Part shown: in pieces, positions 1-64,000 of the stretch
Position numbering within the stretch: position 1 is the stretch's first letter
How the letters are laid out: each line of letters starts with the position of its first letter
Assembly: GCF_030157465.1 (NCBI RefSeq)
Contig: NZ_JAOAUU010000036.1
Span: 2,427 to 66,426, forward strand
From: Zoogloea sp.
GTDB taxonomy: Bacteria; Pseudomonadota; Gammaproteobacteria; Burkholderiales; Rhodocyclaceae
DNA: 64,000 bases
Direction: 5' to 3'
Position numbers and translations under genes: made by a program
The notes under the pieces: model-generated
What the model was told of the DNA's origin: nothing
Database searches by the model: none
The model's input: only the letters and a program-made list of their open reading frames with translations

Positions 1-1260
1 TGCTGGTTGCCATGGAACGGCAGACAAGCCGTGTTGCTTGATGTAGTTGAACGCAAGTTTTATATCTTCAACTGGGTTTTCTGGCCCCAGGATGTGTTTT
101 TTCTGGCGATCCTCCTGATCATCAGTGCGTATTCACTTTTTTTCTTTACGGCAGTTGCAGGACGTTTGTGGTGTGGCTATGCATGTCCGCAAACGGTGTA
201 CACAGAGATCTTTATTTGGATCGAAGAGAAGATCGAGGGTAATCGCGCGCAGCGGATGAAGCTCGATCAGGCTCCGCTGAGTGCCCGTAAAGTGGGCATC
301 AAGGCTGCCAAGTTCGGCGCATGGGGCCTGCTTTCACTGTGGACGGGATTTACCCTCGTAGGCTATTTCACGCCGATTCGGGAGCTTGTCCAGGAAGCCA
401 TTACATTCAGTTTCGGACCATGGGAGCTCTTCTGGATTTTCTTCTATGGTGGCTTCACCTATTTGTTCGCGGGACTGATGCGGGAGCAGGTCTGCAAATA
501 CATGTGCCCCTATGCTCGTTTCCAGGGCGTGATGTTCGATCCCGATACCCTCGTCATTACCTACGACCCGGAGCGGGGTGAGCCGCGCGGTGCGCGCAAG
601 AAGGGTGTTGATCCAAAGGTGATCTCCAAGGGTGATTGCGTTGATTGCGGGATATGTGTCCAGGTTTGCCCGACGGGTATTGATATCCGGAATGGCCTGC
701 AGTACGAGTGCATTGGTTGCGCAGCTTGTATCGACGCGTGCGATCAGGTCATGGACAAGATGAATTACCCGAGGGGGCTCATCCGCTATACCACCGAGAA
801 CGCGATGAAGCGCCATTGGGGACGTAAGGAAATTATTGGGCACCTGATGCGGCCGCGAATCATGATTTATGCGGCGGTGCTGGTAGCGATCTGCGCGGCG
901 TTTGTTTGGGGACTGGCAACGCGGTCCACTTTGCGCGTGGATGTTATTAAAGACAGGTCAACCTTGAGTCGCGAGGTAGAGGGCGGACTGATCGCCAACG
1001 TTTACAACCTTCAGGTCATGAACATGACCGAAAGTGCTCGTCGATTCACGCTGTCTGCGAGCGGACTCGAGGGTGTTCAAATTACGCCGAATACTCCGTT
1101 TGAGGTGGATGCCGCAAGCTTCAGGTCGGTTACTGTAGAGGTCGCTGTTCCGCCCGAGTCCGGCAAGCCGGGCTCAAACACGATTTATATCGAAATCAAG
1201 GCTGTGGACGACGAAAAGGTCCGTGTGCGTGAGAAGACTGCTTTCCTGCTGCCGCGATAG
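1..1260 (+). CDS. ccoG: Cytochrome c oxidase (cbb3) accessory protein CcoG, 4Fe-4S; 5'-truncated by the window
   Basis: CGYACPQTVY, CKYMCPY and DCVDCGICVQVCPTGIDIR...CIGCAACIDAC motifs; frame is open back to base 1. Confidence 0.93.
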   Translation, partial: CWLPWNGRQAVLLDVVERKFYIFNWVFWPQDVFFLAILLIISAYSLFFFTAVAGRLWCGYACPQTVYTEIFIWIEEKIEGNRAQRMKLDQAPLSARKVGIKAAKFGAWGLLSLWTGFTLVGYFTPIRELVQEAITFSFGPWELFWIFFYGGFTYLFAGLMREQVCKYMCPYARFQGVMFDPDTLVITYDPERGEPRGARKKGVDPKVISKGDCVDCGICVQVCPTGIDIRNGLQYECIGCAACIDACDQVMDKMNYPRGLIRYTTENAMKRHWGRKEIIGHLMRPRIMIYAAVLVAICAAFVWGLATRSTLRVDVIKDRSTLSREVEGGLIANVYNLQVMNMTESARRFTLSASGLEGVQITPNTPFEVDAASFRSVTVEVAVPPESGKPGSNTIYIEIKAVDDEKVRVREKTAFLLPR

Positions 1261-1272
1261 GATAAATATTTA

Positions 1273-1806
1273 ATGAATACGACAACAATGAAAACTGGCG
1301 GCAATCCGACTCCTTGGTACAAGGAACGCTGGACTTGGTTATTGATGCTCATGCCGGCAACGGCAATTGTCGCCGGGTTCATTACCCTGTGGCTGGCGGT
1401 AACAACCTTCGATGGCCTCGTTGCTGATGATTATTACAAGCAGGGCCTGGCTATAAACCAGACACTGGCTCGAGCTAATGCTGCACAGGAGCTCGGGCTG
1501 GTGGGACAGGTCAAGTTCTCTGCTGAAGATGTTCGTGTTGTTCTTTCCGTCAGACAGGGCGTCGAATTGCCCAGCAAACTGTTGGTGACACTCGCTCACC
1601 CGACAAGAGGCGGACTGGATCAGAAACTGGTGCTCGAGTTGCGCGATGGTGCTTATCTTGGCAGCTTGCAGGCGGCGCTGACCAGCGCTCACTGGAAGGT
1701 TTTAATCGAGGACGAGTCACGCAGTTGGAGGTTGTCAGGGGTCGCATTTCTCCCCACCGAGACCGAAATCCGCATTAATTCAGCCGATCTCAAACCTGTA
1801 GATTGA
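1273..1806 (+). CDS. ccoH: FixH/CcoH family protein
   Basis: PWYKERWTWLLMLMP, one TM helix, DGLVADDYYKQGLAIN; directly after ccoG. Confidence 0.85.
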   Translation: MNTTTMKTGGNPTPWYKERWTWLLMLMPATAIVAGFITLWLAVTTFDGLVADDYYKQGLAINQTLARANAAQELGLVGQVKFSAEDVRVVLSVRQGVELPSKLLVTLAHPTRGGLDQKLVLELRDGAYLGSLQAALTSAHWKVLIEDESRSWRLSGVAFLPTETEIRINSADLKPVD

Positions 1807-1815
1807 CCGGCTGTC

Positions 1816-1926
1816 ATGGTGTGGCAAGCGTTGCTCAAAACCGATGTCACTCTTTTGAGTAGGTTTGCGACCGGATTTGTTCTTGTAATAGTGCTTATCG
1901 GTATCGTTTTGCCCCGCGGTATATGA
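1816..1926 (+). CDS. Small 36-aa membrane peptide (MVWQALLKTDVTLLSRFATGFVLVIVLIGIVLPRGI), DUF3149-like
   Basis: ATG 9 nt after the ccoH stop; one hydrophobic helix; below the ORF-track length cutoff. Confidence 0.5.
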   Translation: MVWQALLKTDVTLLSRFATGFVLVIVLIGIVLPRGI

Positions 1927-1996
1927 CCGAAGACGAGTGGAAGGTCACACGGTTGAAAATGGCGGGCTAAACGTCTGCTTTCAAGGGAGCTAGTCG

Positions 1997-2239
1997 ATGT
2001 TGAAACTGATTCAGGTTTTGTGGCCGTCGTTTCTGGTGGCGGGGGTTGCGGAAATCGTGTTTTTCACGGTTGTCGCTCCCCGTGAGTTGTATTTGTTTGG
2101 CGAGCCGGCGCATTTCTCGGCTATCGCCACTTACTCTATCGGCTTCTTTGCATTCTGGATTGTGTGTGCTGCGTCGAGTCTGACGACACTCTTCTTTCAG
2201 CGCACATCGAACGAAATAAACCAGTCGGATTCTATTTAG
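1997..2239 (+). CDS. Small conserved-type membrane protein of the cco cluster
   Basis: GGGAG RBS; LWPSFLVAGVAEIVFF...YSIGFFAFW, two TM helices. Confidence 0.75.
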   Translation: MLKLIQVLWPSFLVAGVAEIVFFTVVAPRELYLFGEPAHFSAIATYSIGFFAFWIVCAASSLTTLFFQRTSNEINQSDSI

Positions 2240-2283
2240 CTGCTTCCTTGCCGGGCTGATTTTTATTTTTCGGCGCAAGATGT

Positions 2284-2316
2284 AAAAAGGCCTCGCAGAT
2301 TGTGCGAGGCCTTTTT
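2284..2316. terminator. Bidirectional intrinsic terminator
   Basis: AAAAAGGCCTCGCA-gattg-TGCGAGGCCTTTTT between convergent genes. Confidence 0.85.
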
Positions 2317-2349
2317 CATATTTGGATTTTATTTGATGCGAGGTGAGTT

Positions 2350-2793
2350 TCAGCGATAGACGAGAACCGGAACCTTGCTGTGGGTCAGAACCTTCTGGGT
2401 TTCGCTGCCGAGTAGCAGACCGCTGAGACCGCGGCGGCCATGAGAGGCCATGAAAATCAAATCGCTGCGGTTGCGTTCAGCGGAGGCGATGATGGCCTCG
2501 AACGGCACTTCGCTTACAACCGTATCACTCCCGGCCGTTACGCCTGCAGCTTCCGCTGCTGATTTGGCTTGGGTCAGGATCTTCTCTGCTTCGGCGGCGG
2601 CTGCCCGGTTGAACTGTTCGGGGGTTGTCGGATCGAACAACGCGCCTTCGCCGTAAATCGGCGTCGGGAAGTCGGGTTGGGCATAGAAAAAGATAATGCT
2701 TGCACCGGCGTCCTTGGCGAAATCAATGGCGCGGGAAACTGTGGATGCAGAGAGTTCTGAGCCGTCGGTGGGTACAAGGATATTTTTGAACAT
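2350..2793 (-). CDS. Universal stress protein (UspA family)
   Basis: MFKNILVPTDGS...IFMASHGRRGLSGLLLGSETQKVLTHSKVPVLV; start trimmed to the Met after an AGGAGAG-like RBS. Confidence 0.93.
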   Translation of the reverse strand: MFKNILVPTDGSELSASTVSRAIDFAKDAGASIIFFYAQPDFPTPIYGEGALFDPTTPEQFNRAAAAEAEKILTQAKSAAEAAGVTAGSDTVVSEVPFEAIIASAERNRSDLIFMASHGRRGLSGLLLGSETQKVLTHSKVPVLVYR

Positions 2794-2826
2794 TGCGTCT
2801 CTCCTGGTGCTTGTGGGCGTGTTGTC

Positions 2827-2832
2827 ATTATA
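2827..2832 (-). promoter_or_regulatory. -10 box (TATAAT) of the usp promoter
   Basis: Perfect TATAAT on the minus strand; places the FNR box centre about 42 nt upstream of the inferred start site. Confidence 0.65.
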
Positions 2833-2856
2833 GAACGTCTCATCTTCGCAACGAGA

Positions 2857-2870
2857 TTGACGAATGTCAA
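2857..2870. promoter_or_regulatory. FNR/ANR/DNR-type binding site
   Basis: TTGAC-GAAT-GTCAA palindrome (TTGAy-N4-rTCAA) between divergent usp and phaC. Confidence 0.75.
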
Positions 2871-2968
2871 TCAGACCATACACCGCTTGTCGCACGATCA
2901 GTATGAGGATGAAAACGTCGCGGATGCTTGTCTGCGCTGTGTTCAACAGAAAGAAGGAGTGCTTGATT

Positions 2969-4702
2969 ATGTCTCGCCGCGAACCTGCCCCGCCGATTGA
3001 TTTCGCCCGAAAATCCTTGCGGCAATTACATGACTCGGTGGAGTCATCGATTGATCCTCTTGGCATGGCCGCGCCTCTTGTTCATGCCCAGCTTGCCTGG
3101 ATGGCTCATCCCCAGGAGCTTGCCGAGGCTCTTTCAAGGGTTTCGACCAGTCTGTGGACGCTCCAGTGGCATAGCTTCCGGCGGATCATGGGCTTGCCAA
3201 GCCAGGATCCCGTCAAGCCCAAGGAGGACGATAGCCGTTTTGTGGATCCTGTTTGGGCGGAGTCTCCAGGCTGGGATCTGGTCAAGGAGTGGTATCTGCT
3301 TCTTACGCACCACATGCAGGACATGCTTTACGACACACCTGGACTTTCCCAGAAGGAGAGACGCCGCGCCGCCTTCTGGTGGCGTAATGGACTTAATGCC
3401 GTGGCGCCTTCCAATTTTTTGCTCACGAATCCTGTAGCGATGCGCATGGCCATTGAAACCAATGGCGAGAGTCTCACGAGAGGTTTCCGGAACTTTCTCG
3501 ACGATCTGGCTGCCGGCAATATCCGCATGACCAATCCGGATGATTTCAAGGTGGGTGAGAACCTTGCCGTTACGCCGGGCAAAGTCGTTTTTCGTAATCA
3601 TCTCCTTGAGGTGCTGCATTACACGCCGACCAGGCCAAAGGTTCATCAGACGCCCATTGTTATTGTGACGCCATGGATCAACAAGTTTTACATTCTTGAT
3701 ATCAATCCCAAAAAGAGCATGATCCGCTATCTGCTCGATCAGGGGTTCGATGTATTCATTACAAGCTGGAAAAATCCCGGCGAGGAAATGCGGGATTTGC
3801 GTTTCGACGACTATCTCACCGACGGTATCCAGCCCCTGATCGATACCGCGCGGGGCCTTTCGGGATCTGCCAAGGTGCATGCCGTAGGTTATTGCATTGG
3901 CGGCACGGCGCTATCGACCTATATGGCGTGGGCCAATCACCATTTCACGCCGGACGAAGTGCCGGTGGCACACTGGACGCTCTTCACCACGCTCGTGGAT
4001 TTCCACAAGCCGGGCGACATTGAAGTGTTTGTGGATGAGGGCAGCATCCGCTTCATAACCCAGAACATGGAGCGCAAGGGCTATCTTGATGGTGCCGAGA
4101 TGGCTTCGTCATTTCGGCTGCTGCGCTCGAACAGCCTGATCTGGCATTACGTTGTGCATGGCTGGCTTTACGGTGAAACGCCTCCGCCGTTCGACGTGCT
4201 TTACTGGAATATGGATACCACGCGGATGCCCTATGCGATGCATGCCTGGTATTTGCGCGAGCTGTACCTTAATAACAAGCTGATCGAAAAGAATGCCCTG
4301 ACCGTGGCGGGAGAGTCCATCGATCTTGGGGCCATATGCCAGCCGCTGTATGCCGTTTCTGCAGAGGATGACCACATTGCGCCGTGGCGCCAGGCATTCA
4401 GGGCCATGAATTACGTAGGCGGTTCAAAGCGTTTCGTATTGTCCAGTTCGGGGCATATCCTCGGTATCGTCAATCCTCCGGTCAAGCCCCCGAAACGAAG
4501 CTTCTGGGTTGGGCCCGCCCGGCGTAGCGACACGGCAGATGACTGGCGGGGGGATCTGCCGGAGCAAGCCGGAAGCTGGTGGGATGACTGGATGGCGTGG
4601 CTGAAGCCCCAGTGTGGCGAGCTGGTGGATGCGCCTGCGGTATCGAACGAGGCTTTCCCGGCCCTCGGGGCGGCGCCGGGAAGCTACGTGCTCGAACATT
4701 GA
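2969..4702 (+). CDS. phaC: Poly(3-hydroxyalkanoate) synthase PhaC
   Basis: Lipase-box GYCIGG, AEDDHIAPW, SGHILGIVNPP; PWINKFYILD; GAAGGAG RBS before ATG 2969. Confidence 0.92.
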   Translation: MSRREPAPPIDFARKSLRQLHDSVESSIDPLGMAAPLVHAQLAWMAHPQELAEALSRVSTSLWTLQWHSFRRIMGLPSQDPVKPKEDDSRFVDPVWAESPGWDLVKEWYLLLTHHMQDMLYDTPGLSQKERRRAAFWWRNGLNAVAPSNFLLTNPVAMRMAIETNGESLTRGFRNFLDDLAAGNIRMTNPDDFKVGENLAVTPGKVVFRNHLLEVLHYTPTRPKVHQTPIVIVTPWINKFYILDINPKKSMIRYLLDQGFDVFITSWKNPGEEMRDLRFDDYLTDGIQPLIDTARGLSGSAKVHAVGYCIGGTALSTYMAWANHHFTPDEVPVAHWTLFTTLVDFHKPGDIEVFVDEGSIRFITQNMERKGYLDGAEMASSFRLLRSNSLIWHYVVHGWLYGETPPPFDVLYWNMDTTRMPYAMHAWYLRELYLNNKLIEKNALTVAGESIDLGAICQPLYAVSAEDDHIAPWRQAFRAMNYVGGSKRFVLSSSGHILGIVNPPVKPPKRSFWVGPARRSDTADDWRGDLPEQAGSWWDDWMAWLKPQCGELVDAPAVSNEAFPALGAAPGSYVLEH

Positions 4703-5220
4703 GCATCGCCCCTGGGGCAGCTTGCAAGCTCGCCCCAGGCGTCGAGGCGACGGGCGAAGCTGTAGCCGGCATTGGCGGGGCTGGTGGAGGGCAGGCGGCG
4801 ATACTGGAGTTGCTGGATGTCTGGCGGCAGGGACTTCAACACGTGTCGCCGGAAGCTGCTCTCCGCCATTGCGCCATTGAAAAATACCCGCTTGATGTGT
4901 GGGTGGCGCGCGAAGAAATCGGCGAAGTCGTTGGGAACGATCGTGCCGGGGTCTATGCTGGAGTCGAGGCTGCCTTGGCGTTCGCAGCACTGTAGAACGT
5001 CCCACAGGGCGATGCCGTAGTCGGTGATTTTCTGCAGGCGGAGCAGGTAGGGAAGTGCAGGATCCGCGCCCGCCAGCTCTCCGAGAATCGGCCAGAAAAA
5101 GTTGCGTGGGTGGGCGTAGTATTCGCCGGCCCGCAACGATGCACCGCCAGGCATGCTGCCCAGAACCAGGGTGTGGGCCTGAGGGGTGGATACCGGCGGG
5201 AAACTGTAGATCAGGGTCAT
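4684..5220 (-). CDS. Uracil-DNA-glycosylase superfamily protein (DNA-deoxyinosine glycosylase type)
   Basis: LGSMPG...YYAHPRNFFW, IALWDV, LPSTSPANA motifs. Confidence 0.88.
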   Translation of the reverse strand: MTLIYSFPPVSTPQAHTLVLGSMPGGASLRAGEYYAHPRNFFWPILGELAGADPALPYLLRLQKITDYGIALWDVLQCCERQGSLDSSIDPGTIVPNDFADFFARHPHIKRVFFNGAMAESSFRRHVLKSLPPDIQQLQYRRLPSTSPANAGYSFARRLDAWGELASCPRGDAQCSST

Positions 5221-5277
5221 GATTCAGAGTGAGACTTTACACCGGCGCTCAGCCGGATACGGGTTCAGGAGCAAGGG

Positions 5278-6438
5278 ATGAAACAGCGCGCACATGTGCT
5301 GGTCGTGGACGATCAAGCGGACAACCTGCTGATTCTCGAAGATGTGCTGGCCGAGCACTATGAAGTCCATCCCGCCACGAATGGAAGGGAGGCGCTTGAT
5401 TATCTCGAGGGGGGAGGGCGTGCCGATCTCATCCTGCTGGATGTAATGATGCCGGATGTGGATGGTTTCGAGGTGTGCAGGCGACTCAAGTCGTCGGAGT
5501 CGACCCGGTCGATTCCGGTGATATTCCTCACTGGACTTGACCGTCCGGAGGATGAAGAGCTCGGATTTTCCCTCGGAGCCGAAGACTTCATCCACAAACC
5601 CATCTCGCCGCCGGTTGTGCTGGCCCGTGTCCGCACCCATCTTGCGCTGTCGAGGGCTACCCGTGCGCTGCAGCGGCGCAACGCCGATCTGGAGTTGATC
5701 GTTGCCGAGCGAACGGCCGAGATCAGCGAGCAGGCCCGGCGTCTGGTTGCCAGCAAGCAGGAAGTGATTGCTGCCCAGGCTTCCACCATCACGGCGTTTT
5801 GCGCCCTTGCCGAAGCGCGCGACAACGAAACCGGAAACCACATCCGGCGCACCCAGCACTACGTCCGCATCCTTGCCGAAAACCTGCGCGATCATCCGCG
5901 CTTTTGCGACAAGTTGGATGAGGAGGTTATCCAGCTCCTCTTCAAATCGGCTCCTTTGCACGATGTCGGCAAGGTCGCAACCCCCGACGCCATCCTTCTC
6001 AAAAACGGCAAGCTCACGCCTGAAGAATGGGTGTTGATGAAGCAGCACTGCGAATATGGCCGCAACGCCATCATGCAGGCCGAAAGTGCCCTGGGCGGGG
6101 TGAGCGACGCTTCTTTCCTTTTGTATGCAGCGGAAATCGCCTACGGACACCACGAGCGCTGGGATGGCAGCGGCTACCCGCAAGGTATCGCCGGTGACGC
6201 CATTCCGCTCTCGGCGCGCCTGATGGCCGTTGCCGACGTGTATGACGCATTGATCTCAAGACGCGTCTACAAGCCGCCGTTTCCTCATGAGCAGGCGCTT
6301 TCGATGATCGTTGCCGAGCGTGGCCAGCATTTTGACCCGGATATCGTGGATGCGCTGCTGCGTGTAGCGGGCGAATTTGCCGAAATCGCTCATAGTTTCC
6401 GGGATGAGCCGGAGTATGCAGCGGGCGATGAGTCCTAG
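5278..6438 (+). CDS. Response regulator with HD-GYP c-di-GMP phosphodiesterase domain (RpfG-like)
   Basis: REC (VVDD, LLDVMMP, KP) plus RDNETGNH, LHDVGK, HHERWDGSGYP, DVYDAL. Confidence 0.92.
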   Translation: MKQRAHVLVVDDQADNLLILEDVLAEHYEVHPATNGREALDYLEGGGRADLILLDVMMPDVDGFEVCRRLKSSESTRSIPVIFLTGLDRPEDEELGFSLGAEDFIHKPISPPVVLARVRTHLALSRATRALQRRNADLELIVAERTAEISEQARRLVASKQEVIAAQASTITAFCALAEARDNETGNHIRRTQHYVRILAENLRDHPRFCDKLDEEVIQLLFKSAPLHDVGKVATPDAILLKNGKLTPEEWVLMKQHCEYGRNAIMQAESALGGVSDASFLLYAAEIAYGHHERWDGSGYPQGIAGDAIPLSARLMAVADVYDALISRRVYKPPFPHEQALSMIVAERGQHFDPDIVDALLRVAGEFAEIAHSFRDEPEYAAGDES

Positions 6439-6493
6439 CTCGACGGGCGCTGCAAAGTTGTTTCCCCGGGGGCTATCGCGCCGGGCCATTGCG

Positions 6494-7681
6494 CTAGGTG
6501 GTGCCGTCAAGGAGCGCTTGAAGGCGATGAGCCAACCAGTGGAAACCAATGTGTTCCTGCTCCAGCCGCAGTCCTGCGCGGATGCGCTTGTCGCGCAGAT
6601 CGTCGTAGAGGGCTCTCTCCTCGGGCGTCAGTCTGTGCAAGTCCGCCTGCAGGGGTTTGTCTTCGCTTCCCCAGACGGCGGCATGCGCATCAAGGGTTTC
6701 CCTGTCCATCAAGAACGAATCCACGTGATCAAAGTAGCTACGCAGCTGATTCAGGATGCCAAAGCCGTGGGTGTCGATGTCGCCCCAGTAATGGATTGGG
6801 CAGTGCTTTAGCCAAGGGCTGCGTGCCAGTGCATCCCAGCCGTAACCCGCCCCAAAAACAACAACGGCATCTTTGACCTGCGGAAACGCCAGGAAGTTGG
6901 TTTCATTCTCGGTGATGAATACCCGCTTCACGGGGAGTTCCAGGCGACTGAAGCTCTCGGCATCCAGGCTTACGTCGGGGCATACCGTGCCTGGCACAGC
7001 CTGGAGTGCTGGATCGAGCACCCGGAAGCGAATGCGCGTCGGCTTTTCCAGAAACCCGTAGCGGGCCGCAAACTGGCTGACCCCCGTTTTGCTGATGTCT
7101 ACTGCCTCTGCGGGCAGCGCCAAATCGAGTAACTCGGCCAGCACATTGCGATGCGCCTCGATGAATTTGCTGTGCACGCCCGGCAAGTCCACCTGCCTCA
7201 AGTAGATGCCCGGGCGAGGATGTCGAGCAAGCCAGCCCACTACGGCCAGCAAACGGGGCCACTCGGAGGATAGTTCAAGCGCCTGCAGGGGGCGTTTTTC
7301 CAGCCAGGGCAGCAGGGCGGGGTGGGTTTGCCGGGTTGCCGCGACTTGACTCGAAAAGCGATCCTGCTCTCCGCGCTTGCCCAGCCAGATTAAGGCATCC
7401 TCCAGGGTCTCGACCCAGGCGCTCGTGGGCAGTTTTTGGGCACCCTGGACACGGTGACGAAGCTCCTGATAATCGATCCGCAAAAAGCTCGCGGCCGCCA
7501 GTTCGGTGGCCCAGGCACGAACGGCATCAAAGCGATTTGTGATGTCAGCCGAACCTGGCGACTTGAGCGACAGGCGCAAAGGAAAGCGCGCATTGCCGGT
7601 CACCACGTCGCGCAGAAGCTCGCCACGCTCCCACAGTCGCATCAATTGCGCTTTTAGGTCCTTCGGGCCGGTCCACGTCAC
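6494..7681 (-). CDS. jetD: Wadjet nuclease JetD (DUF3322 + DUF2220 Toprim)
   Basis: [11 protein letters not shown] and [10 protein letters not shown] Toprim motifs, RLEQE C-terminus; GTGA overlap with the jetC stop. Confidence 0.9.
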
Positions 7682-10600
7682 TGCGCCAACGCCTGCGCCG
7701 CTTGGGCAGGCGTCAAGGCCTTGTGCGCCCGGTATTCCTCAATGGAAAGGTTGCGGACTTTGGAGGCGCGTCCGCCCTCGTTGTGCACGAAGCCCACACT
7801 GGATACGAAGGGTTCGATGATGTGGATCTTCTGCAGCGGCGTCACGATGAGCAGTTGCAGGTTGAGTTGCCGGAACAGCTTCAGGCCGTACTGGGCTGAT
7901 TCATCCGACCCACGACCAAAAGCCTCGTCGATCACCACGAAGCGGAACGAACGTGAGCGCACCGCACCCCATTCCAGGCCGAATTGATACGCCAGGCTGG
8001 CGGCCAGTATCGTGTAGGCCAGCTTCTCTTTTTGCCCGCCGGACTTGCCACCGGAGTCGGAGTAATGCTCGTGTTCGCTGTTGTCCTCTCGCCACCGCTC
8101 GCTGGCGGCGAACAGGAACCCATTGCGCACATCCGTGACCTTGCTTGTCCAGCGGCGATCCTGTTCGGACAGCCCTTCGCGCCCCCGGAAACGGTCGATG
8201 ATGAGCTTGACCTGCAAGAACTTGGCCTCGGAATACTGGGTATCGTCAGAGCCGCTTACAGCGCCTTCGGTGCAGGCGCGCAATTCCTGCTGGAAGTCCC
8301 GGATCTCGGCATCGGGGCTGATCTGCGACTCCAGGACGATATAGCGCCCGGGGTTGTAGTCGATCTCGCCCAGGGACTTGTTGATGTGCGTGATGCGCTC
8401 CTTGATGGTTTCGCGCTCACGGGCCAGTTGGGCATTGAAGTTGGCGATTTCGTTGATCGTGTTGACGTTGAGCAGCTCCTTGAACTTCGCAACAAAGCGC
8501 GGCAGGTCGTCGCGGTTCAATTGCGTCAGCAGGTTTTCGTATTCGAAGGCCGCCTCGAGGCTGGCATCCATCTCTGCTGTCTCGAGCTTGAACGCTTCCT
8601 TGAAAAAAGCCATGGCCTTGATGATCTTCTCGGTCAGGCGTTTGAGCTTCTGATCTTCCGCGTCAATCCGGGCCTGCAGCCAGGTACGCACGTCCTGCTC
8701 GCGGTTGTCGCAGGATTCCACGCTCAGTTGATGTTCGCCCAGCGCCTCGGCGCGTATGGATTCGAGCGTTGAGGCCAGGGTAGCGTCGGCGCCAGCGCCG
8801 TGCAGCAGCGTCGCGGTCTGGAGACGAAGTTCCTGTGCGTCCGAGCGGCGCTGTTCCACCTTGGCGCGCTTCTCGCGTGCACTTTGCAGCTCTGCTCCCG
8901 TTTCCTTGTGGGCTTTTTGCAATGCGCGCAGGGTGTCGTTCAACTGTTTAAGGATGTCCGACGCCGATTCCAGCCGGCTGCGCTCATCGGTCAGCTGGGC
9001 GATTTCGGTGGCGACGCTGGCCCAATCCAGTTCATCGAACGCGGTGAACTCTTCGAGGCGGATCAGCGCATCGAGGCGGCTCGCCAGTTCGCTCCGCGCC
9101 TTCTGGATTTCACTGATCTGGCTGGCTATATCACCCAGTCGCGCTTCAAGCTGACGGCGCTTGGTCTCCAGGGCTGCGATCTTGGCGCTGTTGCTCCACC
9201 CCAGTACGTAACGGCTGCGGTCATCGATGCGGTGGCGGTCGTCTTTTTCGTGCCGGCCGCTCGGGTCCTTGATCTGCCCGGCGCGGGTGATCGCACGTGT
9301 CTCGCGGCGGAACTGTTCTTGCGTGATACAGCAGGCCACGTCGAAACGATGGGCAAGCTCACGCTCCAGCCAGTCGTAGTGCGGCGAGTCGGGCTTGATG
9401 GCCAGCTTGCGAACCAGGGAGTCGCGGTGCAGATCCGGCAGTGCTGCAGCCTTGCGCGGCCGTACATGGAAGTACACCAGACGGCCACGCAGATGGGCGC
9501 CATCCACCCATTCGGCAACCGCCTTGTAATGGGCATCGGGCACCAGCAGCGCCAGCCCGAAGCCCCGCAGCAGGCGTTCGGCTGCGCCTTCCCAATCGCG
9601 CTCATCATCGCGCACCTGGATCAACTCACCGGCGAAGGGCATGTCGTCCACGTTCAGCCCCAGTGCGGCACACATTACGGCGCGGAGCTGGATCTGTTGA
9701 TCGTCAATGTTGCTGCGGCGGCGCTTGAGGCTGTCGATCTCGGCGCTCTGCTGAGCTTGTTCCTGGGTGCCCTGCTGGAAGGTCACGCTGTGCTCGGTCA
9801 GTGCATTTTGCAGATCGGCATCACGGTTGCGCGCTTCTTCTTGCCAGCTTTTATATCTGCCACGCTGCGCGGTGAAGCTGGAGGCATCCGCCGCTGCCGC
9901 CTCGCCCAGCACGCCTGCCAGCTCCCCATAGCGACCGGCTTTGGTTTTGCGGGCATCCCGCAAGTGTTCCTTCTGGCGAATTTCTGCGGCAAGACGCTCC
10001 AGCCGGTCGCCGCCGTTGTCATTGATGGCCTGCTTCAGTTCATCAACTTGCTGGCCTTGCGCCTCATGAATCGCGTCGAGCTTGTGTACCTGGGCATTTG
10101 CGCGCTCCCATTCTTCCGCCAGCAAGCCCAGGCGTTTGTCGATAAGGCCGAGCTTCAGGCCCGCGAAGTGGGGCCGCAGACTGTCCCGGGACCCGCGCAA
10201 ACGGTCGACTTCGGCGACCAATGCACGATGGCGCCCGCAGTCGGCGATCAAGGGTGTGAGCAATTCAACCTGTTGCTGGGTTTTCAGCACCGCCTGATGG
10301 GCACGGTTGAGATCGTCGAAGTGGCCAATCAAGGCCTGGATACGTGGGGCGACGTCGAACGGTTCCAGCATATGGCTGCGCACGAAGTCGGTCAGATTGC
10401 CCACCGACTTCATTGATACCGTCTGGTGGAAAAGCTCCAGCGCCTGATCGTTCTCAATGCCGAAACGCCGGCGGAACCAGGCCGCATAGGGCGGAAAACT
10501 GTCGTGCAATTCGGCCCCGAGTCCACGCAGCTTTTTGCGCAGCTGGGCAATGTCCGAACCGAAATGGGCAAAGTCAGAGGCAATCGACAGGCCCCGCTCT

Positions 10601-11070
10601 GCACCCAGAAAGAAGCGTGCCGGTTGGCCCTGTGTGTCCTTCATCCAGAACACCTGGGCCAGCGTCACCGTCTGGTCGTAGCCCGCGTTGTGGAACACGC
10701 CCAGGATGACGGAGTAACTGTTGTGGTCGCGCAAGCTCACCGGCTTGGCTGCGCCCGTCACTTCGTTGCGCTCGGATTTGTAGTGCCCGAGCACGTAGGA
10801 GCGCAGCGTTCGCTCCTTGCTGTCCGCCCCTGCTGCCTTGTTGTAGGCAATCCGGTTGGCCGGCACCAGCAAGGTGGTGATGGCATCCACCAGGGTGGAT
10901 TTGCCCGAACCGATATCGCCCGTGAGCAGGCCATTCTTGCCATCCAGTTGGAGCGTCCACACCCGGCTGTCGAAAGTGCCCCAGTTGAACACTTCCAGAC
11001 GGGCCAGGCGAAAGCCTGACAGGGTGTCGTCTGCACAGAAGTCCAGGCCCAATGATTGCGGGTCATTCAT
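7678..11070 (-). CDS. jetC: Wadjet SMC-like ATPase JetC
   Basis: NWGTF, Walker [10 protein letters not shown], long coiled coils, signature KSGGQKEK, Walker B VVIDEAF; ATGAATGA overlap with jetB. Confidence 0.92.
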
Positions 11071-11716
11071 TGCCGGCCTCCTCCTTGGCATGTGTCACGC
11101 CGGCCAGTTGTAACTGGTAAGTGGCCAGGCGAGTGTCGAATTCAGCCAGCCATTGGGCATCGACAAAGGCTTTCAGGATCCGCCGCACTTCGTAACTTGC
11201 CGGGCCGGCCGCAGCACTGCCGGCAGGCTTGAGTTTATGCAGAAACCCCAGCTCGGCCACCTTGTTGATCGTGGTCTCGATCTGGTCGATCAGCTTGGCT
11301 TCATTCGGGCCATCGGGCAGGAACACCCGCACCAGTTCGACAATCTCATCCCGACCGAGTACCAGCCGGGTATCGCCGCCACCGGCGTCGAATTCGGCCA
11401 GCTTCTTGCGTAACAAGGCGAGCAACAAACTTACCGGGAAGGATAAGGGCCGGCGCGCCACCAAGCGCGGCAAGTGGGGTGCCGGGTCGTCGTCGGCGGG
11501 CTCTGGCCGGCTCTTGAGAAAGGCATAGCCTTCTGCTTCATCCAGCACCAGATCCAGGTTGAGTACCGCCACGTAGTCGCGCACCCGCGCTTGCAGGTTC
11601 AGCAGTGCAGCCCATTGGCCCTCGTTACCCTCACGGTAGAGCACGCTCTTGAGCAAGCCGATCAGCAGCACCGACAGATCAGCGGCGGGCACTGCGATCA
11701 TGTGTTCTTCTTCCAT
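11063..11716 (-). CDS. jetB: Wadjet JetB (DUF4194)
   Basis: [58 protein letters not shown]; exact start uncertain. Confidence 0.88.
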
Positions 11717-11741
11717 CCCTTGCCTCAACCCTTGTTCTTGT

Positions 11742-13211
11742 TCAACGCATGAAAATCACCCGTGGCAGTCGCGCGCAGCGGGTGATTGCCTGACCGTCCG
11801 TTGTCACCGCCTGCCAGTGGATGGGCTCGGACGTGTCCTCATCCACCACGGTGCTGAAGGTTTCACTGCCCAGTTGCAGATAAGCCACCAGCTCGGCCAG
11901 GCCGTGCTGCAAAGCCTGGCTGGCCACCAGTTCGTTCAAGGTGATCTGCGCCCGGTCCTGCAAGGCGTGGCGGATATGGCGGGTGAGCCGTGCCTTGTCC
12001 ACCACCACCTGATCAAACAGCGCCGAAGGGTCGATATCCTCATCGCCCGCCTGCAAGTTCAGCTCGGCAATCACCGGCTTGATGGCCGGCGTGAACAAGG
12101 GGCGTTCCATCGCCAGCTCGATATCGGCGCAGGCCTCAGCCATTTCCATCACCTGGCCAGCAGGTGGCCAGTCTTTGCCCCAATGAGCACGCAGGGCTAC
12201 GGCCTTGCTCTCGATGCCGTGCAGAATGTCCATGATGCGGCGGTTTTCAAGCCAGGCCTGGTCATCGAGAAATCGGCGTAACTGCTGCGACAAGGATGCG
12301 ACCGTGCGCTGGGTGTGCTCGCCAGCTTCCATCCAGTCGTAGTGCACGCGGCGGGTACGGCTGTCGGGCTTCAGATCCGTCACGGCGGGCAGCGCCAGCA
12401 CGCGATCCAGCAGCTGGGTCAGTTCTTCCTGCCTGCGGCTGGAGAGCAGAAAATCCCAAAATGCGCGGAAGCTCTTGCCCTGATCGGAATCGGCAATCGC
12501 ATCGCGTTCGCCCATGATGTCTTCCAGCAGAGCCCCCTTGCTGCCTTCCCACAGCGCAATGCGCTCACGCACACGGCGGTCGAGCTGGCGGAAGTTGTGC
12601 TCCACCTCGCGAAAGTCGGTCAGCAAATCGCGCGCACCCTGCATGAACTGCTGGAAACGGTCCTTCAGCGCAGTGTCATCCAGCAGCGGCACATCGCCCG
12701 ACAGCACCCGCGCGATCTCGGCGTCGATGTCGTCACGCTTCTTGTGCAACTCCGCGATGCGCTTGGCCGGGTCGGCCTCGCTGCCCTCGCTCATTTGTTT
12801 GAGCAGGTCAAACAAGGTGAGCAAGCGCGACTCGGTGCCGACGAACTGCCGCTCACTGAGCTGCGCCAGCCAGGCGATGGCCTTTTCGGTGGCGGGCGTC
12901 AAATCGAACTGCGCCTCATCCGTGCCCGGGCGGTAGAACTTGCGCAGCCAGCCCTTGTCGGGCGCCGCCCAGTCGTTCAGGTAGTCGAGCGCCGGCTTGG
13001 GAAAAGCGGTTTCGCCCACGTGCAGGCGCAGGGCATACAGCTCGTCTTCCAGCGCCTCCGCCAAATCCGCCGCCGCCATCACCCGCACATTGGGGGCGAC
13101 AAACACCCGGTGCAGAAAACTTGCCACCAGCGGAGCATGGTCTGAGCGCAACAAGCGCCACGCCGGGTGGTGGGTGCGCAGGGTGTCGAGGGTGGTGAAG
13201 TCCAGCGTCAT
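11742..13211 (-). CDS. jetA: Wadjet JetA (DUF3375)
   Basis: HPAWRLLRSDHAPL, FVGTESRL, SDQGKSFRAFWDFL, LRRFLDDQAWLENRR; start trimmed to MTLDF. Confidence 0.9.
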   Translation of the reverse strand: MTLDFTTLDTLRTHHPAWRLLRSDHAPLVASFLHRVFVAPNVRVMAAADLAEALEDELYALRLHVGETAFPKPALDYLNDWAAPDKGWLRKFYRPGTDEAQFDLTPATEKAIAWLAQLSERQFVGTESRLLTLFDLLKQMSEGSEADPAKRIAELHKKRDDIDAEIARVLSGDVPLLDDTALKDRFQQFMQGARDLLTDFREVEHNFRQLDRRVRERIALWEGSKGALLEDIMGERDAIADSDQGKSFRAFWDFLLSSRRQEELTQLLDRVLALPAVTDLKPDSRTRRVHYDWMEAGEHTQRTVASLSQQLRRFLDDQAWLENRRIMDILHGIESKAVALRAHWGKDWPPAGQVMEMAEACADIELAMERPLFTPAIKPVIAELNLQAGDEDIDPSALFDQVVVDKARLTRHIRHALQDRAQITLNELVASQALQHGLAELVAYLQLGSETFSTVVDEDTSEPIHWQAVTTDGQAITRCARLPRVIFMR

Positions 13212-13484
13212 GCGAATTTTGGTTCCGATGGGGTAAATGGCGCCGACAATCAATCCACTGATTATATTCACCGTCAAGATGATTGAGTACGCCGACCCTG
13301 TGTTCGAGTTTTCATGGCGACCCCGAAGCTCGCGCACGCTCTCGAGAATGCAAGGGCGCGGCGCATTTCTGCCTGCAGCACCGCGCGCGGATTCAACCGT
13401 CGGTCATCCGGCCCGATCGTCTCGAGCTTCTGCTTCACCCTGCTTATCTGCACGCTCCGTGTGTTCGCAATTCAGGACGATAGG

Positions 13485-13806
13485 GTGCAAGGCGGCGGTC
13501 AGGTTGCCCAAGCCGCCTTTGGGCATCGTGTCGTGGTTCGGGAACAGCCGGTCGTAGGATTCCAGCTTCAGTTGCCGGGTGCGCGAGCAGGTATGGCTGA
13601 CGATTGCCGTTCCCAAGCGCCGTGCATCGCCGGCGGTAACGCGGCTTGCAAAGAAAACCCATGCATGCGCGCCATTCCCGGTCCGCGACATTTCCAGCGC
13701 CGCCGGAGCCCCCAGTTCTTCGCAGGACTGCATGCAGGCTCGCGCATCGTCCCGCCGATCGGGCCTTGTCGAAGTCAGCGGCCAGGAGGCTGCAGGTGCC
13801 GTCTAA
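13485..13806 (-). pseudogene. Fragment of an AEP primase-like domain usually fused to a DEAD/DEAH helicase (AEP-TOTE type)
   Basis: DGTCSLLAADFDKA, then a +1 frameshift, then DRRDDARACMQSC...EMSRTGNGAHAWVFF...SYDRLFPNHDTMPKGGLGNL; both ends missing. Confidence 0.7.
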
Positions 13807-13919
13807 ACATCCGTGCGCCCCCGAAAAAGTCCCCTGAACAGGGCTACCGCCAGAGTCGGAAACGCCGTGCGCTGGAAATCGCCGTCATCCATGTACCGAG
13901 TGACGATCCTGTCGTTCTC
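13803..13919 (-). pseudogene. Probable C-terminal scrap of a type I restriction subunit R (HsdR)
   Basis: ENDRIVTRYMDDGDFQRTAFP resembles HsdR C-termini as I recall them; short and unverified. Confidence 0.45.
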
Positions 13920-14605
13920 GGACATGGGCTTTTTCGGGACGCGGCCGGCGAACACATGCGCACTTCGCCCGGTGAGCGGGTTCAGGTCGCGCAGGATCGC
14001 CACGGCTTGAGGTGCCAGCAGGACAAGGTGCGGTGTGGTGACGCCCTTGCGCGTCCAGCCGTTCATCCGGCTGGCGGGTGTGTTTCATTCACCTCTGTCG
14101 AGGTCGATTTCCGCCCATTCCGCTTGCCGCAGTTCGCCCGGCCGGACGAAAACCAGCGCGGACGGCTTCAGGGTTGATTGCACGATCAGCGTTCCCCGGA
14201 AAGCATCGACAGCTAGGAGCAGGGCGCCGACTTCGGCCGGCTCCGTGATCGCGGCCATGTGCTTTTCCCTTGTTGGGGGCAGGGCGCCGCGCAGATCGCC
14301 CGCAGGGTCGCGATCAGCCGGCTAGTCGCACGGTGTAGCCGGAACACCTGTCCGCAGCTCTGAAGGGCTCGGTGGGCCGTTTCCAGCCGTCCGCGGGCTT
14401 CTATCTGGCGGATGGTGGTTAAGACGGCGGGGGGCGTTCAGGTCGGCAATGGGCTTGCCGCCGATCCACGGGAAAACGTCCCGCTCGAAGCGCCACCACT
14501 TACCGCCATTTTGGGGGGCGGAAGAGAGAGGCCGTCGCCGTCCGTCATTTTGACGGGCTTGTCGGCAGGTTTTGCGGTTTTGATGGCGGTGTCTGTAAGT
14601 GGCAT
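13914..14605 (-). pseudogene. P4-like tyrosine integrase, degraded
   Basis: MPLTDTAIKTAKPADKPVKMTDGDGL..GGKWWRF joined to ERDVFPWIG; KHMAAITEP; FVRPGELRQAEW; TGA at an expected Trp; PHLV..AVAILRDL..PMSEN; frameshifts, catalytic C-terminus absent. Confidence 0.88.
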
Positions 14606-14654
14606 GACGGTAACCCATTGGCGGTAAGTGCTTGTTACCGTCTAAGTTACCGGC
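14606..14654. repeat. Four CGGTAA-core repeats, two direct plus two inverted (candidate integrase arm sites)
   Basis: GACGGTAAC 14606, GCGGTAAG 14621, GTTACCGTC 14634, GTTACCGGC 14646, immediately upstream of the integrase ATG. Confidence 0.55.
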
Positions 14655-14687
14655 TTGCAATGGCCTGCTTCGGACTACTTTGGACGT

Positions 14688-14730
14688 AAAAAAGGCCGAG
14701 AATCCTGATTTTGCCAGGTTTCTCGGCCTT
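14688..14730 (-). terminator. Terminator downstream of tmRNA
   Basis: Stem AAGGCCGAGAA / TTCTCGGCCTT followed by a U-run on the minus strand. Confidence 0.7.
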
Positions 14731-14755
14731 CTCCGGAACATCCCGGACTCGATTC

Positions 14756-15121
14756 TGGTGGAGCTGGGGGGAATCGAACCCCCGTCCGCAAGTCCTCTAC
14801 AGTCAGTTCTACATACTTAGCCGACCTATTTGGGTTTAACCCGGGGTTTAGCCAGTCGGCAGGCCGACCACGGGCGAGTTACCTTGAGTTTCGCGCGGGA
14901 CCAAGTAACCCGATCCTTTGCTAGTCCCTGTAAATGACGCTGCAATGGGTTTGACCCCATCTGACCCAGGAGACCTGTCAGTGCAGCGGCTTAGGCCTTA
15001 GGCGGCCAGAGCGAAACGCTCGTCGTTGGCGTTTGTATTTTTTCCAGTGGATTTACGAGGTAACTGGTCCTCGGTATGCCCTGATCTGCTTTGCAACCCA
15101 CGTCGAAGCCAGGTCAGCCCC
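14756..15121 (-). ncRNA. ssrA: tmRNA (transfer-messenger RNA), tag ANDERFALAA
   Basis: 5' GGGGCTGACCTGGCTTCGACG, tag ORF GCCAACGACGAGCGTTTCGCTCTGGCCGCCTAA (15030-14998), 3' GGGTTCGATTCCCCCCAGCTCCACCA. Confidence 0.97.
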
Positions 15122-15167
15122 TTGGTGATGCATTACTTTGTCCAGCCAGTAGCTGGAAAGTTCCCAA

Positions 15168-15836
15168 TCATAGCACGCGATCAGTCTTTTCGATGAAGGA
15201 CAGGATTTCAAGTGGATGTTCGATGATCGCGTCTGCGGCCCAGGCTTCAATCGGCTCGTTACTGCCGAGGTAGCCGTATGCCGCGGCGAGAGTTCGCATG
15301 CCGGCGGCTTTACCTGCCTTGATGTCACGAATGTCGTCGCCAACATAAATGCAGCGGAGTGGATCAAGCGCGGCGAGCTTGCAGGCGTGAAGGAGCGGGT
15401 CGGGGAAGGGCTTGGCACGCGCCACGGTATCGCCGCCGACGATGCAGATGCTGCGTTCCGCGAGGCCGAGGGCTTCGATGATGGGGCGGGCGAAGCGTTC
15501 GGCCTTGTTGGTGACTACGCCCCATACGATGCCGCGTTCGTCGAGGCTGTCGAGCAGTTCGGACATGCCCGGGAAAAGGCAGGTTTCCACGTAGAGGCTT
15601 GCGGCGTAGAGCGTGAGAAAGCGCTGCGCCAGGTCTGCATACGCAGGGGCATCCGGTGTGAGGCCGAAGCCTGCACCCAGCAGGCCTCGAACACCGTTTG
15701 AGACCTGGGGTCTCAGCACTTCGAAGGGTGTTGGGGCGAGGCCGTTCTCATGCTGAAGATGGGCAAGGATCCCCGCGAGATCCGGTGCGGTGTCTGCGAG
15801 CGTGCCGTCGAGGTCGAAGAGAACGGCCTCAGGCAT
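15168..15836 (-). CDS. gph: Phosphoglycolate phosphatase-like HAD hydrolase
   Basis: [32 protein letters not shown]; follows ubiG. Confidence 0.88.
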
Positions 15837-16524
15837 GCCTGGATGTACGCATCAGGTAATTGACGTCGGTGTCGCGACCGAGGGAGTAAATCTTGCTGAA
15901 GGGGTTGTAGTTCATGCCGATAAGCTCTTCCACATCGAGGCCTGCCTCGCGAACATAGCGGGCAAGTTCGGAGGGCTTGATGAACTTGGCGTATTCGTGC
16001 GTACCCTTCGGGAGCAGATTGAGGACATATTCGGCGCCGACCACAGCCATGAGGTAGGCCTTGAGGTTGCGGTTGAGGGTGGAGAAGAAGACGTGGCCCC
16101 CGGGCTTGACCAGCGTTGCGCAGGCGCGGATGGTGCTGGCCGGGTCGGGGACGTGTTCAAGCATTTCCATGCAGGTGACCACGTCGAAACTGGCCGGCGC
16201 CTCGCGGGCCAGGTCTTCGGCGGAGATGAGGCGGTAATCGACGCTCTGTCCACTTTCGAAGAGGTGTAGCCGGGCGACGCCGAGGGCCTTCTCGGAGAGG
16301 TCGACGCCAGTGACCTGTGCTCCCCGGGTGGCCATGGATTCGGCGAGAATGCCACCACCGCAACCAATGTCTACCACTCGCTTGTCAGCAATCCGGGCTG
16401 CGTTGTCGATCCAGTCGAGACGTAGCGGGTTGATCTGGTGAAGCGGTTTGAATTCGGATTCGGGATCCCACCAGCGGTGGGCGAGGTCACTGAATTTCTG
16501 TAGTTCTGCAGGATCGGCGTTCAT
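15829..16524 (-). CDS. ubiG: Ubiquinone biosynthesis O-methyltransferase UbiG
   Basis: [52 protein letters not shown]. Confidence 0.96.
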
Positions 16525-16591
16525 GGATGCGGGGCGTCAGCGGGACGAAGAGTTATTCAGGGGTTGATTGTATTGCGCTGTGCAGAAAAAC

Positions 16592-16618
16592 AAAAAGCCC
16601 TGCAGGGCAGGGCTTTTT
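16592..16618. terminator. Intrinsic terminator after ompA copy 1
   Basis: AAAAAGCCCTGC-agg-GCAGGGCTTTTT. Confidence 0.8.
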
Positions 16619-16650
16619 GAGGACTGACGCGAAGTCAGAAGGTCGGCAGA

Positions 16651-17376
16651 TTACTTGGTGCCGATCACTTCGATTTCAACGCGACGATCCGGCTGCAGGC
16701 ACTCGACCAGCTTCTTGTTCTTGCCGCTTTCCTTGCCGAGATTGGTGCACTTGCCGGTGGTCACGGGCTGCTTCTCGCCCTTGCCTTCGGTGTAGACACG
16801 GTTGGCTTCTACGCCCTTGCCGACCAGGTAGGTCTTGACGGCAGCAGCACGCTTTTCAGACAGCTTCTGGTTGTAGGCGTCGCCACCGATGCGGTCGGTG
16901 TGGCCAACGGCCAGAATGACTTCCAGCTTGACGTTCTTGGCCTTGGCAGCCAGGTCGTCCAGCTTGGACTTGCCGGCGGGCAGCAGGACAGCCTTGTCGA
17001 ATTCGAAGAGGGCGTCGGCAGCCAGCTTGACCTTTTCAGCAACCGGGGCAACAGCCGCGGGAGCGGCGGCCTTGGAGCCAGCGGCCGGGGCAGCGGCGGC
17101 TACGCATTTTTCCTGGGGTACGACGTCCTTGTCGCACTCGCAGCCGACCGGCAGTTCGCCAGCCATGGTGTTGGCGGCGGCCGCAGGGGTCCAGTAGCCG
17201 GTACGCCAGCAGAGGTCAAAACCGCTGCGTGCAACGACATTGCGTGCATCGATCACGTAAGGCACTTCGCCTTTCGCATCGACGACGACGTCTTTGGCGA
17301 AGCTGGCGGAGGCGGTCAGGCCGAGGGTAGCCATTGCGGCAGCCATCAGCAGTTGTTTTTTGGCTTGTTTGATCAT
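16651..17376 (-). CDS. OmpA family protein (copy 1)
   Basis: Signal peptide; LCWRTGYWTP; AVGHTDRIGGDAYNQKLSEKRA, PDRRVEIEV. Confidence 0.92.
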   Translation of the reverse strand: MIKQAKKQLLMAAAMATLGLTASASFAKDVVVDAKGEVPYVIDARNVVARSGFDLCWRTGYWTPAAAANTMAGELPVGCECDKDVVPQEKCVAAAAPAAGSKAAAPAAVAPVAEKVKLAADALFEFDKAVLLPAGKSKLDDLAAKAKNVKLEVILAVGHTDRIGGDAYNQKLSEKRAAAVKTYLVGKGVEANRVYTEGKGEKQPVTTGKCTNLGKESGKNKKLVECLQPDRRVEIEVIGTK

Positions 17377-17465
17377 CGTTTTCCTCGTCGCAAGGCAAAG
17401 GGGTAGAACCGGAAGATTCATCCATGTCGCCGGAGAACACTATGAACTCAGGCAGCATATCCAAT

Positions 17466-18785
17466 TCATTGGCGGAATCTATTTTGCCATAGGCGGGCAA
17501 TGCCCAATAGCTCCGTGTTGGTTATTTGCAACAGTTTCCCATGCTCCATGCGCTGCTGTCCATCGACCCAGACGTCCGATACGGCATGTCTGCCTAATAC
17601 GTATACCACGTGCGAGACGGGGTCGAAGCAGGGGAGTTCATCGGGGTCGTTGATGCGGATGGCGCAGATGTCGGCCGCCTTGCCGGGCAGGAGGGAACCG
17701 ATTTCCTTGTCGAGGCCAAGGGCGCGGGCACCGTTGAGGGTGGCCATGCGCAGCGCCTGGCGGGCGGGCAGGGCCGAAGCGTCGCCGGTAGAGAGTTTTG
17801 CGAGCAGGCTGGCTTGATGCATTTCGCGGAAGAGGTCGAGCCGGTTGTTGCTGGCGGCGCCGTCGCTGCCGAGGCCGACCGCCAGTCCGTGGTCGAGAAG
17901 CCGGGTGCTGGGCGCCGCGCCGCTGGCGAGTTTCATGTTGGAAGTGGGGCAGTGGGCGATGGCGCACTGGTGCAGGGCGAGGCGCTCCATGTCTTCCGGT
18001 GTGAGGTGGACGGCGTGAACGCCGATCAGATTCGGACCGAGGATGCCGAGGCTCTCCATGCGGGTGATCGGGCGCTGGCCGAAATCCCGCAGGCTGTCGG
18101 CGATCTCGCCGGCGGTTTCGTGAAGGTGGATGTGGATTGGCAGTTCGAGTTCGTCGGCGAGGGCGCCAATGCGTTCGAAGCTTGTGTTCGAGACCGTGTA
18201 GGGCGCGTGAGGCGCGAGGGCGAAGCGAATAAGCGGGTGGTCGCGCCAGGCGTCGTGGGTGGCGAGGCCTTTGCGCAGGTAATCGTCGGCGTCAGCGGCG
18301 TATTGCGACGGGAATTCAAGGACTGTCATTCCGAGCACCGCGCGGAGGCCCAGGCGGTCGAAGGCTTCTGCAGTGGCCTCCGGGAAGAAGTACATGTCGT
18401 TGCAGGTGGTGATGCCGCCACGCAGCATTTCGGCGCCGGCCAGCAAACTGCCGTCACGTACGAAGGCGTGGGATGCGTGGCGGGCCTCGGTGGGCCAGAT
18501 GGCTTCCTGGAGCCAGCGCATCAGGGGCAGATCGTCAGCGAGGCCGCGCATCAGTGTCATGGCGGCGTGGCAGTGCAGGTTGATTAGGCCGGGAATGAGG
18601 ATGTGTTCGGGCAGGCTTACCGTTTTTGCGGCCGTGAAGCGCGCGCGGGCGTCCGCGAGTGGCAGGATGGCCACGATTTTTCCGCGCTCTACGGCGATCG
18701 CGTGATGTTCCAGCGTGGTGTCGTCCGGCTCGACCGGAATGATCCAGCGCGCTTCGATGAGCAGATCGACCGGTGTGGGCATCAT
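17466..18785 (-). CDS. TRZ/ATZ family amidohydrolase (MtaD-like MTA/SAH deaminase)
   Basis: PGLINLHCHAAM, APHAPYTV, HIHLHET, HCPTSNMKLASG, LGSDGAASNN. Confidence 0.85.
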   Translation of the reverse strand: MMPTPVDLLIEARWIIPVEPDDTTLEHHAIAVERGKIVAILPLADARARFTAAKTVSLPEHILIPGLINLHCHAAMTLMRGLADDLPLMRWLQEAIWPTEARHASHAFVRDGSLLAGAEMLRGGITTCNDMYFFPEATAEAFDRLGLRAVLGMTVLEFPSQYAADADDYLRKGLATHDAWRDHPLIRFALAPHAPYTVSNTSFERIGALADELELPIHIHLHETAGEIADSLRDFGQRPITRMESLGILGPNLIGVHAVHLTPEDMERLALHQCAIAHCPTSNMKLASGAAPSTRLLDHGLAVGLGSDGAASNNRLDLFREMHQASLLAKLSTGDASALPARQALRMATLNGARALGLDKEIGSLLPGKAADICAIRINDPDELPCFDPVSHVVYVLGRHAVSDVWVDGQQRMEHGKLLQITNTELLGIARLWQNRFRQ

Positions 18786-18806
18786 GGTGTTTCTCGTCGG
18801 AGGCAG

Positions 18807-18831
18807 AAAAAACCCCGCTTGCGGCGGGGTT
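18807..18831 (-). terminator. Intrinsic terminator after ompA copy 2
   Basis: AACCCCGC-cgcaa-GCGGGGTT followed by TTTT on the minus strand. Confidence 0.7.
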
Positions 18832-18863
18832 CTGGAGGCGTGTGCGGGTGTATGGCCAGCGTA

Positions 18864-19586
18864 TTACCTGGCCGGGCCCTTGACGTCTACGGTGACGCGT
18901 CGGTTCGGGGCGAGGCATTCGATCAGTGCCTTGCGGCCGAGCTTGTCGTCACAGCTCTTGATCGGCTGGGTCTTGCCGGCACCCATGGTGTCGATCACGT
19001 CAGCCTTCACGCCCTTGCCGGTCAGGTAGGATTGGACGGCGCTTGCGCGCTTTTCGGAGAGTTTCTGGTTGTACGACTGGGAGCCGAGGCGATCGGTGTG
19101 GCCGGTGATGATCACCGAGGTCACTGCGGCACAGGTGCCGAGCTTGCCGATCACGGCGTTGTCGAGGTTGGCTCTGGCAGACTTGGTGAGCACGGCCTTG
19201 TTGAAGGCGAAGGTGCTGTCGGCAGCCAGGGTAACGCTGAAATCACATTTGCTGGCAGCTGCCGCGGGGGCGGGGGCTGCAGCCGGGGCTGCGGCAACGG
19301 CGCGCGCGGAGGCTGGGGCGCACTTGTCGGCGCCGACGACATCCTTGTCGCATTCGCAGGCGACCGGCACTTCACCGGCCTTGGTGTCGGTGGCGGCGCC
19401 CGGGGTCCAGGTGCCGGTGCGCCAGCAAAGGTCGGCACCGCTCTTGACGACGGTGTTGCGTTGGTCGATCACATAGGGGACGTCGCCTTTCGGGTCGACG
19501 ACGATGTCCTTGGATTGGGCCGTTGCGCCGACGCTGGCAAGCATCAGCAGGGCAGCGGCGGTCAGGCGGAATTTGGCGGTGTTCAT
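18864..19586 (-). CDS. OmpA family protein (copy 2)
   Basis: Signal peptide; LCWRTGTWTP; TGHTDRLGSQSYNQKLSEKRA, PNRRVTV. Confidence 0.92.
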   Translation of the reverse strand: MNTAKFRLTAAALLMLASVGATAQSKDIVVDPKGDVPYVIDQRNTVVKSGADLCWRTGTWTPGAATDTKAGEVPVACECDKDVVGADKCAPASARAVAAAPAAAPAPAAAASKCDFSVTLAADSTFAFNKAVLTKSARANLDNAVIGKLGTCAAVTSVIITGHTDRLGSQSYNQKLSEKRASAVQSYLTGKGVKADVIDTMGAGKTQPIKSCDDKLGRKALIECLAPNRRVTVDVKGPAR

Positions 19587-19799
19587 GAAGATCTTCCTCT
19601 ATGAAATGGCGCGTTTCCGGCGCCCGTCTCGTAATCGGTCGTGCGGCGCGATTAAATCACACGACGACCGCTGATCACAACGCATGCTGGCAGTGCAGCG
19701 TGAGTTTCCGGGGTGATGCAAGCCGAAATCGGGTATCGGCGGCGTGCTAAACTCGCTCCTTTTCGTCTTTTCGACGAATAGTCGATTCCTCGCGGTGCC

Positions 19800-22394
19800 A
19801 TGATCCCGTTCGCCAAAGAAACCATACCCATCAGCCTCGAAGACGAGATGCGCCACGCCTACCTGGATTACGCCATGAGCGTGATCGTCGGGCGGGCCCT
19901 GCCGGATGTGCGTGACGGCCTCAAGCCGGTGCACCGGCGCGTGCTTTTTGCGATGCACGAGCTGGGCAACGACTGGAACAAGGCTTACAAGAAGTCTGCC
20001 CGTATCGTCGGTGACGTTATCGGTAAGTACCACCCCCACGGCGACCAGTCCGTGTATGACACCATCGTGCGCATGGCCCAGGATTTTTCCCTGCGCTACA
20101 TGCTGGTGGATGGCCAGGGCAACTTCGGTTCGGTGGACGGCGATAGCGCGGCCGCCATGCGTTATACCGAAATCCGCATGGCCAAGATCGGCCATGAGCT
20201 GCTGGCCGATATCGAGAAGGAAACCGTCGATTTCGGGCCCAACTACGACGGCTCCGAGAAGGAACCGCTGGTTCTGCCGGCACGCATCCCGAACCTGCTG
20301 ATCAATGGATCGGGCGGCATCGCGGTGGGCATGGCGACCAACATCCCGCCCCACAACCTGACCGAAGTCGTCGACGCCTGCCTGCGTCTGCTGCAGGAGC
20401 CGGATGTTTCCATCGACGAACTGATCAAGATCGTGCCGGCGCCAGACTTCCCGACTGCGGCGCTGATCTATGGCCTGTCCGGCGTCCAGGAGGGCTACCG
20501 CACCGGCCGTGGCCGGGTGGTGATGCGCGCGCGCACCCACTTCGAGGACATCGGCAAGGGCGATCGCCAGGCGATCATCGTCGATGAGCTGCCGTACCAG
20601 GTTAACAAGAAGACGCTGATCGAGAAGATCGCCGAGCTGGTCAACGAAAAGAAAATCGAGGGCATCAGCGACATCCGCGACGAGTCGGACAAATCCGGCA
20701 TGCGCATGGTGCTCGAGCTCAAGCGCAACGAAATGCCCGATGTTGTGTTGAACAACCTGTTCAAGCAAACGCAGCTTCAGGACACCTTCGGCATGAACAT
20801 GGTGGCGCTGGTGGACGGCCGGCCGCGCCTCCTCAACCTGCGCCAGATGCTCGATTGCTTCCTCGCCCACCGGCGTGAGGTCGTCACCCGCCGCACCGTC
20901 TTCGAACTGCGCAAGGCCCGCGAGCGTGGCCACATCCTCGAAGGCCTGGCGGTTGCGCTGTCCAATGTGGACGAGATCATCGCTCTCATCAAGGCCGCTC
21001 CGACGCCGCCGGAAGCCAAGCGTGGCCTGATGGCCCGCCAGTGGCGCTCGGCGCTGGTCGAGGAAATGCTTTCACGTGCGGTGGCCGACAGCTACCGCCC
21101 GGACGGGCTGGCGCCGGAATTCGGCTTGTCGGCACAGGGCTATCGTCTTTCCGACGCCCAGGCCCAGGCCATTCTCGAACTGCGCCTGCAGCGCCTTACC
21201 GGCCTCGAGCAGGACAAGATCGTCGCCGAGTACCGCGAGGTGATGGACGTGATCGCCGACCTGCTCGACATCCTCGCCCGCCCCGAGCGCATCACCGCAA
21301 TCATTGGTGACGAACTGGCGCTCATCAAGCAGCAGTTTGGCGACCCGCGGCGCTCCGAGGTGGTGATGAACACCGCCGATATCAACATCGAAGACCTGAT
21401 CACGCCGCAGGACATGGTTGTAACCCTGTCCCACACCGGCTATTTCAAGCGCCAGCCGCTCACCGACTACCGTGCCCAGAAGCGCGGCGGCCGCGGCAAG
21501 CAGGCGGCTGCGGTCAAGGATGACGATTTCGTCGACCAGCTTTTCGTGGCCAACACCCACGATCACATCCTGTGCTTCTCGAACCGCGGCCGGCTGTACT
21601 GGCTCAAGGTGTATGAAGTGCCGGAAGGCACCCGCAATTCCCGCGGCCGCCCGATCGTCAATCTCTTCCCGCTGCTCGAAGGCGAGAAGATCACCGCGGT
21701 GCTGCCGGTCAAGGAGTTCGACGAAGGCCATTTCGTCTTCATGGCGACGGCCCAGGGCACGGTCAAGAAGACCCCGCTCACTGATTTCTCCAATCCCCGC
21801 AAGGCCGGCATCATCGCCGTCGGCCTCGATGATGGCGATTACCTGGTCGGCGTTGCGATCACCGACGGTCAGCACGACGTGATGATGTTCTCCGACGCCG
21901 GCAAGGCCGTGCGCTTCAGCGAGAACGACGTGCGTCCGATGGGCCGTCAGGCCCGCGGCGTGCGCGGCATGATGCTCGAGGACGGTCAGACCGTCATCGC
22001 CATGCTGGTGGCCAGCGACGAGGAGCAGAGCGTCCTCACCGCGACCCAGAACGGCTTCGGCAAGCGCACGCCGATTGCCGAATACACCCGCCACGGCCGC
22101 GGCACCAAGGGCATGATCGCGATCCAGACATCGGATCGCAACGGCAAGGTGGTCGCCGCCACGCTGGTCACCGAGAAAGACCAGATCATGCTGATCACCA
22201 CGGGCGGCGTGCTGGTGCGTACCCGGGTTTCCGAGATTCGCGAGATGGGCCGTGCAACGCAGGGCGTCACGCTGATCTCGGTGGACGAGGGCAGCGTGCT
22301 GTCCGGCGTGCAGAAGATTCTGGAAGGTGAAGAGGACGAGCAGGATGCCGGCCACGACGAGGCGAGTGACGAAGGCACTCAGCCCGAAGTCTGA
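19800..22394 (+). CDS. gyrA: DNA gyrase subunit A
   Basis: [29 protein letters not shown], GyrA-box QKRGGRG. Confidence 0.98.
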
Positions 22395-22422
22395 ACGGAT
22401 TGACGCAGGAAGGATTTAGACA

Positions 22423-23505
22423 ATGCGCATTTTCAATTTCTCGGCCGGTCCGGCCGTGTTGCCCACCGCAGTGCTGGAACAGGCCCGCGATGAACTGCTC
22501 GACTGGCACGGTTGCGGCATGAGCATCATGGAGATGAGCCACCGGGGCAAGGATTTCACCGGGGTCATCGAGGAGGCGGAAGCCGATCTGCGTGATCTGA
22601 TGGGCATCCCGTCGAATTACAAGGTGCTCTTCCTGCAGGGCGGGGCGACGCAGCAGTTCGCGCAGATCCCGATGAACCTGCTGGCCGGTCGCTCGGCCGA
22701 TTATGTCGTCACGGGTTCGTGGTCGAAAAAGGCCTACAAGGAAGCGCAGCGCATCGGCGGCGTTCGCCTGGCCGGCACGACGGAGTCCGGCAAGTTCACC
22801 TGCGTGCCCGCCGCCGGCGAACTGCAATTCGACCCGCAGGCTGCCTACGCGCACATCTGCACCAACGAAACCATCCACGGTGTCGAGATGTTCGACCTGC
22901 CGGACGTGCCGGCAGGCGTGCCGCTGGTCGCCGACATGAGTTCCCACGTCCTGTCGCGCCCGATGGATGTTTCGCGCTATGGCCTGATCTACGCCGGTGC
23001 CCAGAAGAACATCGGTCCGGCAGGGCTCGTCATCGTGATCGTGCGTGAAGACCTGCTGGGCAAGGCCTTGCCGAGTACGCCCTCGGTGATGGATTTCAGC
23101 GTCATGGCCGAGCACGGCTCGATGCTCAATACCCCGCCCACCTTCGGAATCTATCTGGCCGGGCTGGTCTTCAAGCACCTCAAGGCCCAAGGTGGCCTGG
23201 CGGCGGTCGAAGCGGCCAATATCGCCAAGGCCACGCTGCTCTACGACGCCATCGAGAGCAGTGGCGGCTTCTACCGCAATCCGGTGGAGCAGGGCTGTCG
23301 CTCGCGCATGAACGTGCCCTTCACGCTGGAAAACCCGGCGCTGGATGCAGACTTCCTGGCCGAGGCTGCAGCGCGTCGGCTGGCCGGCCTCAAGGGTCAC
23401 AAGTCGGTGGGCGGCATGCGTGCGTCGATCTACAACGCCATGTCGCTGGAAGGTGTGGCTGCGCTGGTCGAGCTGATGCAGGATTTCGCTGCGCGCAAGG
23501 CGTGA
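22423..23505 (+). CDS. serC: Phosphoserine aminotransferase
   Basis: FNFSAGPA, NETIHGVE, YAGAQKNIGPAG, GHKSVGGMRASIYNA. Confidence 0.97.
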   Translation: MRIFNFSAGPAVLPTAVLEQARDELLDWHGCGMSIMEMSHRGKDFTGVIEEAEADLRDLMGIPSNYKVLFLQGGATQQFAQIPMNLLAGRSADYVVTGSWSKKAYKEAQRIGGVRLAGTTESGKFTCVPAAGELQFDPQAAYAHICTNETIHGVEMFDLPDVPAGVPLVADMSSHVLSRPMDVSRYGLIYAGAQKNIGPAGLVIVIVREDLLGKALPSTPSVMDFSVMAEHGSMLNTPPTFGIYLAGLVFKHLKAQGGLAAVEAANIAKATLLYDAIESSGGFYRNPVEQGCRSRMNVPFTLENPALDADFLAEAAARRLAGLKGHKSVGGMRASIYNAMSLEGVAALVELMQDFAARKA

Positions 23506-23528
23506 GCGTCGCAATTTCAGGAGAAGGC

Positions 23529-24620
23529 ATGAACGAGGGGATGCTGCAGGAACTGGGCGTGGTCCGCGACGAGATCGACGCCATCGATGCACAGATGCTG
23601 GCGCTGCTCAATGAGCGGGCCAAATGTGCCCAGCACGTGGGTGAAATCAAGGCCCGCTACGGCGAGGCAGGGCAGGTTTATCGTCCCGAGCGCGAGGCCC
23701 AGGTGCTGCGCCGGGTCCAGAGCCTGAACGCGGGCCCGCTGCCAGACGAAAGCGTCACGTTCTTCTTCCGTGAAGTGATGTCGGCGTGCCTGTCGCTGGA
23801 AAACCCGTTGGGCGTAGCCTTCCTCGGCCCCCTCGGGACTTTTTCCGAGAGCGCGGCGGTCAAGCATTTCGGTCATGCCGCGCGCCTCGCGCCGCAGGGC
23901 TCGATCGACGACGTCTTTCGCGAGGTTGAGGCCGGCCATGCCCAATACGGCGTTGTTCCGGTCGAGAACTCCACCGAAGGCGCCGTTGGCCGCACGCTGG
24001 ATCTGCTCTTCGGTTCGCCGCTCAAGATCTGCGGTGAAGTCGTGCTGCGCATCCATCAGCACCTGATGACCCGCGAAACCAGTCTTGCGGGCATTACCCG
24101 GGTTTATTCCCACGCCCAGTCCCTGGCCCAGTGCCACGAGTGGCTCAACCGCTCGCTGCCCGGCGTGGCACGGATTTCCGTCGGCAGCAACGCCGAGGCC
24201 GCCCGGCTGGCGTCCATCGAGCCCGGAACCGCGGCGATCGCTGGCGAGGCCGCCTCAGAGCGTTACGACCTGCCGCGCCTCGTCGAAAGCATCGAAGACG
24301 AGCCCAACAACACGACCCGCTTCGTCGTCATCGCCCGCCACGATGCGGGCCGTTCGGGCGTCGACAAGACCTCGCTGATCATGTCGGCTTCCAACCGCCC
24401 GGGCGCAGTGCACGAATTGCTGGCGCCCTTTGCCGACGCCGGCGTGTCGATGAACCGCCTGGAGTCCCGCCCGGCTCGCGCGGCTCTCTGGGAATACGTT
24501 TTTTACGTGGACGTCGAGGGCCACCGGGACGACCCGGCCGTAAAGGCAGCTCTTGATGCGCTGGCCTCTCGCGCCGCCTTCCTGAAAGTCCTGGGTTCCT
24601 ACCCCCAGGCTGTTTACTGA
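23529..24620 (+). CDS. pheA: Chorismate mutase/prephenate dehydratase (P-protein)
   Basis: RDEIDAID..LLNERA, YRPERE, PVENSTEG, NNTTRF, ACT domain ESRP. Confidence 0.95.
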   Translation: MNEGMLQELGVVRDEIDAIDAQMLALLNERAKCAQHVGEIKARYGEAGQVYRPEREAQVLRRVQSLNAGPLPDESVTFFFREVMSACLSLENPLGVAFLGPLGTFSESAAVKHFGHAARLAPQGSIDDVFREVEAGHAQYGVVPVENSTEGAVGRTLDLLFGSPLKICGEVVLRIHQHLMTRETSLAGITRVYSHAQSLAQCHEWLNRSLPGVARISVGSNAEAARLASIEPGTAAIAGEAASERYDLPRLVESIEDEPNNTTRFVVIARHDAGRSGVDKTSLIMSASNRPGAVHELLAPFADAGVSMNRLESRPARAALWEYVFYVDVEGHRDDPAVKAALDALASRAAFLKVLGSYPQAVY

Positions 24621-24639
24621 TTGTCCCCAGGAGTCATCA

Positions 24640-25737
24640 ATGCGTTTGTGTGATCTGGCACCTGCCCACATCCGGGCGATTTCTCCCTACCAGCCCGGCA
24701 AGCCGATTTCCGAACTGGCCCGCGAAATGGGGCTGGCGGAAGAGTCCATCGTCAAGCTGGCTTCCAATGAAAATCCGCTCGGCGTCGGCGAAAAAACCCG
24801 TGCCGCGATGTACGCGGCGCTGGCCGACATCGCCCGCTACCCGGATGGCAACGGTTTCGAGCTGAAGGATGCACTGCGTCGCCGCTATGGCGTCGAGCTC
24901 AACCAGATCGTGCTCGGCAACGGCTCCAACGACATTCTGGAAATGGTTGCCGGTGCCTTGCTCGGGCCCGAGCGCGAGGCTGTGTTCGCGCAGCACGCTT
25001 TCGCCGTTTACCCTCTGGCAACCCAGGCCGCGGGTGCCCGTGGCATCGAAGTGCCGGCAAAGAATTTCGGCCATGATCTAGACGCCATGCTGGCGGCGAT
25101 CACCCCCGCCACCCGCGTCGTTTTTATCGCCAACCCGAACAACCCGACCGGCACCTTCGTGCCTGGCCACGCACTCGAAGCCTTCCTGGCCCGCGTGCCG
25201 GAGCACGTGCTGGTCGTCCTCGACGAGGCCTATACCGAATACCTGGCGCCGGACCAGCGCTACGACGCCGTTGCCTGGATCACGCGTTTCCCCAATTTGC
25301 TGGTCAGTCGCACCTTCTCGAAGGCCTATGGCCTTGCCGGCCTGCGGGTGGGTTACGGCCTGGGCAGCCCGGAAGTCATCGACCTGCTGAACCGGGTGCG
25401 TCAGCCGTTCAACGTGTGCAGCGTGGGCCTGGCGGCTGCTGCTGCGGCCCTGTTCGACGACGAGTTCTTGCAGCGCAGCTACGAACTCAACCGTGACGGC
25501 ATGGTGCAGCTGACCGAAGGCTTCCGGCGTCTCGGTCTCGACTGGATTCCGTCCGCGGGCAATTTCGTCACCTTCAAGGTGGGCGATGGTGCCGACGTCA
25601 ATCTGCGCCTGCTGCGGCAGGGCGTCATCGTGCGCCCCATCGCCGCATACGGCATGCCCGAGTGGCTGCGAGTTTCGATCGGCCTCGAAAGCGAGAACGC
25701 TCGCTTCCTCGAAGCCCTTCCCGATGCCTTGACCTGA
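24640..25737 (+). CDS. hisC: Histidinol-phosphate aminotransferase
   Basis: YQPGKP, KLASNENP, ANPNNPTG, DEAY, RTFSKAYGLAGLRVG. Confidence 0.93.
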   Translation: MRLCDLAPAHIRAISPYQPGKPISELAREMGLAEESIVKLASNENPLGVGEKTRAAMYAALADIARYPDGNGFELKDALRRRYGVELNQIVLGNGSNDILEMVAGALLGPEREAVFAQHAFAVYPLATQAAGARGIEVPAKNFGHDLDAMLAAITPATRVVFIANPNNPTGTFVPGHALEAFLARVPEHVLVVLDEAYTEYLAPDQRYDAVAWITRFPNLLVSRTFSKAYGLAGLRVGYGLGSPEVIDLLNRVRQPFNVCSVGLAAAAAALFDDEFLQRSYELNRDGMVQLTEGFRRLGLDWIPSAGNFVTFKVGDGADVNLRLLRQGVIVRPIAAYGMPEWLRVSIGLESENARFLEALPDALT

Positions 25738-25749
25738 GCGGAGCCGGGC

Positions 25750-26643
25750 GTGAAGAAGATCGACAAGCTGGTTGTCTGCGGTGTCGGCCTGATCGGCGGC
25801 TCCTTCGCCCTTGCCCTGCGCCGGGCCGGATTGGTCAATCGCATCGTGGGCGTCGGCCGCCGTCCGGAGCCCCTGGATGCAGCCCTGCAACTCGGCGTGA
25901 TCGACGAGGTTTCCACCGACTGGGCTGGCGCCCTCGACGGTGCCGAGCTTGTTCTTCTCGCCATGCCGGTCGGTCAGATGGATGCGGTGGCGGCAGCGAT
26001 CGCTCCCCATCTCGGCCCGGACACCATCGTTACCGATGCGGGCAGCACCAAGCGCGACGTGATTGAAGCGGTTTACCGTCACTTTGGCGCACAGCTTGCG
26101 AATGTCGTGCCGGCGCATCCGATTGCCGGCGCCGAGAAAAGCGGGCCGACAGCCGCCCGTGCCGATCTTTACCAGAGCCGCAAGGTGGTGATCACGCCAC
26201 TTCCCGAAAACGATCCGGCCTCCGTCGCCAGGGTGCGTGAAGTGTGGGCGGCCTGTGGGGCAGTGCTTCACGAAATGAGCCCGCAGGAGCACGACCGGGT
26301 GTTTGCCGCGGTAAGCCATTTGCCACACCTGCTGGCTTTTGGCCTGGTCCATGATCTCGCCGGGCGCGCCAACGCCGAACAGCTTTTCAGCTACGCGGCG
26401 AGCGGCTTTCGTGATTTCACCCGGGTCGCCGGCAGCCACCCCGAAATGTGGCGCGACATCTGTGTCGCCAACCGGCATTCCCTGCTTGCCGAACTGGACG
26501 CCTATCTGTCCGAACTGGCCTATTTGCGGGCGCTTCTCGTTGAGGGCGATGGTCCGGCCCTCGAAGCCGTTTTCGATGAGGCCAGCCGGGCACGCAACAC
26601 CTGGGCCGACAAGGCCTTCCCGGCCTCACCCTCGGGCGAGTAG
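25750..26643 (+). CDS. tyrA: Prephenate/arogenate dehydrogenase
   Basis: [41 protein letters not shown]. Confidence 0.92.
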
Positions 26644-26722
26644 CCGTCCTGAACACCTGCGCGGTGTGCAGCAAGGTCTGCGCGCCGGCATTTCATTGCC
26701 GTCTCTGAAACAAGGAATTTTC

Positions 26723-28684
26723 ATGGAATTCATCGATCTGACGCCGATGCGGAAGGCCGCCGGGACGGTGCGCCTGCCTGGCTCCAAGAGCATTTCCAAC
26801 CGCGTGCTGCTGCTGGCCGCCCTCGCCGACGGCGACACGCTTGTCGAAGCACTGCTCGAGTCCGACGATACCCGCGTGATGAAAAACGCAATCGCTGCGC
26901 TCGGCGTCAAGGTCACGGAGGAGGGCGATGCGCTGCGTGTTTCCGGTTGCGGCGGGCGTTTTCCGCAGCTCGTGGCAGACATCTTTGTCGGCAACTCGGG
27001 CCTCAGCATCCGCACGCTGGTGCCAGCCATCGTGGCCAGCCTGTCCGGCTGCGACGATCCGGCTGCGAAGGTAACGCTCTCCGGTGTGCCGCGGATGCAT
27101 GAGCGGCCAATCGGTGATCTTGTCGACGGCCTCAAGCAGCTTGGCGCGTCGGTCGAGTGGCTTGGCCAGGAAGGCTATCCGCCGCTGGCGCTCAAGCCGG
27201 CGCTGCTCGGTGCCGAGCGGGTCAGCGTGCGGGGCAGCGTCTCCAGCCAGTTCCTGACCGGGCTCCTCCAGGCTGCGCCGCTGGTGGCCCGCGACAAGGC
27301 GCTGGTTATCGATGTCGAGGGCGAGCTGATCAGCCGTCCCTACGTCGAGATCACCCTCAACCTGATGGAGCGCTTCGGAGTCATCGTCCAGCGCGAAGGC
27401 TGGAGCCGTTTCATTGTGCAGCCAGGCCAGCGCTACGTTTCGCCAGGACGCATCGTCGTCGAGGGTGATGCGTCTACCGCCAGCTACTTTCTAGCGGCCG
27501 GCGCCCTTGGTGGAGGCCCGGTGCGGGTCGTCGGGGCTGGCAGGCGGAGCATCCAGGGCGACGTCAAGTTTGCCGATGCGCTGGCCACGATGGGCGCACA
27601 AATCAGCTGGGGCGACGACTGGATCGAAGCCCGTGCGCCGGCATCCGGCAAGCTCAAGGCCTTCGATCTCGATCTCAACCACATTCCCGATGCAGCAATG
27701 ACCCTCGCCGTGGCTGCGCTGTTTGCCGATGGTCCGAGCACCCTGCGCAACATCGGAAGCTGGCGCGTCAAGGAAACCGACCGCATCGCCGCAATGGCGA
27801 CCGAGCTGCGAAAGCTCGGTGCGATGGTCGAGGAATTCCCCGAAAGCCTGAAGGTGACGCCGCCGGCGCGGCTGAATTCTGCGGTGATCGACACCTATGA
27901 GGATCACCGCGTCGCGATGTGCTTCTCGCTGGTGACGCTGGGCGGGCCATATGTGCGCATCAACGATCCGCAGTGCGTGAACAAGACCTTCCCCGAATAC
28001 TTCGCCACTTTTGCCGGCATCACGACGCCGGTGCCGGTTGTCGCGATCGACGGCCCTTCTGCGTCCGGGAAGGGAACCGTGGCCGCCCGTGCCGCGGCAA
28101 TCCTGGGTTTCGAATACCTTGACAGTGGCTCGCTGTATCGCCTTGTCGCGCTGGCCGGTTTGCGTCAGGGTATTGCCCTCGATGATGAAGCACGTCTTGC
28201 GGCTCTCGCGGCTGCGCTGCCGGCACGCTTCGACGACGAACGGATTTTCCTGGGTGAAGAGGACGTGACCGACGCAATCCGCAGCGAGGAATGCTCGGTC
28301 GGCGCTTCCAGGGTGGCTGTGCTGCCGGCCGTGCGGGAGGCGCTGTTCTGGCGCCAGCGCGCCTATCGGCAAGGCCGTGGCCTCGTCGCCGAGGGGCGCG
28401 ACATGGGGTCGGTCATCTTCCCGGATACGCCGGTCAAGATATTCCTCACCGCGTCGGTCGACGCACGTGCCGAACGGCGTTATAAGCAGTTGATCGATAA
28501 AGGAATGGCTGCTAACATGGATGAGCTTCTTAAGGATTTACGCGATCGCGATGCCCGGGATTCCCAGCGCGCAGTCGCTCCTTTGAAGCAACGCGAGGAT
28601 GCGGCGCTACTCGATACCTCCGGAATGACGATCCAGCAAGCGGTCGATTTCGTCATCGGGCAGGCAGCCGCCTTCGTAAAATAA
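26723..28684 (+). CDS. aroA: Bifunctional EPSP synthase / cytidylate kinase (AroA-Cmk fusion)
   Basis: [37 protein letters not shown], then in frame [25 protein letters not shown]. Confidence 0.95.
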
Positions 28685-28765
28685 CCTCTTCCGCAGCCCG
28701 CCCGGGTGCGGAAGGTTTTTCAACCAGGAGCCGTTTCGCGACGGTTGTAAGGTTCTTTTTTCCAT

Positions 28766-30472
28766 ATGTCCACTGCCACCCCTGTTTCCTTCGAGGAAAG
28801 TTTTGCCGCCCTGTTTGAGGAATCCCTCAGTCGTCAGGAGATGCGTGCCGGTGAGGTGATCACCGCCGAAGTCGTGCGGATTGACCAAAACTTCGTCGTC
28901 GTTAACGCCGGCCTCAAGTCCGAGAGCTATATCCCCCTCGAAGAGTTTCGCGGCGATCGCGGCGAGCTGACCGTCGATATCGGCGACTACGTTCAGGTTG
29001 CCATCGAGCAGCTCGAAGACGGCTACGGCGAAACCCGCCTGTCCCGCGACAAGGCCAAGCGCATCGCCGCCTGGAACGACCTCGACAAGGCGCTGAACGA
29101 CGCGATCCTCGTCAAGGGCATGATCACCGGCAAGGTCAAGGGTGGCCTGACGGTCATGGTTAACGGCATCCGTGCCTTCCTGCCGGGTTCGCTGGTGGAT
29201 ATGCGTCCGGTCAAGGACACCACCCCGTTCGAAGGCAAGGAATTCGAATTCCGCGTCATCAAGCTCGACCGCAAGCGCAACAACGTGGTCGTGTCCCGTC
29301 GTGCAGTGCTCGAAGCTTCCATGGGTGAAGAGCGTCAGAAGCTCCTCGAAACCCTCAAGGAAGGCACTGTCGTCAAGGGTATCGTCAAGAACATCACCGA
29401 CTACGGCGCATTCGTGGACCTCGGCGGCATCGACGGCCTGCTGCACATCACCGACCTGGCCTGGCGTCGCGTGCGTCACCCGTCGGAAGTGCTGTCGGTT
29501 GGCGATGAACTCGAAGCCAAAGTGCTCAAGTTCGATCAAGAGAAGAACCGCGTCTCCCTCGGCCTCAAGCAGCTGGGCGAAGATCCGTGGGTGGGCATCT
29601 CCCGTCGTTACCCGCAGGGCACCCGCCTGTTCGGCAAGGTGACCAACATTACCGACTACGGCGCATTCGTTGAAGTCGAGCAGGGCATCGAAGGCCTGGT
29701 CCACGTTTCCGAAATGGACTGGACCAACAAGAACATCCACCCGACCAAGGTTGTCCAGCTGGGCGACGAAGTCGAAGTGATGATTCTCGAAATCGACGAA
29801 GACCGCCGCCGCATCTCCTTGGGCATGAAGCAGTGCATGTCCAACCCGTGGGACGATTTCGCCATCAACCACAAGAAGGGTGACAAGGTCCGTGGTCAGA
29901 TCAAGTCCCTGACCGACTTTGGCGTCTTCATCGGTCTGGAAGGTGGTATCGACGGTCTGGTGCATCTGTCTGACCTGTCCTGGTCGCTGACCGGCGAAGA
30001 AGCCGTCCGCCAGTACAAGAAGGGTGACGAAGTCGAAGCCGTTGTGCTGAACATCGACGTCGAGAAGGAGCGTATCTCCCTCGGCATCAAGCAACTCGAT
30101 GGCGATCCCTTCACCAACTTCATCGCTACCCACGACAAGAACACCCTTGTCAACGGCACCGTGAAGACCGTGGATGCCCGTGGCGCCGTGATCGGCCTGA
30201 ACAACGATGTCGAAGGCTACCTGCGCGCTTCCGAGTTCTCCCGCGATCGCGTCGATGATCTCTCCCTGCTGTTGAAGGTCGGTGAAGAAGTCGAAGCCCT
30301 GATCGTCAACGTGGATCGCAAGACCCGCGGCATCAATCTGTCGATCCGTGCCAAGGATCAGGTCGAGCAGAATGAAGCGATGACCAAGCTGGCGTCTGAC
30401 AGCTCTTCCGCTGCCAGCGGCACCACCAACCTCGGTGCGCTGCTGAAGGCCAAGCTGAACGAGCAGAAGTAA
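28766..30472 (+). CDS. rpsA: 30S ribosomal protein S1
   Basis: Six S1 repeats ([16 protein letters not shown] etc.). Confidence 0.98.
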
Positions 30473-30483
30473 GCGGCTCGGGC

Positions 30484-30768
30484 ATGACCAAGTCGGAGCT
30501 CATCGCCCGGCTGGCGGAGCGGTTTCCCCAGCTGGTCGCGAAGGACGCCGAATTCGCGGTCAAGATGATTCTCGATGCGATGACCGACGCCCTGTCGCGG
30601 GGTGATCGTATCGAGATCCGCGGCTTTGGCAGCTTTGCCTTGAATTACCGCCCGCCCCGGGTTGGGCGAAATCCCAAGTCCGGCGAAAAGGTGCAGGTTC
30701 CGGAAAAATATGTTCCGCATTTCAAGGCGGGCAAGGAGTTGCGGGAGCGCGTGGACATGATGGGGTGA
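30484..30768 (+). CDS. ihfB: Integration host factor beta
   Basis: [37 protein letters not shown]. Confidence 0.97.
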
Positions 30769-30821
30769 TCCCCGTCTCAGTTCATGGGCCGGAGTCATCC
30801 GGAGTCTTTCAGCTCGATCAC

Positions 30822-30851
30822 GAAGGCGGCGCAAGCCGCCTTCTTTTTTTT
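30822..30851 (+). terminator. Intrinsic terminator after ihfB
   Basis: GAAGGCGGC-gcaa-GCCGCCTTC followed by a T-run. Confidence 0.8.
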
Positions 30852-30875
30852 GTCCGTGTCGGGGATAATTTCAGA

Positions 30876-31184
30876 ATGCGCGCACTCATCTGGGTCTTCC
30901 GACTCTTCCTCTTCCTGCTGCTGTTCGGATTCGCCGTCAAGAATGACGACGTTGTCGTTCTGCGTTTCTTCTTTGGCGCGCAGTGGCATGTGCCGCTTGT
31001 GCTGGTGATCCTGTTGTTCGTTGTGGTGGGGGTTCTCATCGGTGTGACGGCAACGCTCGCCACCCTGTATCGCCAACATCGCGAGATTGGTCAGTTAAGA
31101 GGGAAGAACGAAGAAGGTACCAAGTCCGACAGGCAGAATCCGCTTCCCCTGGCCCACGGGCCCGATCTGCCGGAGAGCTACTGA
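30876..31184 (+). CDS. lapA: Lipopolysaccharide assembly protein LapA family
   Basis: Two TM helices, FAVKN motif, position between ihfB and lapB. Confidence 0.8.
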   Translation: MRALIWVFRLFLFLLLFGFAVKNDDVVVLRFFFGAQWHVPLVLVILLFVVVGVLIGVTATLATLYRQHREIGQLRGKNEEGTKSDRQNPLPLAHGPDLPESY

Positions 31185-31188
31185 CTCC

Positions 31189-32361
31189 ATGGAATTCGAA
31201 CTCTGGTGGTTACTGGCTTTTCCGCTTTTTTTCGTGCTGGGCTGGCTGGCGGCGCGCGTTGATATCAAGCATCTGGTCAAGGAGTCCCGTGCGTTGCCGC
31301 GGACCTATCTGACCGGCCTCAATTTTTTGCTCAACGAGCAGCCCGACAAGGCCATCGACGCCTTCATCGAGGCGGTAAAGATCGACAATCAGACCGTCGA
31401 GCTGCATTTCGCGCTGGGAAGCCTGTTTCGCCGACGGGGTGAAACGGACAGGGCGATCCGCATGCACCAGAACCTGGTTGACCGCAACGACCTGTCGGAC
31501 GATCAGCGCCAGCACGCGCTGTCGGAGCTTGGCCTGGATTTCCTCAAGGCGGGCTTGCTGGATCGTGCCGAAGCGGTGTTCCTCAAGTTGCGCGATACCC
31601 GTCTGAACGATTTCGCCCTAAAGAACCTGCTCGACATCTACCAGCAGGAAAAGGATTGGCGGAAGGCCATCGAGATCGCCGAGGCGCTGCCTCACGAAGG
31701 TGTTCTCTGGGAAAAGGAAGTCTCCAATTTCCACTGCGAACTGGCCAGCGCTGATATCGCGAACTCCCGATTCGACGATGCGCTCAGCAGCATCACACGG
31801 GCCCTTGAAATGAACCGAAAGTCGGTTCGCGCGAGCATGTTGCTGGGCGATCTGCATGCAGCCCGCGGCGATGATCAGGCTGCGCTCGATGCCTGGAAAA
31901 GGGTCGAGAGTCAGAATCCGGTGTATCTCGCCCTCGTCGCCGAGCGGCTCATGGATGCGTACAGGCGCCTGGATCAGCTGGAGCAGGGCATGCAACTCCT
32001 GCGCAGCTATCTTGAACAGTACGCTTCGCTGGATCTTCTCGATGCCCTGTTCCAGTGGGAATTGCAAAAAGAAGGCCCCCAGGCTGCCTATCAGCTCGTG
32101 CGCGACGAGTTGCGTCGCAACCCAACCCTGCTGGGGCTCGACAAGTTGCTGGAGGCTGCGCTGTTGACGGCGCCGGTGGCGCAGCGTAACGATATCGAGC
32201 TGGTGAAAGGGCTGGTGCACGGGCATACGCGTCGCGTTGCGCGCTATCGTTGCGATGCCTGTGGTTTCAAGGCGCGGCAGTTCTACTGGCGCTGCCCGGC
32301 CTGTGGCGGATGGGAAACCTATCCTCCAAGGCGCACCGAAGAGTTCGATCTCTCCCCCTGA
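31189..32361 (+). CDS. lapB: Lipopolysaccharide assembly protein LapB
   Basis: GLNFLLNEQPDKAID, TPRs, C-terminal CDACG..CPACGGW rubredoxin-like motif. Confidence 0.95.
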   Translation: MEFELWWLLAFPLFFVLGWLAARVDIKHLVKESRALPRTYLTGLNFLLNEQPDKAIDAFIEAVKIDNQTVELHFALGSLFRRRGETDRAIRMHQNLVDRNDLSDDQRQHALSELGLDFLKAGLLDRAEAVFLKLRDTRLNDFALKNLLDIYQQEKDWRKAIEIAEALPHEGVLWEKEVSNFHCELASADIANSRFDDALSSITRALEMNRKSVRASMLLGDLHAARGDDQAALDAWKRVESQNPVYLALVAERLMDAYRRLDQLEQGMQLLRSYLEQYASLDLLDALFQWELQKEGPQAAYQLVRDELRRNPTLLGLDKLLEAALLTAPVAQRNDIELVKGLVHGHTRRVARYRCDACGFKARQFYWRCPACGGWETYPPRRTEEFDLSP

Positions 32362-32452
32362 TCTTGGGCGGGGTTATTGCGGAAGGGCTCCTCTTTCGCG
32401 CAAGCTGCCAGTTTGTGGCGCGGTTATCTAGATTCATCTCGGGAATGAGCAT

Positions 32453-33775
32453 ATGAAAATCACCGTGGTCGGTACGGGTTATGTGGGTTTGGTATCCGGC
32501 GCCTGTCTCGCTGAAATGGGCAACGACGTGCTTTGCCTTGATCTGGATCCGGAAAAAATCCGCATTCTCAAGGAAGGCGGTATTCCGATCCACGAGCCGG
32601 GCCTGGATCAGGTTGTGGCCCGCAACGTTGCCGGCGGACGTCTGCATTTCACGACCGATGTTCAGGAGGCCGTTCAGTTCGGCACGATCCAGTTCATTGC
32701 TGTCGGCACGCCACCCGACGAGGACGGCTCGGCCGACCTGAAGTACGTACTGTCGGCCGCCAGGGCCATCGGCCGTCACATGACCGACTACAAGGTGATC
32801 GTCGACAAGAGCACCGTGCCGGTCGGAACTGCCGACAAGGTCAAGGCTGCGGTGCAGGCTGAACTCGATGCCCGCGGTGCTGCGATTCCGTACAGCGTTG
32901 TGTCGAACCCCGAGTTCCTCAAGGAGGGCGCGGCGGTTGACGATTTCATGCGCCCGGATCGCATCGTCGTGGGCGCCGAGGACGACCAGGCCATCTTTCT
33001 GATGAAGGCCTTGTACGCGCCTTTCCAGCGTAACCACGAAAAGCTCCTGATCATGGACCTGCGCAGTGCCGAGCTGACCAAGTACGCGGCCAACGCGATG
33101 CTGGCCACCCGGATCAGCTTCATGAACGAGCTCGCGCTGCTGGCCGAAAACCTCGGCGCCGATATTGAACTGGTGCGCCAGGGCATCGGCAGCGATCCGC
33201 GCATTGGCTACCATTTCCTGTATGCGGGTTGCGGCTACGGCGGCTCGTGCTTCCCGAAAGACGTCAAGGCGCTGATCAAGACCGGTGCGGATGCGGGCCA
33301 TGCGCTGCATGTGCTCAACGCGGTCGAGGATGCCAATGACGCCCAGAAGCTGGTGCTGGTGCACAAGATCGTGGCCCATTTTGGTGAAGATCTGAGCGGC
33401 AAGCATTTTGCGTTGTGGGGGCTGGCGTTCAAGCCGAACACCGACGACATGCGCGATGCGCCTAGCCGCGTGATCATCGCCGAGCTTTTCCGGCGCGGAG
33501 CGACCGTTACCGCCTACGATCCGGTGGCGATGACGGAAAGTCGCCGGATATTTGGCGACGAGCCCCGTCTCTCCTATGCCGACCGCCCGATGCAGGCGCT
33601 CGACAACGCTGATGCGCTGGTGATCGTCACCGAGTGGAAGGAGTTCCGCAGCCCCGACTTCGATGTCATCAAGGCCAAGCTCAAGAGCCCGCTGATTTTC
33701 GACGGTCGAAATATTTTCGACCCGGCCCTGCCGAGGCAGGCGGGCCTGAGCTACCTGAGCATCGGCCGACCCTGA
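32453..33775 (+). CDS. ugd: UDP-glucose 6-dehydrogenase
   Basis: [43 protein letters not shown]. Confidence 0.95.
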
Positions 33776-33934
33776 GCGGGCGAACGCTCAGGCTGTTTTC
33801 AGGGGCTTCCGGCGGGAGTCCCTTTTTGCTTTTTGGCGGCTCCGGTTCCCGCGGAGCGCGCCGCAGTTTGCCCTGTCCGCCTGACAGGCATTCGGTATGA
33901 TCGCCCCAACCCGATTTTTCCACTGGATCGAATG

Positions 33935-34825
33935 ATGGAATTCAAGACTCTCGAAGACTACGTGGGCCAGACCCCGCTGGTCCGGCTCAAGCGCATCGCT
34001 GCCGGACGTAATAACGTCATTCTCGCCAAGCTCGAAGGCAACAATCCGGCCGGTTCGGTCAAGGATCGTCCGGCCCTGTCGATGATCCTGCGTGCCGAGG
34101 CGCGCGGCGAGATCGCTCCTGGCCAGACCCTCATCGAGGCGACCAGCGGCAATACCGGCATCGCCCTTGCCATGGCTGCCGCCATTCGCGGCTACGGCAT
34201 GATTCTTGTGATGCCCGAAAATCAGAGCATCGAGCGCCGCCAGAGCATGAGTGCGTTTGGTGCCGAGCTGGTGCTGACTCCGAAGGAGGGCGGCATGGAA
34301 CTCGCCCGTGACGTGGCCTCGCGCATGCGCGACGAAGGACGCGGCGTCATCCTCGACCAGTTCGCCAACCCTGACAATCCGCTGGCTCACTTCGAAGGCA
34401 CCGGCCCGGAAATCTGGGAGCAGACCGGCGGAACAGTGACCCATTTCATCAGCAGCATGGGCACGACGGGCACGATCATGGGTGTATCCGCCTATCTGAA
34501 AGAGAAAAACCCGGCGATCCGCATCGTTGGCTGCCAGCCTACCGATGGATCTCAGATTCCCGGTATCCGCAAATGGCCCGAGGCCTATCTGCCGAGCATC
34601 TATGACAACGCCCGGGTCGACCAGCTCGAATACGTATCGCAGGCCGATGCCGAGGAAATGACTCGCCGCCTCGCACGTGAAGAAGGCATTTTTGCCGGAA
34701 TTTCCTCGGGCGGTGCCATGTGCGTGGCGCTGCGCCTGGCCGAGCAGCTCGAGAACGCGGTGATCGTTTCCATCGTTTGTGACCGGGGCGATCGTTATCT
34801 GTCTACGGGTGTCTTTCCTGCCTGA
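33935..34825 (+). CDS. cysM: Cysteine synthase B
   Basis: KLEGNNPAGSVKDR, EATSGNTG, SSMGTTGT, GISSGG, CDRGDRYLS. Confidence 0.95.
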   Translation: MEFKTLEDYVGQTPLVRLKRIAAGRNNVILAKLEGNNPAGSVKDRPALSMILRAEARGEIAPGQTLIEATSGNTGIALAMAAAIRGYGMILVMPENQSIERRQSMSAFGAELVLTPKEGGMELARDVASRMRDEGRGVILDQFANPDNPLAHFEGTGPEIWEQTGGTVTHFISSMGTTGTIMGVSAYLKEKNPAIRIVGCQPTDGSQIPGIRKWPEAYLPSIYDNARVDQLEYVSQADAEEMTRRLAREEGIFAGISSGGAMCVALRLAEQLENAVIVSIVCDRGDRYLSTGVFPA

Positions 34826-34833
34826 TGATCCGC

Positions 34834-35643
34834 ATGGCCACTACGCTTGTTTTTGATATCGAAACGATTCCCGATGTCGAGGGTATTCGCAGGCTGCACG
34901 GCCTGCCGGAGGAACTTGCGCCCGAGGAGGTGGCAGAGTTCGCCTTTCAGCAGCGGCGTGCCGCCAACGGGTCGGATTTCCTGCCTCATCATTTGCAGCG
35001 GGTCGTGACGATTTCCTGCGCACTGAGGGACGCCAGTCAGTTTCGCGTGTTTTCGCTGTCGGAGCCCGATTGTGCCGAGGGCCAGCTCATTCAGCGCTTT
35101 TTCGACGGCGTCGAGAGATTCACTCCGCAACTGGTGTCATGGAACGGAGGTGGCTTTGACCTGCCCGTGCTGCACTACCGCGGCATGTTGCACGGCGTCA
35201 GCGCGCCCCGCTACTGGGATCTGGGCGACGGGGATTACAACGACTCCCGTGATTTCAAGTGGAACAACTACATAGGGCGTTACCACACCCGACATCTCGA
35301 CCTGATGGACTTGCTGGCGCTCTACCAGCCGCGGGCTAGCGCGCCGCTGGATGATCTCGCCAAGCTGATGGGGTTTCCCGGCAAGCTCGGCATGGATGGA
35401 TCGGCCGTGTGGAAGGGCTACTGTGAAGGCCGTATCGCGGAAATTCGTGATTACTGTGAAACCGATGTGGCGAATACCTACCTGGTGTTCCTGCGTTTCC
35501 AGTTGATGCGTGGGGTGCTCGACAAGGCTGGGTACGAAGCCGAGATCGCTTTCGTGCGGGAAACGCTGGGTCGCCTTGAGGCTGCCCACTGGGAGCGCTT
35601 CCTTGCGGCGTGGCCGGTCAGTGCGCCAGATGAAAATAAATAG
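34834..35643 (+). CDS. PolB-like 3'-5' exonuclease family protein
   Basis: VFDIET, SWNGGGFDLPVL, HLDLMD, YCETDV. Confidence 0.85.
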   Translation: MATTLVFDIETIPDVEGIRRLHGLPEELAPEEVAEFAFQQRRAANGSDFLPHHLQRVVTISCALRDASQFRVFSLSEPDCAEGQLIQRFFDGVERFTPQLVSWNGGGFDLPVLHYRGMLHGVSAPRYWDLGDGDYNDSRDFKWNNYIGRYHTRHLDLMDLLALYQPRASAPLDDLAKLMGFPGKLGMDGSAVWKGYCEGRIAEIRDYCETDVANTYLVFLRFQLMRGVLDKAGYEAEIAFVRETLGRLEAAHWERFLAAWPVSAPDENK

Positions 35644-35652
35644 AGGTAGTTG

Positions 35653-35680
35653 TTGACAGATTTTCTGGGTCGTCTATAAT
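35653..35680 (+). promoter_or_regulatory. Consensus sigma70 promoter of tRNA-Val
   Basis: TTGACA-16 nt-TATAAT followed by GC-rich discriminator GCGGGC. Confidence 0.88.
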
Positions 35681-35691
35681 GCGGGCTTCTT

Positions 35692-35768
35692 AGGCGCGTA
35701 GCTCAGCTGGTTAGAGCACCACCTTGACATGGTGGGGGTCGTTGGTTCGAGTCCAATCGCGCCTACCA
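35692..35768 (+). tRNA. tRNA-Val(GAC)
   Basis: AGGCGCG acceptor stem, TAGCTCAGCTGGTTAGAGC, anticodon loop TT-GAC-AT, GGTTCGAGTCC, encoded CCA. Confidence 0.96.
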
Positions 35769-35858
35769 CATACCTAAGAAGGAAAACGATGTCTCGAACT
35801 TGCAGCGAGCAAGGCTAATTAAGACCGAGTCTGCTGTGAGGCGTTTTCCAGAAAAAAG

Positions 35859-35889
35859 AAAAAGCGCGGCTCGTCCGCGCTTTTTTTTT
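35859..35889 (+). terminator. Intrinsic terminator between tRNA-Val and thrS
   Basis: AAAAAAGCGCGG-ctcgt-CCGCGCTTTTTTTTT. Confidence 0.75.
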
Positions 35890-35917
35890 GCCCAGCTTTT
35901 TCCGTAAGCGAGTCATC

Positions 35918-37834
35918 ATGCCCAATATCACCTTGCCCGACGGTTCTGTACGCAGTTTCGAGCAGCCCGTGACGATTGCCCAGGTTGCTGCCTCCATCGG
36001 TGCCGGCCTGGCTCGCGCTGCGCTTGCCGGCAAGGTCGAAGGCAGGCTTGTCGATACTTCTTTCCTTATTGAAAACGATACGGCGCTCGCCATCGTTACC
36101 GACAAGGATGCAGAGGGTCTTGAGGTTATCCGCCACTCTACGGCTCACCTCTTGGCCTATGCGGTAAAAGAGCTGTTTCCGGATGCTCAGGTCACCATCG
36201 GACCGGTAATCGAAAACGGCTTCTTCTACGACTTCTCCTACAAGCGTCCCTTTACGCCCGAAGATCTCGAAAAAATCGAGCTGCGCATGGCCGAGCTGGT
36301 CAAGCGTGATATTCCGGTCGAGCGTAGCGTGCTGCCGCGGGATGAGGCTGTTGCGTTCTTCAAATCCATTGGCGAGCATTACAAGGCCGAGATCATTGCG
36401 TCGATCCCGCAGGATCAGGATGTATCCCTGTATCGCGAGGGCGATTTCGTCGATCTGTGTCGCGGACCTCACGTCCCTTCTACCGGAAAACTCAAGGTTT
36501 TCAAGCTGATGAAGGTAGCCGGCGCCTACTGGCGTGGCGACTCGAAGAACGAAATGCTGCAGCGCATTTACGGCACGGCCTGGGCGAAGAAGGAAGATCA
36601 GGAAGCCTATCTGCACATGCTTGAGGAGGCCGAAAAACGCGATCACCGCCGCCTCGGAAAGCAGCTCGATCTCTTCCATCTGCAGGATGAGGCGCCGGGT
36701 ATGGTTTTCTGGCACCCGAAGGGCTGGACCCTCTGGCAGCAGATCGAGCAGTACATGCGCCGTGTGCTGACGGCGGCGGGCTACGATGAGGTCAAGACGC
36801 CGCTTGTGATGGATCGCCAGTTGTGGGAGCGATCGGGGCATTGGGATAACTACCGTGACAACATGTTCACCACGGAATCGGAAAAGCGCGACTACGCGAT
36901 CAAGCCGATGAACTGTCCGGGGCATGTCCAGATCTACAATCACGGTCTGCATTCCTATCGCGATCTGCCTTTGCGTCTGGCCGAGTTTGGTTCCTGCCAC
37001 CGCAACGAGCCCTCTGGTGCGCTGCATGGCCTGATGCGGGTGCGCGGCTTTGTACAGGACGACGCGCATATCTTCTGTACCGAAGAGCAGATCGTCTCCG
37101 AGGTCACGGCCTTCAACGAACTGCTGTCCCGCGTCTATCGCGATTTCGGTTTTACCGATGTGGCCGTCAAGCTTTCCCTGCGTCCGGAGAAGCGTGCTGG
37201 TAGTGACGAGGTCTGGGACAAGGCCGAAGGCGGGTTGCGCGAGGCGCTCGCTGCTTCAGGTCATGGCTGGGAAGAGTTGCCCGGTGAGGGCGCTTTCTAC
37301 GGTCCGAAAATCGAGTATCACGTCAAGGACGCTCTTGGGCGTTCCTGGCAGTGCGGCACGATGCAGCTCGACTTCGTGCTGCCCGAGCGGCTGGATGCCG
37401 AGTATGTGACGGAAGATAATTCCCGCCGCCGTCCGGTGATGCTGCATCGTGCGATTCTCGGGTCGCTGGAGCGTTTTATCGGCATTCTCATCGAGAACCA
37501 CGCCGGTGCGCTGCCCATGTGGCTGTCTCCGGTGCAGGCCGTGGTGATGAATATCTCGGATGCGCAGGCCGATTATGTGACGGAAGTGGTCAAAACGCTG
37601 CGCTCGCGCGGATTCCGCGTCGAGGCGGATTTGCGCAACGAGAAAATTACTTATAAAATACGCGAACATAGCGTACGTAAGCTGCCTTACTTGCTGGTCG
37701 TTGGTGACAAGGAGAAGGCAGCTGAAGTTGTGGCCGTGCGCGCCCGGGGTAATCAAGACCTCGGTCAAATGTCCCTCGATACGATTGTCGAGCGTTGGCA
37801 ACGTGAAATATCCGCGTTTGCCGGCACGGCCTGA
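35918..37834 (+). CDS. thrS: Threonyl-tRNA synthetase
   Basis: [49 protein letters not shown]. Confidence 0.98.
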
Positions 37835-37863
37835 TATTTTTTGCTTTCTTGGAGAATTGAACC

Positions 37864-38385
37864 ATCGCTCAGGATAAAAAACTGCGCATCAACGGCGAAA
37901 TCAGTGTGCCGGAAGTGCGTTTGACGGGGGAGGACGGTGAGCAAATTGGCATCGTTACTCTGCGTGCTGCACTGGAAGCGGCTGAAGAAGCCGGTTGCGA
38001 TCTGGTAGAGATCGCGCCGATGGCGAAGCCGCCAGTTTGTCGCTTGATGGACTTCGGCAAATACAAGTACGAAGAAGCCAAGCGGGCTCATGAAGCTAAG
38101 CAAAAGCAGAAGCAGATTCAGGTCAAGGAAGTCAAACTTCGTCCGGGTACCGACGAGAACGACTACCAGATCAAGTTGCGCAACCTCATCAAGTTCCTGA
38201 CCGAGGGTGACAAGGCCAAAGTGACGCTGCGTTTTCGCGGTCGTGAAATGGCTCACCAGGAATTCGGCATGCGCCAGCTCGAACGGGTCAAGGCTGACCT
38301 CGAAGAAATCGGCCAGGTCGAGCAGATGCCCAAGATGGAAGGGCGCCAGATGATCATGGTCATCGCGCCGAAAAAGAAGCACTAG
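37864..38385 (+). CDS. infC: Translation initiation factor IF-3, non-canonical ATC start
   Basis: GGAG RBS at 37851, then ATC GCT CAG GAT AAA, in frame with [26 protein letters not shown]. Confidence 0.93.
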
Positions 38386-38517
38386 GAATTCCCGGTGTCG
38401 CAAGGCACTGGAATACGGCGGGCAGCATAGCCCGCCGGAAACAAGTGGTGACGGGTTGTTGAAGCGTTTCCGGAAGTCGGAAGCCACCCGGGGCCATGTC
38501 ATAAGCTGGAGTACTTC
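38386..38517 (+). promoter_or_regulatory. Structured rpmI-rplT leader (candidate L20 autoregulatory element)
   Basis: Hairpins CCGGTGTC-gcaa-GGCACTGG and CGGCGGGC-agcata-GCCCGCCG; function inferred from position only. Confidence 0.4.
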
Positions 38518-38715
38518 ATGCCCAAGATGAAGACGAAGAGCGGGGCCGCCAAGCGGTTCAAAATCCGCTCGAGCGGTAGCATCAAGCGTTCGCAGGCGTT
38601 CAAGCGCCACATCCTGACCAAGAAGACGACCAAGAGCAAGCGCCAGCTGCGCGGCATGACTGCCGTTCACGCTGCGGACGAAAAGTCCATCCGCGCCATG
38701 ATGCCTTACGCCTGA
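38518..38715 (+). CDS. rpmI: 50S ribosomal protein L35
   Basis: [21 protein letters not shown]. Confidence 0.97.
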
Positions 38716-38728
38716 TTAGGAGAACGCA

Positions 38729-39088
38729 ATGCCCAGAGTTAAGCGCGGTGTAACCGCACGTGCACGTCACAAAAAAGTCCTCGATCAAGCCAAGGGCTAT
38801 CGTGGTCGTCGCAAGAACGTATATCGGATCGCCAAGCAGGCGGTGATGAAGGCCGGGCAATATGCCTACCGTGACCGTCGTCAACGCAAGCGTCAGTTCC
38901 GTGCCCTGTGGATCGCCCGTATCAACGCCGCTGCACGTGAAGTCGGTCTGACCTACAGCCGCTTCATGAACGGCCTGAAGAAGGCTTCCATCGAAGTGGA
39001 CCGCAAGGTTCTGGCCGATCTGGCCGTGTTCGACAAGCCCGCTTTCGCGGCGCTCGCCGAACAAGCCAAGGCCAAACTCGCTGCGTAA
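38729..39088 (+). CDS. rplT: 50S ribosomal protein L20
   Basis: [32 protein letters not shown]. Confidence 0.98.
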
Positions 39089-39102
39089 TCGTACGCCGCT
39101 CG

Positions 39103-39131
39103 AAAAAAGGAGGCCTGGCCTCCTTTTTTTT
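39103..39131 (+). terminator. Intrinsic terminator after rplT
   Basis: AAAAAAGGAGGC-ctg-GCCTCCTTTTTTTT. Confidence 0.8.
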
Positions 39132-39138
39132 GTCCTGA

Positions 39139-40191
<1,053 letters not shown>

Positions 40192-40194
40192 GCC

Positions 40195-42573
40195 ATGCAA
40201 TTCTCAGAACTCTGGTTGCGCAGTTTCGTCAGTCCGGCTCTTGATTCGGACGCGCTGGGGCATTTGCTCACCATGGCGGGGCTGGAAGTGGAAGGGCAGG
40301 GCGGCGTCGCCTCCGTGTTCTCCAAGGTGGTGGTTGCGCAGATCGTCGAGGCGGAAAAGCATCCGAATGCCGACAAGCTGCGTGTCTGCAAGGTGGATGC
40401 CGGGCAGGGCGAGTTGCTGCAGATTGTCTGTGGTGCCCCCAATGCCGCGGTCGGAATCAGGATTCCATGTGCCCTCGTTGGCGCCGACCTGGCTGGTTTC
40501 GGCATCAAGGCGGCCAAGCTGCGTGGTGTCGAATCCTTTGGCATGCTGTGCTCTGCCAAGGAACTCGGTCTTTCGGATGAGAGCAGCGGCCTGCTGGTGC
40601 TGCCGGAGGACGCCCCGATCGGTATCGATCTGCGGGAATACCTCAAGCTTGACGACACCCTGTTCACGATCAAGTTAACGCCGAACCGTGCCGACTGCCT
40701 GAGCCTTTCCGGCATTGCCCGTGAAGTGGCGGCCTTAACCGGCAGTCCGCTCAGCCTGCCCGCCTGCGAAGTCGTGGCTCCGTCTCACGGCGAGACGCGC
40801 GCGATCGTTCTTGATGCGCCGGAAGCTTGCCCGCGTTACAGCGGCCGGATCATCCGCGGAGTGAACGCCAAGGCGCCGACGCCGGACTGGATGCAGCAGC
40901 GCCTCGTGCGCAGCGGCATCCGCTCGATCAGTGCGCTGGTGGATGTGACCAACTACGTGATGCTGGAACTTGGTCAGCCGCTGCATGCCTTCGATAACGC
41001 GAAGCTCGGCGGTGCGATCCATGTGCGTCTGCCGAAGGCCGGCGAACAGGTGCTGCTGCTCAACGGCCAGACCATCCCCCCGGCTGCCGACACCCTGCTG
41101 ATTGCCGACGAATCCCGCGCGCTGGCGCTGGCCGGCATCATGGGTGGCGACGATAGCGGGATTACGCTGGAAACCACCGATCTTTTCCTGGAAAGCGCTT
41201 TCTTTGCGCCGGACGCCATTGCCGGCCGCGCCCGCGCTTACGGTTTTTCGTCGGACGCGTCATACCGCTTCGAGCGCGGTGTGGACTTCGAGCTCGCCGG
41301 CAAGGCGATGGAGCGGGCCACGCGCCTGATCCTCGATATCTGCGGCGGTTCAGCCGGCCCGGTGCAGGAGGCGCTGGCTGCCGACAAGTTGCCGGCGCGC
41401 GCGCCGATCCGCCTGCGTGCGGCACGCGTGCGCCGCGTGCTGGGCATTGCGCTCAGTGCAGACACGGTTGCCGCAATGTTCCACCACCTCGGTCTTGCCG
41501 TGGTGCGCGATGGCGACGATTTTGTCGTGACGCCGCCGTCCTACCGGTTCGACCTTGAGATCGAGGAAGACCTGATCGAGGAAATTGCCCGGATCCACGG
41601 CTACGACAACATTCCGGTGCTTGCTCCGCGTGGCCCGATCACGATGTTGCCGCGGCCCGAGGCCCGGCGCGACGCGATGTCTGTCCGTCGCCTGGTGGCC
41701 GGTCGCGAATATCAGGAAGTGATCAACTTCGCCTTCGTCGAGGAGGCGTGGGAGAAGGACTTTTGCGCCAATACCGATCCGGTTCGCCTTGCCAACCCGA
41801 TTGCCAGCCAGATGAGCGTGATGCGCTCGAGCCTGATCGGCGGGCTGGTGGCCAACCTTGTGACCAATCGCAAGCGTCAGACCAACCGGGTTCGTGTTTT
41901 CGAGATTGGCCGCTGCTTTAGCCGCGATGCGGCCGGCACGCCGGTGGATGGTTTCCGGCAGCCGGTGCGTCTGGCCGCGCTGGCCAGTGGTCTGGTGAGC
42001 CCGGAGCAGTGGGGCGAAGCCAACCGCAATGTGGATTTCTTCGACGTCAAGGCCGACCTCGAAGCGTTGTTTTTCCCGCGTGTCGCCGAGTTCGAGCGGG
42101 CTGTCCATCCGGCGCTGCATCCGGGGCGTTCTGCCCGTGTGCTGCTGGATGGTCGCGAAATCGGTTTCATCGGTGAGCTGCACCCGATCTGGGTTCAGCG
42201 CTACGAACTGGGGCTTGCGCCGGTCGTCTTCGAGGTCGAACTGGCTGCGTTGCTGGAAACCGTGACGCCAGCCTATCGCGAAGTGTCTCGTTTCCCGGCG
42301 GTAACCCGCGATCTGGCGCTTGTGGTTGATCAGGGCGTTGCCGCGGCCGGCTTGCTCAAGGGTCTGGAGGGCGTGGCGCCGGCCATCGTGCAGCGCATCG
42401 AACTGTTCGACCAGTATCAGGGCAAGGGTATCGAGCCGAACCGCAAGAGCCTTGCTTTCCGTGTAGTGATGCAAGAAACTCACCGGACGCTTGAGGATGC
42501 GGAAGTCGAGGCTGCGATGGCAGCCCTGACCCGTCACGCCGAGGATAATCTCGGCGCGAAGCTCAGGGCTTGA
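40195..42573 (+). CDS. pheT: Phenylalanyl-tRNA synthetase beta
   Basis: KHPNADKL, LRGVESFGMLCS, TPNRADCLS, RFERGVD, RDLALVV. Confidence 0.98.
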   Translation: MQFSELWLRSFVSPALDSDALGHLLTMAGLEVEGQGGVASVFSKVVVAQIVEAEKHPNADKLRVCKVDAGQGELLQIVCGAPNAAVGIRIPCALVGADLAGFGIKAAKLRGVESFGMLCSAKELGLSDESSGLLVLPEDAPIGIDLREYLKLDDTLFTIKLTPNRADCLSLSGIAREVAALTGSPLSLPACEVVAPSHGETRAIVLDAPEACPRYSGRIIRGVNAKAPTPDWMQQRLVRSGIRSISALVDVTNYVMLELGQPLHAFDNAKLGGAIHVRLPKAGEQVLLLNGQTIPPAADTLLIADESRALALAGIMGGDDSGITLETTDLFLESAFFAPDAIAGRARAYGFSSDASYRFERGVDFELAGKAMERATRLILDICGGSAGPVQEALAADKLPARAPIRLRAARVRRVLGIALSADTVAAMFHHLGLAVVRDGDDFVVTPPSYRFDLEIEEDLIEEIARIHGYDNIPVLAPRGPITMLPRPEARRDAMSVRRLVAGREYQEVINFAFVEEAWEKDFCANTDPVRLANPIASQMSVMRSSLIGGLVANLVTNRKRQTNRVRVFEIGRCFSRDAAGTPVDGFRQPVRLAALASGLVSPEQWGEANRNVDFFDVKADLEALFFPRVAEFERAVHPALHPGRSARVLLDGREIGFIGELHPIWVQRYELGLAPVVFEVELAALLETVTPAYREVSRFPAVTRDLALVVDQGVAAAGLLKGLEGVAPAIVQRIELFDQYQGKGIEPNRKSLAFRVVMQETHRTLEDAEVEAAMAALTRHAEDNLGAKLRA

Positions 42574-42579
42574 TGCATC

Positions 42580-42885
42580 ATGACAATGACCCTGACCAAG
42601 GCGGAACTCGCCGACATGCTCTTCGAACAGGTGGGCCTCAACAAGCGCGAAGCCAAGGATATGGTGGAGTGTTTCTTTGAGGAAATCCGCCTGGCGCTGG
42701 AGCGCGGCGATTGCGTCAAGCTTTCCGGTTTTGGAAACTTCCAGCTGCGCGAGAAGCCTCAGCGTCCTGGTCGCAACCCAAAAACCGGCGAAGAGATTCC
42801 GATTACGGCCCGGCGTGTGGTGACTTTTCATGCCAGCCAAAAGCTCAAGGCCAATGTGGAGCAACTGAGCGATGTCGCCAAGTGA
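42580..42885 (+). CDS. ihfA: Integration host factor alpha
   Basis: [46 protein letters not shown]. Confidence 0.97.
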
Positions 42886-43249
42886 ACCCCAGGCAGTCGT
42901 AGAGCTGCCGCCGATTCCCGCCAAGCGTTACTTCACGATCGGTGAAGTCAGCGACCTGTGCGGGGTCAAACCTCATGTGCTGCGCTACTGGGAGCAGGAA
43001 TTCACCCAGTTGCGGCCGGTCAAACGCGGTGGTAACCGGCGTTATTATCAGCACCATGAGGTGCTGCTGATTCGCCGTATCCGGGAACTGCTCTACCAGG
43101 ACGGCTTCACGATTTCCGGTGCGCGCAACCGTCTCGACGAGACGGCGGCGCGCAAGCGTGAGGATGTCGAGGAGTCGGTCGGCCTGCGCGAGCAGCTCTC
43201 GGCGCTGCGTGCCGAAATCAAGTCTATCCTGCAGGATTTGCAGGACTGA
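42872..43249 (+). CDS. MerR family transcriptional regulator (conserved ihfA neighbour)
   Basis: [39 protein letters not shown]. Confidence 0.92.
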
Positions 43250-43346
43250 CCCGCGCGCGGGGCGGGGAGCCCCTTCCTGCCTGAAATACAAGCGGTGCCG
43301 GGTCTCGGCGCACGCTCACGCAGCTTCATTTACCCGGATTTTTCCC

Positions 43347-44099
43347 ATGACATATTGTGTCAGCATGTCGCTCGACGCCGGTATGGTGTTCCTGTCCGAT
43401 TCCCGTACCAATGCGGGCGTCGACCATATCAATACCTTCCGCAAGATGAGCATTTTCCAGCGCCCCGGCGAACGGGTGCTGGTGCTGATGAGCTCGGGCA
43501 ACCTGGCGATCACCCAGCAGCTCGTCTCGATGCTGCGCGAGTCAATGGCGGCCCAGGACGGGCGGGAAAGTCTGTGGTCGGTGCCCAACATGTTCGAGGC
43601 AGCGCGCAATGTAGGGGAAACGCTGCGCGAGGTGCATCGACGGGATGCCGATGCGCTCAGCAGCTTCGGCATCGACTTTACCGCCGCGCTGATTCTCGGC
43701 GGGCAAATCGGGCGGGAGCAGCCGCGCCTGTTCAATATCTATGCCGCGGGCAACTTTATCGAGGCCACGCCGGACACGCCGTATTTCCAGATCGGTGAAT
43801 CGAAGTACGGCAAGCCGATCATCGACCGTGTCGTGAAGCGTCATACCAGTCTGGACGAGGCCGCCAAGCTGGCGCTGATCTCGATGGACTCGACGATCCG
43901 CTCCAATCTTTCGGTTGGTGTGCCGCTGGATCTGGCGATTCTCAAGACCGATGAGCTGAAGATTTCGTCGCATATCAGTATCGACGCAAAGGACGAATAC
44001 TTTGCGATGATCCGCAACCGCTGGAGCGAGGCTCTGGGTCACGCTTTCGATGAACTGCCCAACCCGGATCTGCTGGGCAAGGGCGACCAGCTGCCCTGA
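43347..44099 (+). CDS. Proteasome-type Ntn protease (Anbu-like)
   Basis: M-TYCV start (Thr1 nucleophile), SDSRTNAGVD, SSGNL, QIGESKYGKPI, SMDSTIRSNLSVG. Confidence 0.88.
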   Translation: MTYCVSMSLDAGMVFLSDSRTNAGVDHINTFRKMSIFQRPGERVLVLMSSGNLAITQQLVSMLRESMAAQDGRESLWSVPNMFEAARNVGETLREVHRRDADALSSFGIDFTAALILGGQIGREQPRLFNIYAAGNFIEATPDTPYFQIGESKYGKPIIDRVVKRHTSLDEAAKLALISMDSTIRSNLSVGVPLDLAILKTDELKISSHISIDAKDEYFAMIRNRWSEALGHAFDELPNPDLLGKGDQLP

Positions 44100-44126
44100 T
44101 TGACCGCCTGCCCCACGGGGCAGGCC

Positions 44127-45023
44127 TTACCAGCCCTGGGCCTGGCGCCGGCCCAGCTCGCATTCGGTCCGGAAATCCAGAAACTGGCGCAGACGCTTCA
44201 TCTCGAACTTGCCGCTCTCCGCGGCCTCCCGCAGGGCGCAGTCGGGCTCTGAATCGTGGCGGCAATCGCGGAAGCGGCATTTTCCGATGTACGGCCGAAA
44301 TTCCGGGAAGCTCGCTTCGAGGGCTTCTGAATCCAGATGCACCAGCCCGAAGGTCTGCATGCCCGGGCTGTCGATGATGCCGCCGCCTTCGGGCAGCGGG
44401 TAAAGCCGCGCGAAGGTGGTGGTGTGCTTGCCGGTGTCGAGATATTCGGAAATCTCCCGCGTCTCGGCGCGTGCTTCTGGAATCAGCGCGTTGGTCAGCG
44501 TTGATTTGCCCATTCCCGATTGCCCCACCAGCAGGCTTGTTTCGCCGATCAGGCGGGCGCGCAACGCGTCTGCGCTGTCGAGGGCGGAGAGTTCGAGGAT
44601 CGGGTAGCCGAGCTTTGCGAAGGTGGCGAGCTGGGCGCGGGCGCCTTCGAGGCCGGCGACGATGTCGATCTTGTTGAGCACGATCAGCACTTTCAGGTGC
44701 TGGCTTTCGGCAGCGCAAATGCAGCGCGACAGGAATTCGTCGGAAAAGCTCGGTTCGGTGGCCACCACCAGCACCACCTGGGTGGCGTTGGCCGCGATCA
44801 GCTTCTGGCGCCAGGCGTCGGAGCGGTAGAGCAGGCTGGTGCGTTCGAGCAGCTTGTCGATGACGCCCTGGCCTGGGCCGGTGGCGGCGATCTGAACCCG
44901 GTCGCCGCAGGCGAACAGGCTTTTCTTGCCGCGGGGCACGCACAACAGGATTTCACCCGTGTCATCGGTGCGAACTTCGTATTGGCGCCCGAAGGCGGCA
45001 ATCAGGGTGCCGGTGGTTTTCAT
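44127..45023 (-). CDS. rsgA: Ribosome small subunit-dependent GTPase A
   Basis: [39 protein letters not shown]. Confidence 0.95.
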
Positions 45024-46273
45024 TGAGCGCTGGCCTGCAAACGGGCGATACGGATCGCCGCGGGCGGATGGGAATCGTAAACGCTGGAGTAGAGCGGATC
45101 CGGCGTGAGTGTCGAGGCGTTGTCGCGGTAGAGCTTGACCAGCGCGCTGACCAGCGCCTGGGCCGGGGCCTGGCGGGCAGCGTAGGCATCGGCCTGGAAT
45201 TCGTGGGTGCGCGACCACATGCTCATCAGCGGGGTCAGCGGAAAGCTGAATACGGGCAGCACCAGCGCAAACAGTACCAGCGTGGGGGCGGTGCCGGCGG
45301 TATGCATGCCAAGCCCGCTGAAGAACCATTCCTGGCTGGCCAGATGGCCGAGCAGCGCGAAGAAGGCCAGGCTGCCGGTGCCGATCACGGCGAGGCGTTT
45401 CCAGAGGTGGTGATGGTGGTAGTGGCCAAGTTCATGGGCCAGCACGGCTTCGACTTCGGTGGCGTCGAGCTTGTCGAGCAGGGTGTCGAAGAAGACGATC
45501 CGCTTGGCGGCGCCGAAGCCGGTGAAGTAGGCATTGCCATGGGCCGAGCGCTTCGAGCCGTCCATCACGAAGAGGCCGGACAGACGAAAGCCGCAGCGCG
45601 TCATGAGGCCCTCGATGCGGTTTTTCAGGGCGCCATCTTCAAGGGGCTTGAACTTGTTGAAAAGCGGCGCGATGAAGCTCGGGTAGACCAGCAGCACCAG
45701 CAGGTTGAACACCAGCCAGAAGGCCCACACGTCAAGCCACCACAAGCTGCCCATCGCCTCCATCAGCCACAGCACGAACGCGATCAGCGGCAGGCCGATG
45801 AGTGCCGAGAGCAGGATGCCCTTGACGGCGTCGGCGACGAACAGGCCCGGGGTGAGGCGGTTGAAGCCGAAGCGGGCTTCGAGGCCAAAGCTGCGGTAGA
45901 GCGTCAGTGGCAGTTCGACGATCCAGGAAACGATGGCGACTGCGCTGATGAAGGCCACGCCGTGGCCGAGGCTGCCGGGCTCAAAAAGCCCGGCGGTGAG
46001 CGCATGCAGCTGCTGCAATCCGCCGCCGACGCTGAGTGCCAGCAGCAGCAGAGCCGACACCAGCACGTCGACAATGCCGACCCTGACCCGTGCCACGGTG
46101 TAGTCGGCGGCTTTGCGGTGGGCATCGAGCCCGATGATTGCAGCGAAGGCGGGCGGTACGGCATCGCGGTGGGCGGCCACATGGCGCATCTGGCGCCGGG
46201 CCAGCCACAGGCGGGTCAGCAGGCCGGCGCCAAGGGCGACGAGGAACAGGGCGGTGAAGCTGCTGGATGTCAT
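45020..46273 (-). CDS. M48 family (Ste24-like) membrane zinc metalloprotease
   Basis: [35 protein letters not shown]; many TM helices. Confidence 0.93.
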
Positions 46274-46360
46274 CAGAGGGGGTGCGAAGCGGGGCAGGAG
46301 GGAGTGACGTGTCACGGTGTGGGCGTAGAATCGCGCCTTTACCGAAAAAGCGAGCCGATT

Positions 46361-46906
46361 ATGGCACAGGACCAGAATCACCTCATCTGGCTGGACATGG
46401 AAATGACCGGCCTGAATCCCGACAGCGACCGCATCATCGAGATGGCGATGATCGTGACCAACAGCAACCTGGAAGTGGTTGCCGAAGGCCCGGTGATCGC
46501 CGTGCATCAGTCCGACGCCGTACTCGATGCGATGGACGAGTGGAACAAGAATACCCACGGCCGTTCGGGCCTGATCGAGCGGGTGAAGGCTTCGACGATC
46601 GACGAGGCCGCTGCCGAGGCCGCCTACCTCGAGTTCATGCGCGAATACATTCCGTCGCGCACCTCGCCGATGTGCGGCAACTCCATCGGCCAGGATCGCC
46701 GCTTCATGGCGCGCTACATGCCGAAGCTGGAAGATTGGTTCCACTACCGCAACCTCGACGTGTCCACGCTCAAGGAGCTGTGTCGCCGCTGGCGCCCGGA
46801 TGTGTACAAGGGCCTCGAGAAGCGCGGCGCCCACCAGGCTCTGGCCGACATCCAGGAATCCATCGCCGAACTGCGCTACTACCGCGAGAATTTTCTGAAG
46901 GTTTGA
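46361..46906 (+). CDS. orn: Oligoribonuclease
   Basis: [42 protein letters not shown]. Confidence 0.96.
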
Positions 46907-46908
46907 AG

Positions 46909-47052
46909 ATGCGTCCGGACGCCCTTGTTGCCTGGTGGCGGCGCAACCGCCGCCGGGTGATCGGGCTGGCGTTGGTGTGCGCCTTCTTCTTTGCGCTGGG
47001 CTATTTCAGCCCGAGGGTGAATTCGCCGCTGATGTGCAAGATCTACGGCTGA
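46909..47052 (+). CDS. Small 47-aa single-TM protein
   Basis: ATG 2 nt after the orn stop; MRPDALVAWWRRNRRRVIGLALVCAFFFALGYFSPRVNSPLMCKIYG. Confidence 0.5.
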   Translation: MRPDALVAWWRRNRRRVIGLALVCAFFFALGYFSPRVNSPLMCKIYG

Positions 47053-47068
47053 GCCCCGGCGGCGGCTT

Positions 47069-47704
47069 TCAGCTGCCGCGCAGCCACTTGCGGTTGCTCT
47101 GGGTTTCGAGCAGGTCGCGCGGTGTTGGCAGGCCCTGCACACTGGCGCGAGCCAGCGCAACCTGATGCAGCTGGGCAACGGCAAGGGCTTCCAGGAGGGC
47201 GTCCCGGTGATCGATGCGTTCGATGCCGAAGGCGCCCAGCCAGGCATCCATGCGTGCCTGCCCGGCGATGCGTTCGGGGTAGAGGCTGGGCATCAGCACC
47301 ATCAGGTCGATCCAGTCGAGTTCGGGCCGGCTGCCCAGGTGCTGCTCGAAGGCCCGCTCAAGCATGCCCTGGTTGAAGGGCGCATTGAAGACGACCACCG
47401 GTGCGCGGCCAATGAAACGCAGCAGCCCGATCAGCGCCTCGGCCGGCGCGCTGCCGAGGCTTGCCTGGAAGGCGTCGCCGGGGTGGAGCAGGCCGTGGTT
47501 GAGCGCCACCGCGCCCACCGCCAGCAGCCGCTGGCCGCCGCCATCCTGCGGGCCGGTTTCGGTGTTGACGACCACGTAGCGGGTTTCGTAGTGCGAGCGG
47601 CCGGTATCGCAGGCGGGCAGGGCCGCGATGGCCTCGAGGCTGGTTTGTTGCTCGGGACTGAGGCCCGGGCCGCTGCCGGGCAGGAATCGGGAGAGCCAGT
47701 TCAT
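47069..47704 (-). CDS. DEDDh (DnaQ-like) exonuclease-fold protein with degenerate catalytic motifs
   Basis: VVVNTETG, FNAPFN and HRDALLEAL where D-x-E, H..FD and H.A..D are expected; ATGA overlap with the upstream gene. Confidence 0.72.
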   Translation of the reverse strand: MNWLSRFLPGSGPGLSPEQQTSLEAIAALPACDTGRSHYETRYVVVNTETGPQDGGGQRLLAVGAVALNHGLLHPGDAFQASLGSAPAEALIGLLRFIGRAPVVVFNAPFNQGMLERAFEQHLGSRPELDWIDLMVLMPSLYPERIAGQARMDAWLGAFGIERIDHRDALLEALAVAQLHQVALARASVQGLPTPRDLLETQSNRKWLRGS

Positions 47705-49608
47705 ATCTGGTAGTCCAGCTTGAGACGGAGTTGGATTTTGCGCGCCTGGCGGAAGGCTTCCTTGAGGATGCGCCGGTCGAGTTCGTTGAGATCGTCGGGC
47801 TTGACCCGGTTGTCGCCCGGCGCGCCGTGGTCTGTGTCGAGGTGCTGGTGGCGCAGGCGCAGCAGCTGGATGAAGTGAAAGCCGTCGGCCATGGCCGAGA
47901 GTTCTTCAGCCGGCATGCCGATGCGCGAGCCGCCCTGGCGCAGGCGCTGGACGGTGCTGGTGGCGTCGACGCCGGTGCGCAGTGCCAGCACGCGGGCGGC
48001 ATCGACAAACAGGCGGGCGCCGAATTTCTTGAGGTCGATGCTGCCGGGGTGCTTGGGGTCTTCGTCGGTGATGAAATCGCGGATCTTGCCTAGCGGCGGC
48101 GACACATCAAGCGCGTTGGCGGCCATGGCCTTCAGGAAGGCCGGGTTGCCGCCGGTCATGGACAGCAGCCAGTGGCGCAGCTTGTAGGCGAGTTTTTCGT
48201 CGCCGTAGAGCACCCGGTAGTCGAAGAAGATGGTTGCGTTGAGCAGCGCTTCGGGGTGGGGCTCGCGAATCCAGTTGCCGAATTTTTCGCGCCATTCCTC
48301 GAAGGTGAGGCACAGATCCGGGTTGCTGGCCATGATGTTGCCGGTGCACAGCGGAAAGCCGCAGGCGGCCAGATCGTTGTTCACATCCTTGGCAAATTCG
48401 AGCAGGCGCAGCTTGAGGGGTTCCTTGTCGGCCCATTCGGGCAGCACGTAGAGGATGCCGTTGTCCTGGTCGGTGGACAGGGTCTGCTCGTGGCGGCCTT
48501 CGGAGCCGAACGCCAGCCAGGCGTACTCGACGCCGTAGAGATCATGGCGTTCGAGGTTGAGCTCGATGATGCGGCGGGTCAGGGCGTCGTTGAGGGCCGA
48601 GATGAACTGGGTCAGCTGCTCGGCGCCGATGCCCTGGGCGAGCAGGTTGAGGGCCAGCTGACGGATGTCGCGGCTGGCCCGCTGCATGGACTGGACGTCG
48701 GAGGCGCTTTCGATGCTGGAGCGGATCTGGCGCAGGCCGATGCGCTGCAGCGCAAACAGGTCACGCTCGGAGACGACACCCTTGAGCTTGTCTTCGGAAT
48801 CCACCACCAGGATGTGGCGCACGCCGTGGGTGGCCATTTCGAGGGCCGCGTCGTAGGCACTGGCGTTGCCGCCGAGGGTGTGGGGCGGGGCGGTCATCAC
48901 TTCGGCGATGGGCCGGGTGAGATCGAAGCCGGGCAGCACGATGCGCTTGAGGATGTCGCTCTGGGTGAGCACGCCGACGGGCTTTTCGTCGGCGCCGGCC
49001 ACCGCCATGCAGCCCACGCCGAATTCGACCATTTTTTCCAGGGCGTGGCGGGTGGGAACGTCGGGCGCCACGAAGACCGGATCTTTCTTGACCAGGTTGG
49101 ACAGCGAGGTGTTCATCGTCTGCTGTTCGGCCGCGCGCTGGGAGAACTGCGCCTGCAGTTGCTCCCGCGACTGGCTGACCAGGCTGGCGATGTAGCGCGT
49201 ACAGAAAATCTGGAAAACGGGGCTGATTTCCTGGAGACGCAGGAAATCGGCGGCCGGCAGCTGAAGGCAGTAGCTGTCTTCGAGGGCGACGTAGCGGTTG
49301 GTGGAGGCGCGCCCGGCCGAGATGGCGCCGATCGGGAAGCCCTCGCCGGGGCCCAGGGTGAGCGTCGAGTATTCGGTGACGGCGACGCTGGCCACATGCC
49401 GCGCCTGCACTTTGCCGCGGTAAACGATGTACAGGAAGCGCGGCGGGCCGTCCTCGGGCATCAGGATTTCCGATTCCGCAGGATAGAAGGCCGTGGCCAG
49501 CCGTTCGCCCAGGAATCGCAGGGCTTCCGCCTCCATCCGGTCAAAGGGGGCGTGGCGGCGCAGGAACTCCAGGTTGGTGCGGATCAGGGTGTCGGAGGCG
49601 GTGTCCAT
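47701..49608 (-). CDS. cNMP-binding / 2xCBS / DUF294 putative nucleotidyltransferase
   Basis: N-terminal cNMP-like domain, CBS pair, AFGSEGRHEQTLSTDQDNG (GS..DxD), CTGNIMASNP, FFDYR, DLKKFG. Confidence 0.9.
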   Translation of the reverse strand: MDTASDTLIRTNLEFLRRHAPFDRMEAEALRFLGERLATAFYPAESEILMPEDGPPRFLYIVYRGKVQARHVASVAVTEYSTLTLGPGEGFPIGAISAGRASTNRYVALEDSYCLQLPAADFLRLQEISPVFQIFCTRYIASLVSQSREQLQAQFSQRAAEQQTMNTSLSNLVKKDPVFVAPDVPTRHALEKMVEFGVGCMAVAGADEKPVGVLTQSDILKRIVLPGFDLTRPIAEVMTAPPHTLGGNASAYDAALEMATHGVRHILVVDSEDKLKGVVSERDLFALQRIGLRQIRSSIESASDVQSMQRASRDIRQLALNLLAQGIGAEQLTQFISALNDALTRRIIELNLERHDLYGVEYAWLAFGSEGRHEQTLSTDQDNGILYVLPEWADKEPLKLRLLEFAKDVNNDLAACGFPLCTGNIMASNPDLCLTFEEWREKFGNWIREPHPEALLNATIFFDYRVLYGDEKLAYKLRHWLLSMTGGNPAFLKAMAANALDVSPPLGKIRDFITDEDPKHPGSIDLKKFGARLFVDAARVLALRTGVDATSTVQRLRQGGSRIGMPAEELSAMADGFHFIQLLRLRHQHLDTDHGAPGDNRVKPDDLNELDRRILKEAFRQARKIQLRLKLDYQI

Positions 49609-49777
49609 AAGTAAAACCAGAGCGCAGATCAAACCGTCGAATCTACTCTGCAGTTGCCCTGCTGTCATGACCTGGCGCAAGAAATCAATGTTTCTGCCTG
49701 GTTTGGCGCCGTCCGGCGTGATCTACGTCGCACCGGCAATCAGGCACAATCGGGCGATTCCAACCACAGGATCTGCC

Positions 49778-50455
49778 ATGACTGCCCCCCTCCTGCCTGC
49801 TGTCGAAATCGCTTCCGGCGCCAACCCGACCCATGCCGTCATCTGGATGCACGGCCTCGGGGCCGATGGCCATGATTTCGAGCCCGTCGTCGATGAGCTG
49901 GACCTCGACCGCCTGCCACCGACGCGCTTTGTCTTTCCCCACGCGCCGGAGCGTCCGGTGACGATCAATGGCGGCTATGTGATGCGCGCCTGGTACGACA
50001 TCCTGACGATGGATTTTTCGGGGCGACGGGAGGATGCGGCCGGCGTCATCGAGTCGGCGGCGCAGATCGAGGCGCTGATCGCCCGCGAGAACGCCCGCGG
50101 GATTCCCGACAGCCGCATCGTGCTGGCGGGCTTCTCCCAGGGCGGGGCGATTGCGCTGCACACCGGCCTGCGTCACCGGGCGCGGCTGGCCGGCATCCTG
50201 GCCCTGTCAACCTATCTGCCGCTGGCCGACACGCTGGCTGCGGAGGCCAGCGACGCCAACCGCAGCGTTCCGGTTTTCATGGCCCACGGCGAGGCCGATC
50301 CGGTGATTCCCCATGCTTTCAGCAGGCAGTCGGCCGACTTCCTGCTTGCTGCGGGCTATCCGCTGGCCTGGCGCAGCTACCGGATGGAGCATTCCCTGTG
50401 CATGGAAGAGCTGCGCGACATCGAGCTCTGGCTGGTCGGCGTGCTGACGGATTAA
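49778..50455 (+). CDS. Phospholipase/carboxylesterase (alpha/beta hydrolase)
   Basis: WMHGLGADG, MRAWYDI, GFSQGG, AHGEADPVI, MEHSL. Confidence 0.92.
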   Translation: MTAPLLPAVEIASGANPTHAVIWMHGLGADGHDFEPVVDELDLDRLPPTRFVFPHAPERPVTINGGYVMRAWYDILTMDFSGRREDAAGVIESAAQIEALIARENARGIPDSRIVLAGFSQGGAIALHTGLRHRARLAGILALSTYLPLADTLAAEASDANRSVPVFMAHGEADPVIPHAFSRQSADFLLAAGYPLAWRSYRMEHSLCMEELRDIELWLVGVLTD

Positions 50456-50901
50456 CTGGCGCGGCGCTTGAGCAGGTTGTTGCCGATGAAGCTCAGCACC
50501 GTTTCGCCGCGCTGGTTGACGGCCTTGTAGAGCAGGCGGGCGATGCCCCGGTCGGGCTTGGATGACGAGGGGCGCACTTCGAGCACTTCCACCACGCTGT
50601 GCAGCGTGTCGCCGGGGCGCACCGGGGCGAACCAGCGCAGTTCGTCCAGGCCCGGCGAGCCGATGCTCGACCCGGCGAAAATGCCGCTCTGGATGAACAG
50701 GCGGAAGCACACCGCGATCGACTGGAAGCCGCTGGCGATGAGCCCGCCGTAGGGCGATTCGGCCGCGGCGTTGGCGTCGAGGTGGAAGGGCTGGGGGTCG
50801 TAGCGGAAGGCGAAATCGATGATTTCAGCCTCGGTGAAGGTCAGGCCGCCGCTGGTGAAGCGGTCGCCGGGCGTCAGGTCGTCAAGGTAGCGGGTGTCCA
50901 T
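50452..50901 (-). CDS. MaoC family dehydratase
   Basis: FAFRYDPQPFHLD, GLIASG, VRPGDTL. Confidence 0.9.
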   Translation of the reverse strand: MDTRYLDDLTPGDRFTSGGLTFTEAEIIDFAFRYDPQPFHLDANAAAESPYGGLIASGFQSIAVCFRLFIQSGIFAGSSIGSPGLDELRWFAPVRPGDTLHSVVEVLEVRPSSSKPDRGIARLLYKAVNQRGETVLSFIGNNLLKRRAS

Positions 50902-50974
50902 TTCGGGGCTCCTGTTTTTTGGGGCTGTTGCGGGAAGGTCGCGTCCTGCTCTGTGGCGTTCGGGCGGGCCGATC

Positions 50975-50991
50975 CGTCAGGTTTTTTTACA
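50975..50991. promoter_or_regulatory. Candidate bEBP enhancer site (PrsR/PEP-CTERM-like)
   Basis: CGTCAG-N5-TTTACA, 58 nt upstream of the -24 GG; motif recalled from PEP-CTERM regulon work, unverified. Confidence 0.45.
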
Positions 50992-51041
50992 GTTTGCGTG
51001 GCGTAATTTACTCGAGCTTTGTTTTTAATAACATTTTTTCA

Positions 51042-51058
51042 CAGGTATGGAAGTTGCT
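51042..51058 (+). promoter_or_regulatory. Candidate sigma54 (-24/-12) promoter of the giant gene
   Basis: CAGGTATGGAAGTTGCT: GG at 51044-45, exactly 10 nt, GC at 51056-57 within TTGCT; AT-rich tract upstream. Confidence 0.55.
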
Positions 51059-51122
51059 GAAGCCTCCCTGAATAAGGCTTGCGGGCCGTCGCCTGCGGCC
51101 ACAAAACGGTAAGGGGACAAAA

Positions 51123-54100
51123 ATGGCTGCGGTTTACGGTGAAGAGCGCGTTAATTACTACACGACTGACTACCAGTACAGCCCGCAGGCTGCCGGGCTC
51201 GTCGGAGGTGGTTATGTCCTGACCTGGATCTCCAGAGGACAGGATGGCGCTGTCGACGGAATTTACGCCCAGCGTTACAACGCCTCCGGGAGCGCGGTCG
51301 GTGCCGAGTTCCAGGTCAATACCCAAACCGCCGGAAGCCAGGTCGACCCGGCCATCACCGGTCTTGCCGACGGCGGCTTCGTGATCGCCTGGAGCGACCC
51401 CAATGGCGACGGCAGCGAATCCGGCGTGTATGCCCAGCGCTATGACGCGGCCGGCATCGCCCAGGGCGGGCAGTTCCGCCTCAATACCTACACCGCAAGC
51501 AACCAGGACGTGCCTGATCTGGCCGCCTTTTCGACCGGCGGCTTCATCGCAACCTGGGCTTCCTACGGCCAGGACGGCAGCACCTATGGAATCTATGCCC
51601 AGCGCTACGACGCGGCCGGAACCGCGGTGGGCGCCGAGTTCAAGGTCAACAGCACAACAAGCAACGAGCAGACCGAGCCCCATGTGGCAACTTTCGGCGA
51701 TGGCAGTTTTGTCGTCGTGTGGCGCTCCTACCTCCAGGACGGCGACAGCTACGGCATTTACGCACAGCGCTTCAGTGCCGCAGGCCTCGCGACCGGCAGC
51801 GAGTTCCGGGTCAACACCACAACGGCCAGCGCGCAGTACGAAGAGCAGGTGGCCGCGCTCGAAGGTGGCGGCTTTGTCGTCGTGTGGAGATCCGAAGATC
51901 AGGATGGCTCCAACGCCGGCGTCTATGCCCAGCGTTATCAAGCCGACGGCAGTCCGGCCGGCGGGGAGTTCCGGGTCAACGTTTCGACGCTGGGCGGCCA
52001 GTACCAGCCCGACATCAGCGCGCTGGCCAACGGCGGCTTTGCGGTCACCTGGTACAACGACAACTCCGACGTGAGCGGAACGGGATCCTACGCCGACGTG
52101 TACGTGCGCGAATTCGCTGCCGACGGTACGCCGCTCACCGGCCAGGTCAAGGTGAATACTCCCAATGGCTCGACCAGCCAGTACGAGCCGACGATTGCCC
52201 ACATCGGAAGCGACAACTACGTTATTGCATGGCGCTCGGATGCCCAGGACGGTTCCAATTCGGGCATCTATCAGCAGCTCATGGGCACCGCCACCGAGCT
52301 GGCCCGCTCCGAAGCGCCCACCCTCGGCGATTTTGGCGGCTCCGTCAGCTTTGGCGAGAACCTCGTCAATGCCAGCCCGCAGTTGCTCGACCCGGTCGTC
52401 AGCTTCACCGATCTGGATTCTCCAAGCATGGCGGGTGGCCTCGTCACGGTGTTCTACGTGAGCGGCGCCAGTGCCGGCGACCAGTTGGCGATCAGCTCCG
52501 AAGGCATGGCGGCGGGGCAGATCAGCGTGTCGGGCAGCAGCGTGAGCTTTGGCGGCACGGTGTTCGGCAGCCTGGTCGGCGGCAGCAATGGCAGCAATCT
52601 CAGCGTCAGTCTCAATGCCGCGGCAACGCCCGATGCGGTTGAAGCCTTGATCCAGCGCATCACGTACGGCAGCTCCGACAACAGCCCGGCGCCAACGCGT
52701 CAGATCGGTGTGCGCGTCGAAGATGGCGGCGGCGCATCGGCAATGGGTGGGCTGATGACGATCAACCTCACCAAGGAACTCGACGGCACGCCTGCGGTGC
52801 ACGGTGAAGAACAGGTGAACACCTACACGCCGGGCCAGCAGCAATGGCCGTCGGTGGCCACGCTTGGCGACGGCAGCTACGTGGTGGCGTGGCAATCCGA
52901 CAACCAGGACGGCAGCGGCTGGGGCGTTTACGCGCAGCGCTTTGCCAACAATGGCGAAGCCCTGGGCCCCGAGCAACGGGTCAACACCCTCACCGGCAGC
53001 GACCAGAGCTGGCCGCAGATAGCCGGCCTGTCGAACGGCGGCTACGTCATCGCGTGGCAGGACAACGCCAACGACGGCAGCGGCTGGGGCGTGTTCGGGC
53101 AGCGCTACGACGCCAACAACCTTGCCGAGGGCGATCAGTTCCGGATCAACACCACCACCAGCGGTGACCAGTACAACGACAGCCTGGCGGCCTACACAGA
53201 CGGCTTCGCGGCGGTCTGGTCCACCAGCAACGACATCTACCTGCAGCGCTACAGCAACGCCGGGGTGAAGCAAGGCGCCGAAACCCTGGTCAGCACCGTC
53301 CCCGGCGGCGGCACCGCCCAGAGCGGCGCCCAATACCTGCCCGACGTGGCGGCCTACGCCAACGGCAACCTGGTCATCGTCTGGACCGACGCGGGCGGCA
53401 ACGACGGCGACAGCTACGGCGTCTACGGGCGCACCTACAACGCCGGCACCGGCAGCTTCGGCAGCAGCTTCCTGGTGAACACCACCACCAGCAGCTACCA
53501 GGGCTACTCCAACGACGGCAACTACGCCCCCAACGTAGCCGTGCTGAGCAACGGCGACTTCGTCGTGGTGTGGCCCTCCTACAACCAGGACAGCCCGAGC
53601 ACCTGGGCCGTGACCGGCCAGCGCTTCGACGCCGCCGGCAACAAGCTGGGGGGCGAATTCCAGGTCAACGAAACCCTCGCCGGCAGCCAGTACATTCCCG
53701 ACGTCACCGCCCTGTCCAGCGGCGGCTTCGTCGTCACCTTCTACAACGACAACTACGACATCGACGGCACCGGCTCGACGGGCGACGTCTACCTGCGTGA
53801 ATACGACGCCGGCGGCAACCCGGTCGACGGCCAGCGCAAGGTCAACGCAACCACCGTCAGCACCCAGTGGGAATCCGCCGTGGCCGACCTGGGCAACGGC
53901 AACTACGCCGTGGTGTGGGCGGGCTACAACGCCGAGGCCGGCACGGCCAACACCTACGGCATCTTCCAGCAGCTCTACGGCGACAGCACCGAGCTGGCGC
54001 GCTCGGCGAGCCCGCAACTGGGCGACTTCACCGGCACCGTCACCTTCGCCGAAAACGCGGTCAATGCCGGGCTGCAGGTGATCGACGCCGCAGTGGGGCT

Positions 54101-57100
54101 GTCCGACCCGGACTCGGGCAACTTCAACGGCGGTCGGCTGGACCTGTACTACGTCCAGAACGGCAGCGCCGAAGACCAGCTGGGCGTGGTCAGCCAGGGC
54201 AGCGGGGCCGGTCAGATCGGCGTCTCGGGCAGCACGGTGAGCTACGGCGGCGCGGTGATCGGCACGGTGAGCGGCGGCAGCAACGGCGCCAACCTGCGCA
54301 TCGACTTCACCAGCGACGCGGCCAGCGTGGAGGCCGTCGAGGCGCTGATCCAGCACCTGGGCTACCGCAACGCCGATTCCAGCCCGAACGTCAGCCGCAC
54401 GCTGGGCCTGCGGGTGTCCGACGGCGACGGTGGCAGCAGTGCGCCCAGCATGCTGACCATCGTGGTCACCGGCGACGCGGACGGCACGCCTGCGGTGTAC
54501 GGCGAAGAGCAGGTGAACACCTACACGCCGGGCCAGCAGCAATGGCCGTCGGTGGCCACGCTTGGCGACGGCAGCTACGTGGTGGCGTGGCAATCCGACA
54601 ACCAGGACGGCAGCGGCTGGGGCGTTTACGCGCAGCGCTTTGCCAACAATGGCGAAGCCCTGGGCCCCGAGCAACGGGTCAACACCCTCACCGGCAGCGA
54701 CCAGAGCTGGCCGCAGATAGCCGGCCTGTCGAACGGCGGCTACGTCATCGCGTGGCAGGACAACGCCAACGACGGCAGCGGCTGGGGCGTGTTCGGGCAG
54801 CGCTACGACGCCAACAACCTTGCCGAGGGCGATCAGTTCCGGATCAACACCACCACCAGCGGTGACCAGTACAACGACAGCCTGGCGGCCTACACAGACG
54901 GCTTCGCGGCGGTCTGGTCCACCAGCAACGACATCTACCTGCAGCGCTACAGCAACGCCGGGGTGAAGCAAGGCGCCGAAACCCTGGTCAGCACCGTCCC
55001 CGGCGGCGGCACCGCCCAGAGCGGCGCCCAATACCTGCCCGACGTGGCGGCCTACGCCAACGGCAACCTGGTCATCGTCTGGACCGACGCGGGCGGCAAC
55101 GACGGCGACAGCTACGGCGTCTACGGGCGCACCTACAACGCCGGCACCGGCAGCTTCGGCAGCAGCTTCCTGGTGAACACCACCACCAGCAGCTACCAGG
55201 GCTACTCCAACGACGGCAACTACGCCCCCAACGTAGCCGTGCTGAGCAACGGCGACTTCGTCGTGGTGTGGCCCTCCTACAACCAGGACAGCCCGAGCAC
55301 CTGGGCCGTGACCGGCCAGCGCTTCGACGCCGCCGGCAACAAGCTGGGGGGCGAATTCCAGGTCAACGAAACCCTCGCCGGCAGCCAGTACATTCCCGAC
55401 GTCACCGCCCTGTCCAGCGGCGGCTTCGTCGTCACCTTCTACAACGACAACTACGACATCGACGGCACCGGCTCGACGGGCGACGTCTACCTGCGTGAAT
55501 ACGACGCCGGCGGCAACCCGGTCGACGGCCAGCGCAAGGTCAACGCAACCACCGTCAGCACCCAGTGGGAATCCGCCGTGGCCGACCTGGGCAACGGCAA
55601 CTACGCCGTGGTGTGGGCGGGCTACAACGCCGAGGCCGGCACGGCCAACACCTACGGCATCTTCCAGCAGCTCTACGGCGACAGCACCGAGCTGGCGCGC
55701 TCGGCGAGCCCGCAACTGGGCGACTTCACCGGCACCGTCACCTTCGCCGAAAACGCGGTCAATGCCGGGCTGCAGGTGATCGACGCCGCAGTGGGGCTGT
55801 CCGACCCGGACTCGGGCAACTTCAACGGCGGTCGGCTGGACCTGTACTACGTCCAGAACGGCAGCGCCGAAGACCAGCTGGGCGTGGTCAGCCAGGGCAG
55901 CGGGGCCGGTCAGATCGGCGTCTCGGGCAGCACGGTGAGCTACGGCGGCGCGGTGATCGGCACGGTGAGCGGCGGCAGCAACGGCGCCAACCTGCGCATC
56001 GACTTCACCAGCGACGCGGCCAGCGTGGAGGCCGTCGAGGCGCTGATCCAGCACCTGGGCTACCGCAACGCCGATTCCAGCCCGAACGTCAGCCGCACGC
56101 TGGGCCTGCGGGTGTCCGACGGCGACGGTGGCAGCAGTGCGCCCAGCATGCTGACCATCGTGGTCACCGGCGACGCGGACGGCACGCCTGCGGTGTACGG
56201 CGAAGAGCAGGTGAACACCTACACCTACGATTACCAGTACGCACCCGCGGTGGCCGGGCTTGCCGGCGGTGGTTACGTCACCACCTGGATTTCGCGCAGC
56301 CAGGATGGTGCGGCAGGCGCCGACGGGATCTACGCGCAGCGCTTCCTTGAAAATGGCGAGGCGGTGGGCCCCGAGTTCCGGGTGAACAGCACCACCGCGG
56401 GCAACCAGCGTGACGTGAAAGTCGCCGGTCTGTCCGACGGCAGTTTCGTCCTTGCCTGGACCGACCAGAACGGCAACCCGGACGGCAGCGGCTACGGTGT
56501 TTACGGCCAGCGTTTTGATGCCGCCGGCAATGCGCTGGGCGGGCAGTTCCTGATCAACGCAACGTCGACCAGCAGCAACCAGGAGGCGCCGGCGATTGCC
56601 GCATTCGAGAGCGGTGGTTTCGTCGTTACCTGGGATTCGAGCGCATCGCTGGCCAACGGCGGCGATGGCAGCGGCGACGGCGTGTATGCGCAGCGCTTCA
56701 ACAACGACGGCACGACCAACGGCGGGATGTTCCGCGTCAATACCACCACGGCGAACTCGCAATACGAAAGCGACGTGGCGGCCCACGCCGACGGCAGCTT
56801 CGTTGTGAGCTGGCGCTCCGACGCGCAGGACGGCAGTGGCGCAGGGGTGTACTTCCAGCGCTACGACGCCGCCGGTGTCGCGCTGGGCGCAGAAACCCGG
56901 GCGAACACCATCACGATCAGCAGCCAGTACGAGGCGAAGATCGCCACCCTCGCCGGTGGCGGCTTCGTCATCGTCTGGCGCGACGACGGCGGCCAGGACG
57001 GCTCCGCCAACGCGGTTTTCGGGCAGCGCTTCGATGCCGCCGGCAACCCCCTGGGCGATCAGTTCCGGGTCAACGAGACGACGTCCGGCAGCCAGTACCA

Positions 57101-60100
57101 GCCTGATGTCGTCGGGCTCGACAACGGAGGTTTCGTTGTCACCTTCTACAACGACAACTACGACCTCAGCGGCAGCGGCTCCACCGCCGACGTTTACATC
57201 CGCGAATACGATCTCAACGGCGTCGCCGTCGACGGGCAGCGCAAAGTCAATACCTTTACCGGCAGCAGTCAGCAGGAGCCGGCGATTGCTCATCTGGGCA
57301 GTGACAATTTTGTCGTGACCTGGCGCTCCGAGACGCAGGACGGCAGCAACTCCGGGGTCTATCAGCAGCTGTTCGGAGCAGCGGCCGAACTCCCCCGTGC
57401 GTCAGCCAACCCGGTGCTGGACGACTTCCGCGCGCAGCGCATTCTGGTGAGCGACGCGGCCTCGTCGTTCTACGCCGGCACGCCGCAGCTGATCGACGGC
57501 GACGTGGGCGTGCAGGACGCAGATTCCGCCGACTTCGACGGCGGCAGCTTCACCGTCACCCTGCTCAACGGAGCCACGGCCACCGAAGCCCTGGGCATCC
57601 GAAACCAGGGCACTGGCACCCTCCAGATCGGCGTCGCAGGCAGCGACATCAGCTTCGCCGGCACCGTGATCGGCAGCTTCACCGGAGGCGGCGCCGGCAA
57701 CAGCCTGCTCACCGTCACCCTCAACGCCAACGCCACCCCGCTGGCAATACGCGGCCTGGCCCAGAACATCACCTACCAGAACACCGCGCCCCCCGCCGGC
57801 ACCACCGACCGCTACGTGAGCTTCCGCCTCACCGACGGCGACGGCGGCACCAGCAACGCGGCAAACGTGGAGATCCAGATTCAGCCCACGATCACGCCCA
57901 CCGCGGTGGCCGTGGACGACATCGAAACCAGCGTCACCCTCACCGAAGCCCAGGCCCAAGCCGGCGGCTTCTTGCTCGACAATGCGGCGCAGGTCAATTA
58001 CAACGGCGCCGGCAACTTCAACACCGGCACGCTGACGGTCTCCTACCTCAGCAGCACCAGCCGCGTGGACGACCAGCTCGGCATCCGCAACCAGGGCAGC
58101 GGCGCCAACGAGGTGGGCGTCTCCGGCACCGCGGTGAGCTTCCAGGGCACCCAGATCGGCACCCTCAGCGGCACGCTGAACGGCGTAAACGGCAACAACC
58201 TGCAGATCACCTGGAACGCCAGCGCCACCGACCAGGGCATCGAGCGGGTCATCGAAAACCTCACTTACGGCAACACCTCCGACGGCCCCAACGCCAGCCG
58301 CAGCATCCGCTTTGCGCTGACCGACAGCAGCGGCACCGCGAGCACCGTCCGCGACATGCAGATCAACGTGACGCCTCAGATTGACGGTGCCAGCCCGATC
58401 TTCGGTGAGCAGCAGGTCAACACCTACGAGCCGAACGAGCAGCACGTTCCGGTAACGACCGGCCTGCAGGGCGTCAATGACGGCAGCTACGTGGTGGTGT
58501 GGCGCTCGAACGGGCAGGACGGCAGCAGCTACGGCATTTACGGGCAGCGCTACGACAACCGGGGCGGTGCGGTGGGGGCCGAGTTCCAGGTCAATACCCA
58601 GACGCTGGGCGCGCAATACGAAGCCGAAGTGGCCAGCCTGGCCAACGGTGGTTTCGTGGTGGTGTGGCGTGACGACAGTGGCCGCGATGGCTCCGGAACC
58701 GGCATTTACGCCCAGATCTACGGGGCCGACGGCGCCCGGGTTGGCGGCGAGCGGCTGATCAACACCACCACCACCGGCAGCCAGTACGAGCCGGCGGTGG
58801 TGGGCCTGAGCGACGGCAGCTTCGTCGTCGCCTATCGCAGCGACTACACGGGCGGCGCCTACACCACCGACGTGCTGGCGCGGCGCTTCGATGCCGGCGG
58901 CACCGAACTGACACCGGAATTCACCCTCAACACCACCACCTCGGGCACCCAGTACAACCCGCGTCTGGCGGCGCTCGCCGGCGGGCAGTTCGTGGTGGTG
59001 TATGGCGACGCCAGCGGCAACGACGGCAGCAGCTACGGCGTCTTCAGCAAGGTCTTCAACGCCAACGGCACAGAGGCGGTGGCCGAGCAACTGGCGAACA
59101 CCACGATCAGCGGCCAGCAAAGCGGCCACGACGTGGTGGCGCTCACGGGCGGCGGCTACGTGGCCACCTGGTGGTCGGCCGACAACCACATCTACGGCCA
59201 GCGCTTCGACGCGAGCGGCGCCAAGGTGAATGGCGAGTTCCGCATCAGCACGGTCGACACGCAGCCCAACAACAACTTTGCCCGCGTCACGGCGCTGGAC
59301 AGCGGCGGCTTCGTGGTGGCCTGGGATGCCAACGGCTACGAGGTGTACATCCAGCAGTTCGACGCCAGCGGCAACAAGGTAGACGGCCCGACGCAGGTCA
59401 ACACCACGACAGCCAGCACGCAGTACTACGCGGATGTCGCCGGGCTGTCGGGCAGCAACTTCGTGGTGACCTGGGCGGGCTACAACCAGGAGGCCGGCGG
59501 CCCGAGCACTTACGGCATCTTCAGTCAGATTCTGGGCGCGCCCGGCTCGCTCACCCGCTCGGCGGCGCCGGAGCTGGTGGACGTGGCGACGAGCGTGACG
59601 TTTGCCGAAAACCTGGTCAATGCCACGCCGCAGCTGATCGACAGCGCAGTGCGTCTTTCCGACGCCGACTCCGCCAGCTTCAATGGTGGCCAGCTGGTGG
59701 TGTCCGTCGTTGTCGCCGGCCAGAATCAGGTGGATACCCCCTTCAGCCAGGATCAGCTGGGCATCCGCAACGCAGGCACCGGCACGGGCCAGATCGGCGT
59801 GTCCGGCAGCGATGTCAGCTATCAGGGCACAACGATCGGCACGATTGTCTCTGGCGGGGCCAACGGCAGCACGCTGGCGGTGAACCTCAATGCCAACGCC
59901 ACTGCCGGCGCGGTGGAAGCGCTGATCGAGCACCTCACCTACGCCAATAGCTCCACCAATCCGGCGGCAACCCGCCTGGTGAGCATCCAGGTCAGCGATG
60001 GTCTTGGCGGGGCCAGTGTTCCCCGTACCGTGCAGATCAACGTGACGCCTCAGATTGACGGTGCCAGCCCGATCTTCGGCGAGCAGCAGGTCAACACCTA

Positions 60101-63100
60101 CGAGCCGAACGAGCAGCACGTTCCGGTAACGACCGGCCTGCAGGGCGTCAATGACGGCAGCTACGTGGTGGTGTGGCGCTCGAACGGGCAGGACGGCAGC
60201 AGCTACGGCATTTACGGGCAGCGCTACGACAACCGGGGCGGTGCGGTGGGGGCCGAGTTCCAGGTCAATACCCAGACGCTGGGCGCGCAATACGAAGCCG
60301 AAGTGGCCAGCCTGGCCAACGGTGGTTTCGTGGTGGTGTGGCGTGACGACAGTGGCCGCGATGGCTCCGGAACCGGCATTTACGCCCAGATCTACGGGGC
60401 CGACGGCGCCCGGGTTGGCGGCGAGCGGCTGATCAACACCACCACCACCGGCAGCCAGTACGAGCCGGCGGTGGTGGGCCTGAGCGACGGCAGCTTCGTC
60501 GTCGCCTATCGCAGCGACTACACGGGCGGCGCCTACACCACCGACGTGCTGGCGCGGCGCTTCGATGCCGGCGGCACCGAACTGACACCGGAATTCACCC
60601 TCAACACCACCACCTCGGGCACCCAGTACAACCCGCGTCTGGCGGCGCTCGCCGGCGGGCAGTTCGTGGTGGTGTATGGCGACGCCAGCGGCAACGACGG
60701 CAGCAGCTACGGCGTCTTCAGCAAGGTCTTCAACGCCAACGGCACAGAGGCGGTGGCCGAGCAACTGGCGAACACCACGATCAGCGGCCAGCAAAGCGGC
60801 CACGACGTGGTGGCGCTCACGGGCGGCGGCTACGTGGCCACCTGGTGGTCGGCCGACAACCACATCTACGGCCAGCGCTTCGACGCGAGCGGCGCCAAGG
60901 TGAATGGCGAGTTCCGCATCAGCACGGTCGACACGCAGCCCAACAACAACTTTGCCCGCGTCACGGCGCTGGACAGCGGCGGCTTCGTGGTGGCCTGGGA
61001 TGCCAACGGCTACGAGGTGTACATCCAGCAGTTCGACGCCAGCGGCAACAAGGTAGACGGCCCGACGCAGGTCAACACCACGACAGCCAGCACGCAGTAC
61101 TACGCGGATGTCGCCGGGCTGTCGGGCAGCAACTTCGTGGTGACCTGGGCGGGCTACAACCAGGAGGCCGGCGGCCCGAGCACTTACGGCATCTTCAGTC
61201 AGATTCTGGGCGCGCCCGGCTCGCTCACCCGCTCGGCGGCGCCGGAGCTGGTGGACGTGGCGACGAGCGTGACGTTTGCCGAAAACCTGGTCAATGCCAC
61301 GCCGCAGCTGATCGACAGCGCAGTGCGTCTTTCCGACGCCGACTCCGCCAGCTTCAATGGTGGCCAGCTGGTGGTCAGCGTGATCTCCGGCTACGGCAAC
61401 ATCGAGCAGGCCCAGTTGCCGAACAGCCCGGAGACGCAGGATCAGTTCGGCATCCGCAATCAGGGGAGCGGCGCGGGGCAGGTGGATGTGTCCGGCAGCA
61501 ACGTGCGCTATGGCGGTATCGTCATCGGCACGATCAGCTCCGATGGCCTCAATGGCCATGACTTCGTCGTCACCTTCAACGCCAGCGCCACTGCCGGTGC
61601 GGTGGAGGCGGTGATCGAGAACCTCACCTACCGGAATGTGGTGTCCAATCCGGTTGCCAGCCGGATGGTGAGCATCCAGGTCAGCGACGGCGCCGGCGGT
61701 GCCAGCGCGCCGCAGGTGGTGCAGATCAACATCACGCCCGAATACGACGGCGCCCAGCCGCTGTACCAGGAGGATTCCGTCAACACCTACACGCCGTCGA
61801 ACCAGAGCCAGCCGGCCATGGCCCGACTGGAGGATGGCGGCTACGTCACGGTGTGGACTTCCGAGATCCAGGATGGCTGGGGCTATGGCATTTATGGCCA
61901 GCGCTACGACGCCGCAGGCGTGGCGGTCGGCAACCAGTTCCAGGTCAATGACTACACGCCCTACAACCAGACCGAGCCCGCGATTTCCAGCCTGGCCGGT
62001 GGCGGTTTCGTGGTGGTGTGGCGGGATGACGGCGGGCATGACGGCAGCAGCTACGGCGTATTCGGCCAGCGCTACGATGCCGCTGGCCTGCAGGTGGGCA
62101 ATGCGCTGCTGATCAACTCCCATACGGGCAGCGCCCAGTATCAACCGTCGATCGCCAGCGTCGCCGGTGGTGGCTTCATCGTGGCCTGGTATTCCGATGC
62201 CACCCAGGACGGCCGCCCCTACGACGTTTACTTCCAGCGTTTCGACAACAGCGGCACACCCCTTGGCGCGGAAACCCGGGCCAATGCCAGTGCGGGCTTT
62301 GTGAACAGCGCCCAGTACGAGCCCGCGGTGACGGTGCTCTCCGATGCCAGCTTCGTCGTCACCTGGCGCTCCGAGAGCCAGGATGGCAGCAGCTCCGGCG
62401 TCTATGGCCAGCGCTTCGCCGCCGATGGCACGGCGCTGGGCGGCGAGTTCCGGGTCAACACCTATACCGACAGCAATCAGCTTGATCCCAGCATTGCCGC
62501 GCTGAGCGGTGGCGGCTTCGTCGTCAGCTGGACTTCCTATTACCAGGATGGCGGCGGCACCTACGGGGTGTTTGCCCAGCGCTACGCCAACGATGGCACG
62601 CCGCTGGGTGGCGAGTTCCGCGTCAATACCACCACGGCCAGCAACGAACAGCAGTCGTCGGTGACGGCCCTGGCCAACGGTGGCTTTGCGATCGTCTGGA
62701 GCAACGGCAGCGAAATCTATGCCCAGCAATACAGCGCGGGTGGCGTTGCGGTGGATGGCGAAACCCGCATCGACGTGCTTGACGACAACTATGCGATCGA
62801 GCCTGCCGTGCTGGGCCTCGGCAATGGCAATTTCGTCGTGAGCTGGACGGACAGGGGGGATGGCGGCGGCAACAGCTATGGCATCTACCAGCGCGTGCTG
62901 GGCAACCCTGCCGATTTTTCGCGCCAGGCCAATCCGGTGCTGGTGGATGTGGCACAGAGCGTCACCTTTGGCGAGAACGAACTCAACCTGATGCCGCGCC
63001 TGATCGATCCGGGCGTCGGCCTCTACGACGCCGACTCGGCAAACTTCGCCGGCGGCAGGCTCGAGGTTGATTACATCAGCGGCTACGGTGGCCAGGACCA

Positions 63101-64000
63101 ACTGGGCATGCAGGGCCTGGAGAACCAGGATCAGCTCGGCATCCTCAGCGAAGGCGATGGGCTGGCGCAGGTTCGCGTATCGGGTCTCAACGTGTTCTAC
63201 AGCGGCGTGCAGGTGGGCACCATCACCGCCAACGGCGCCAACCACGGCAAGCTGGTGATCGAATTCAACGCCAGCGCCAACGTCGATGCGGTCGAGTCGG
63301 TCATCGAGAACCTCACCTACCAGAACACCTCCAGCAACCCGTTTGCCAGCCGCACCGTATCGCTGCGCCTGACCGACGGTGACGGTGGCGCGAGCGACGC
63401 AAAGTTCATCACCCTCAACGTGACGTCCGCGGTGGATGGCGCCGTGCCCCTGGGGCTGGAAAAGAGCGTCAACACCACGGTGGCCGGCGACCAGAGCGAG
63501 CCCTCGGTGGCGCATCTGGCGGGTGGCGGCTATGTGGTCGTCTGGACGGACCAGGGCGGCGCCGACGGCAGCAACCATGGCGTCTATGCCCAGCGCTACG
63601 ACGCGGACAACAACCCGGTCGGCGTCGAATTCAGGGTCAATACCACCACGACCAACTACCAGTACGAGCCGCAGGTGGTGGGACTGGCCGATGGCGGCTA
63701 TGTCGTGGTGTGGCGCTCCGACGCCCAGGACGGCAGCAGCACCGGCGTCTTTGCGCAGCGCTACGATAACCTGGGGGCGCCCGCGGGTAGCGAGTTCCGT
63801 GTCAATGAAAGCACTCCGGGCGGGCAATACCAGCCCGACGTGGCAGCACTTGCCAGCGGCGGCTTTGTCGTTACCTGGTTCAACGACAACTACGATGTGG
63901 TTCCGGGCACCGGCAGCTATGCCGACGTGTATGTACGCCACTATGCGGCCGACGGCAGCGCCAGCACCGGCCAGATCAAGGCCAATACGCCAACGGCCAG
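51123..64000 (+). CDS. Giant repetitive surface/secreted protein (>4290 aa, 3'-truncated): 7-repeat beta-propeller-like modules alternating with Ig/cadherin-like domains
   Basis: AAGGGG RBS, ATG at 51123 (MAAVYGEERVNYY); same frame still open at 63963 (STGQIKANTPTA); ~55-aa repeat EFRVNTTT.G.Q..P.VA.L..GGFVVVW.S..QDGS..GVYAQRYDA.G; absent from the ORF track because no stop lies in the window. Confidence 0.9.
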   Translation, partial: MAAVYGEERVNYYTTDYQYSPQAAGLVGGGYVLTWISRGQDGAVDGIYAQRYNASGSAVGAEFQVNTQTAGSQVDPAITGLADGGFVIAWSDPNGDGSESGVYAQRYDAAGIAQGGQFRLNTYTASNQDVPDLAAFSTGGFIATWASYGQDGSTYGIYAQRYDAAGTAVGAEFKVNSTTSNEQTEPHVATFGDGSFVVVWRSYLQDGDSYGIYAQRFSAAGLATGSEFRVNTTTASAQYEEQVAALEGGGFVVVWRSEDQDGSNAGVYAQRYQADGSPAGGEFRVNVSTLGGQYQPDISALANGGFAVTWYNDNSDVSGTGSYADVYVREFAADGTPLTGQVKVNTPNGSTSQYEPTIAHIGSDNYVIAWRSDAQDGSNSGIYQQLMGTATELARSEAPTLGDFGGSVSFGENLVNASPQLLDPVVSFTDLDSPSMAGGLVTVFYVSGASAGDQLAISSEGMAAGQISVSGSSVSFGGTVFGSLVGGSNGSNLSVSLNAAATPDAVEALIQRITYGSSDNSPAPTRQIGVRVEDGGGASAMGGLMTINLTKELDGTPAVHGEEQVNTYTPGQQQWPSVATLGDGSYVVAWQSDNQDGSGWGVYAQRFANNGEALGPEQRVNTLTGSDQSWPQIAGLSNGGYVIAWQDNANDGSGWGVFGQRYDANNLAEGDQFRINTTTSGDQYNDSLAAYTDGFAAVWSTSNDIYLQRYSNAGVKQGAETLVSTVPGGGTAQSGAQYLPDVAAYANGNLVIVWTDAGGNDGDSYGVYGRTYNAGTGSFGSSFLVNTTTSSYQGYSNDGNYAPNVAVLSNGDFVVVWPSYNQDSPSTWAVTGQRFDAAGNKLGGEFQVNETLAGSQYIPDVTALSSGGFVVTFYNDNYDIDGTGSTGDVYLREYDAGGNPVDGQRKVNATTVSTQWESAVADLGNGNYAVVWAGYNAEAGTANTYGIFQQLYGDSTELARSASPQLGDFTGTVTFAENAVNAGLQVIDAAVGLSDPDSGNFNGGRLDLYYVQNGSAEDQLGVVSQGSGAGQIGVSGSTVSYGGAVIGTVSGGSNGANLRIDFTSDAASVEAVEALIQHLGYRNADSSPNVSRTLGLRVSDGDGGSSAPSMLTIVVTGDADGTPAVYGEEQVNTYTPGQQQWPSVATLGDGSYVVAWQSDNQDGSGWGVYAQRFANNGEALGPEQRVNTLTGSDQSWPQIAGLSNGGYVIAWQDNANDGSGWGVFGQRYDANNLAEGDQFRINTTTSGDQYNDSLAAYTDGFAAVWSTSNDIYLQRYSNAGVKQGAETLVSTVPGGGTAQSGAQYLPDVAAYANGNLVIVWTDAGGNDGDSYGVYGRTYNAGTGSFGSSFLVNTTTSSYQGYSNDGNYAPNVAVLSNGDFVVVWPSYNQDSPSTWAVTGQRFDAAGNKLGGEFQVNETLAGSQYIPDVTALSSGGFVVTFYNDNYDIDGTGSTGDVYLREYDAGGNPVDGQRKVNATTVSTQWESAVADLGNGNYAVVWAGYNAEAGTANTYGIFQQLYGDSTELARSASPQLGDFTGTVTFAENAVNAGLQVIDAAVGLSDPDSGNFNGGRLDLYYVQNGSAEDQLGVVSQGSGAGQIGVSGSTVSYGGAVIGTVSGGSNGANLRIDFTSDAASVEAVEALIQHLGYRNADSSPNVSRTLGLRVSDGDGGSSAPSMLTIVVTGDADGTPAVYGEEQVNTYTYDYQYAPAVAGLAGGGYVTTWISRSQDGAAGADGIYAQRFLENGEAVGPEFRVNSTTAGNQRDVKVAGLSDGSFVLAWTDQNGNPDGSGYGVYGQRFDAAGNALGGQFLINATSTSSNQEAPAIAAFESGGFVVTWDSSASLANGGDGSGDGVYAQRFNNDGTTNGGMFRVNTTTANSQYESDVAAHADGSFVVSWRSDAQDGSGAGVYFQRYDAAGVALGAETRANTITISSQYEAKIATLAGGGFVIVWRDDGGQDGSANAVFGQRFDAAGNPLGDQFRVNETTSGSQYQPDVVGLDNGGFVVTFYNDNYDLSGSGSTADVYIREYDLNGVAVDGQRKVNTFTGSSQQEPAIAHLGSDNFVVTWRSETQDGSNSGVYQQLFGAAAELPRASANPVLDDFRAQRILVSDAASSFYAGTPQLIDGDVGVQDADSADFDGGSFTVTLLNGATATEALGIRNQGTGTLQIGVAGSDISFAGTVIGSFTGGGAGNSLLTVTLNANATPLAIRGLAQNITYQNTAPPAGTTDRYVSFRLTDGDGGTSNAANVEIQIQPTITPTAVAVDDIETSVTLTEAQAQAGGFLLDNAAQVNYNGAGNFNTGTLTVSYLSSTSRVDDQLGIRNQGSGANEVGVSGTAVSFQGTQIGTLSGTLNGVNGNNLQITWNASATDQGIERVIENLTYGNTSDGPNASRSIRFALTDSSGTASTVRDMQINVTPQIDGASPIFGEQQVNTYEPNEQHVPVTTGLQGVNDGSYVVVWRSNGQDGSSYGIYGQRYDNRGGAVGAEFQVNTQTLGAQYEAEVASLANGGFVVVWRDDSGRDGSGTGIYAQIYGADGARVGGERLINTTTTGSQYEPAVVGLSDGSFVVAYRSDYTGGAYTTDVLARRFDAGGTELTPEFTLNTTTSGTQYNPRLAALAGGQFVVVYGDASGNDGSSYGVFSKVFNANGTEAVAEQLANTTISGQQSGHDVVALTGGGYVATWWSADNHIYGQRFDASGAKVNGEFRISTVDTQPNNNFARVTALDSGGFVVAWDANGYEVYIQQFDASGNKVDGPTQVNTTTASTQYYADVAGLSGSNFVVTWAGYNQEAGGPSTYGIFSQILGAPGSLTRSAAPELVDVATSVTFAENLVNATPQLIDSAVRLSDADSASFNGGQLVVSVVVAGQNQVDTPFSQDQLGIRNAGTGTGQIGVSGSDVSYQGTTIGTIVSGGANGSTLAVNLNANATAGAVEALIEHLTYANSSTNPAATRLVSIQVSDGLGGASVPRTVQINVTPQIDGASPIFGEQQVNTYEPNEQHVPVTTGLQGVNDGSYVVVWRSNGQDGSSYGIYGQRYDNRGGAVGAEFQVNTQTLGAQYEAEVASLANGGFVVVWRDDSGRDGSGTGIYAQIYGADGARVGGERLINTTTTGSQYEPAVVGLSDGSFVVAYRSDYTGGAYTTDVLARRFDAGGTELTPEFTLNTTTSGTQYNPRLAALAGGQFVVVYGDASGNDGSSYGVFSKVFNANGTEAVAEQLANTTISGQQSGHDVVALTGGGYVATWWSADNHIYGQRFDASGAKVNGEFRISTVDTQPNNNFARVTALDSGGFVVAWDANGYEVYIQQFDASGNKVDGPTQVNTTTASTQYYADVAGLSGSNFVVTWAGYNQEAGGPSTYGIFSQILGAPGSLTRSAAPELVDVATSVTFAENLVNATPQLIDSAVRLSDADSASFNGGQLVVSVISGYGNIEQAQLPNSPETQDQFGIRNQGSGAGQVDVSGSNVRYGGIVIGTISSDGLNGHDFVVTFNASATAGAVEAVIENLTYRNVVSNPVASRMVSIQVSDGAGGASAPQVVQINITPEYDGAQPLYQEDSVNTYTPSNQSQPAMARLEDGGYVTVWTSEIQDGWGYGIYGQRYDAAGVAVGNQFQVNDYTPYNQTEPAISSLAGGGFVVVWRDDGGHDGSSYGVFGQRYDAAGLQVGNALLINSHTGSAQYQPSIASVAGGGFIVAWYSDATQDGRPYDVYFQRFDNSGTPLGAETRANASAGFVNSAQYEPAVTVLSDASFVVTWRSESQDGSSSGVYGQRFAADGTALGGEFRVNTYTDSNQLDPSIAALSGGGFVVSWTSYYQDGGGTYGVFAQRYANDGTPLGGEFRVNTTTASNEQQSSVTALANGGFAIVWSNGSEIYAQQYSAGGVAVDGETRIDVLDDNYAIEPAVLGLGNGNFVVSWTDRGDGGGNSYGIYQRVLGNPADFSRQANPVLVDVAQSVTFGENELNLMPRLIDPGVGLYDADSANFAGGRLEVDYISGYGGQDQLGMQGLENQDQLGILSEGDGLAQVRVSGLNVFYSGVQVGTITANGANHGKLVIEFNASANVDAVESVIENLTYQNTSSNPFASRTVSLRLTDGDGGASDAKFITLNVTSAVDGAVPLGLEKSVNTTVAGDQSEPSVAHLAGGGYVVVWTDQGGADGSNHGVYAQRYDADNNPVGVEFRVNTTTTNYQYEPQVVGLADGGYVVVWRSDAQDGSSTGVFAQRYDNLGAPAGSEFRVNESTPGGQYQPDVAALASGGFVVTWFNDNYDVVPGTGSYADVYVRHYAADGSASTGQIKANTPTA
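52812..56224 (+). repeat. Tandem duplication, 1698-bp period (566 aa), two copies plus 17 nt
   Basis: CAGGTGAACACCTACAC at 52812, 54510 and 56208; the two copies looked identical by eye. Confidence 0.92.
58357..61375 (+). repeat. Direct repeat, 1345 bp at 1674-bp period (58357-59701 and 60031-61375)
   Basis: TGCAGATCAACGTGACGCCTCAG at 58357 and 60031; one synonymous difference seen (GGT/GGC); identity ends inside the Ig-like domain. Confidence 0.9.

Follow-up and report, generated by a model that had tools for sequence, protein, structure and literature searches.

A predicted PrsR/sigma-54 promoter of the PEP-CTERM box type, conserved upstream of a giant repeat-protein gene in Zoogloea

The window, a 64,000-nt stretch of the genome of a Zoogloea sp. 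(174 contigs, 64% G+C), carries a MaoC-like dehydratase gene and, divergent from it, the 5′ part of a giant open reading frame; the features of the intergenic region between them are collected in Table 1, together with two related loci of the same genome. The original prediction had placed a sigma-54 promoter and an upstream enhancer in this region and had tentatively assigned the giant gene to the PEP-CTERM/floc regulon. Both sequence elements were found as it described them. The GG and GC (51056-57) of the promoter are exactly 10 nt apart, the latter within TTGCT (51054-58), and CGTCAG (50975-50980), five nucleotides (GTTTT) and TTTACA (50986-50991) make up a 17-nt box, with 58 nt from the start of TTTACA to the GG. 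The box is of the type yGTCrnnTTTTTTTACA (TGT-N11-ACA), and its centre lies approximately 86 nt 5′ of the predicted transcription start. The -12 half of the sigma-54 element, TTGCT, is the consensus, and the -24 half, AGGTAT, is a weak GGT variant. A 63-nt leader separates this element from the ATG of the giant frame at 51123.

Table 1. Positions of the promoter elements, their neighbouring genes and two related loci (positions without a prefix are those of the window)
Feature	Position	Strand	Description
MaoC-like dehydratase gene	50452..50901	-	Pfam PF01575; divergent neighbour, outside the element
Intergenic region	50902-51122		221 bp, non-coding; between divergent MaoC-like gene and giant ORF
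PEP-CTERM box CGTCAGGTTTTTTTACA	50975..50991	+	Haft 2006 motif 1; predicted PrsR upstream activator site
Spacer	50992..51042	+	51 nt, 69% A+T (genome 64% G+C)
Sigma-54 -24/-12 element AGGTATGGAAGTTGCTG	51043..51059	+	GG 51044-45, TTGC 51054-57
Predicted transcription start	51069	+	Inferred from sigma-54 geometry, 12 nt past C of -12 GC
Shine-Dalgarno-like AGGGG	51112..51116	+	6 nt upstream of ATG
Giant repeat-protein gene, 5′ part	51123..64000	+	Predicted promoter target; no signal peptide; runs off window
Paralogue box TGTCAGATTTTTTTACA	L038:2233-2249 (contig C13)	-	49-nt spacer, sigma-54 element identical to that of the window, 63 nt to ATG
2392-aa protein	L051:5042-12437 (contig C53)	-	14 SdrD B-like repeats, no signal peptide

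Within the spacer, the TTGTTTTT block (51019-51026) is partly conserved, and a T-run adjoins the -24 element. The A+T-rich tract recognized in the original prediction is present and could form an intrinsic bend, but the IHF bend suggested for it was not borne out: the IHF consensus WATCAANNNNTTR, with up to 2 mismatches allowed, was not found in the spacer of the window and was not found at a conserved position in the orthologues. One strong box only precedes the giant gene, compared with two at several PEP-CTERM genes. Weak T-rich matches of 7-13 bits at -96 to -112, abutting the -24 half, were considered as a second activator site and set aside as probably compositional. A terminator-like hairpin over the box (50963-50978 plus the T-run) was also rejected, as one such structure was found against 0.6 expected and no plus-strand gene end lies nearby. 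A search for sigma-70-type promoters in the intergenic region 50902-51122 found none. At the place of the Shine-Dalgarno-like sequence, the orthologues carry a purine-rich block (AGGGG, AGGAA, GGGGA or AGAGG).

A 17-nt motif 1 ending with TTTACA and followed by a sigma-54 motif 2 was described by Haft, Paulsen, Ward and Selengut in 2006 (PMC1569441), which confirms the TTTACA enhancer motif named in the original prediction. In their set, the two motifs are separated by 62.8 ± 10.6 nt (range 32-92), motif 2 lies 71 ± 38.5 nt (range 23-221) from the start codon, and a few extra sites stand before genes for proteins without PEP-CTERM; the assignment of PrsR as the binder of motif 1 is a prediction by phylogenetic profile. 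The region in the window resembles theirs in that a 17-mer ending with TTTACA, a spacer of 51 nt, GG-N10-GC and a distance of 63 nt to the start are found in non-coding DNA, and in that the host genome encodes PrsK, PrsR, PrsT and an exosortase along with many PEP-CTERM genes. It differs in the A at position 5 of the box and in the GGT of the -24 half. It also differs in the downstream gene, whose product is not a PEP-CTERM protein (typical but not obligatory according to Haft et al.) but a predicted type I-secreted repeat protein of ~6000 aa, without a signal peptide or a PEP-CTERM tail.

The original prediction hinged on the presence of prsK/prsR and PEP-CTERM genes in the genome, and both are there. 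The genes for PrsK (811.2 bits), PrsR (752.6 bits) and PrsT (856 bits), all above curated cut-offs, are adjacent on contig C111; rpoN (TIGR02395, 475.5 bits, above cut-off) and an exosortase gene (above its curated cut-off) are also encoded, and the genome contains 22 PEP-CTERM matches. Nine PEP-CTERM genes are preceded by yGTCGrnnTTTTTTTACA, with GG-N10-GC 51-95 nt later and the start codon another 35-70 nt on. For at least 13 PEP-CTERM genes, GG-N10-GC follows the same motif 30-107 nt on and the start codon lies 12-107 nt beyond, and the geometry of the window (spacer 51 nt, 63 nt to ATG) falls within the range of these genes and within the ranges of Haft et al. Genome-wide, 20 composite sites (a box of at least 19.7 bits plus GG-N10-GC) were found, the majority of them before PEP-CTERM or PEP-CTERM-like genes.

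The boxes of the nine PEP-CTERM genes were used to build a weight matrix, the comparison that had been proposed with the original prediction, and both strands of the genome (9.39 million positions) were scored with it. The box in the window scored 19.9 bits and ranked 26 of the 9.39 million positions, which places it within the top 26 genome-wide. Order-3 Markov genomes of equal size gave 3, 6 and 8 matches at or above this score versus the 26 observed, and about 3e-4 matches are expected within the 221-bp intergenic region from its own composition. The sigma-54 element, when judged by consensus alone, was not significant, and this way of judging it was given up: GG-N10-GC alone occurs at 1127 sites in the window, fewer than the shuffle mean of 1217, and TGGCAC-N5-TTGCW within 3 mismatches occurs at 243 sites, where shuffled sequences average 311. 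A sigma-54 score as good as this one would arise by chance somewhere in the allowed spacer range with a probability of ~0.06-0.13.

Conservation was investigated with the first 202 residues of the giant protein as the query against 24 other genomes of the genus, eight of which contained N-terminal orthologues. Among named records, Zoogloea MAGs come closest, with 93% identity over these 202 residues. Including paralogues, 13 upstream regions from nine Zoogloea genomes were aligned, and all 13 carry the box at about -150 and GG-N10-GC at about -82. Invariant columns are concentrated in the two elements, 11 of 17 in the box and 8 of 17 in the sigma-54 element (the GG and GC are invariant in 13/13), versus 0 of 64 upstream of the box, 5 of 51 in the spacer and 2 of 63 in the 5′ UTR/leader. 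The A+T content of the spacer ranges from 35% to 88% among the orthologues. A maoC neighbour is present at eight Zoogloea loci and absent from C13-type loci and from Thauera, so the giant gene keeps its box and promoter with or without maoC upstream.

The composite is also found before orthologues in Thauera terpenica 58Eu, Thauera sp. 2A1, a Thauera MAG and a betaproteobacterial MAG. In these four Thauera-type regions, a box of the TGTCGG or TGTCGA type is separated by 50-70 nt from a sigma-54 site with AGGCAT or TGGCAT, the ATG lies 54-58 nt beyond, and PrsR is encoded in all four genomes. Over Zoogloea and beyond, the composite is kept in position in 17 of the 18 orthologous upstream regions. 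This figure bears on the possibility that the two elements co-occur by chance in A+T-rich intergenic DNA, or that they serve the divergent maoC-like gene. Scores from the T-rich matrix are inflated by T-rich DNA, so that 9-80 genome-wide matches are expected under uniform or T-rich backgrounds, and the terminator-like hairpin overlapping the box is itself at chance level; however, both position and sequence are kept in 17/18 regions, in two genera and in several contexts including loci without maoC, and no sigma-54 site faces maoC. Chance is contradicted by this conservation across the aligned sequences, and we regard it, like service to maoC, as very improbable. The orthologue in Ca. Accumulibacter proximus (L063:3680-4003; 54% N-terminal identity) has neither a box nor a GG-N10-GC composite upstream, although this genome also encodes PrsR. 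The link between box and giant gene therefore seems to be confined to Zoogloea and Thauera-type genomes among those sampled, and the alignments suggest that it is lineage-specific.

The sigma-54 element of the window has 3 mismatches to TGGCAC-N5-TTGCW, all in the -24 half, with A at -26 and T after GG. It scored 7.2 bits against 7.7-16 for the leave-one-out training sites and 10.7-19.8 for the orthologues, and is the weakest among the boxed promoters of the genome. Other Zoogloea species have better -24 halves at the same position (AGGCAC, AGGCAT, TGGCAT, CGGCAC), and the GGT of the window is therefore taken as a derived variant. These observations raise the possibility that the promoter has decayed or become very weak in this genome, the C-to-T change beside the -24 GG having mostly silenced it, and that the giant gene is poorly expressed or uses another promoter. 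The score lies under every training site, and the GGT form is limited to the window, its paralogue on contig C13 and the nearest Zoogloea MAG, which share the whole sigma-54 element unchanged; the other seven Zoogloea genomes have GGC. Nevertheless, GGT is retained in a second genome and in both paralogues, which share no more than 73% identity over their first 202 residues; GGTA -24 halves occur at other boxed promoters of the genome (TGGTATGAATTTTGCTT on contig C20 and TGGTACATTAATTGCAT on contig C55); and the reading frames continue unbroken for over 5000 codons, with no alternative sigma-70 promoter found. The nifH promoter of Klebsiella, with a TGGTAT -24 half, is active. Decay of the promoter thus appears unlikely. 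The paralogous giant gene on contig C13 encodes more than 4630 aa and runs off its contig. By eye, the window and the C13 copy are about nine-tenths identical from the -24 element to the first ~200 nt of coding sequence, and this promoter-proximal likeness looks like the result of gene conversion or strong constraint.

The box in the window fits the consensus of the PEP-CTERM genes at 16 of 17 positions, the sole deviation being the A at position 5 (50979). Of the 13 Zoogloea giant-gene boxes, 11 have A at position 5 and two read TGTCGT, whereas all nine training boxes and the Thauera orthologues have G there. The deviation, kept within the lineage, might tune affinity. It might alternatively mark a different specificity, the promoter being a real sigma-54 promoter whose activator is another enhancer-binding protein and not PrsR. 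The genome encodes about 14 proteins that contain a sigma-54 activation domain, among them a second PrsR-like regulator (350.9 bits, C111:14401-15726), which lies next to a kinase gene and on the contig that also carries PrsR; the Zoogloea giant-gene boxes differ consistently from the PEP-CTERM gene boxes at this position; and the box was assigned to PrsR by phylogenetic profiling only. Against this, the other 16 positions agree with the consensus of the PEP-CTERM gene boxes, the canonical TGTCGG/TGTCGA form is found in the Thauera orthologues, the next gene in Thauera and on contig C27 (see below) is a PEP-CTERM gene with a canonical box, and no second motif class was seen. Control by an activator other than PrsR is accordingly rated as quite unlikely, and both this alternative and promoter decay stay at low probability on the sequence comparisons made here.

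The giant open reading frame encodes no signal peptide and is intact up to the end of contig C32, which it runs off after 5131 codons. A Pfam-A search with 4292 residues (51123-63998) at E ≤ 0.01 generated no match. Repeats of ~48 residues (GIYAQRY...EFxVN...GGFVVxW) were recognized in the protein, with PKD-like DWGDG units further on. All Zoogloea copies of the giant gene run off contig ends, and the complete locus of the Thauera MAG was used as a stand-in for the full-length gene; a 4251-aa protein of genome G022, considered as a complete Zoogloea giant gene, was rejected as an unrelated cadherin-type adhesin. The Thauera orthologue has 6433 aa and ends without a PEP-CTERM tail. Five nucleotides past its stop codon lies a second box, TGTCGGCGGTTTTTACA (L132:19739-19755, minus strand), with its own sigma-54 site, in front of a gene for a 219-aa PEP-CTERM protein (PF07589), and this is followed by genes for an ABC transporter (PF00664 + PF00005) and an HlyD-family protein, which correspond to a type I secretion pump. 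Type I secretion would account for the missing signal peptide of the giant protein.

In the Zoogloea genome, contig C27 starts with a C-terminal fragment of a giant protein that is 51% identical to the Thauera C-terminus and has no PEP-CTERM tail, and this fragment is, from its sequence, probably the 3′ end of the giant gene of the window. A GC-rich hairpin comes next, then a canonical box (C27:3642-3658, 53 nt past the end of the open reading frame) and a sigma-54 site in front of a PEP-CTERM gene. Tandem boxed promoters, one for the giant gene and one for a small downstream PEP-CTERM gene, were thus seen at the giant locus in both genera. An orthologue of the ABC transporter (77% identity) is located at the very end of contig C75.

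Since the site matches the two-part switch and is conserved before the same gene in Zoogloea and Thauera, the giant protein was placed in the predicted gene set of the switch. The 85-bp stretch from the box to the -12 half is interpreted as an enhancer-dependent PEP-CTERM box promoter at which PrsR and sigma-54 would drive expression of a giant type I-secreted protein, a reading to which we assign a probability of roughly 0.78. The proposal that the giant gene belongs to the PEP-CTERM/floc regulon is supported, on computational grounds, by the matrix from its own genome, by the conservation in Zoogloea and Thauera and by the trans-acting genes, and the same computations support membership of the giant type I-secreted protein in the predicted PrsR/sigma-54 gene set. 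PrsR binding to the box, the start site and the dependence of the giant gene on RpoN and PrsR are what we infer from how NtrC-family activators are known to act and from the phylogenetic profile by which Haft et al. linked the box to PrsR. In the proposed mechanism, sigma-54 RNA polymerase would wait on AGGTAT-N5-TTGCT (51043-51059) as a closed complex, while PrsR, an NtrC-type response regulator, would be phosphorylated by the membrane kinase PrsK and bind the 50975-50991 box as a dimer or oligomer. From its site centred near -86, PrsR would then loop across the A+T-rich spacer and use ATP to open the promoter, so that the transcript of the giant signal-peptide-less repeat protein would begin near 51069. 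The product would be exported by the type I secretion pump and not via the exosortase, and would share its on/off regulon with the PEP-CTERM proteins to which Zoogloea flocs owe their cohesion.

NtrC-family promoters such as glnAp2 and nifH have a -24/-12 element, a dyad activator site approximately 80-150 bp upstream and A+T-rich DNA between them. The promoter in the window shares the -24/-12 element, the upstream dyad site and the A+T-rich intervening region, and differs in having a single 17-bp site, where those have strong sites in tandem, and in lacking a recognisable IHF site. LapA of Pseudomonas is a giant type I-secreted biofilm adhesin under FleQ, which also controls matrix polysaccharide genes and which acts at lapA with c-di-GMP and is not known to do so via a sigma-54 -24/-12 promoter. 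The likeness to the present case would be that of a giant type I-secreted protein under a regulator of the AAA+ enhancer-binding type, and there is no sequence relation between the sites. To our knowledge, the members of the PrsK/PrsR regulon studied so far are small PEP-CTERM proteins only.

For the genus itself, genetic proof that PrsK/PrsR and RpoN control PEP-CTERM genes and floc formation is given in the account of PMC9012009, which, in summarising Gao et al. 2018, states for Z. resiniphila that transcription of a PEP-CTERM gene is regulated by RpoN and PrsK-PrsR. The same account reports that overexpression of PepA alone bypasses prsK/prsR and restores flocs in the Z. resiniphila mutants, which implies that a PrsR-dependent giant protein would not be essential for flocculation in that assay. 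Aquincola pepA is RpoN1-dependent, with a start site behind a TGGCAC/CTGCTT promoter and a predicted enhancer upstream (PMC9850573). The promoter in the window is like the pepA promoters of Z. resiniphila MMB and Aquincola tertiaricarbonis RN12 in genus or lifestyle, in the architecture of a predicted enhancer plus a sigma-54 element, and in the regulators. The pepA promoters have the support of mutants and, in Aquincola, of 5′ end mapping, whereas the evidence for that in the window comes from sequence and conservation; they drive small Sec/exosortase substrates, unlike the type I secretion substrate predicted here. In the literature searched, no report was found that connects a giant type I-secreted protein with PrsR, RpoN or the PEP-CTERM box. 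The class of cis-element is already known, and what the comparison appears to add is a widening of the predicted PrsR regulon that is conserved in Zoogloea and Thauera, with no new mechanism.

Other genes without a PEP-CTERM tail are also boxed. The second-best box of the genome, TGTCGGTTTTTTTTACA (29.1 bits), stands with TGGCCCGCAAATTGCTG before the gene for the 2392-aa protein, which by its sequence is a second large adhesin-like member of the predicted regulon outside the PEP-CTERM class. On contig C20 (C20:276-2172), a box of 25.2 bits with TGGTATGAATTTTGCTT is located ~300 nt upstream of the gene for a 501-aa polytopic membrane protein; this could be the product of an exopolysaccharide gene and would then extend the regulon past secreted proteins. 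More boxed sites precede the genes for a 178-aa protein (contig C57) and for a contig-truncated protein with a signal peptide (contig C71). The boxed genes without a PEP-CTERM tail indicate a predicted regulon wider than the PEP-CTERM genes, and the boxes before the ~6000-residue protein, its paralogue and the SdrD-repeat adhesin suggest that the reach of PrsK/PrsR exceeds what the name of the regulon implies.

The settling of activated sludge depends on floc formation by Zoogloea, and the boxed giant genes point to specific candidates for matrix components. Only tentatively, and with more doubt than confidence, we suggest that PrsK/PrsR in Zoogloea and Thauera co-ordinates two export routes for one structure, the exosortase-sorted PEP-CTERM proteins and the giant type I-secreted proteins (the propeller-repeat protein of the window, its paralogue and the 2392-aa SdrD-repeat protein). 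The giant protein would then be a scaffold of the floc matrix that works with its boxed PEP-CTERM neighbour, and the A at position 5 together with the weak -24 half would raise the activation threshold, giving expression later or only at high levels of phosphorylated PrsR. The box and -24 variants form a natural series in which the graded response of different targets to a single enhancer-binding protein could be studied. With respect to the boxed PEP-CTERM genes of the genome, the end of contig C23 (box, sigma-54 site, ...PIPDELPG) was seen to overlap the start of contig C93 (…PGPIPDELPGYFHDF…), indicating that the two contigs join and that the box on C23 serves the PEP-CTERM gene on C93.

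Follow-up and report, generated by a model that had tools for sequence, protein, structure and literature searches.

An array of predicted seven-bladed propellers in a giant Zoogloea protein, a probable type I-secreted matrix scaffold

What does a single open frame of more than four thousand codons, built almost wholly of repeats, encode in Zoogloea, and how would so large a protein leave the cell? Activated-sludge and granular wastewater treatment depend on the flocs and granules that Zoogloea, Thauera, Accumulibacter and their relatives form. Little is known about which proteins make up the matrix, and what PEP-CTERM proteins do has yet to be explained. The frame lies at the 3' end of a 64,000-nt stretch of Zoogloea sp. 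DNA (RefSeq GCF_030157465.1, contig NZ_JAOAUU010000036.1, positions 2,427 to 66,426), here called the window. A preliminary description, made from the letters of the window, had read it as a string of propellers on Ig-like stalks, exported by type I secretion and possibly scaffolding the floc or biofilm matrix. Here, we examine its reading frame, domain layout, predicted folds, homologues, neighbours and promoter.

Results

The giant gene (51123..64000, + strand, 3' end open) starts at an ATG and has no stop across 4,292 codons (51123..63998, +), and the frame is still open at the window end; from base composition, the probability of such a run is ~1e-44. The more than 4,290 codons claimed at first are thus borne out, and re-translation in search of an in-frame stop or frameshift left the frame uninterrupted through 51123-64000 (+). 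On the genome contig (C32), the frame continues unbroken to the contig end, which gives a protein of at least 5,131 aa. Complete homologues measure 6,149–6,472 aa, from which we estimate a full length of ~6,000–6,500 aa, and the window holds the N-terminal two thirds or more of the protein. A GC3 of 0.873 marks the + frame as the coding strand, and the antisense ORFs of 2,084 and 2,179 aa are mirror shadows of it (GC1 0.87). The frame is absent from the ORF list that accompanied the window, probably because ORFs open at the window end go unlisted by default.

The encoded protein is free of cysteine and strongly acidic, with a net charge of -351. Its N-terminus, MAAVYGEERVN, is the first strand of propeller 1. 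Residues 1–50 are without a hydrophobic signal-peptide core (top 12-residue Kyte-Doolittle mean 1.3), and no extra domain, retention module or family match stands ahead of propeller 1. A start directly on a module boundary, with neither signal peptide nor retention module, had been described before, and residue 1 indeed already lies within propeller 1.

A search of the giant protein with an HMM of the ~55-aa blade (consensus.VNTtT.g.Qy.P.VAaL..GgFVVvW.s..qDGS.yGVY.QRydA.G...ggef) finds exactly 56 blades in eight modules of seven, in agreement with the seven repeats per module and the beginning eighth module seen earlier. The modules start at 51123, 52788, 54486, 56184, 58389, 60063, 61752 and 63441, all within 5 nt of the positions first given. 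Eight spacer domains of ~170 aa each, the number originally counted, occupy the seven gaps between modules because the gap after module 4 contains two, and their alignment consensus contains the motifs quoted for them (D.DS.NF.GG, DQLGI, AVEALI..LTY.N and V.DGDGG).

Along the + strand, the first half comprises module M1 (51123..52286), spacer S1 (52287..52787), M2 (52788..53981), S2 (53982..54485), M3 (54486..55679), which differs from M2 by one residue, S3 (55680..56183), identical to S2, and M4 (56184..57377). A double spacer, S4a + S4b (57378..58388), at a position conserved in homologues, is the hinge between the halves M1–M4 and M5–M8. The second half comprises M5 (58389..59537), S5 (59538..60062), M6 (60063..61211), identical to M5 as protein, S6 (61212..61751), M7 (61752..62897), S7 (62898..63440) and the first part of M8 (63441..64000), which the frame on contig C32 completes past the window. 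The duplication is also exact at the DNA level: M2+S2 and M3+S3 share a direct repeat of 1,715 nt (52812-54526 = 54510-56224), and M5 and M6 share a run of 1,295 nt (58407-59701 = 60081-61375). In a module tree, the modules cluster by position, with M1–M4 apart from M5–M8 and M7 and M8 each in a clade of its own.

The AF2 model of M1 consists of beta structure throughout, with four strands in each 55-aa repeat (pLDDT 94.6, pTM 0.93), and the N-terminal strand (residues 3–9) is placed as the fourth strand of the last blade. Its best Foldseek match in the PDB is the seven-bladed propeller of CylK (TM 0.77), with further matches to the PL42 rhamnose-glucuronate lyase (0.67), GH145 BT3686 (0.63) and sialidases (~0.5). 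As modelled, the module is a closed seven-bladed beta-propeller, and the original propeller assignment gains from a confident model whose top matches are themselves seven-bladed. The AF2 model of S7 is a compact beta-sandwich (pLDDT 93.1, pTM 0.88) with weak PDB matches (TM <=0.45) to cadherin, cohesin/FnIII and Siglec-like adhesin domains, which makes the spacer, on this model, a compact beta-sandwich without a close solved relative. Of the proposed Ig-like stalks, the beta-sandwich therefore stands, whereas the match to Ig-like folds is weak and the term 'Ig-like' is approximate.

For the part inside the window, whole-protein and single-domain scans give no Pfam or NCBIfam match above cut-off, and the single-domain scans of propellers and spacers return only sub-threshold matches to CopC, Glyco_hydro_43 and MlaD. 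PDB searches gave nothing significant, either by sequence for the giant protein itself or with profiles of the propeller, the spacer, the C-terminal domain and the PEP-CTERM partner. PF27427, given for some homologues, proved to be a faint TP_0855_C match and is irrelevant. The 55-aa blade occurs in 53,523 representative clusters at E <= 0.001. The family hence exposes two abundant domain types without a Pfam, NCBIfam or PDB sequence match, and annotation pipelines therefore call thousands of these proteins only 'PKD domain-containing' or 'hypothetical'; annotation would gain widely from family models and one solved structure.

After M8, contig C32 encodes a Cadherin_5-like domain and then a PKD_4 array. 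Beyond the window, in the same frame or on contig C27, PKD_4 (137 bits, E = 2.2e-40), Cadherin_5 (195.9 bits, E = 8.6e-59) and Big_9 (175.4 bits) all score above the Pfam gathering threshold. Past the propellers, homologues have a cadherin-like domain, a PKD array, Cadherin_5/Big_9 domains and a conserved C-terminal domain of ~220 aa, in this order; the C-terminal domain is found in complete homologues and on contig C27 of the same genome, and the extreme C-termini are unlike among homologues. The C27 fragment (1,195 aa, ending ...GVPLPHDEL) has no PEP-CTERM tail. It is a giant C-terminus of this genome and a candidate 3' part for the paralogue in the window. RTX nonapeptides (GGxGxDxUx), which the preliminary description had proposed to look for beyond the window, number 0 in the 5,131 aa of the contig and 0 in the C27 fragment. 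Complete betaproteobacterial homologues likewise have 0, and relatives in Rhodobacteraceae and Ectothiorhodospiraceae have a few.

Giant homologues make up 834 of the 1,597 candidates scored and occur in Beta-, Alpha- and Gammaproteobacteria. The domain order P-S-P-S-P-S-P-S-S-P-S-P-S-P-S-P, double spacer included, is conserved; the order PSPSPSPSSPSPSPSP is kept in Thauera, Thiobacillus, Accumulibacter, Zoogloea, Roseateles, Rhodobacteraceae and Alteromonas, and the homologues that keep it all begin at propeller 1. By sequence comparison, the giant protein is thus a member of a conserved, uncharacterized proteobacterial family. The strict propeller/spacer alternation had been put forward as a rarity, which is not borne out: hundreds of database proteins keep it, and the architecture is therefore less surprising than assumed. 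That there is no characterized full-length homologue was met by nothing to the contrary in sequence, profile, fold and literature searches. Two or three giant paralogues occur per genome, with gene conversion between modules, and it is unusual for the 4+4 propeller order to be strictly kept despite this ongoing conversion, as in a repeat protein of fixed design. Carriers are patchy, at 5 of the 121 genomes sampled in the order Burkholderiales, and the giant family is hence no obligatory component of the PEP-CTERM system.

In the window, the giant gene is preceded by housekeeping genes (MaoC, DUF294 nucleotidyltransferase, M48 peptidase, RsgA and PheST), with no secretion genes among them. Downstream, the gene order in Cognatazoarcus is giant, PEP-CTERM, ABC, MFP, with a PrtD-type ABC (661.8 bits to TIGR01842, cut-off 510) and an HlyD adaptor (410.3 bits to TIGR01843, cut-off 208.65). 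A PEP-CTERM gene comes next after the giant stop codon at 44 of 71 loci (15 of the 17 with propellers visible upstream), and ABC and MFP genes follow on the same strand at 26 of 60 loci (13 of the same 17); some relatives, namely Thauera L023 and several Accumulibacter loci, have no adjacent T1SS pair. In the Zoogloea genome itself, the end of contig C75 overlaps C27:4301-4355 over an exact 55 nt, in the gene after the giant C-terminus, and runs on into an orthologous ABC (659.7 bits) and MFP (360.8 bits). This pair is linked to a giant C-terminus on C27 and is a candidate link to the paralogue in the window. Against the LssB model, the ABCs reach 325–337 bits (cut-off 693), and LapG/LapD-type genes were not seen in the neighbourhoods read. 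The giant protein is substrate-like in composition, with no cysteine and high negative charge, and has no signal peptide; C-terminal type I signals follow no common consensus. Conserved gene order and the contig-end overlap suggest that it is exported by a dedicated PrtD-type ABC/HlyD pair; the earlier guess of a T1SS beyond the window, with ABC and MFP genes nearby, is hence backed by context in relatives and by the pair on C75.

A candidate PrsR-type enhancer (motif 1), CGTCAGGTTTTTTTACA (50975..50991, +), lies ahead of the giant gene and ends in TTTACA at 50986-50991. It is followed after 51 nt by a sigma-54 type -24/-12 promoter, AGGTATGGAAGTTGCT (51043..51058, +; GG at 51044-45, GC at 51056-57), and then by 64 nt to the giant ATG. 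Haft et al. 2006 (PMC1569441) described, ahead of PEP-CTERM genes in genomes with PrsK/PrsR/PrsT, a 17-nt motif 1 with a TTTACA end and a GG-N10-GC sigma-54 site, with a spacer of 32–92 nt and ~71 nt to the start; judged by sequence match, the layout here appears to fit this cis-element. Elements like GTCnGnTTTTTTTACA also precede the giant gene in paralogue C13, in Cognatazoarcus and Accumulibacter and on a Thauera-like contig, and the TTTACA/sigma-54 layout recurs in 3–4 lineages; it is absent upstream of the homologues in Aquincola sp. J276 (L082) and at locus L085. The neighbouring PEP-CTERM gene has the element at 17 of 43 loci. In the Zoogloea genome, the composite motif has 11 sites, 5 of them before PEP-CTERM ORFs and 2 before giant paralogues, and the genome encodes PrsR (752.6 bits, above cut-off) and exosortase XrtA (281.5 bits). 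The neighbouring 181-aa protein is a PEP-CTERM protein by definition (PF07589, 28.2 bits, cut-off 20.7; TIGR02595, 24.5 bits, cut-off 16).

Discussion

We consider the giant protein to be probably a multivalent scaffold for the matrix or for adhesion, free of RTX repeats, exported by type I secretion and part of the exosortase/floc regulon. As its sequence motifs suggest, transcription would start at a sigma-54 promoter with a PrsR-type enhancer, and the protein would leave the cell C-terminus first through the PrtD-type ABC/HlyD pair encoded downstream; gene order and contig overlap place a small PEP-CTERM gene between the giant gene and this pair. Outside the cell, the eight propellers would serve together as a multivalent set of binding heads, kept at a distance from one another by rigid spacers and carried on a PKD/cadherin stalk, and could cross-link matrix polymers or neighbouring cells into a floc or biofilm scaffold. 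The C-terminal domain would contain the signal for secretion and might also bind the neighbouring PEP-CTERM protein. In Aquincola, flocculation needs PEP-CTERM genes under RpoN (PepA; PMC9850573). The scaffold idea of the preliminary description thus receives circumstantial backing from the PrsR/sigma-54 promoter and the PEP-CTERM neighbour, and the family offers a testable matrix candidate that is very large and multivalent, has its own export pump and one paired PEP-CTERM protein, and seems to share its promoter type with PEP-CTERM genes.

More tentatively, the giant protein and its PEP-CTERM neighbour might form a trans-anchoring pair that unites two export routes, although we hold this to be less likely than not to be the case. 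The exosortase would sort the PEP-CTERM protein to the cell envelope or to exopolysaccharide. The giant, exported by the T1SS, would attach to this protein through its conserved ~220-aa C-terminal domain, and the eight propellers would then be displayed from the matrix or cross-link it. Tight and widespread adjacency of the two genes and their common promoter type are consistent with such a pair, and the adjacency also holds for proteins that have the C-terminal domain without propellers in the 10 kb read upstream. The C-terminal domain and the PEP-CTERM neighbour diverge in step, more so than the ABC would lead one to expect (partial Mantel r = 0.65, p = 0.0005, against controls of 0.38 and 0.53); with n = 21 related loci, this is weak evidence. 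Homology between the C-terminal domain and the PEP-CTERM neighbour was rejected (hhalign probability 0.8%), and a pairing of the cohesin-dockerin type is not supported, with no cohesin or dockerin family match in the giant or its PEP-CTERM partner. If true, trans-anchoring would make PEP-CTERM proteins sockets for T1SS cargo, which is a concrete function, and would explain mechanistically why flocculation needs them.

Other explanations have to be weighed against a matrix scaffold. That the long frame is an assembly chimera, or a decaying pseudogene held open by repeats and high GC, is suggested by a draft genome of 174 contigs, exact repeats of 1.3–1.7 kb within the gene, a contig break inside the PKD array and antisense ORFs of more than 2,000 codons. 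It is nevertheless very improbable, given that GC3 identifies the + frame as coding and the antisense ORFs as shadows, that intact full-length homologues keep the eight-module order on contigs of 1.3–3.8 Mb, that models of both domain types exceed a pLDDT of 93, and that a conserved promoter precedes the gene. We also think it unlikely that the eight propellers are catalytic (polysaccharide lyases, hydrolases or CylK-like transferases) and form, instead of a binding scaffold, a secreted multi-enzyme for exopolysaccharide remodelling or polymer degradation. By fold, the best matches are indeed enzymes and not lectins, and there are weak Glyco_hydro_43 matches below threshold. However, in an alignment of 47 module sequences that covers every position, the columns that are invariant or nearly so all hold blade-consensus N, Q, W, G and D-G-S, with no blade-specific polar set suggestive of an active site, and nothing relates the modules by sequence to any solved enzyme; the 47-sequence profile has no sequence-level similarity to CylK. 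CylK requires a separate N-terminal Ca2+-binding beta-roll, packed on the top face of its propeller, and the catalytic pair Arg105/Tyr473 where the two domains meet (PMC8916777). Here, no beta-roll domain precedes any module, and the spacers are instead predicted beta-sandwiches. Eight tandem copies homogenized within one protein (M2=M3, M5=M6) suit avidity over catalysis.

A classical RTX-type adhesin such as LapA, SiiE or MpIBP, anchored by its N-terminus in the T1SS outer-membrane pore and binding an abiotic or host surface with its distal end, would account for a giant repetitive protein with PKD and cadherin-like extenders next to a T1SS, and Rhodobacteraceae relatives do terminate in RTX repeats and a ...DIDFV tail. 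With no RTX repeats and no LapA-type retention module, only a propeller strand at the N-terminus, the standard RTX-adhesin model is therefore inapplicable to this protein; its ABC is of PrtD type and not of LapB/LssB or HlyB type, and the neighbourhoods read hold no LapG/LapD-type genes, which leaves such an adhesin as improbable as the enzyme array. Slightly less unlikely is an exposed coat or decoy, that is, an abundant and variable protein, either on the surface or shed, that protects the cell against phages, predators or grazers and is a target of diversifying replacement, without a specific role in aggregation. The patchy occurrence, the several paralogues per genome with gene conversion among their modules and the placement of the Alteromonas member (6,573 aa) in an exchanged genomic island (PMC3698932) would all suit it, but the strongly conserved domain order and position-specific module clades argue for a constrained function, and co-regulation and linkage with PEP-CTERM matrix genes point to a matrix programme. 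Coat and matrix roles are compatible and not mutually exclusive.

Among characterized proteins, LapA (Pseudomonas fluorescens), SiiE (Salmonella) and MpIBP (Marinomonas) resemble the giant protein in being thousands of residues long, acidic and cysteine-free, without a Sec signal, with tandem beta-sandwich extenders (here PKD and cadherin-like) and with a dedicated ABC and HlyD-family adaptor adjoining the gene; a role in adhesion or biofilm is presumably common to them. The giant differs in its lack of RTX nonapeptides and of an N-terminal retention module, in its PrtD-type ABC, and in having a PEP-CTERM gene and a PrsR/sigma-54 promoter in place of LapD/LapG c-di-GMP control. In addition, ~60% of it consists of eight units of seven-bladed propeller plus spacer, an array unseen in characterized adhesins. 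The C-terminal propeller of CylK/BrtB (PDB 7RON, 7ROO; PMC8916777) is, like M1, seven-bladed with four strands per blade and superimposes at an rmsd of 3.9 A over ~415 columns with 14% identity. Its Ca2+ sites lie in blade-joining loops, and the same loops of the giant hold the most conserved polar residues (N, T, Q), but CylK is a two-domain enzyme with one propeller and the giant an array without the N-terminal beta-roll. BapP of Pseudoalteromonas tunicata, a biofilm adhesin detected by proteomics (PMC12153261), also combines a propeller with tandem cadherin-like/Big_9 beta-sandwiches and a possible T1SS neighbourhood. Unlike the giant, it carries a Sec signal peptide, its single propeller is N-terminal and five-bladed, and its beta-sandwich repeats number 12; we rejected it as a characterized relative, as it belongs to an unrelated family with propeller and sandwich domains but without the alternation.

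The Alteromonas 'giant protein' of 6,573 aa was described as having VCBS repeats and as encoded in a genomic island that clonal frames exchange, as they do the islands for O-antigen and flagellar glycosylation (Lopez-Perez et al. 2013, PMC3698932); that paper gives a description only and studied neither structure nor function. This protein (6,572–6,573 aa) is a true member of the family, ~35% identical to the Zoogloea giant, with eight propeller modules split by a central double spacer, then a PKD array and a C-terminal domain of the same type. T1SS ABC and MFP genes lie downstream at the Alteromonas loci, where a PEP-CTERM neighbour was not found. The closest regulatory parallel is the PEP-CTERM/exosortase system under PrsK/PrsR/sigma-54 control, with which the giant gene shares its cis-regulatory layout, a PEP-CTERM gene with a Haft-type promoter directly after the giant stop codon, and a genome that encodes PrsR and XrtA. 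Unlike PEP-CTERM proteins, the giant has neither a PEP-CTERM tail nor a signal peptide and is therefore not an exosortase substrate. It would instead be a T1SS-exported member of the PEP-CTERM regulon and, given that its cis-element is that of PEP-CTERM genes, would be made together with the exosortase/exopolysaccharide matrix programme.

Results

The giant frame (51123-63998, plus strand) starts with ATG and runs through 4,292 codons with zero stops on re-translation, in agreement with the single uninterrupted frame of more than 4290 codons reported in the preliminary description. It stays open to the end of C32, the 68,942-nt contig on which the window spans positions 2427-66426, giving 5,131 aa without a stop codon. 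Its GC content at codon positions 1/2/3 is 0.62/0.50/0.87, and the two antisense ORFs that overlap it on the minus strand (51039-57293, 2,084 codons; 57402-63941, 2,179 codons) show the mirror pattern (GC1 0.87, GC3 0.62); both are shadows of the coding frame and not genes. Given this GC pattern, the mirrored antisense ORFs and a composition-based chance of about 1e-44 for 4,292 stop-free codons, the frame is coding and no high-GC accident. A Shine-Dalgarno-like AAGGGG lies 7-12 nt 5' of the ATG. The protein begins MAAVYGEERVN with no hydrophobic leader, so the signal peptide is indeed missing, as first read. It is free of cysteine, and its net charge is near -351.

Searched with a blade HMM built from five repeats, the giant protein shows exactly 56 blades, in eight groups of seven (modules M1-M8), with module and spacer borders within a few bases of those originally assigned. 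The count of eight spacer domains also holds, and they fit seven gaps because the gap 3' of M4 contains two. Two exact direct repeats lie within the gene, one of 1,715 nt at an offset of 1,698 (52812-54526 = 54510-56224) and one of 1,295 nt at an offset of 1,674 (58407-59701 = 60081-61375); the copy number of such exact units is not secure in a k=55-type short-read assembly. Near-identical M2/M3 and M5/M6 pairs are found in homologues too, which points to gene conversion.

Neither module nor spacer reaches Pfam or NCBIfam cut-offs, scanned whole or piecewise, and propeller and spacer profiles gave no significant match against all PDB sequences. We aligned 47 propellers and 46 spacers, combining the window copies with database homologue fragments. 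The AlphaFold2 model of the propeller (pLDDT 94.6, pTM 0.93) consists of beta strands throughout, four to each 55-aa repeat. Foldseek ranks CylK first among PDB structures, through its seven-bladed propeller (TM 0.77, 14% identity), followed by the seven-bladed carbohydrate-active PL42 (TM 0.67) and GH145 (TM 0.63); six-bladed sialidases match at TM about 0.5. The modules are thus predicted to be seven-bladed propellers, as had been proposed. Residues 3-9 (VYGEERV) are placed by the model as the fourth strand of the last blade, a putative velcro closure that would be the reason why every module, and the protein itself, opens with ...YGEEQVNTYT. Among polar residues, conservation in the blade is highest for N, T and Q in the blade-joining loop and for D-G-S in the B-C loop; standard propeller topology puts both of these loops on the top face. 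The blade-joining loops of CylK are Ca2+ sites (PMC8916777); Ca2+ binding by the giant protein is a lead only.

The spacer model (pLDDT 93.1, pTM 0.88) is compact and mainly beta with three short helices. Its top PDB matches (cohesin/FnIII, cadherins, Siglec-like adhesin domains and the p53 core) reach TM ≤0.45, and hence the spacer is predicted to be a beta-sandwich of the broad Ig/cadherin kind without a close solved relative. The Ig-like label originally given to the spacers is approximate.

On C32, M8 is followed by a weak Cadherin_5-like domain, and this in turn by PKD_4 repeats (E = 2.2e-40) that run to the end of the contig. Complete homologues (Accumulibacter, 6,472 aa; Cognatazoarcus, 4,652 aa; Alteromonas, 6,572 aa; and two metagenomic proteins) continue with more PKD, then Cadherin_5/Big_9 and finally a conserved C-terminal domain of about 220 aa, which has no match in Pfam, NCBIfam or PDB. 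The same tail (PKD, three Cadherin_5/Big_9, C-terminal domain, stop) is present at the start of C27, another contig of this genome. RTX nonapeptides, which the preliminary description had proposed to look for, number 0 in the 5,131 aa on C32 and 0 in the C27 fragment.

At least two paralogues with N-termini are present in the genome, one on C32 and one on C13 (67% identity in module 1). A further contig, C126 (10.7 kb), is one end-to-end open frame that is 99-100% identical to parts of C13 and lacks one C13 segment (P-S-S-P versus P-S-P-S-S-S-P, where P is propeller and S is spacer); it would represent a third paralogue or, alternatively, strain variation inside the assembly. The C32, C13 and C126 pieces are all broken within the PKD array.

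Genes 5' of the giant gene in the window are housekeeping genes, the nearest being a divergent 149-aa MaoC-like dehydratase (50452-50901, minus strand), and the informative neighbourhood lies past its stop codon, beyond the end of C32. In Cognatazoarcus halotolerans, three same-strand genes come after the giant gene and code for a 245-aa PEP-CTERM protein, a 569-aa ABC transporter (TIGR01842, type_I_sec_PrtD, 661.8 bits, cut-off 510) and a 447-aa adaptor (TIGR01843, type_I_hlyD, 410.3 bits, cut-off 208.65). We surveyed 76 loci retrieved by the C-terminal domain from species-representative genomes. Of the 71 loci that extend 1.2 kb or more beyond the giant stop, 44 have a PEP-CTERM-tailed ORF starting ≤900 nt past it, and tblastn detects more; of the 60 that extend 5 kb or more, 26 have a pair of ABC transporter and HlyD-type adaptor (MFP) on the same strand. 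In the 17 loci whose 10 kb of upstream sequence shows propellers together with spacers and PKD, the PEP-CTERM gene is present in 15 and the type I secretion system (T1SS) pair in 13.

The C27 tail is likewise followed by a PEP-CTERM gene, for which PF07589 and TIGR02595 both exceed cut-off. The reverse-complemented end of contig C75 is identical to C27:4301-4355, an exact overlap of 55 nt, which is a typical assembler k-mer length. Past the overlap C75 encodes a PrtD-type ABC transporter (659.7 bits) and then an HlyD adaptor (360.8 bits), and C27 runs into other genes, so the assembly graph forks 3' of the PEP-CTERM gene. The canonical order of giant, PEP-CTERM, ABC and MFP would accordingly hold for one or more giant copies here. 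With this T1SS linkage, no signal peptide and an acidic, Cys-free composition, type I secretion of the giant protein is well supported by sequence, and the type I export proposed at first is backed by a PrtD-type ABC transporter and HlyD adaptor encoded both in relatives and on C75.

Other giant genes were also seen. In a Zoogloeaceae MAG (JACKMA010000002, ~797-857 kb; loci L035-L039), four genes with the same C-terminal domain lie in about 60 kb and at least two are each trailed by their own PEP-CTERM, ABC and MFP set; their 10 kb upstream shows PKD repeats only and no propellers, and the cassette of C-terminal domain, PEP-CTERM and T1SS may for this reason carry varied cargo. Convergent to the C-terminus of the PKD giant, a second, unrelated giant-protein system (C27:4543-22936) comprises a TolC-like gene (C27:21098-22936), a gene in a 4,173-codon open frame (C27:8203-20721), an HlyD-family protein and an M50-peptidase/HlyD fusion, in this order. 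In the product of this second giant gene the N-terminus is DUF4347-like, and a C-type-lectin-like segment and a single copy of the spacer domain described above are also present. Directly after a third giant ORF (2,452 aa; cluster at C53:4970-16520) come genes for a full-length HlyB-type ABC transporter, which scores below cut-off on TIGR01846 (425 bits), and for an MFP, an arrangement that resembles another T1SS substrate cluster.

For proteobacterial PEP-CTERM genes, a motif of 17 nt that ends in TTTACA has been described, followed after 32-92 nt (mean 63) by a -24/-12 sigma-54 site, with about 71 nt from there to the start; the profile of this element agrees with PrsK, PrsR and PrsT (Haft et al. 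2006, PMC1569441). The 221-nt intergenic region between the MaoC-like gene and the giant gene appears to contain the whole enhancer and promoter of the latter: TTTACA (50986-50991), 51 nt, and the candidate sigma-54 site AGGTATGGAAGTTGCT (51043-51058, GC at 51056-57), 64 nt 5' of the ATG. The same layout, GTCnGnTTTTTTTACA and good -24/-12 boxes included, lies upstream of the C13 paralogue and of the giants in Cognatazoarcus (TGGCATTGAATTTGCA), Accumulibacter (GGGCACGGATCTTGCG) and a Thauera-like sewage contig (AGGCATGTTTGATGCT); the Aquincola sp. J276 giant and one other homologue lack it. A strict composite pattern (TTTACA-N30-95-GG-N8-TTGC[AT]) has just 11 sites with a downstream ORF in the genome, five before PEP-CTERM ORFs, including the one adjoining the giant's C-terminus, and two before giant paralogues. 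The sites include C71:16541, C77:23552, C77:125334, C116:5921 and C135:58925; the ORF after the C71 site codes for a secreted protein of 146 aa that lacks a PEP tail and may also belong to the regulon. The same composite promoter lies in the short stretch between the giant stop and the PEP-CTERM gene in 17 of 43 related loci. The genome encodes PrsR (752.6 bits, cut-off 502.6) and the exosortase XrtA (281.5 bits, cut-off 208); the assignment of the giant gene to a PrsR/sigma-54 promoter is a sequence match.

A word-indexed search with residues 1-1125 scored 1,597 candidates, including 834 proteins of 2,360-7,500 aa. The nearest homologues among them (63-65% identical) come from Thauera, Thiobacillus and unclassified Betaproteobacteria, followed by Accumulibacter, Zoogloea, Roseateles and Aquincola, and then Rhodobacteraceae, Alteromonas and others. 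They carry database names such as 'PKD domain-containing', 'Ig-like domain-containing', 'tandem-95 repeat', 'beta strand repeat-containing' and 'hypothetical'. In a full HMMER search the propeller profile hits 53,523 representative clusters at E ≤ 0.001 and 19,510 at E ≤ 1e-30. When propeller and spacer HMMs were placed on 245 retrieved proteins, the order P-S-P-S-P-S-P-S-S-P-S-P-S-P-S-P was found in essentially all complete betaproteobacterial members and was recognisable in those of Rhodobacteraceae and Alteromonas, with the first propeller starting at residue 1-6 in most proteins. Nine proteins contributed 71 modules to a maximum-likelihood tree, which splits M1-M4 from M5-M8, with strong support for both betaproteobacterial clades (100/100 and 96/82); M8 and M7 form orthologous clades spanning betaproteobacterial genera, and M2/M3(/M4) and M5/M6 are homogenised within proteins. 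This split, orthology and homogenisation argue for a design of two propeller tetrads joined by the double spacer, ancient and constrained, with gene conversion ongoing. The distribution is patchy: of 121 genomes sampled in the same GTDB order, only 5 encode the N-terminal propeller (E ≤ 1e-20). In the literature, we found the family only as an Alteromonas 'giant protein of 6,573 aa' that is VCBS-containing, lies in a genomic island and is of unknown function (PMC3698932). BapP of Pseudoalteromonas was considered as a relative and rejected as a different protein.

Discussion

The preliminary description was accurate, and its structural and secretion inferences stand. New are the fixed 4+4 design, the RTX-less T1SS link, the PEP-CTERM neighbour and the PrsR/sigma-54 promoter. 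Judged by its homologues, the giant protein is no one-off and belongs to a large, conserved, uncharacterised family, the two main domains of which have no family models.

From the architecture, predicted folds, family conservation, T1SS and PEP-CTERM linkage and promoter layout established here, we propose that the giant protein would be made along with PEP-CTERM proteins and exopolysaccharide and exported C-terminus first via PrtD/HlyD and an outer-membrane factor. In Aquincola, flocculation needs RpoN-dependent PEP-CTERM genes (PMC9850573). On a PKD/cadherin stalk, rigid sandwich spacers would hold the propellers apart, and the eight propeller faces would bind a repeated ligand (matrix polysaccharide or protein) as a multivalent scaffold. 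Binding is a better fit than catalysis to the multivalency, the homogenised modules and the matrix regulon. In the 47-propeller alignment no active site stands out, since every module-conserved residue is part of the blade consensus.

The C-terminal domain recurs beside members of one family of small PEP-CTERM proteins, which suggests that it docks on its neighbour, keeping the giant with the cell. The two show no homology to each other. Their divergence covaries more than expected from the ABC transporter (partial Mantel r = 0.65, p = 0.0005, n = 21), which lends docking weak support because the loci are related and the proteins compared evolve at differing rates. Display of the giant through a PEP-CTERM adaptor would be the bolder reading, and a testable one.

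With these features, we file the giant protein with the giant T1SS surface proteins. It is not an adhesin of the LapA type, given that no RTX repeats were found in the 5,131 aa or the C27 fragment and that a retention module is absent. The modelled module of the giant protein has the seven-bladed propeller in common with CylK, a cyanobacterial alkylating enzyme.
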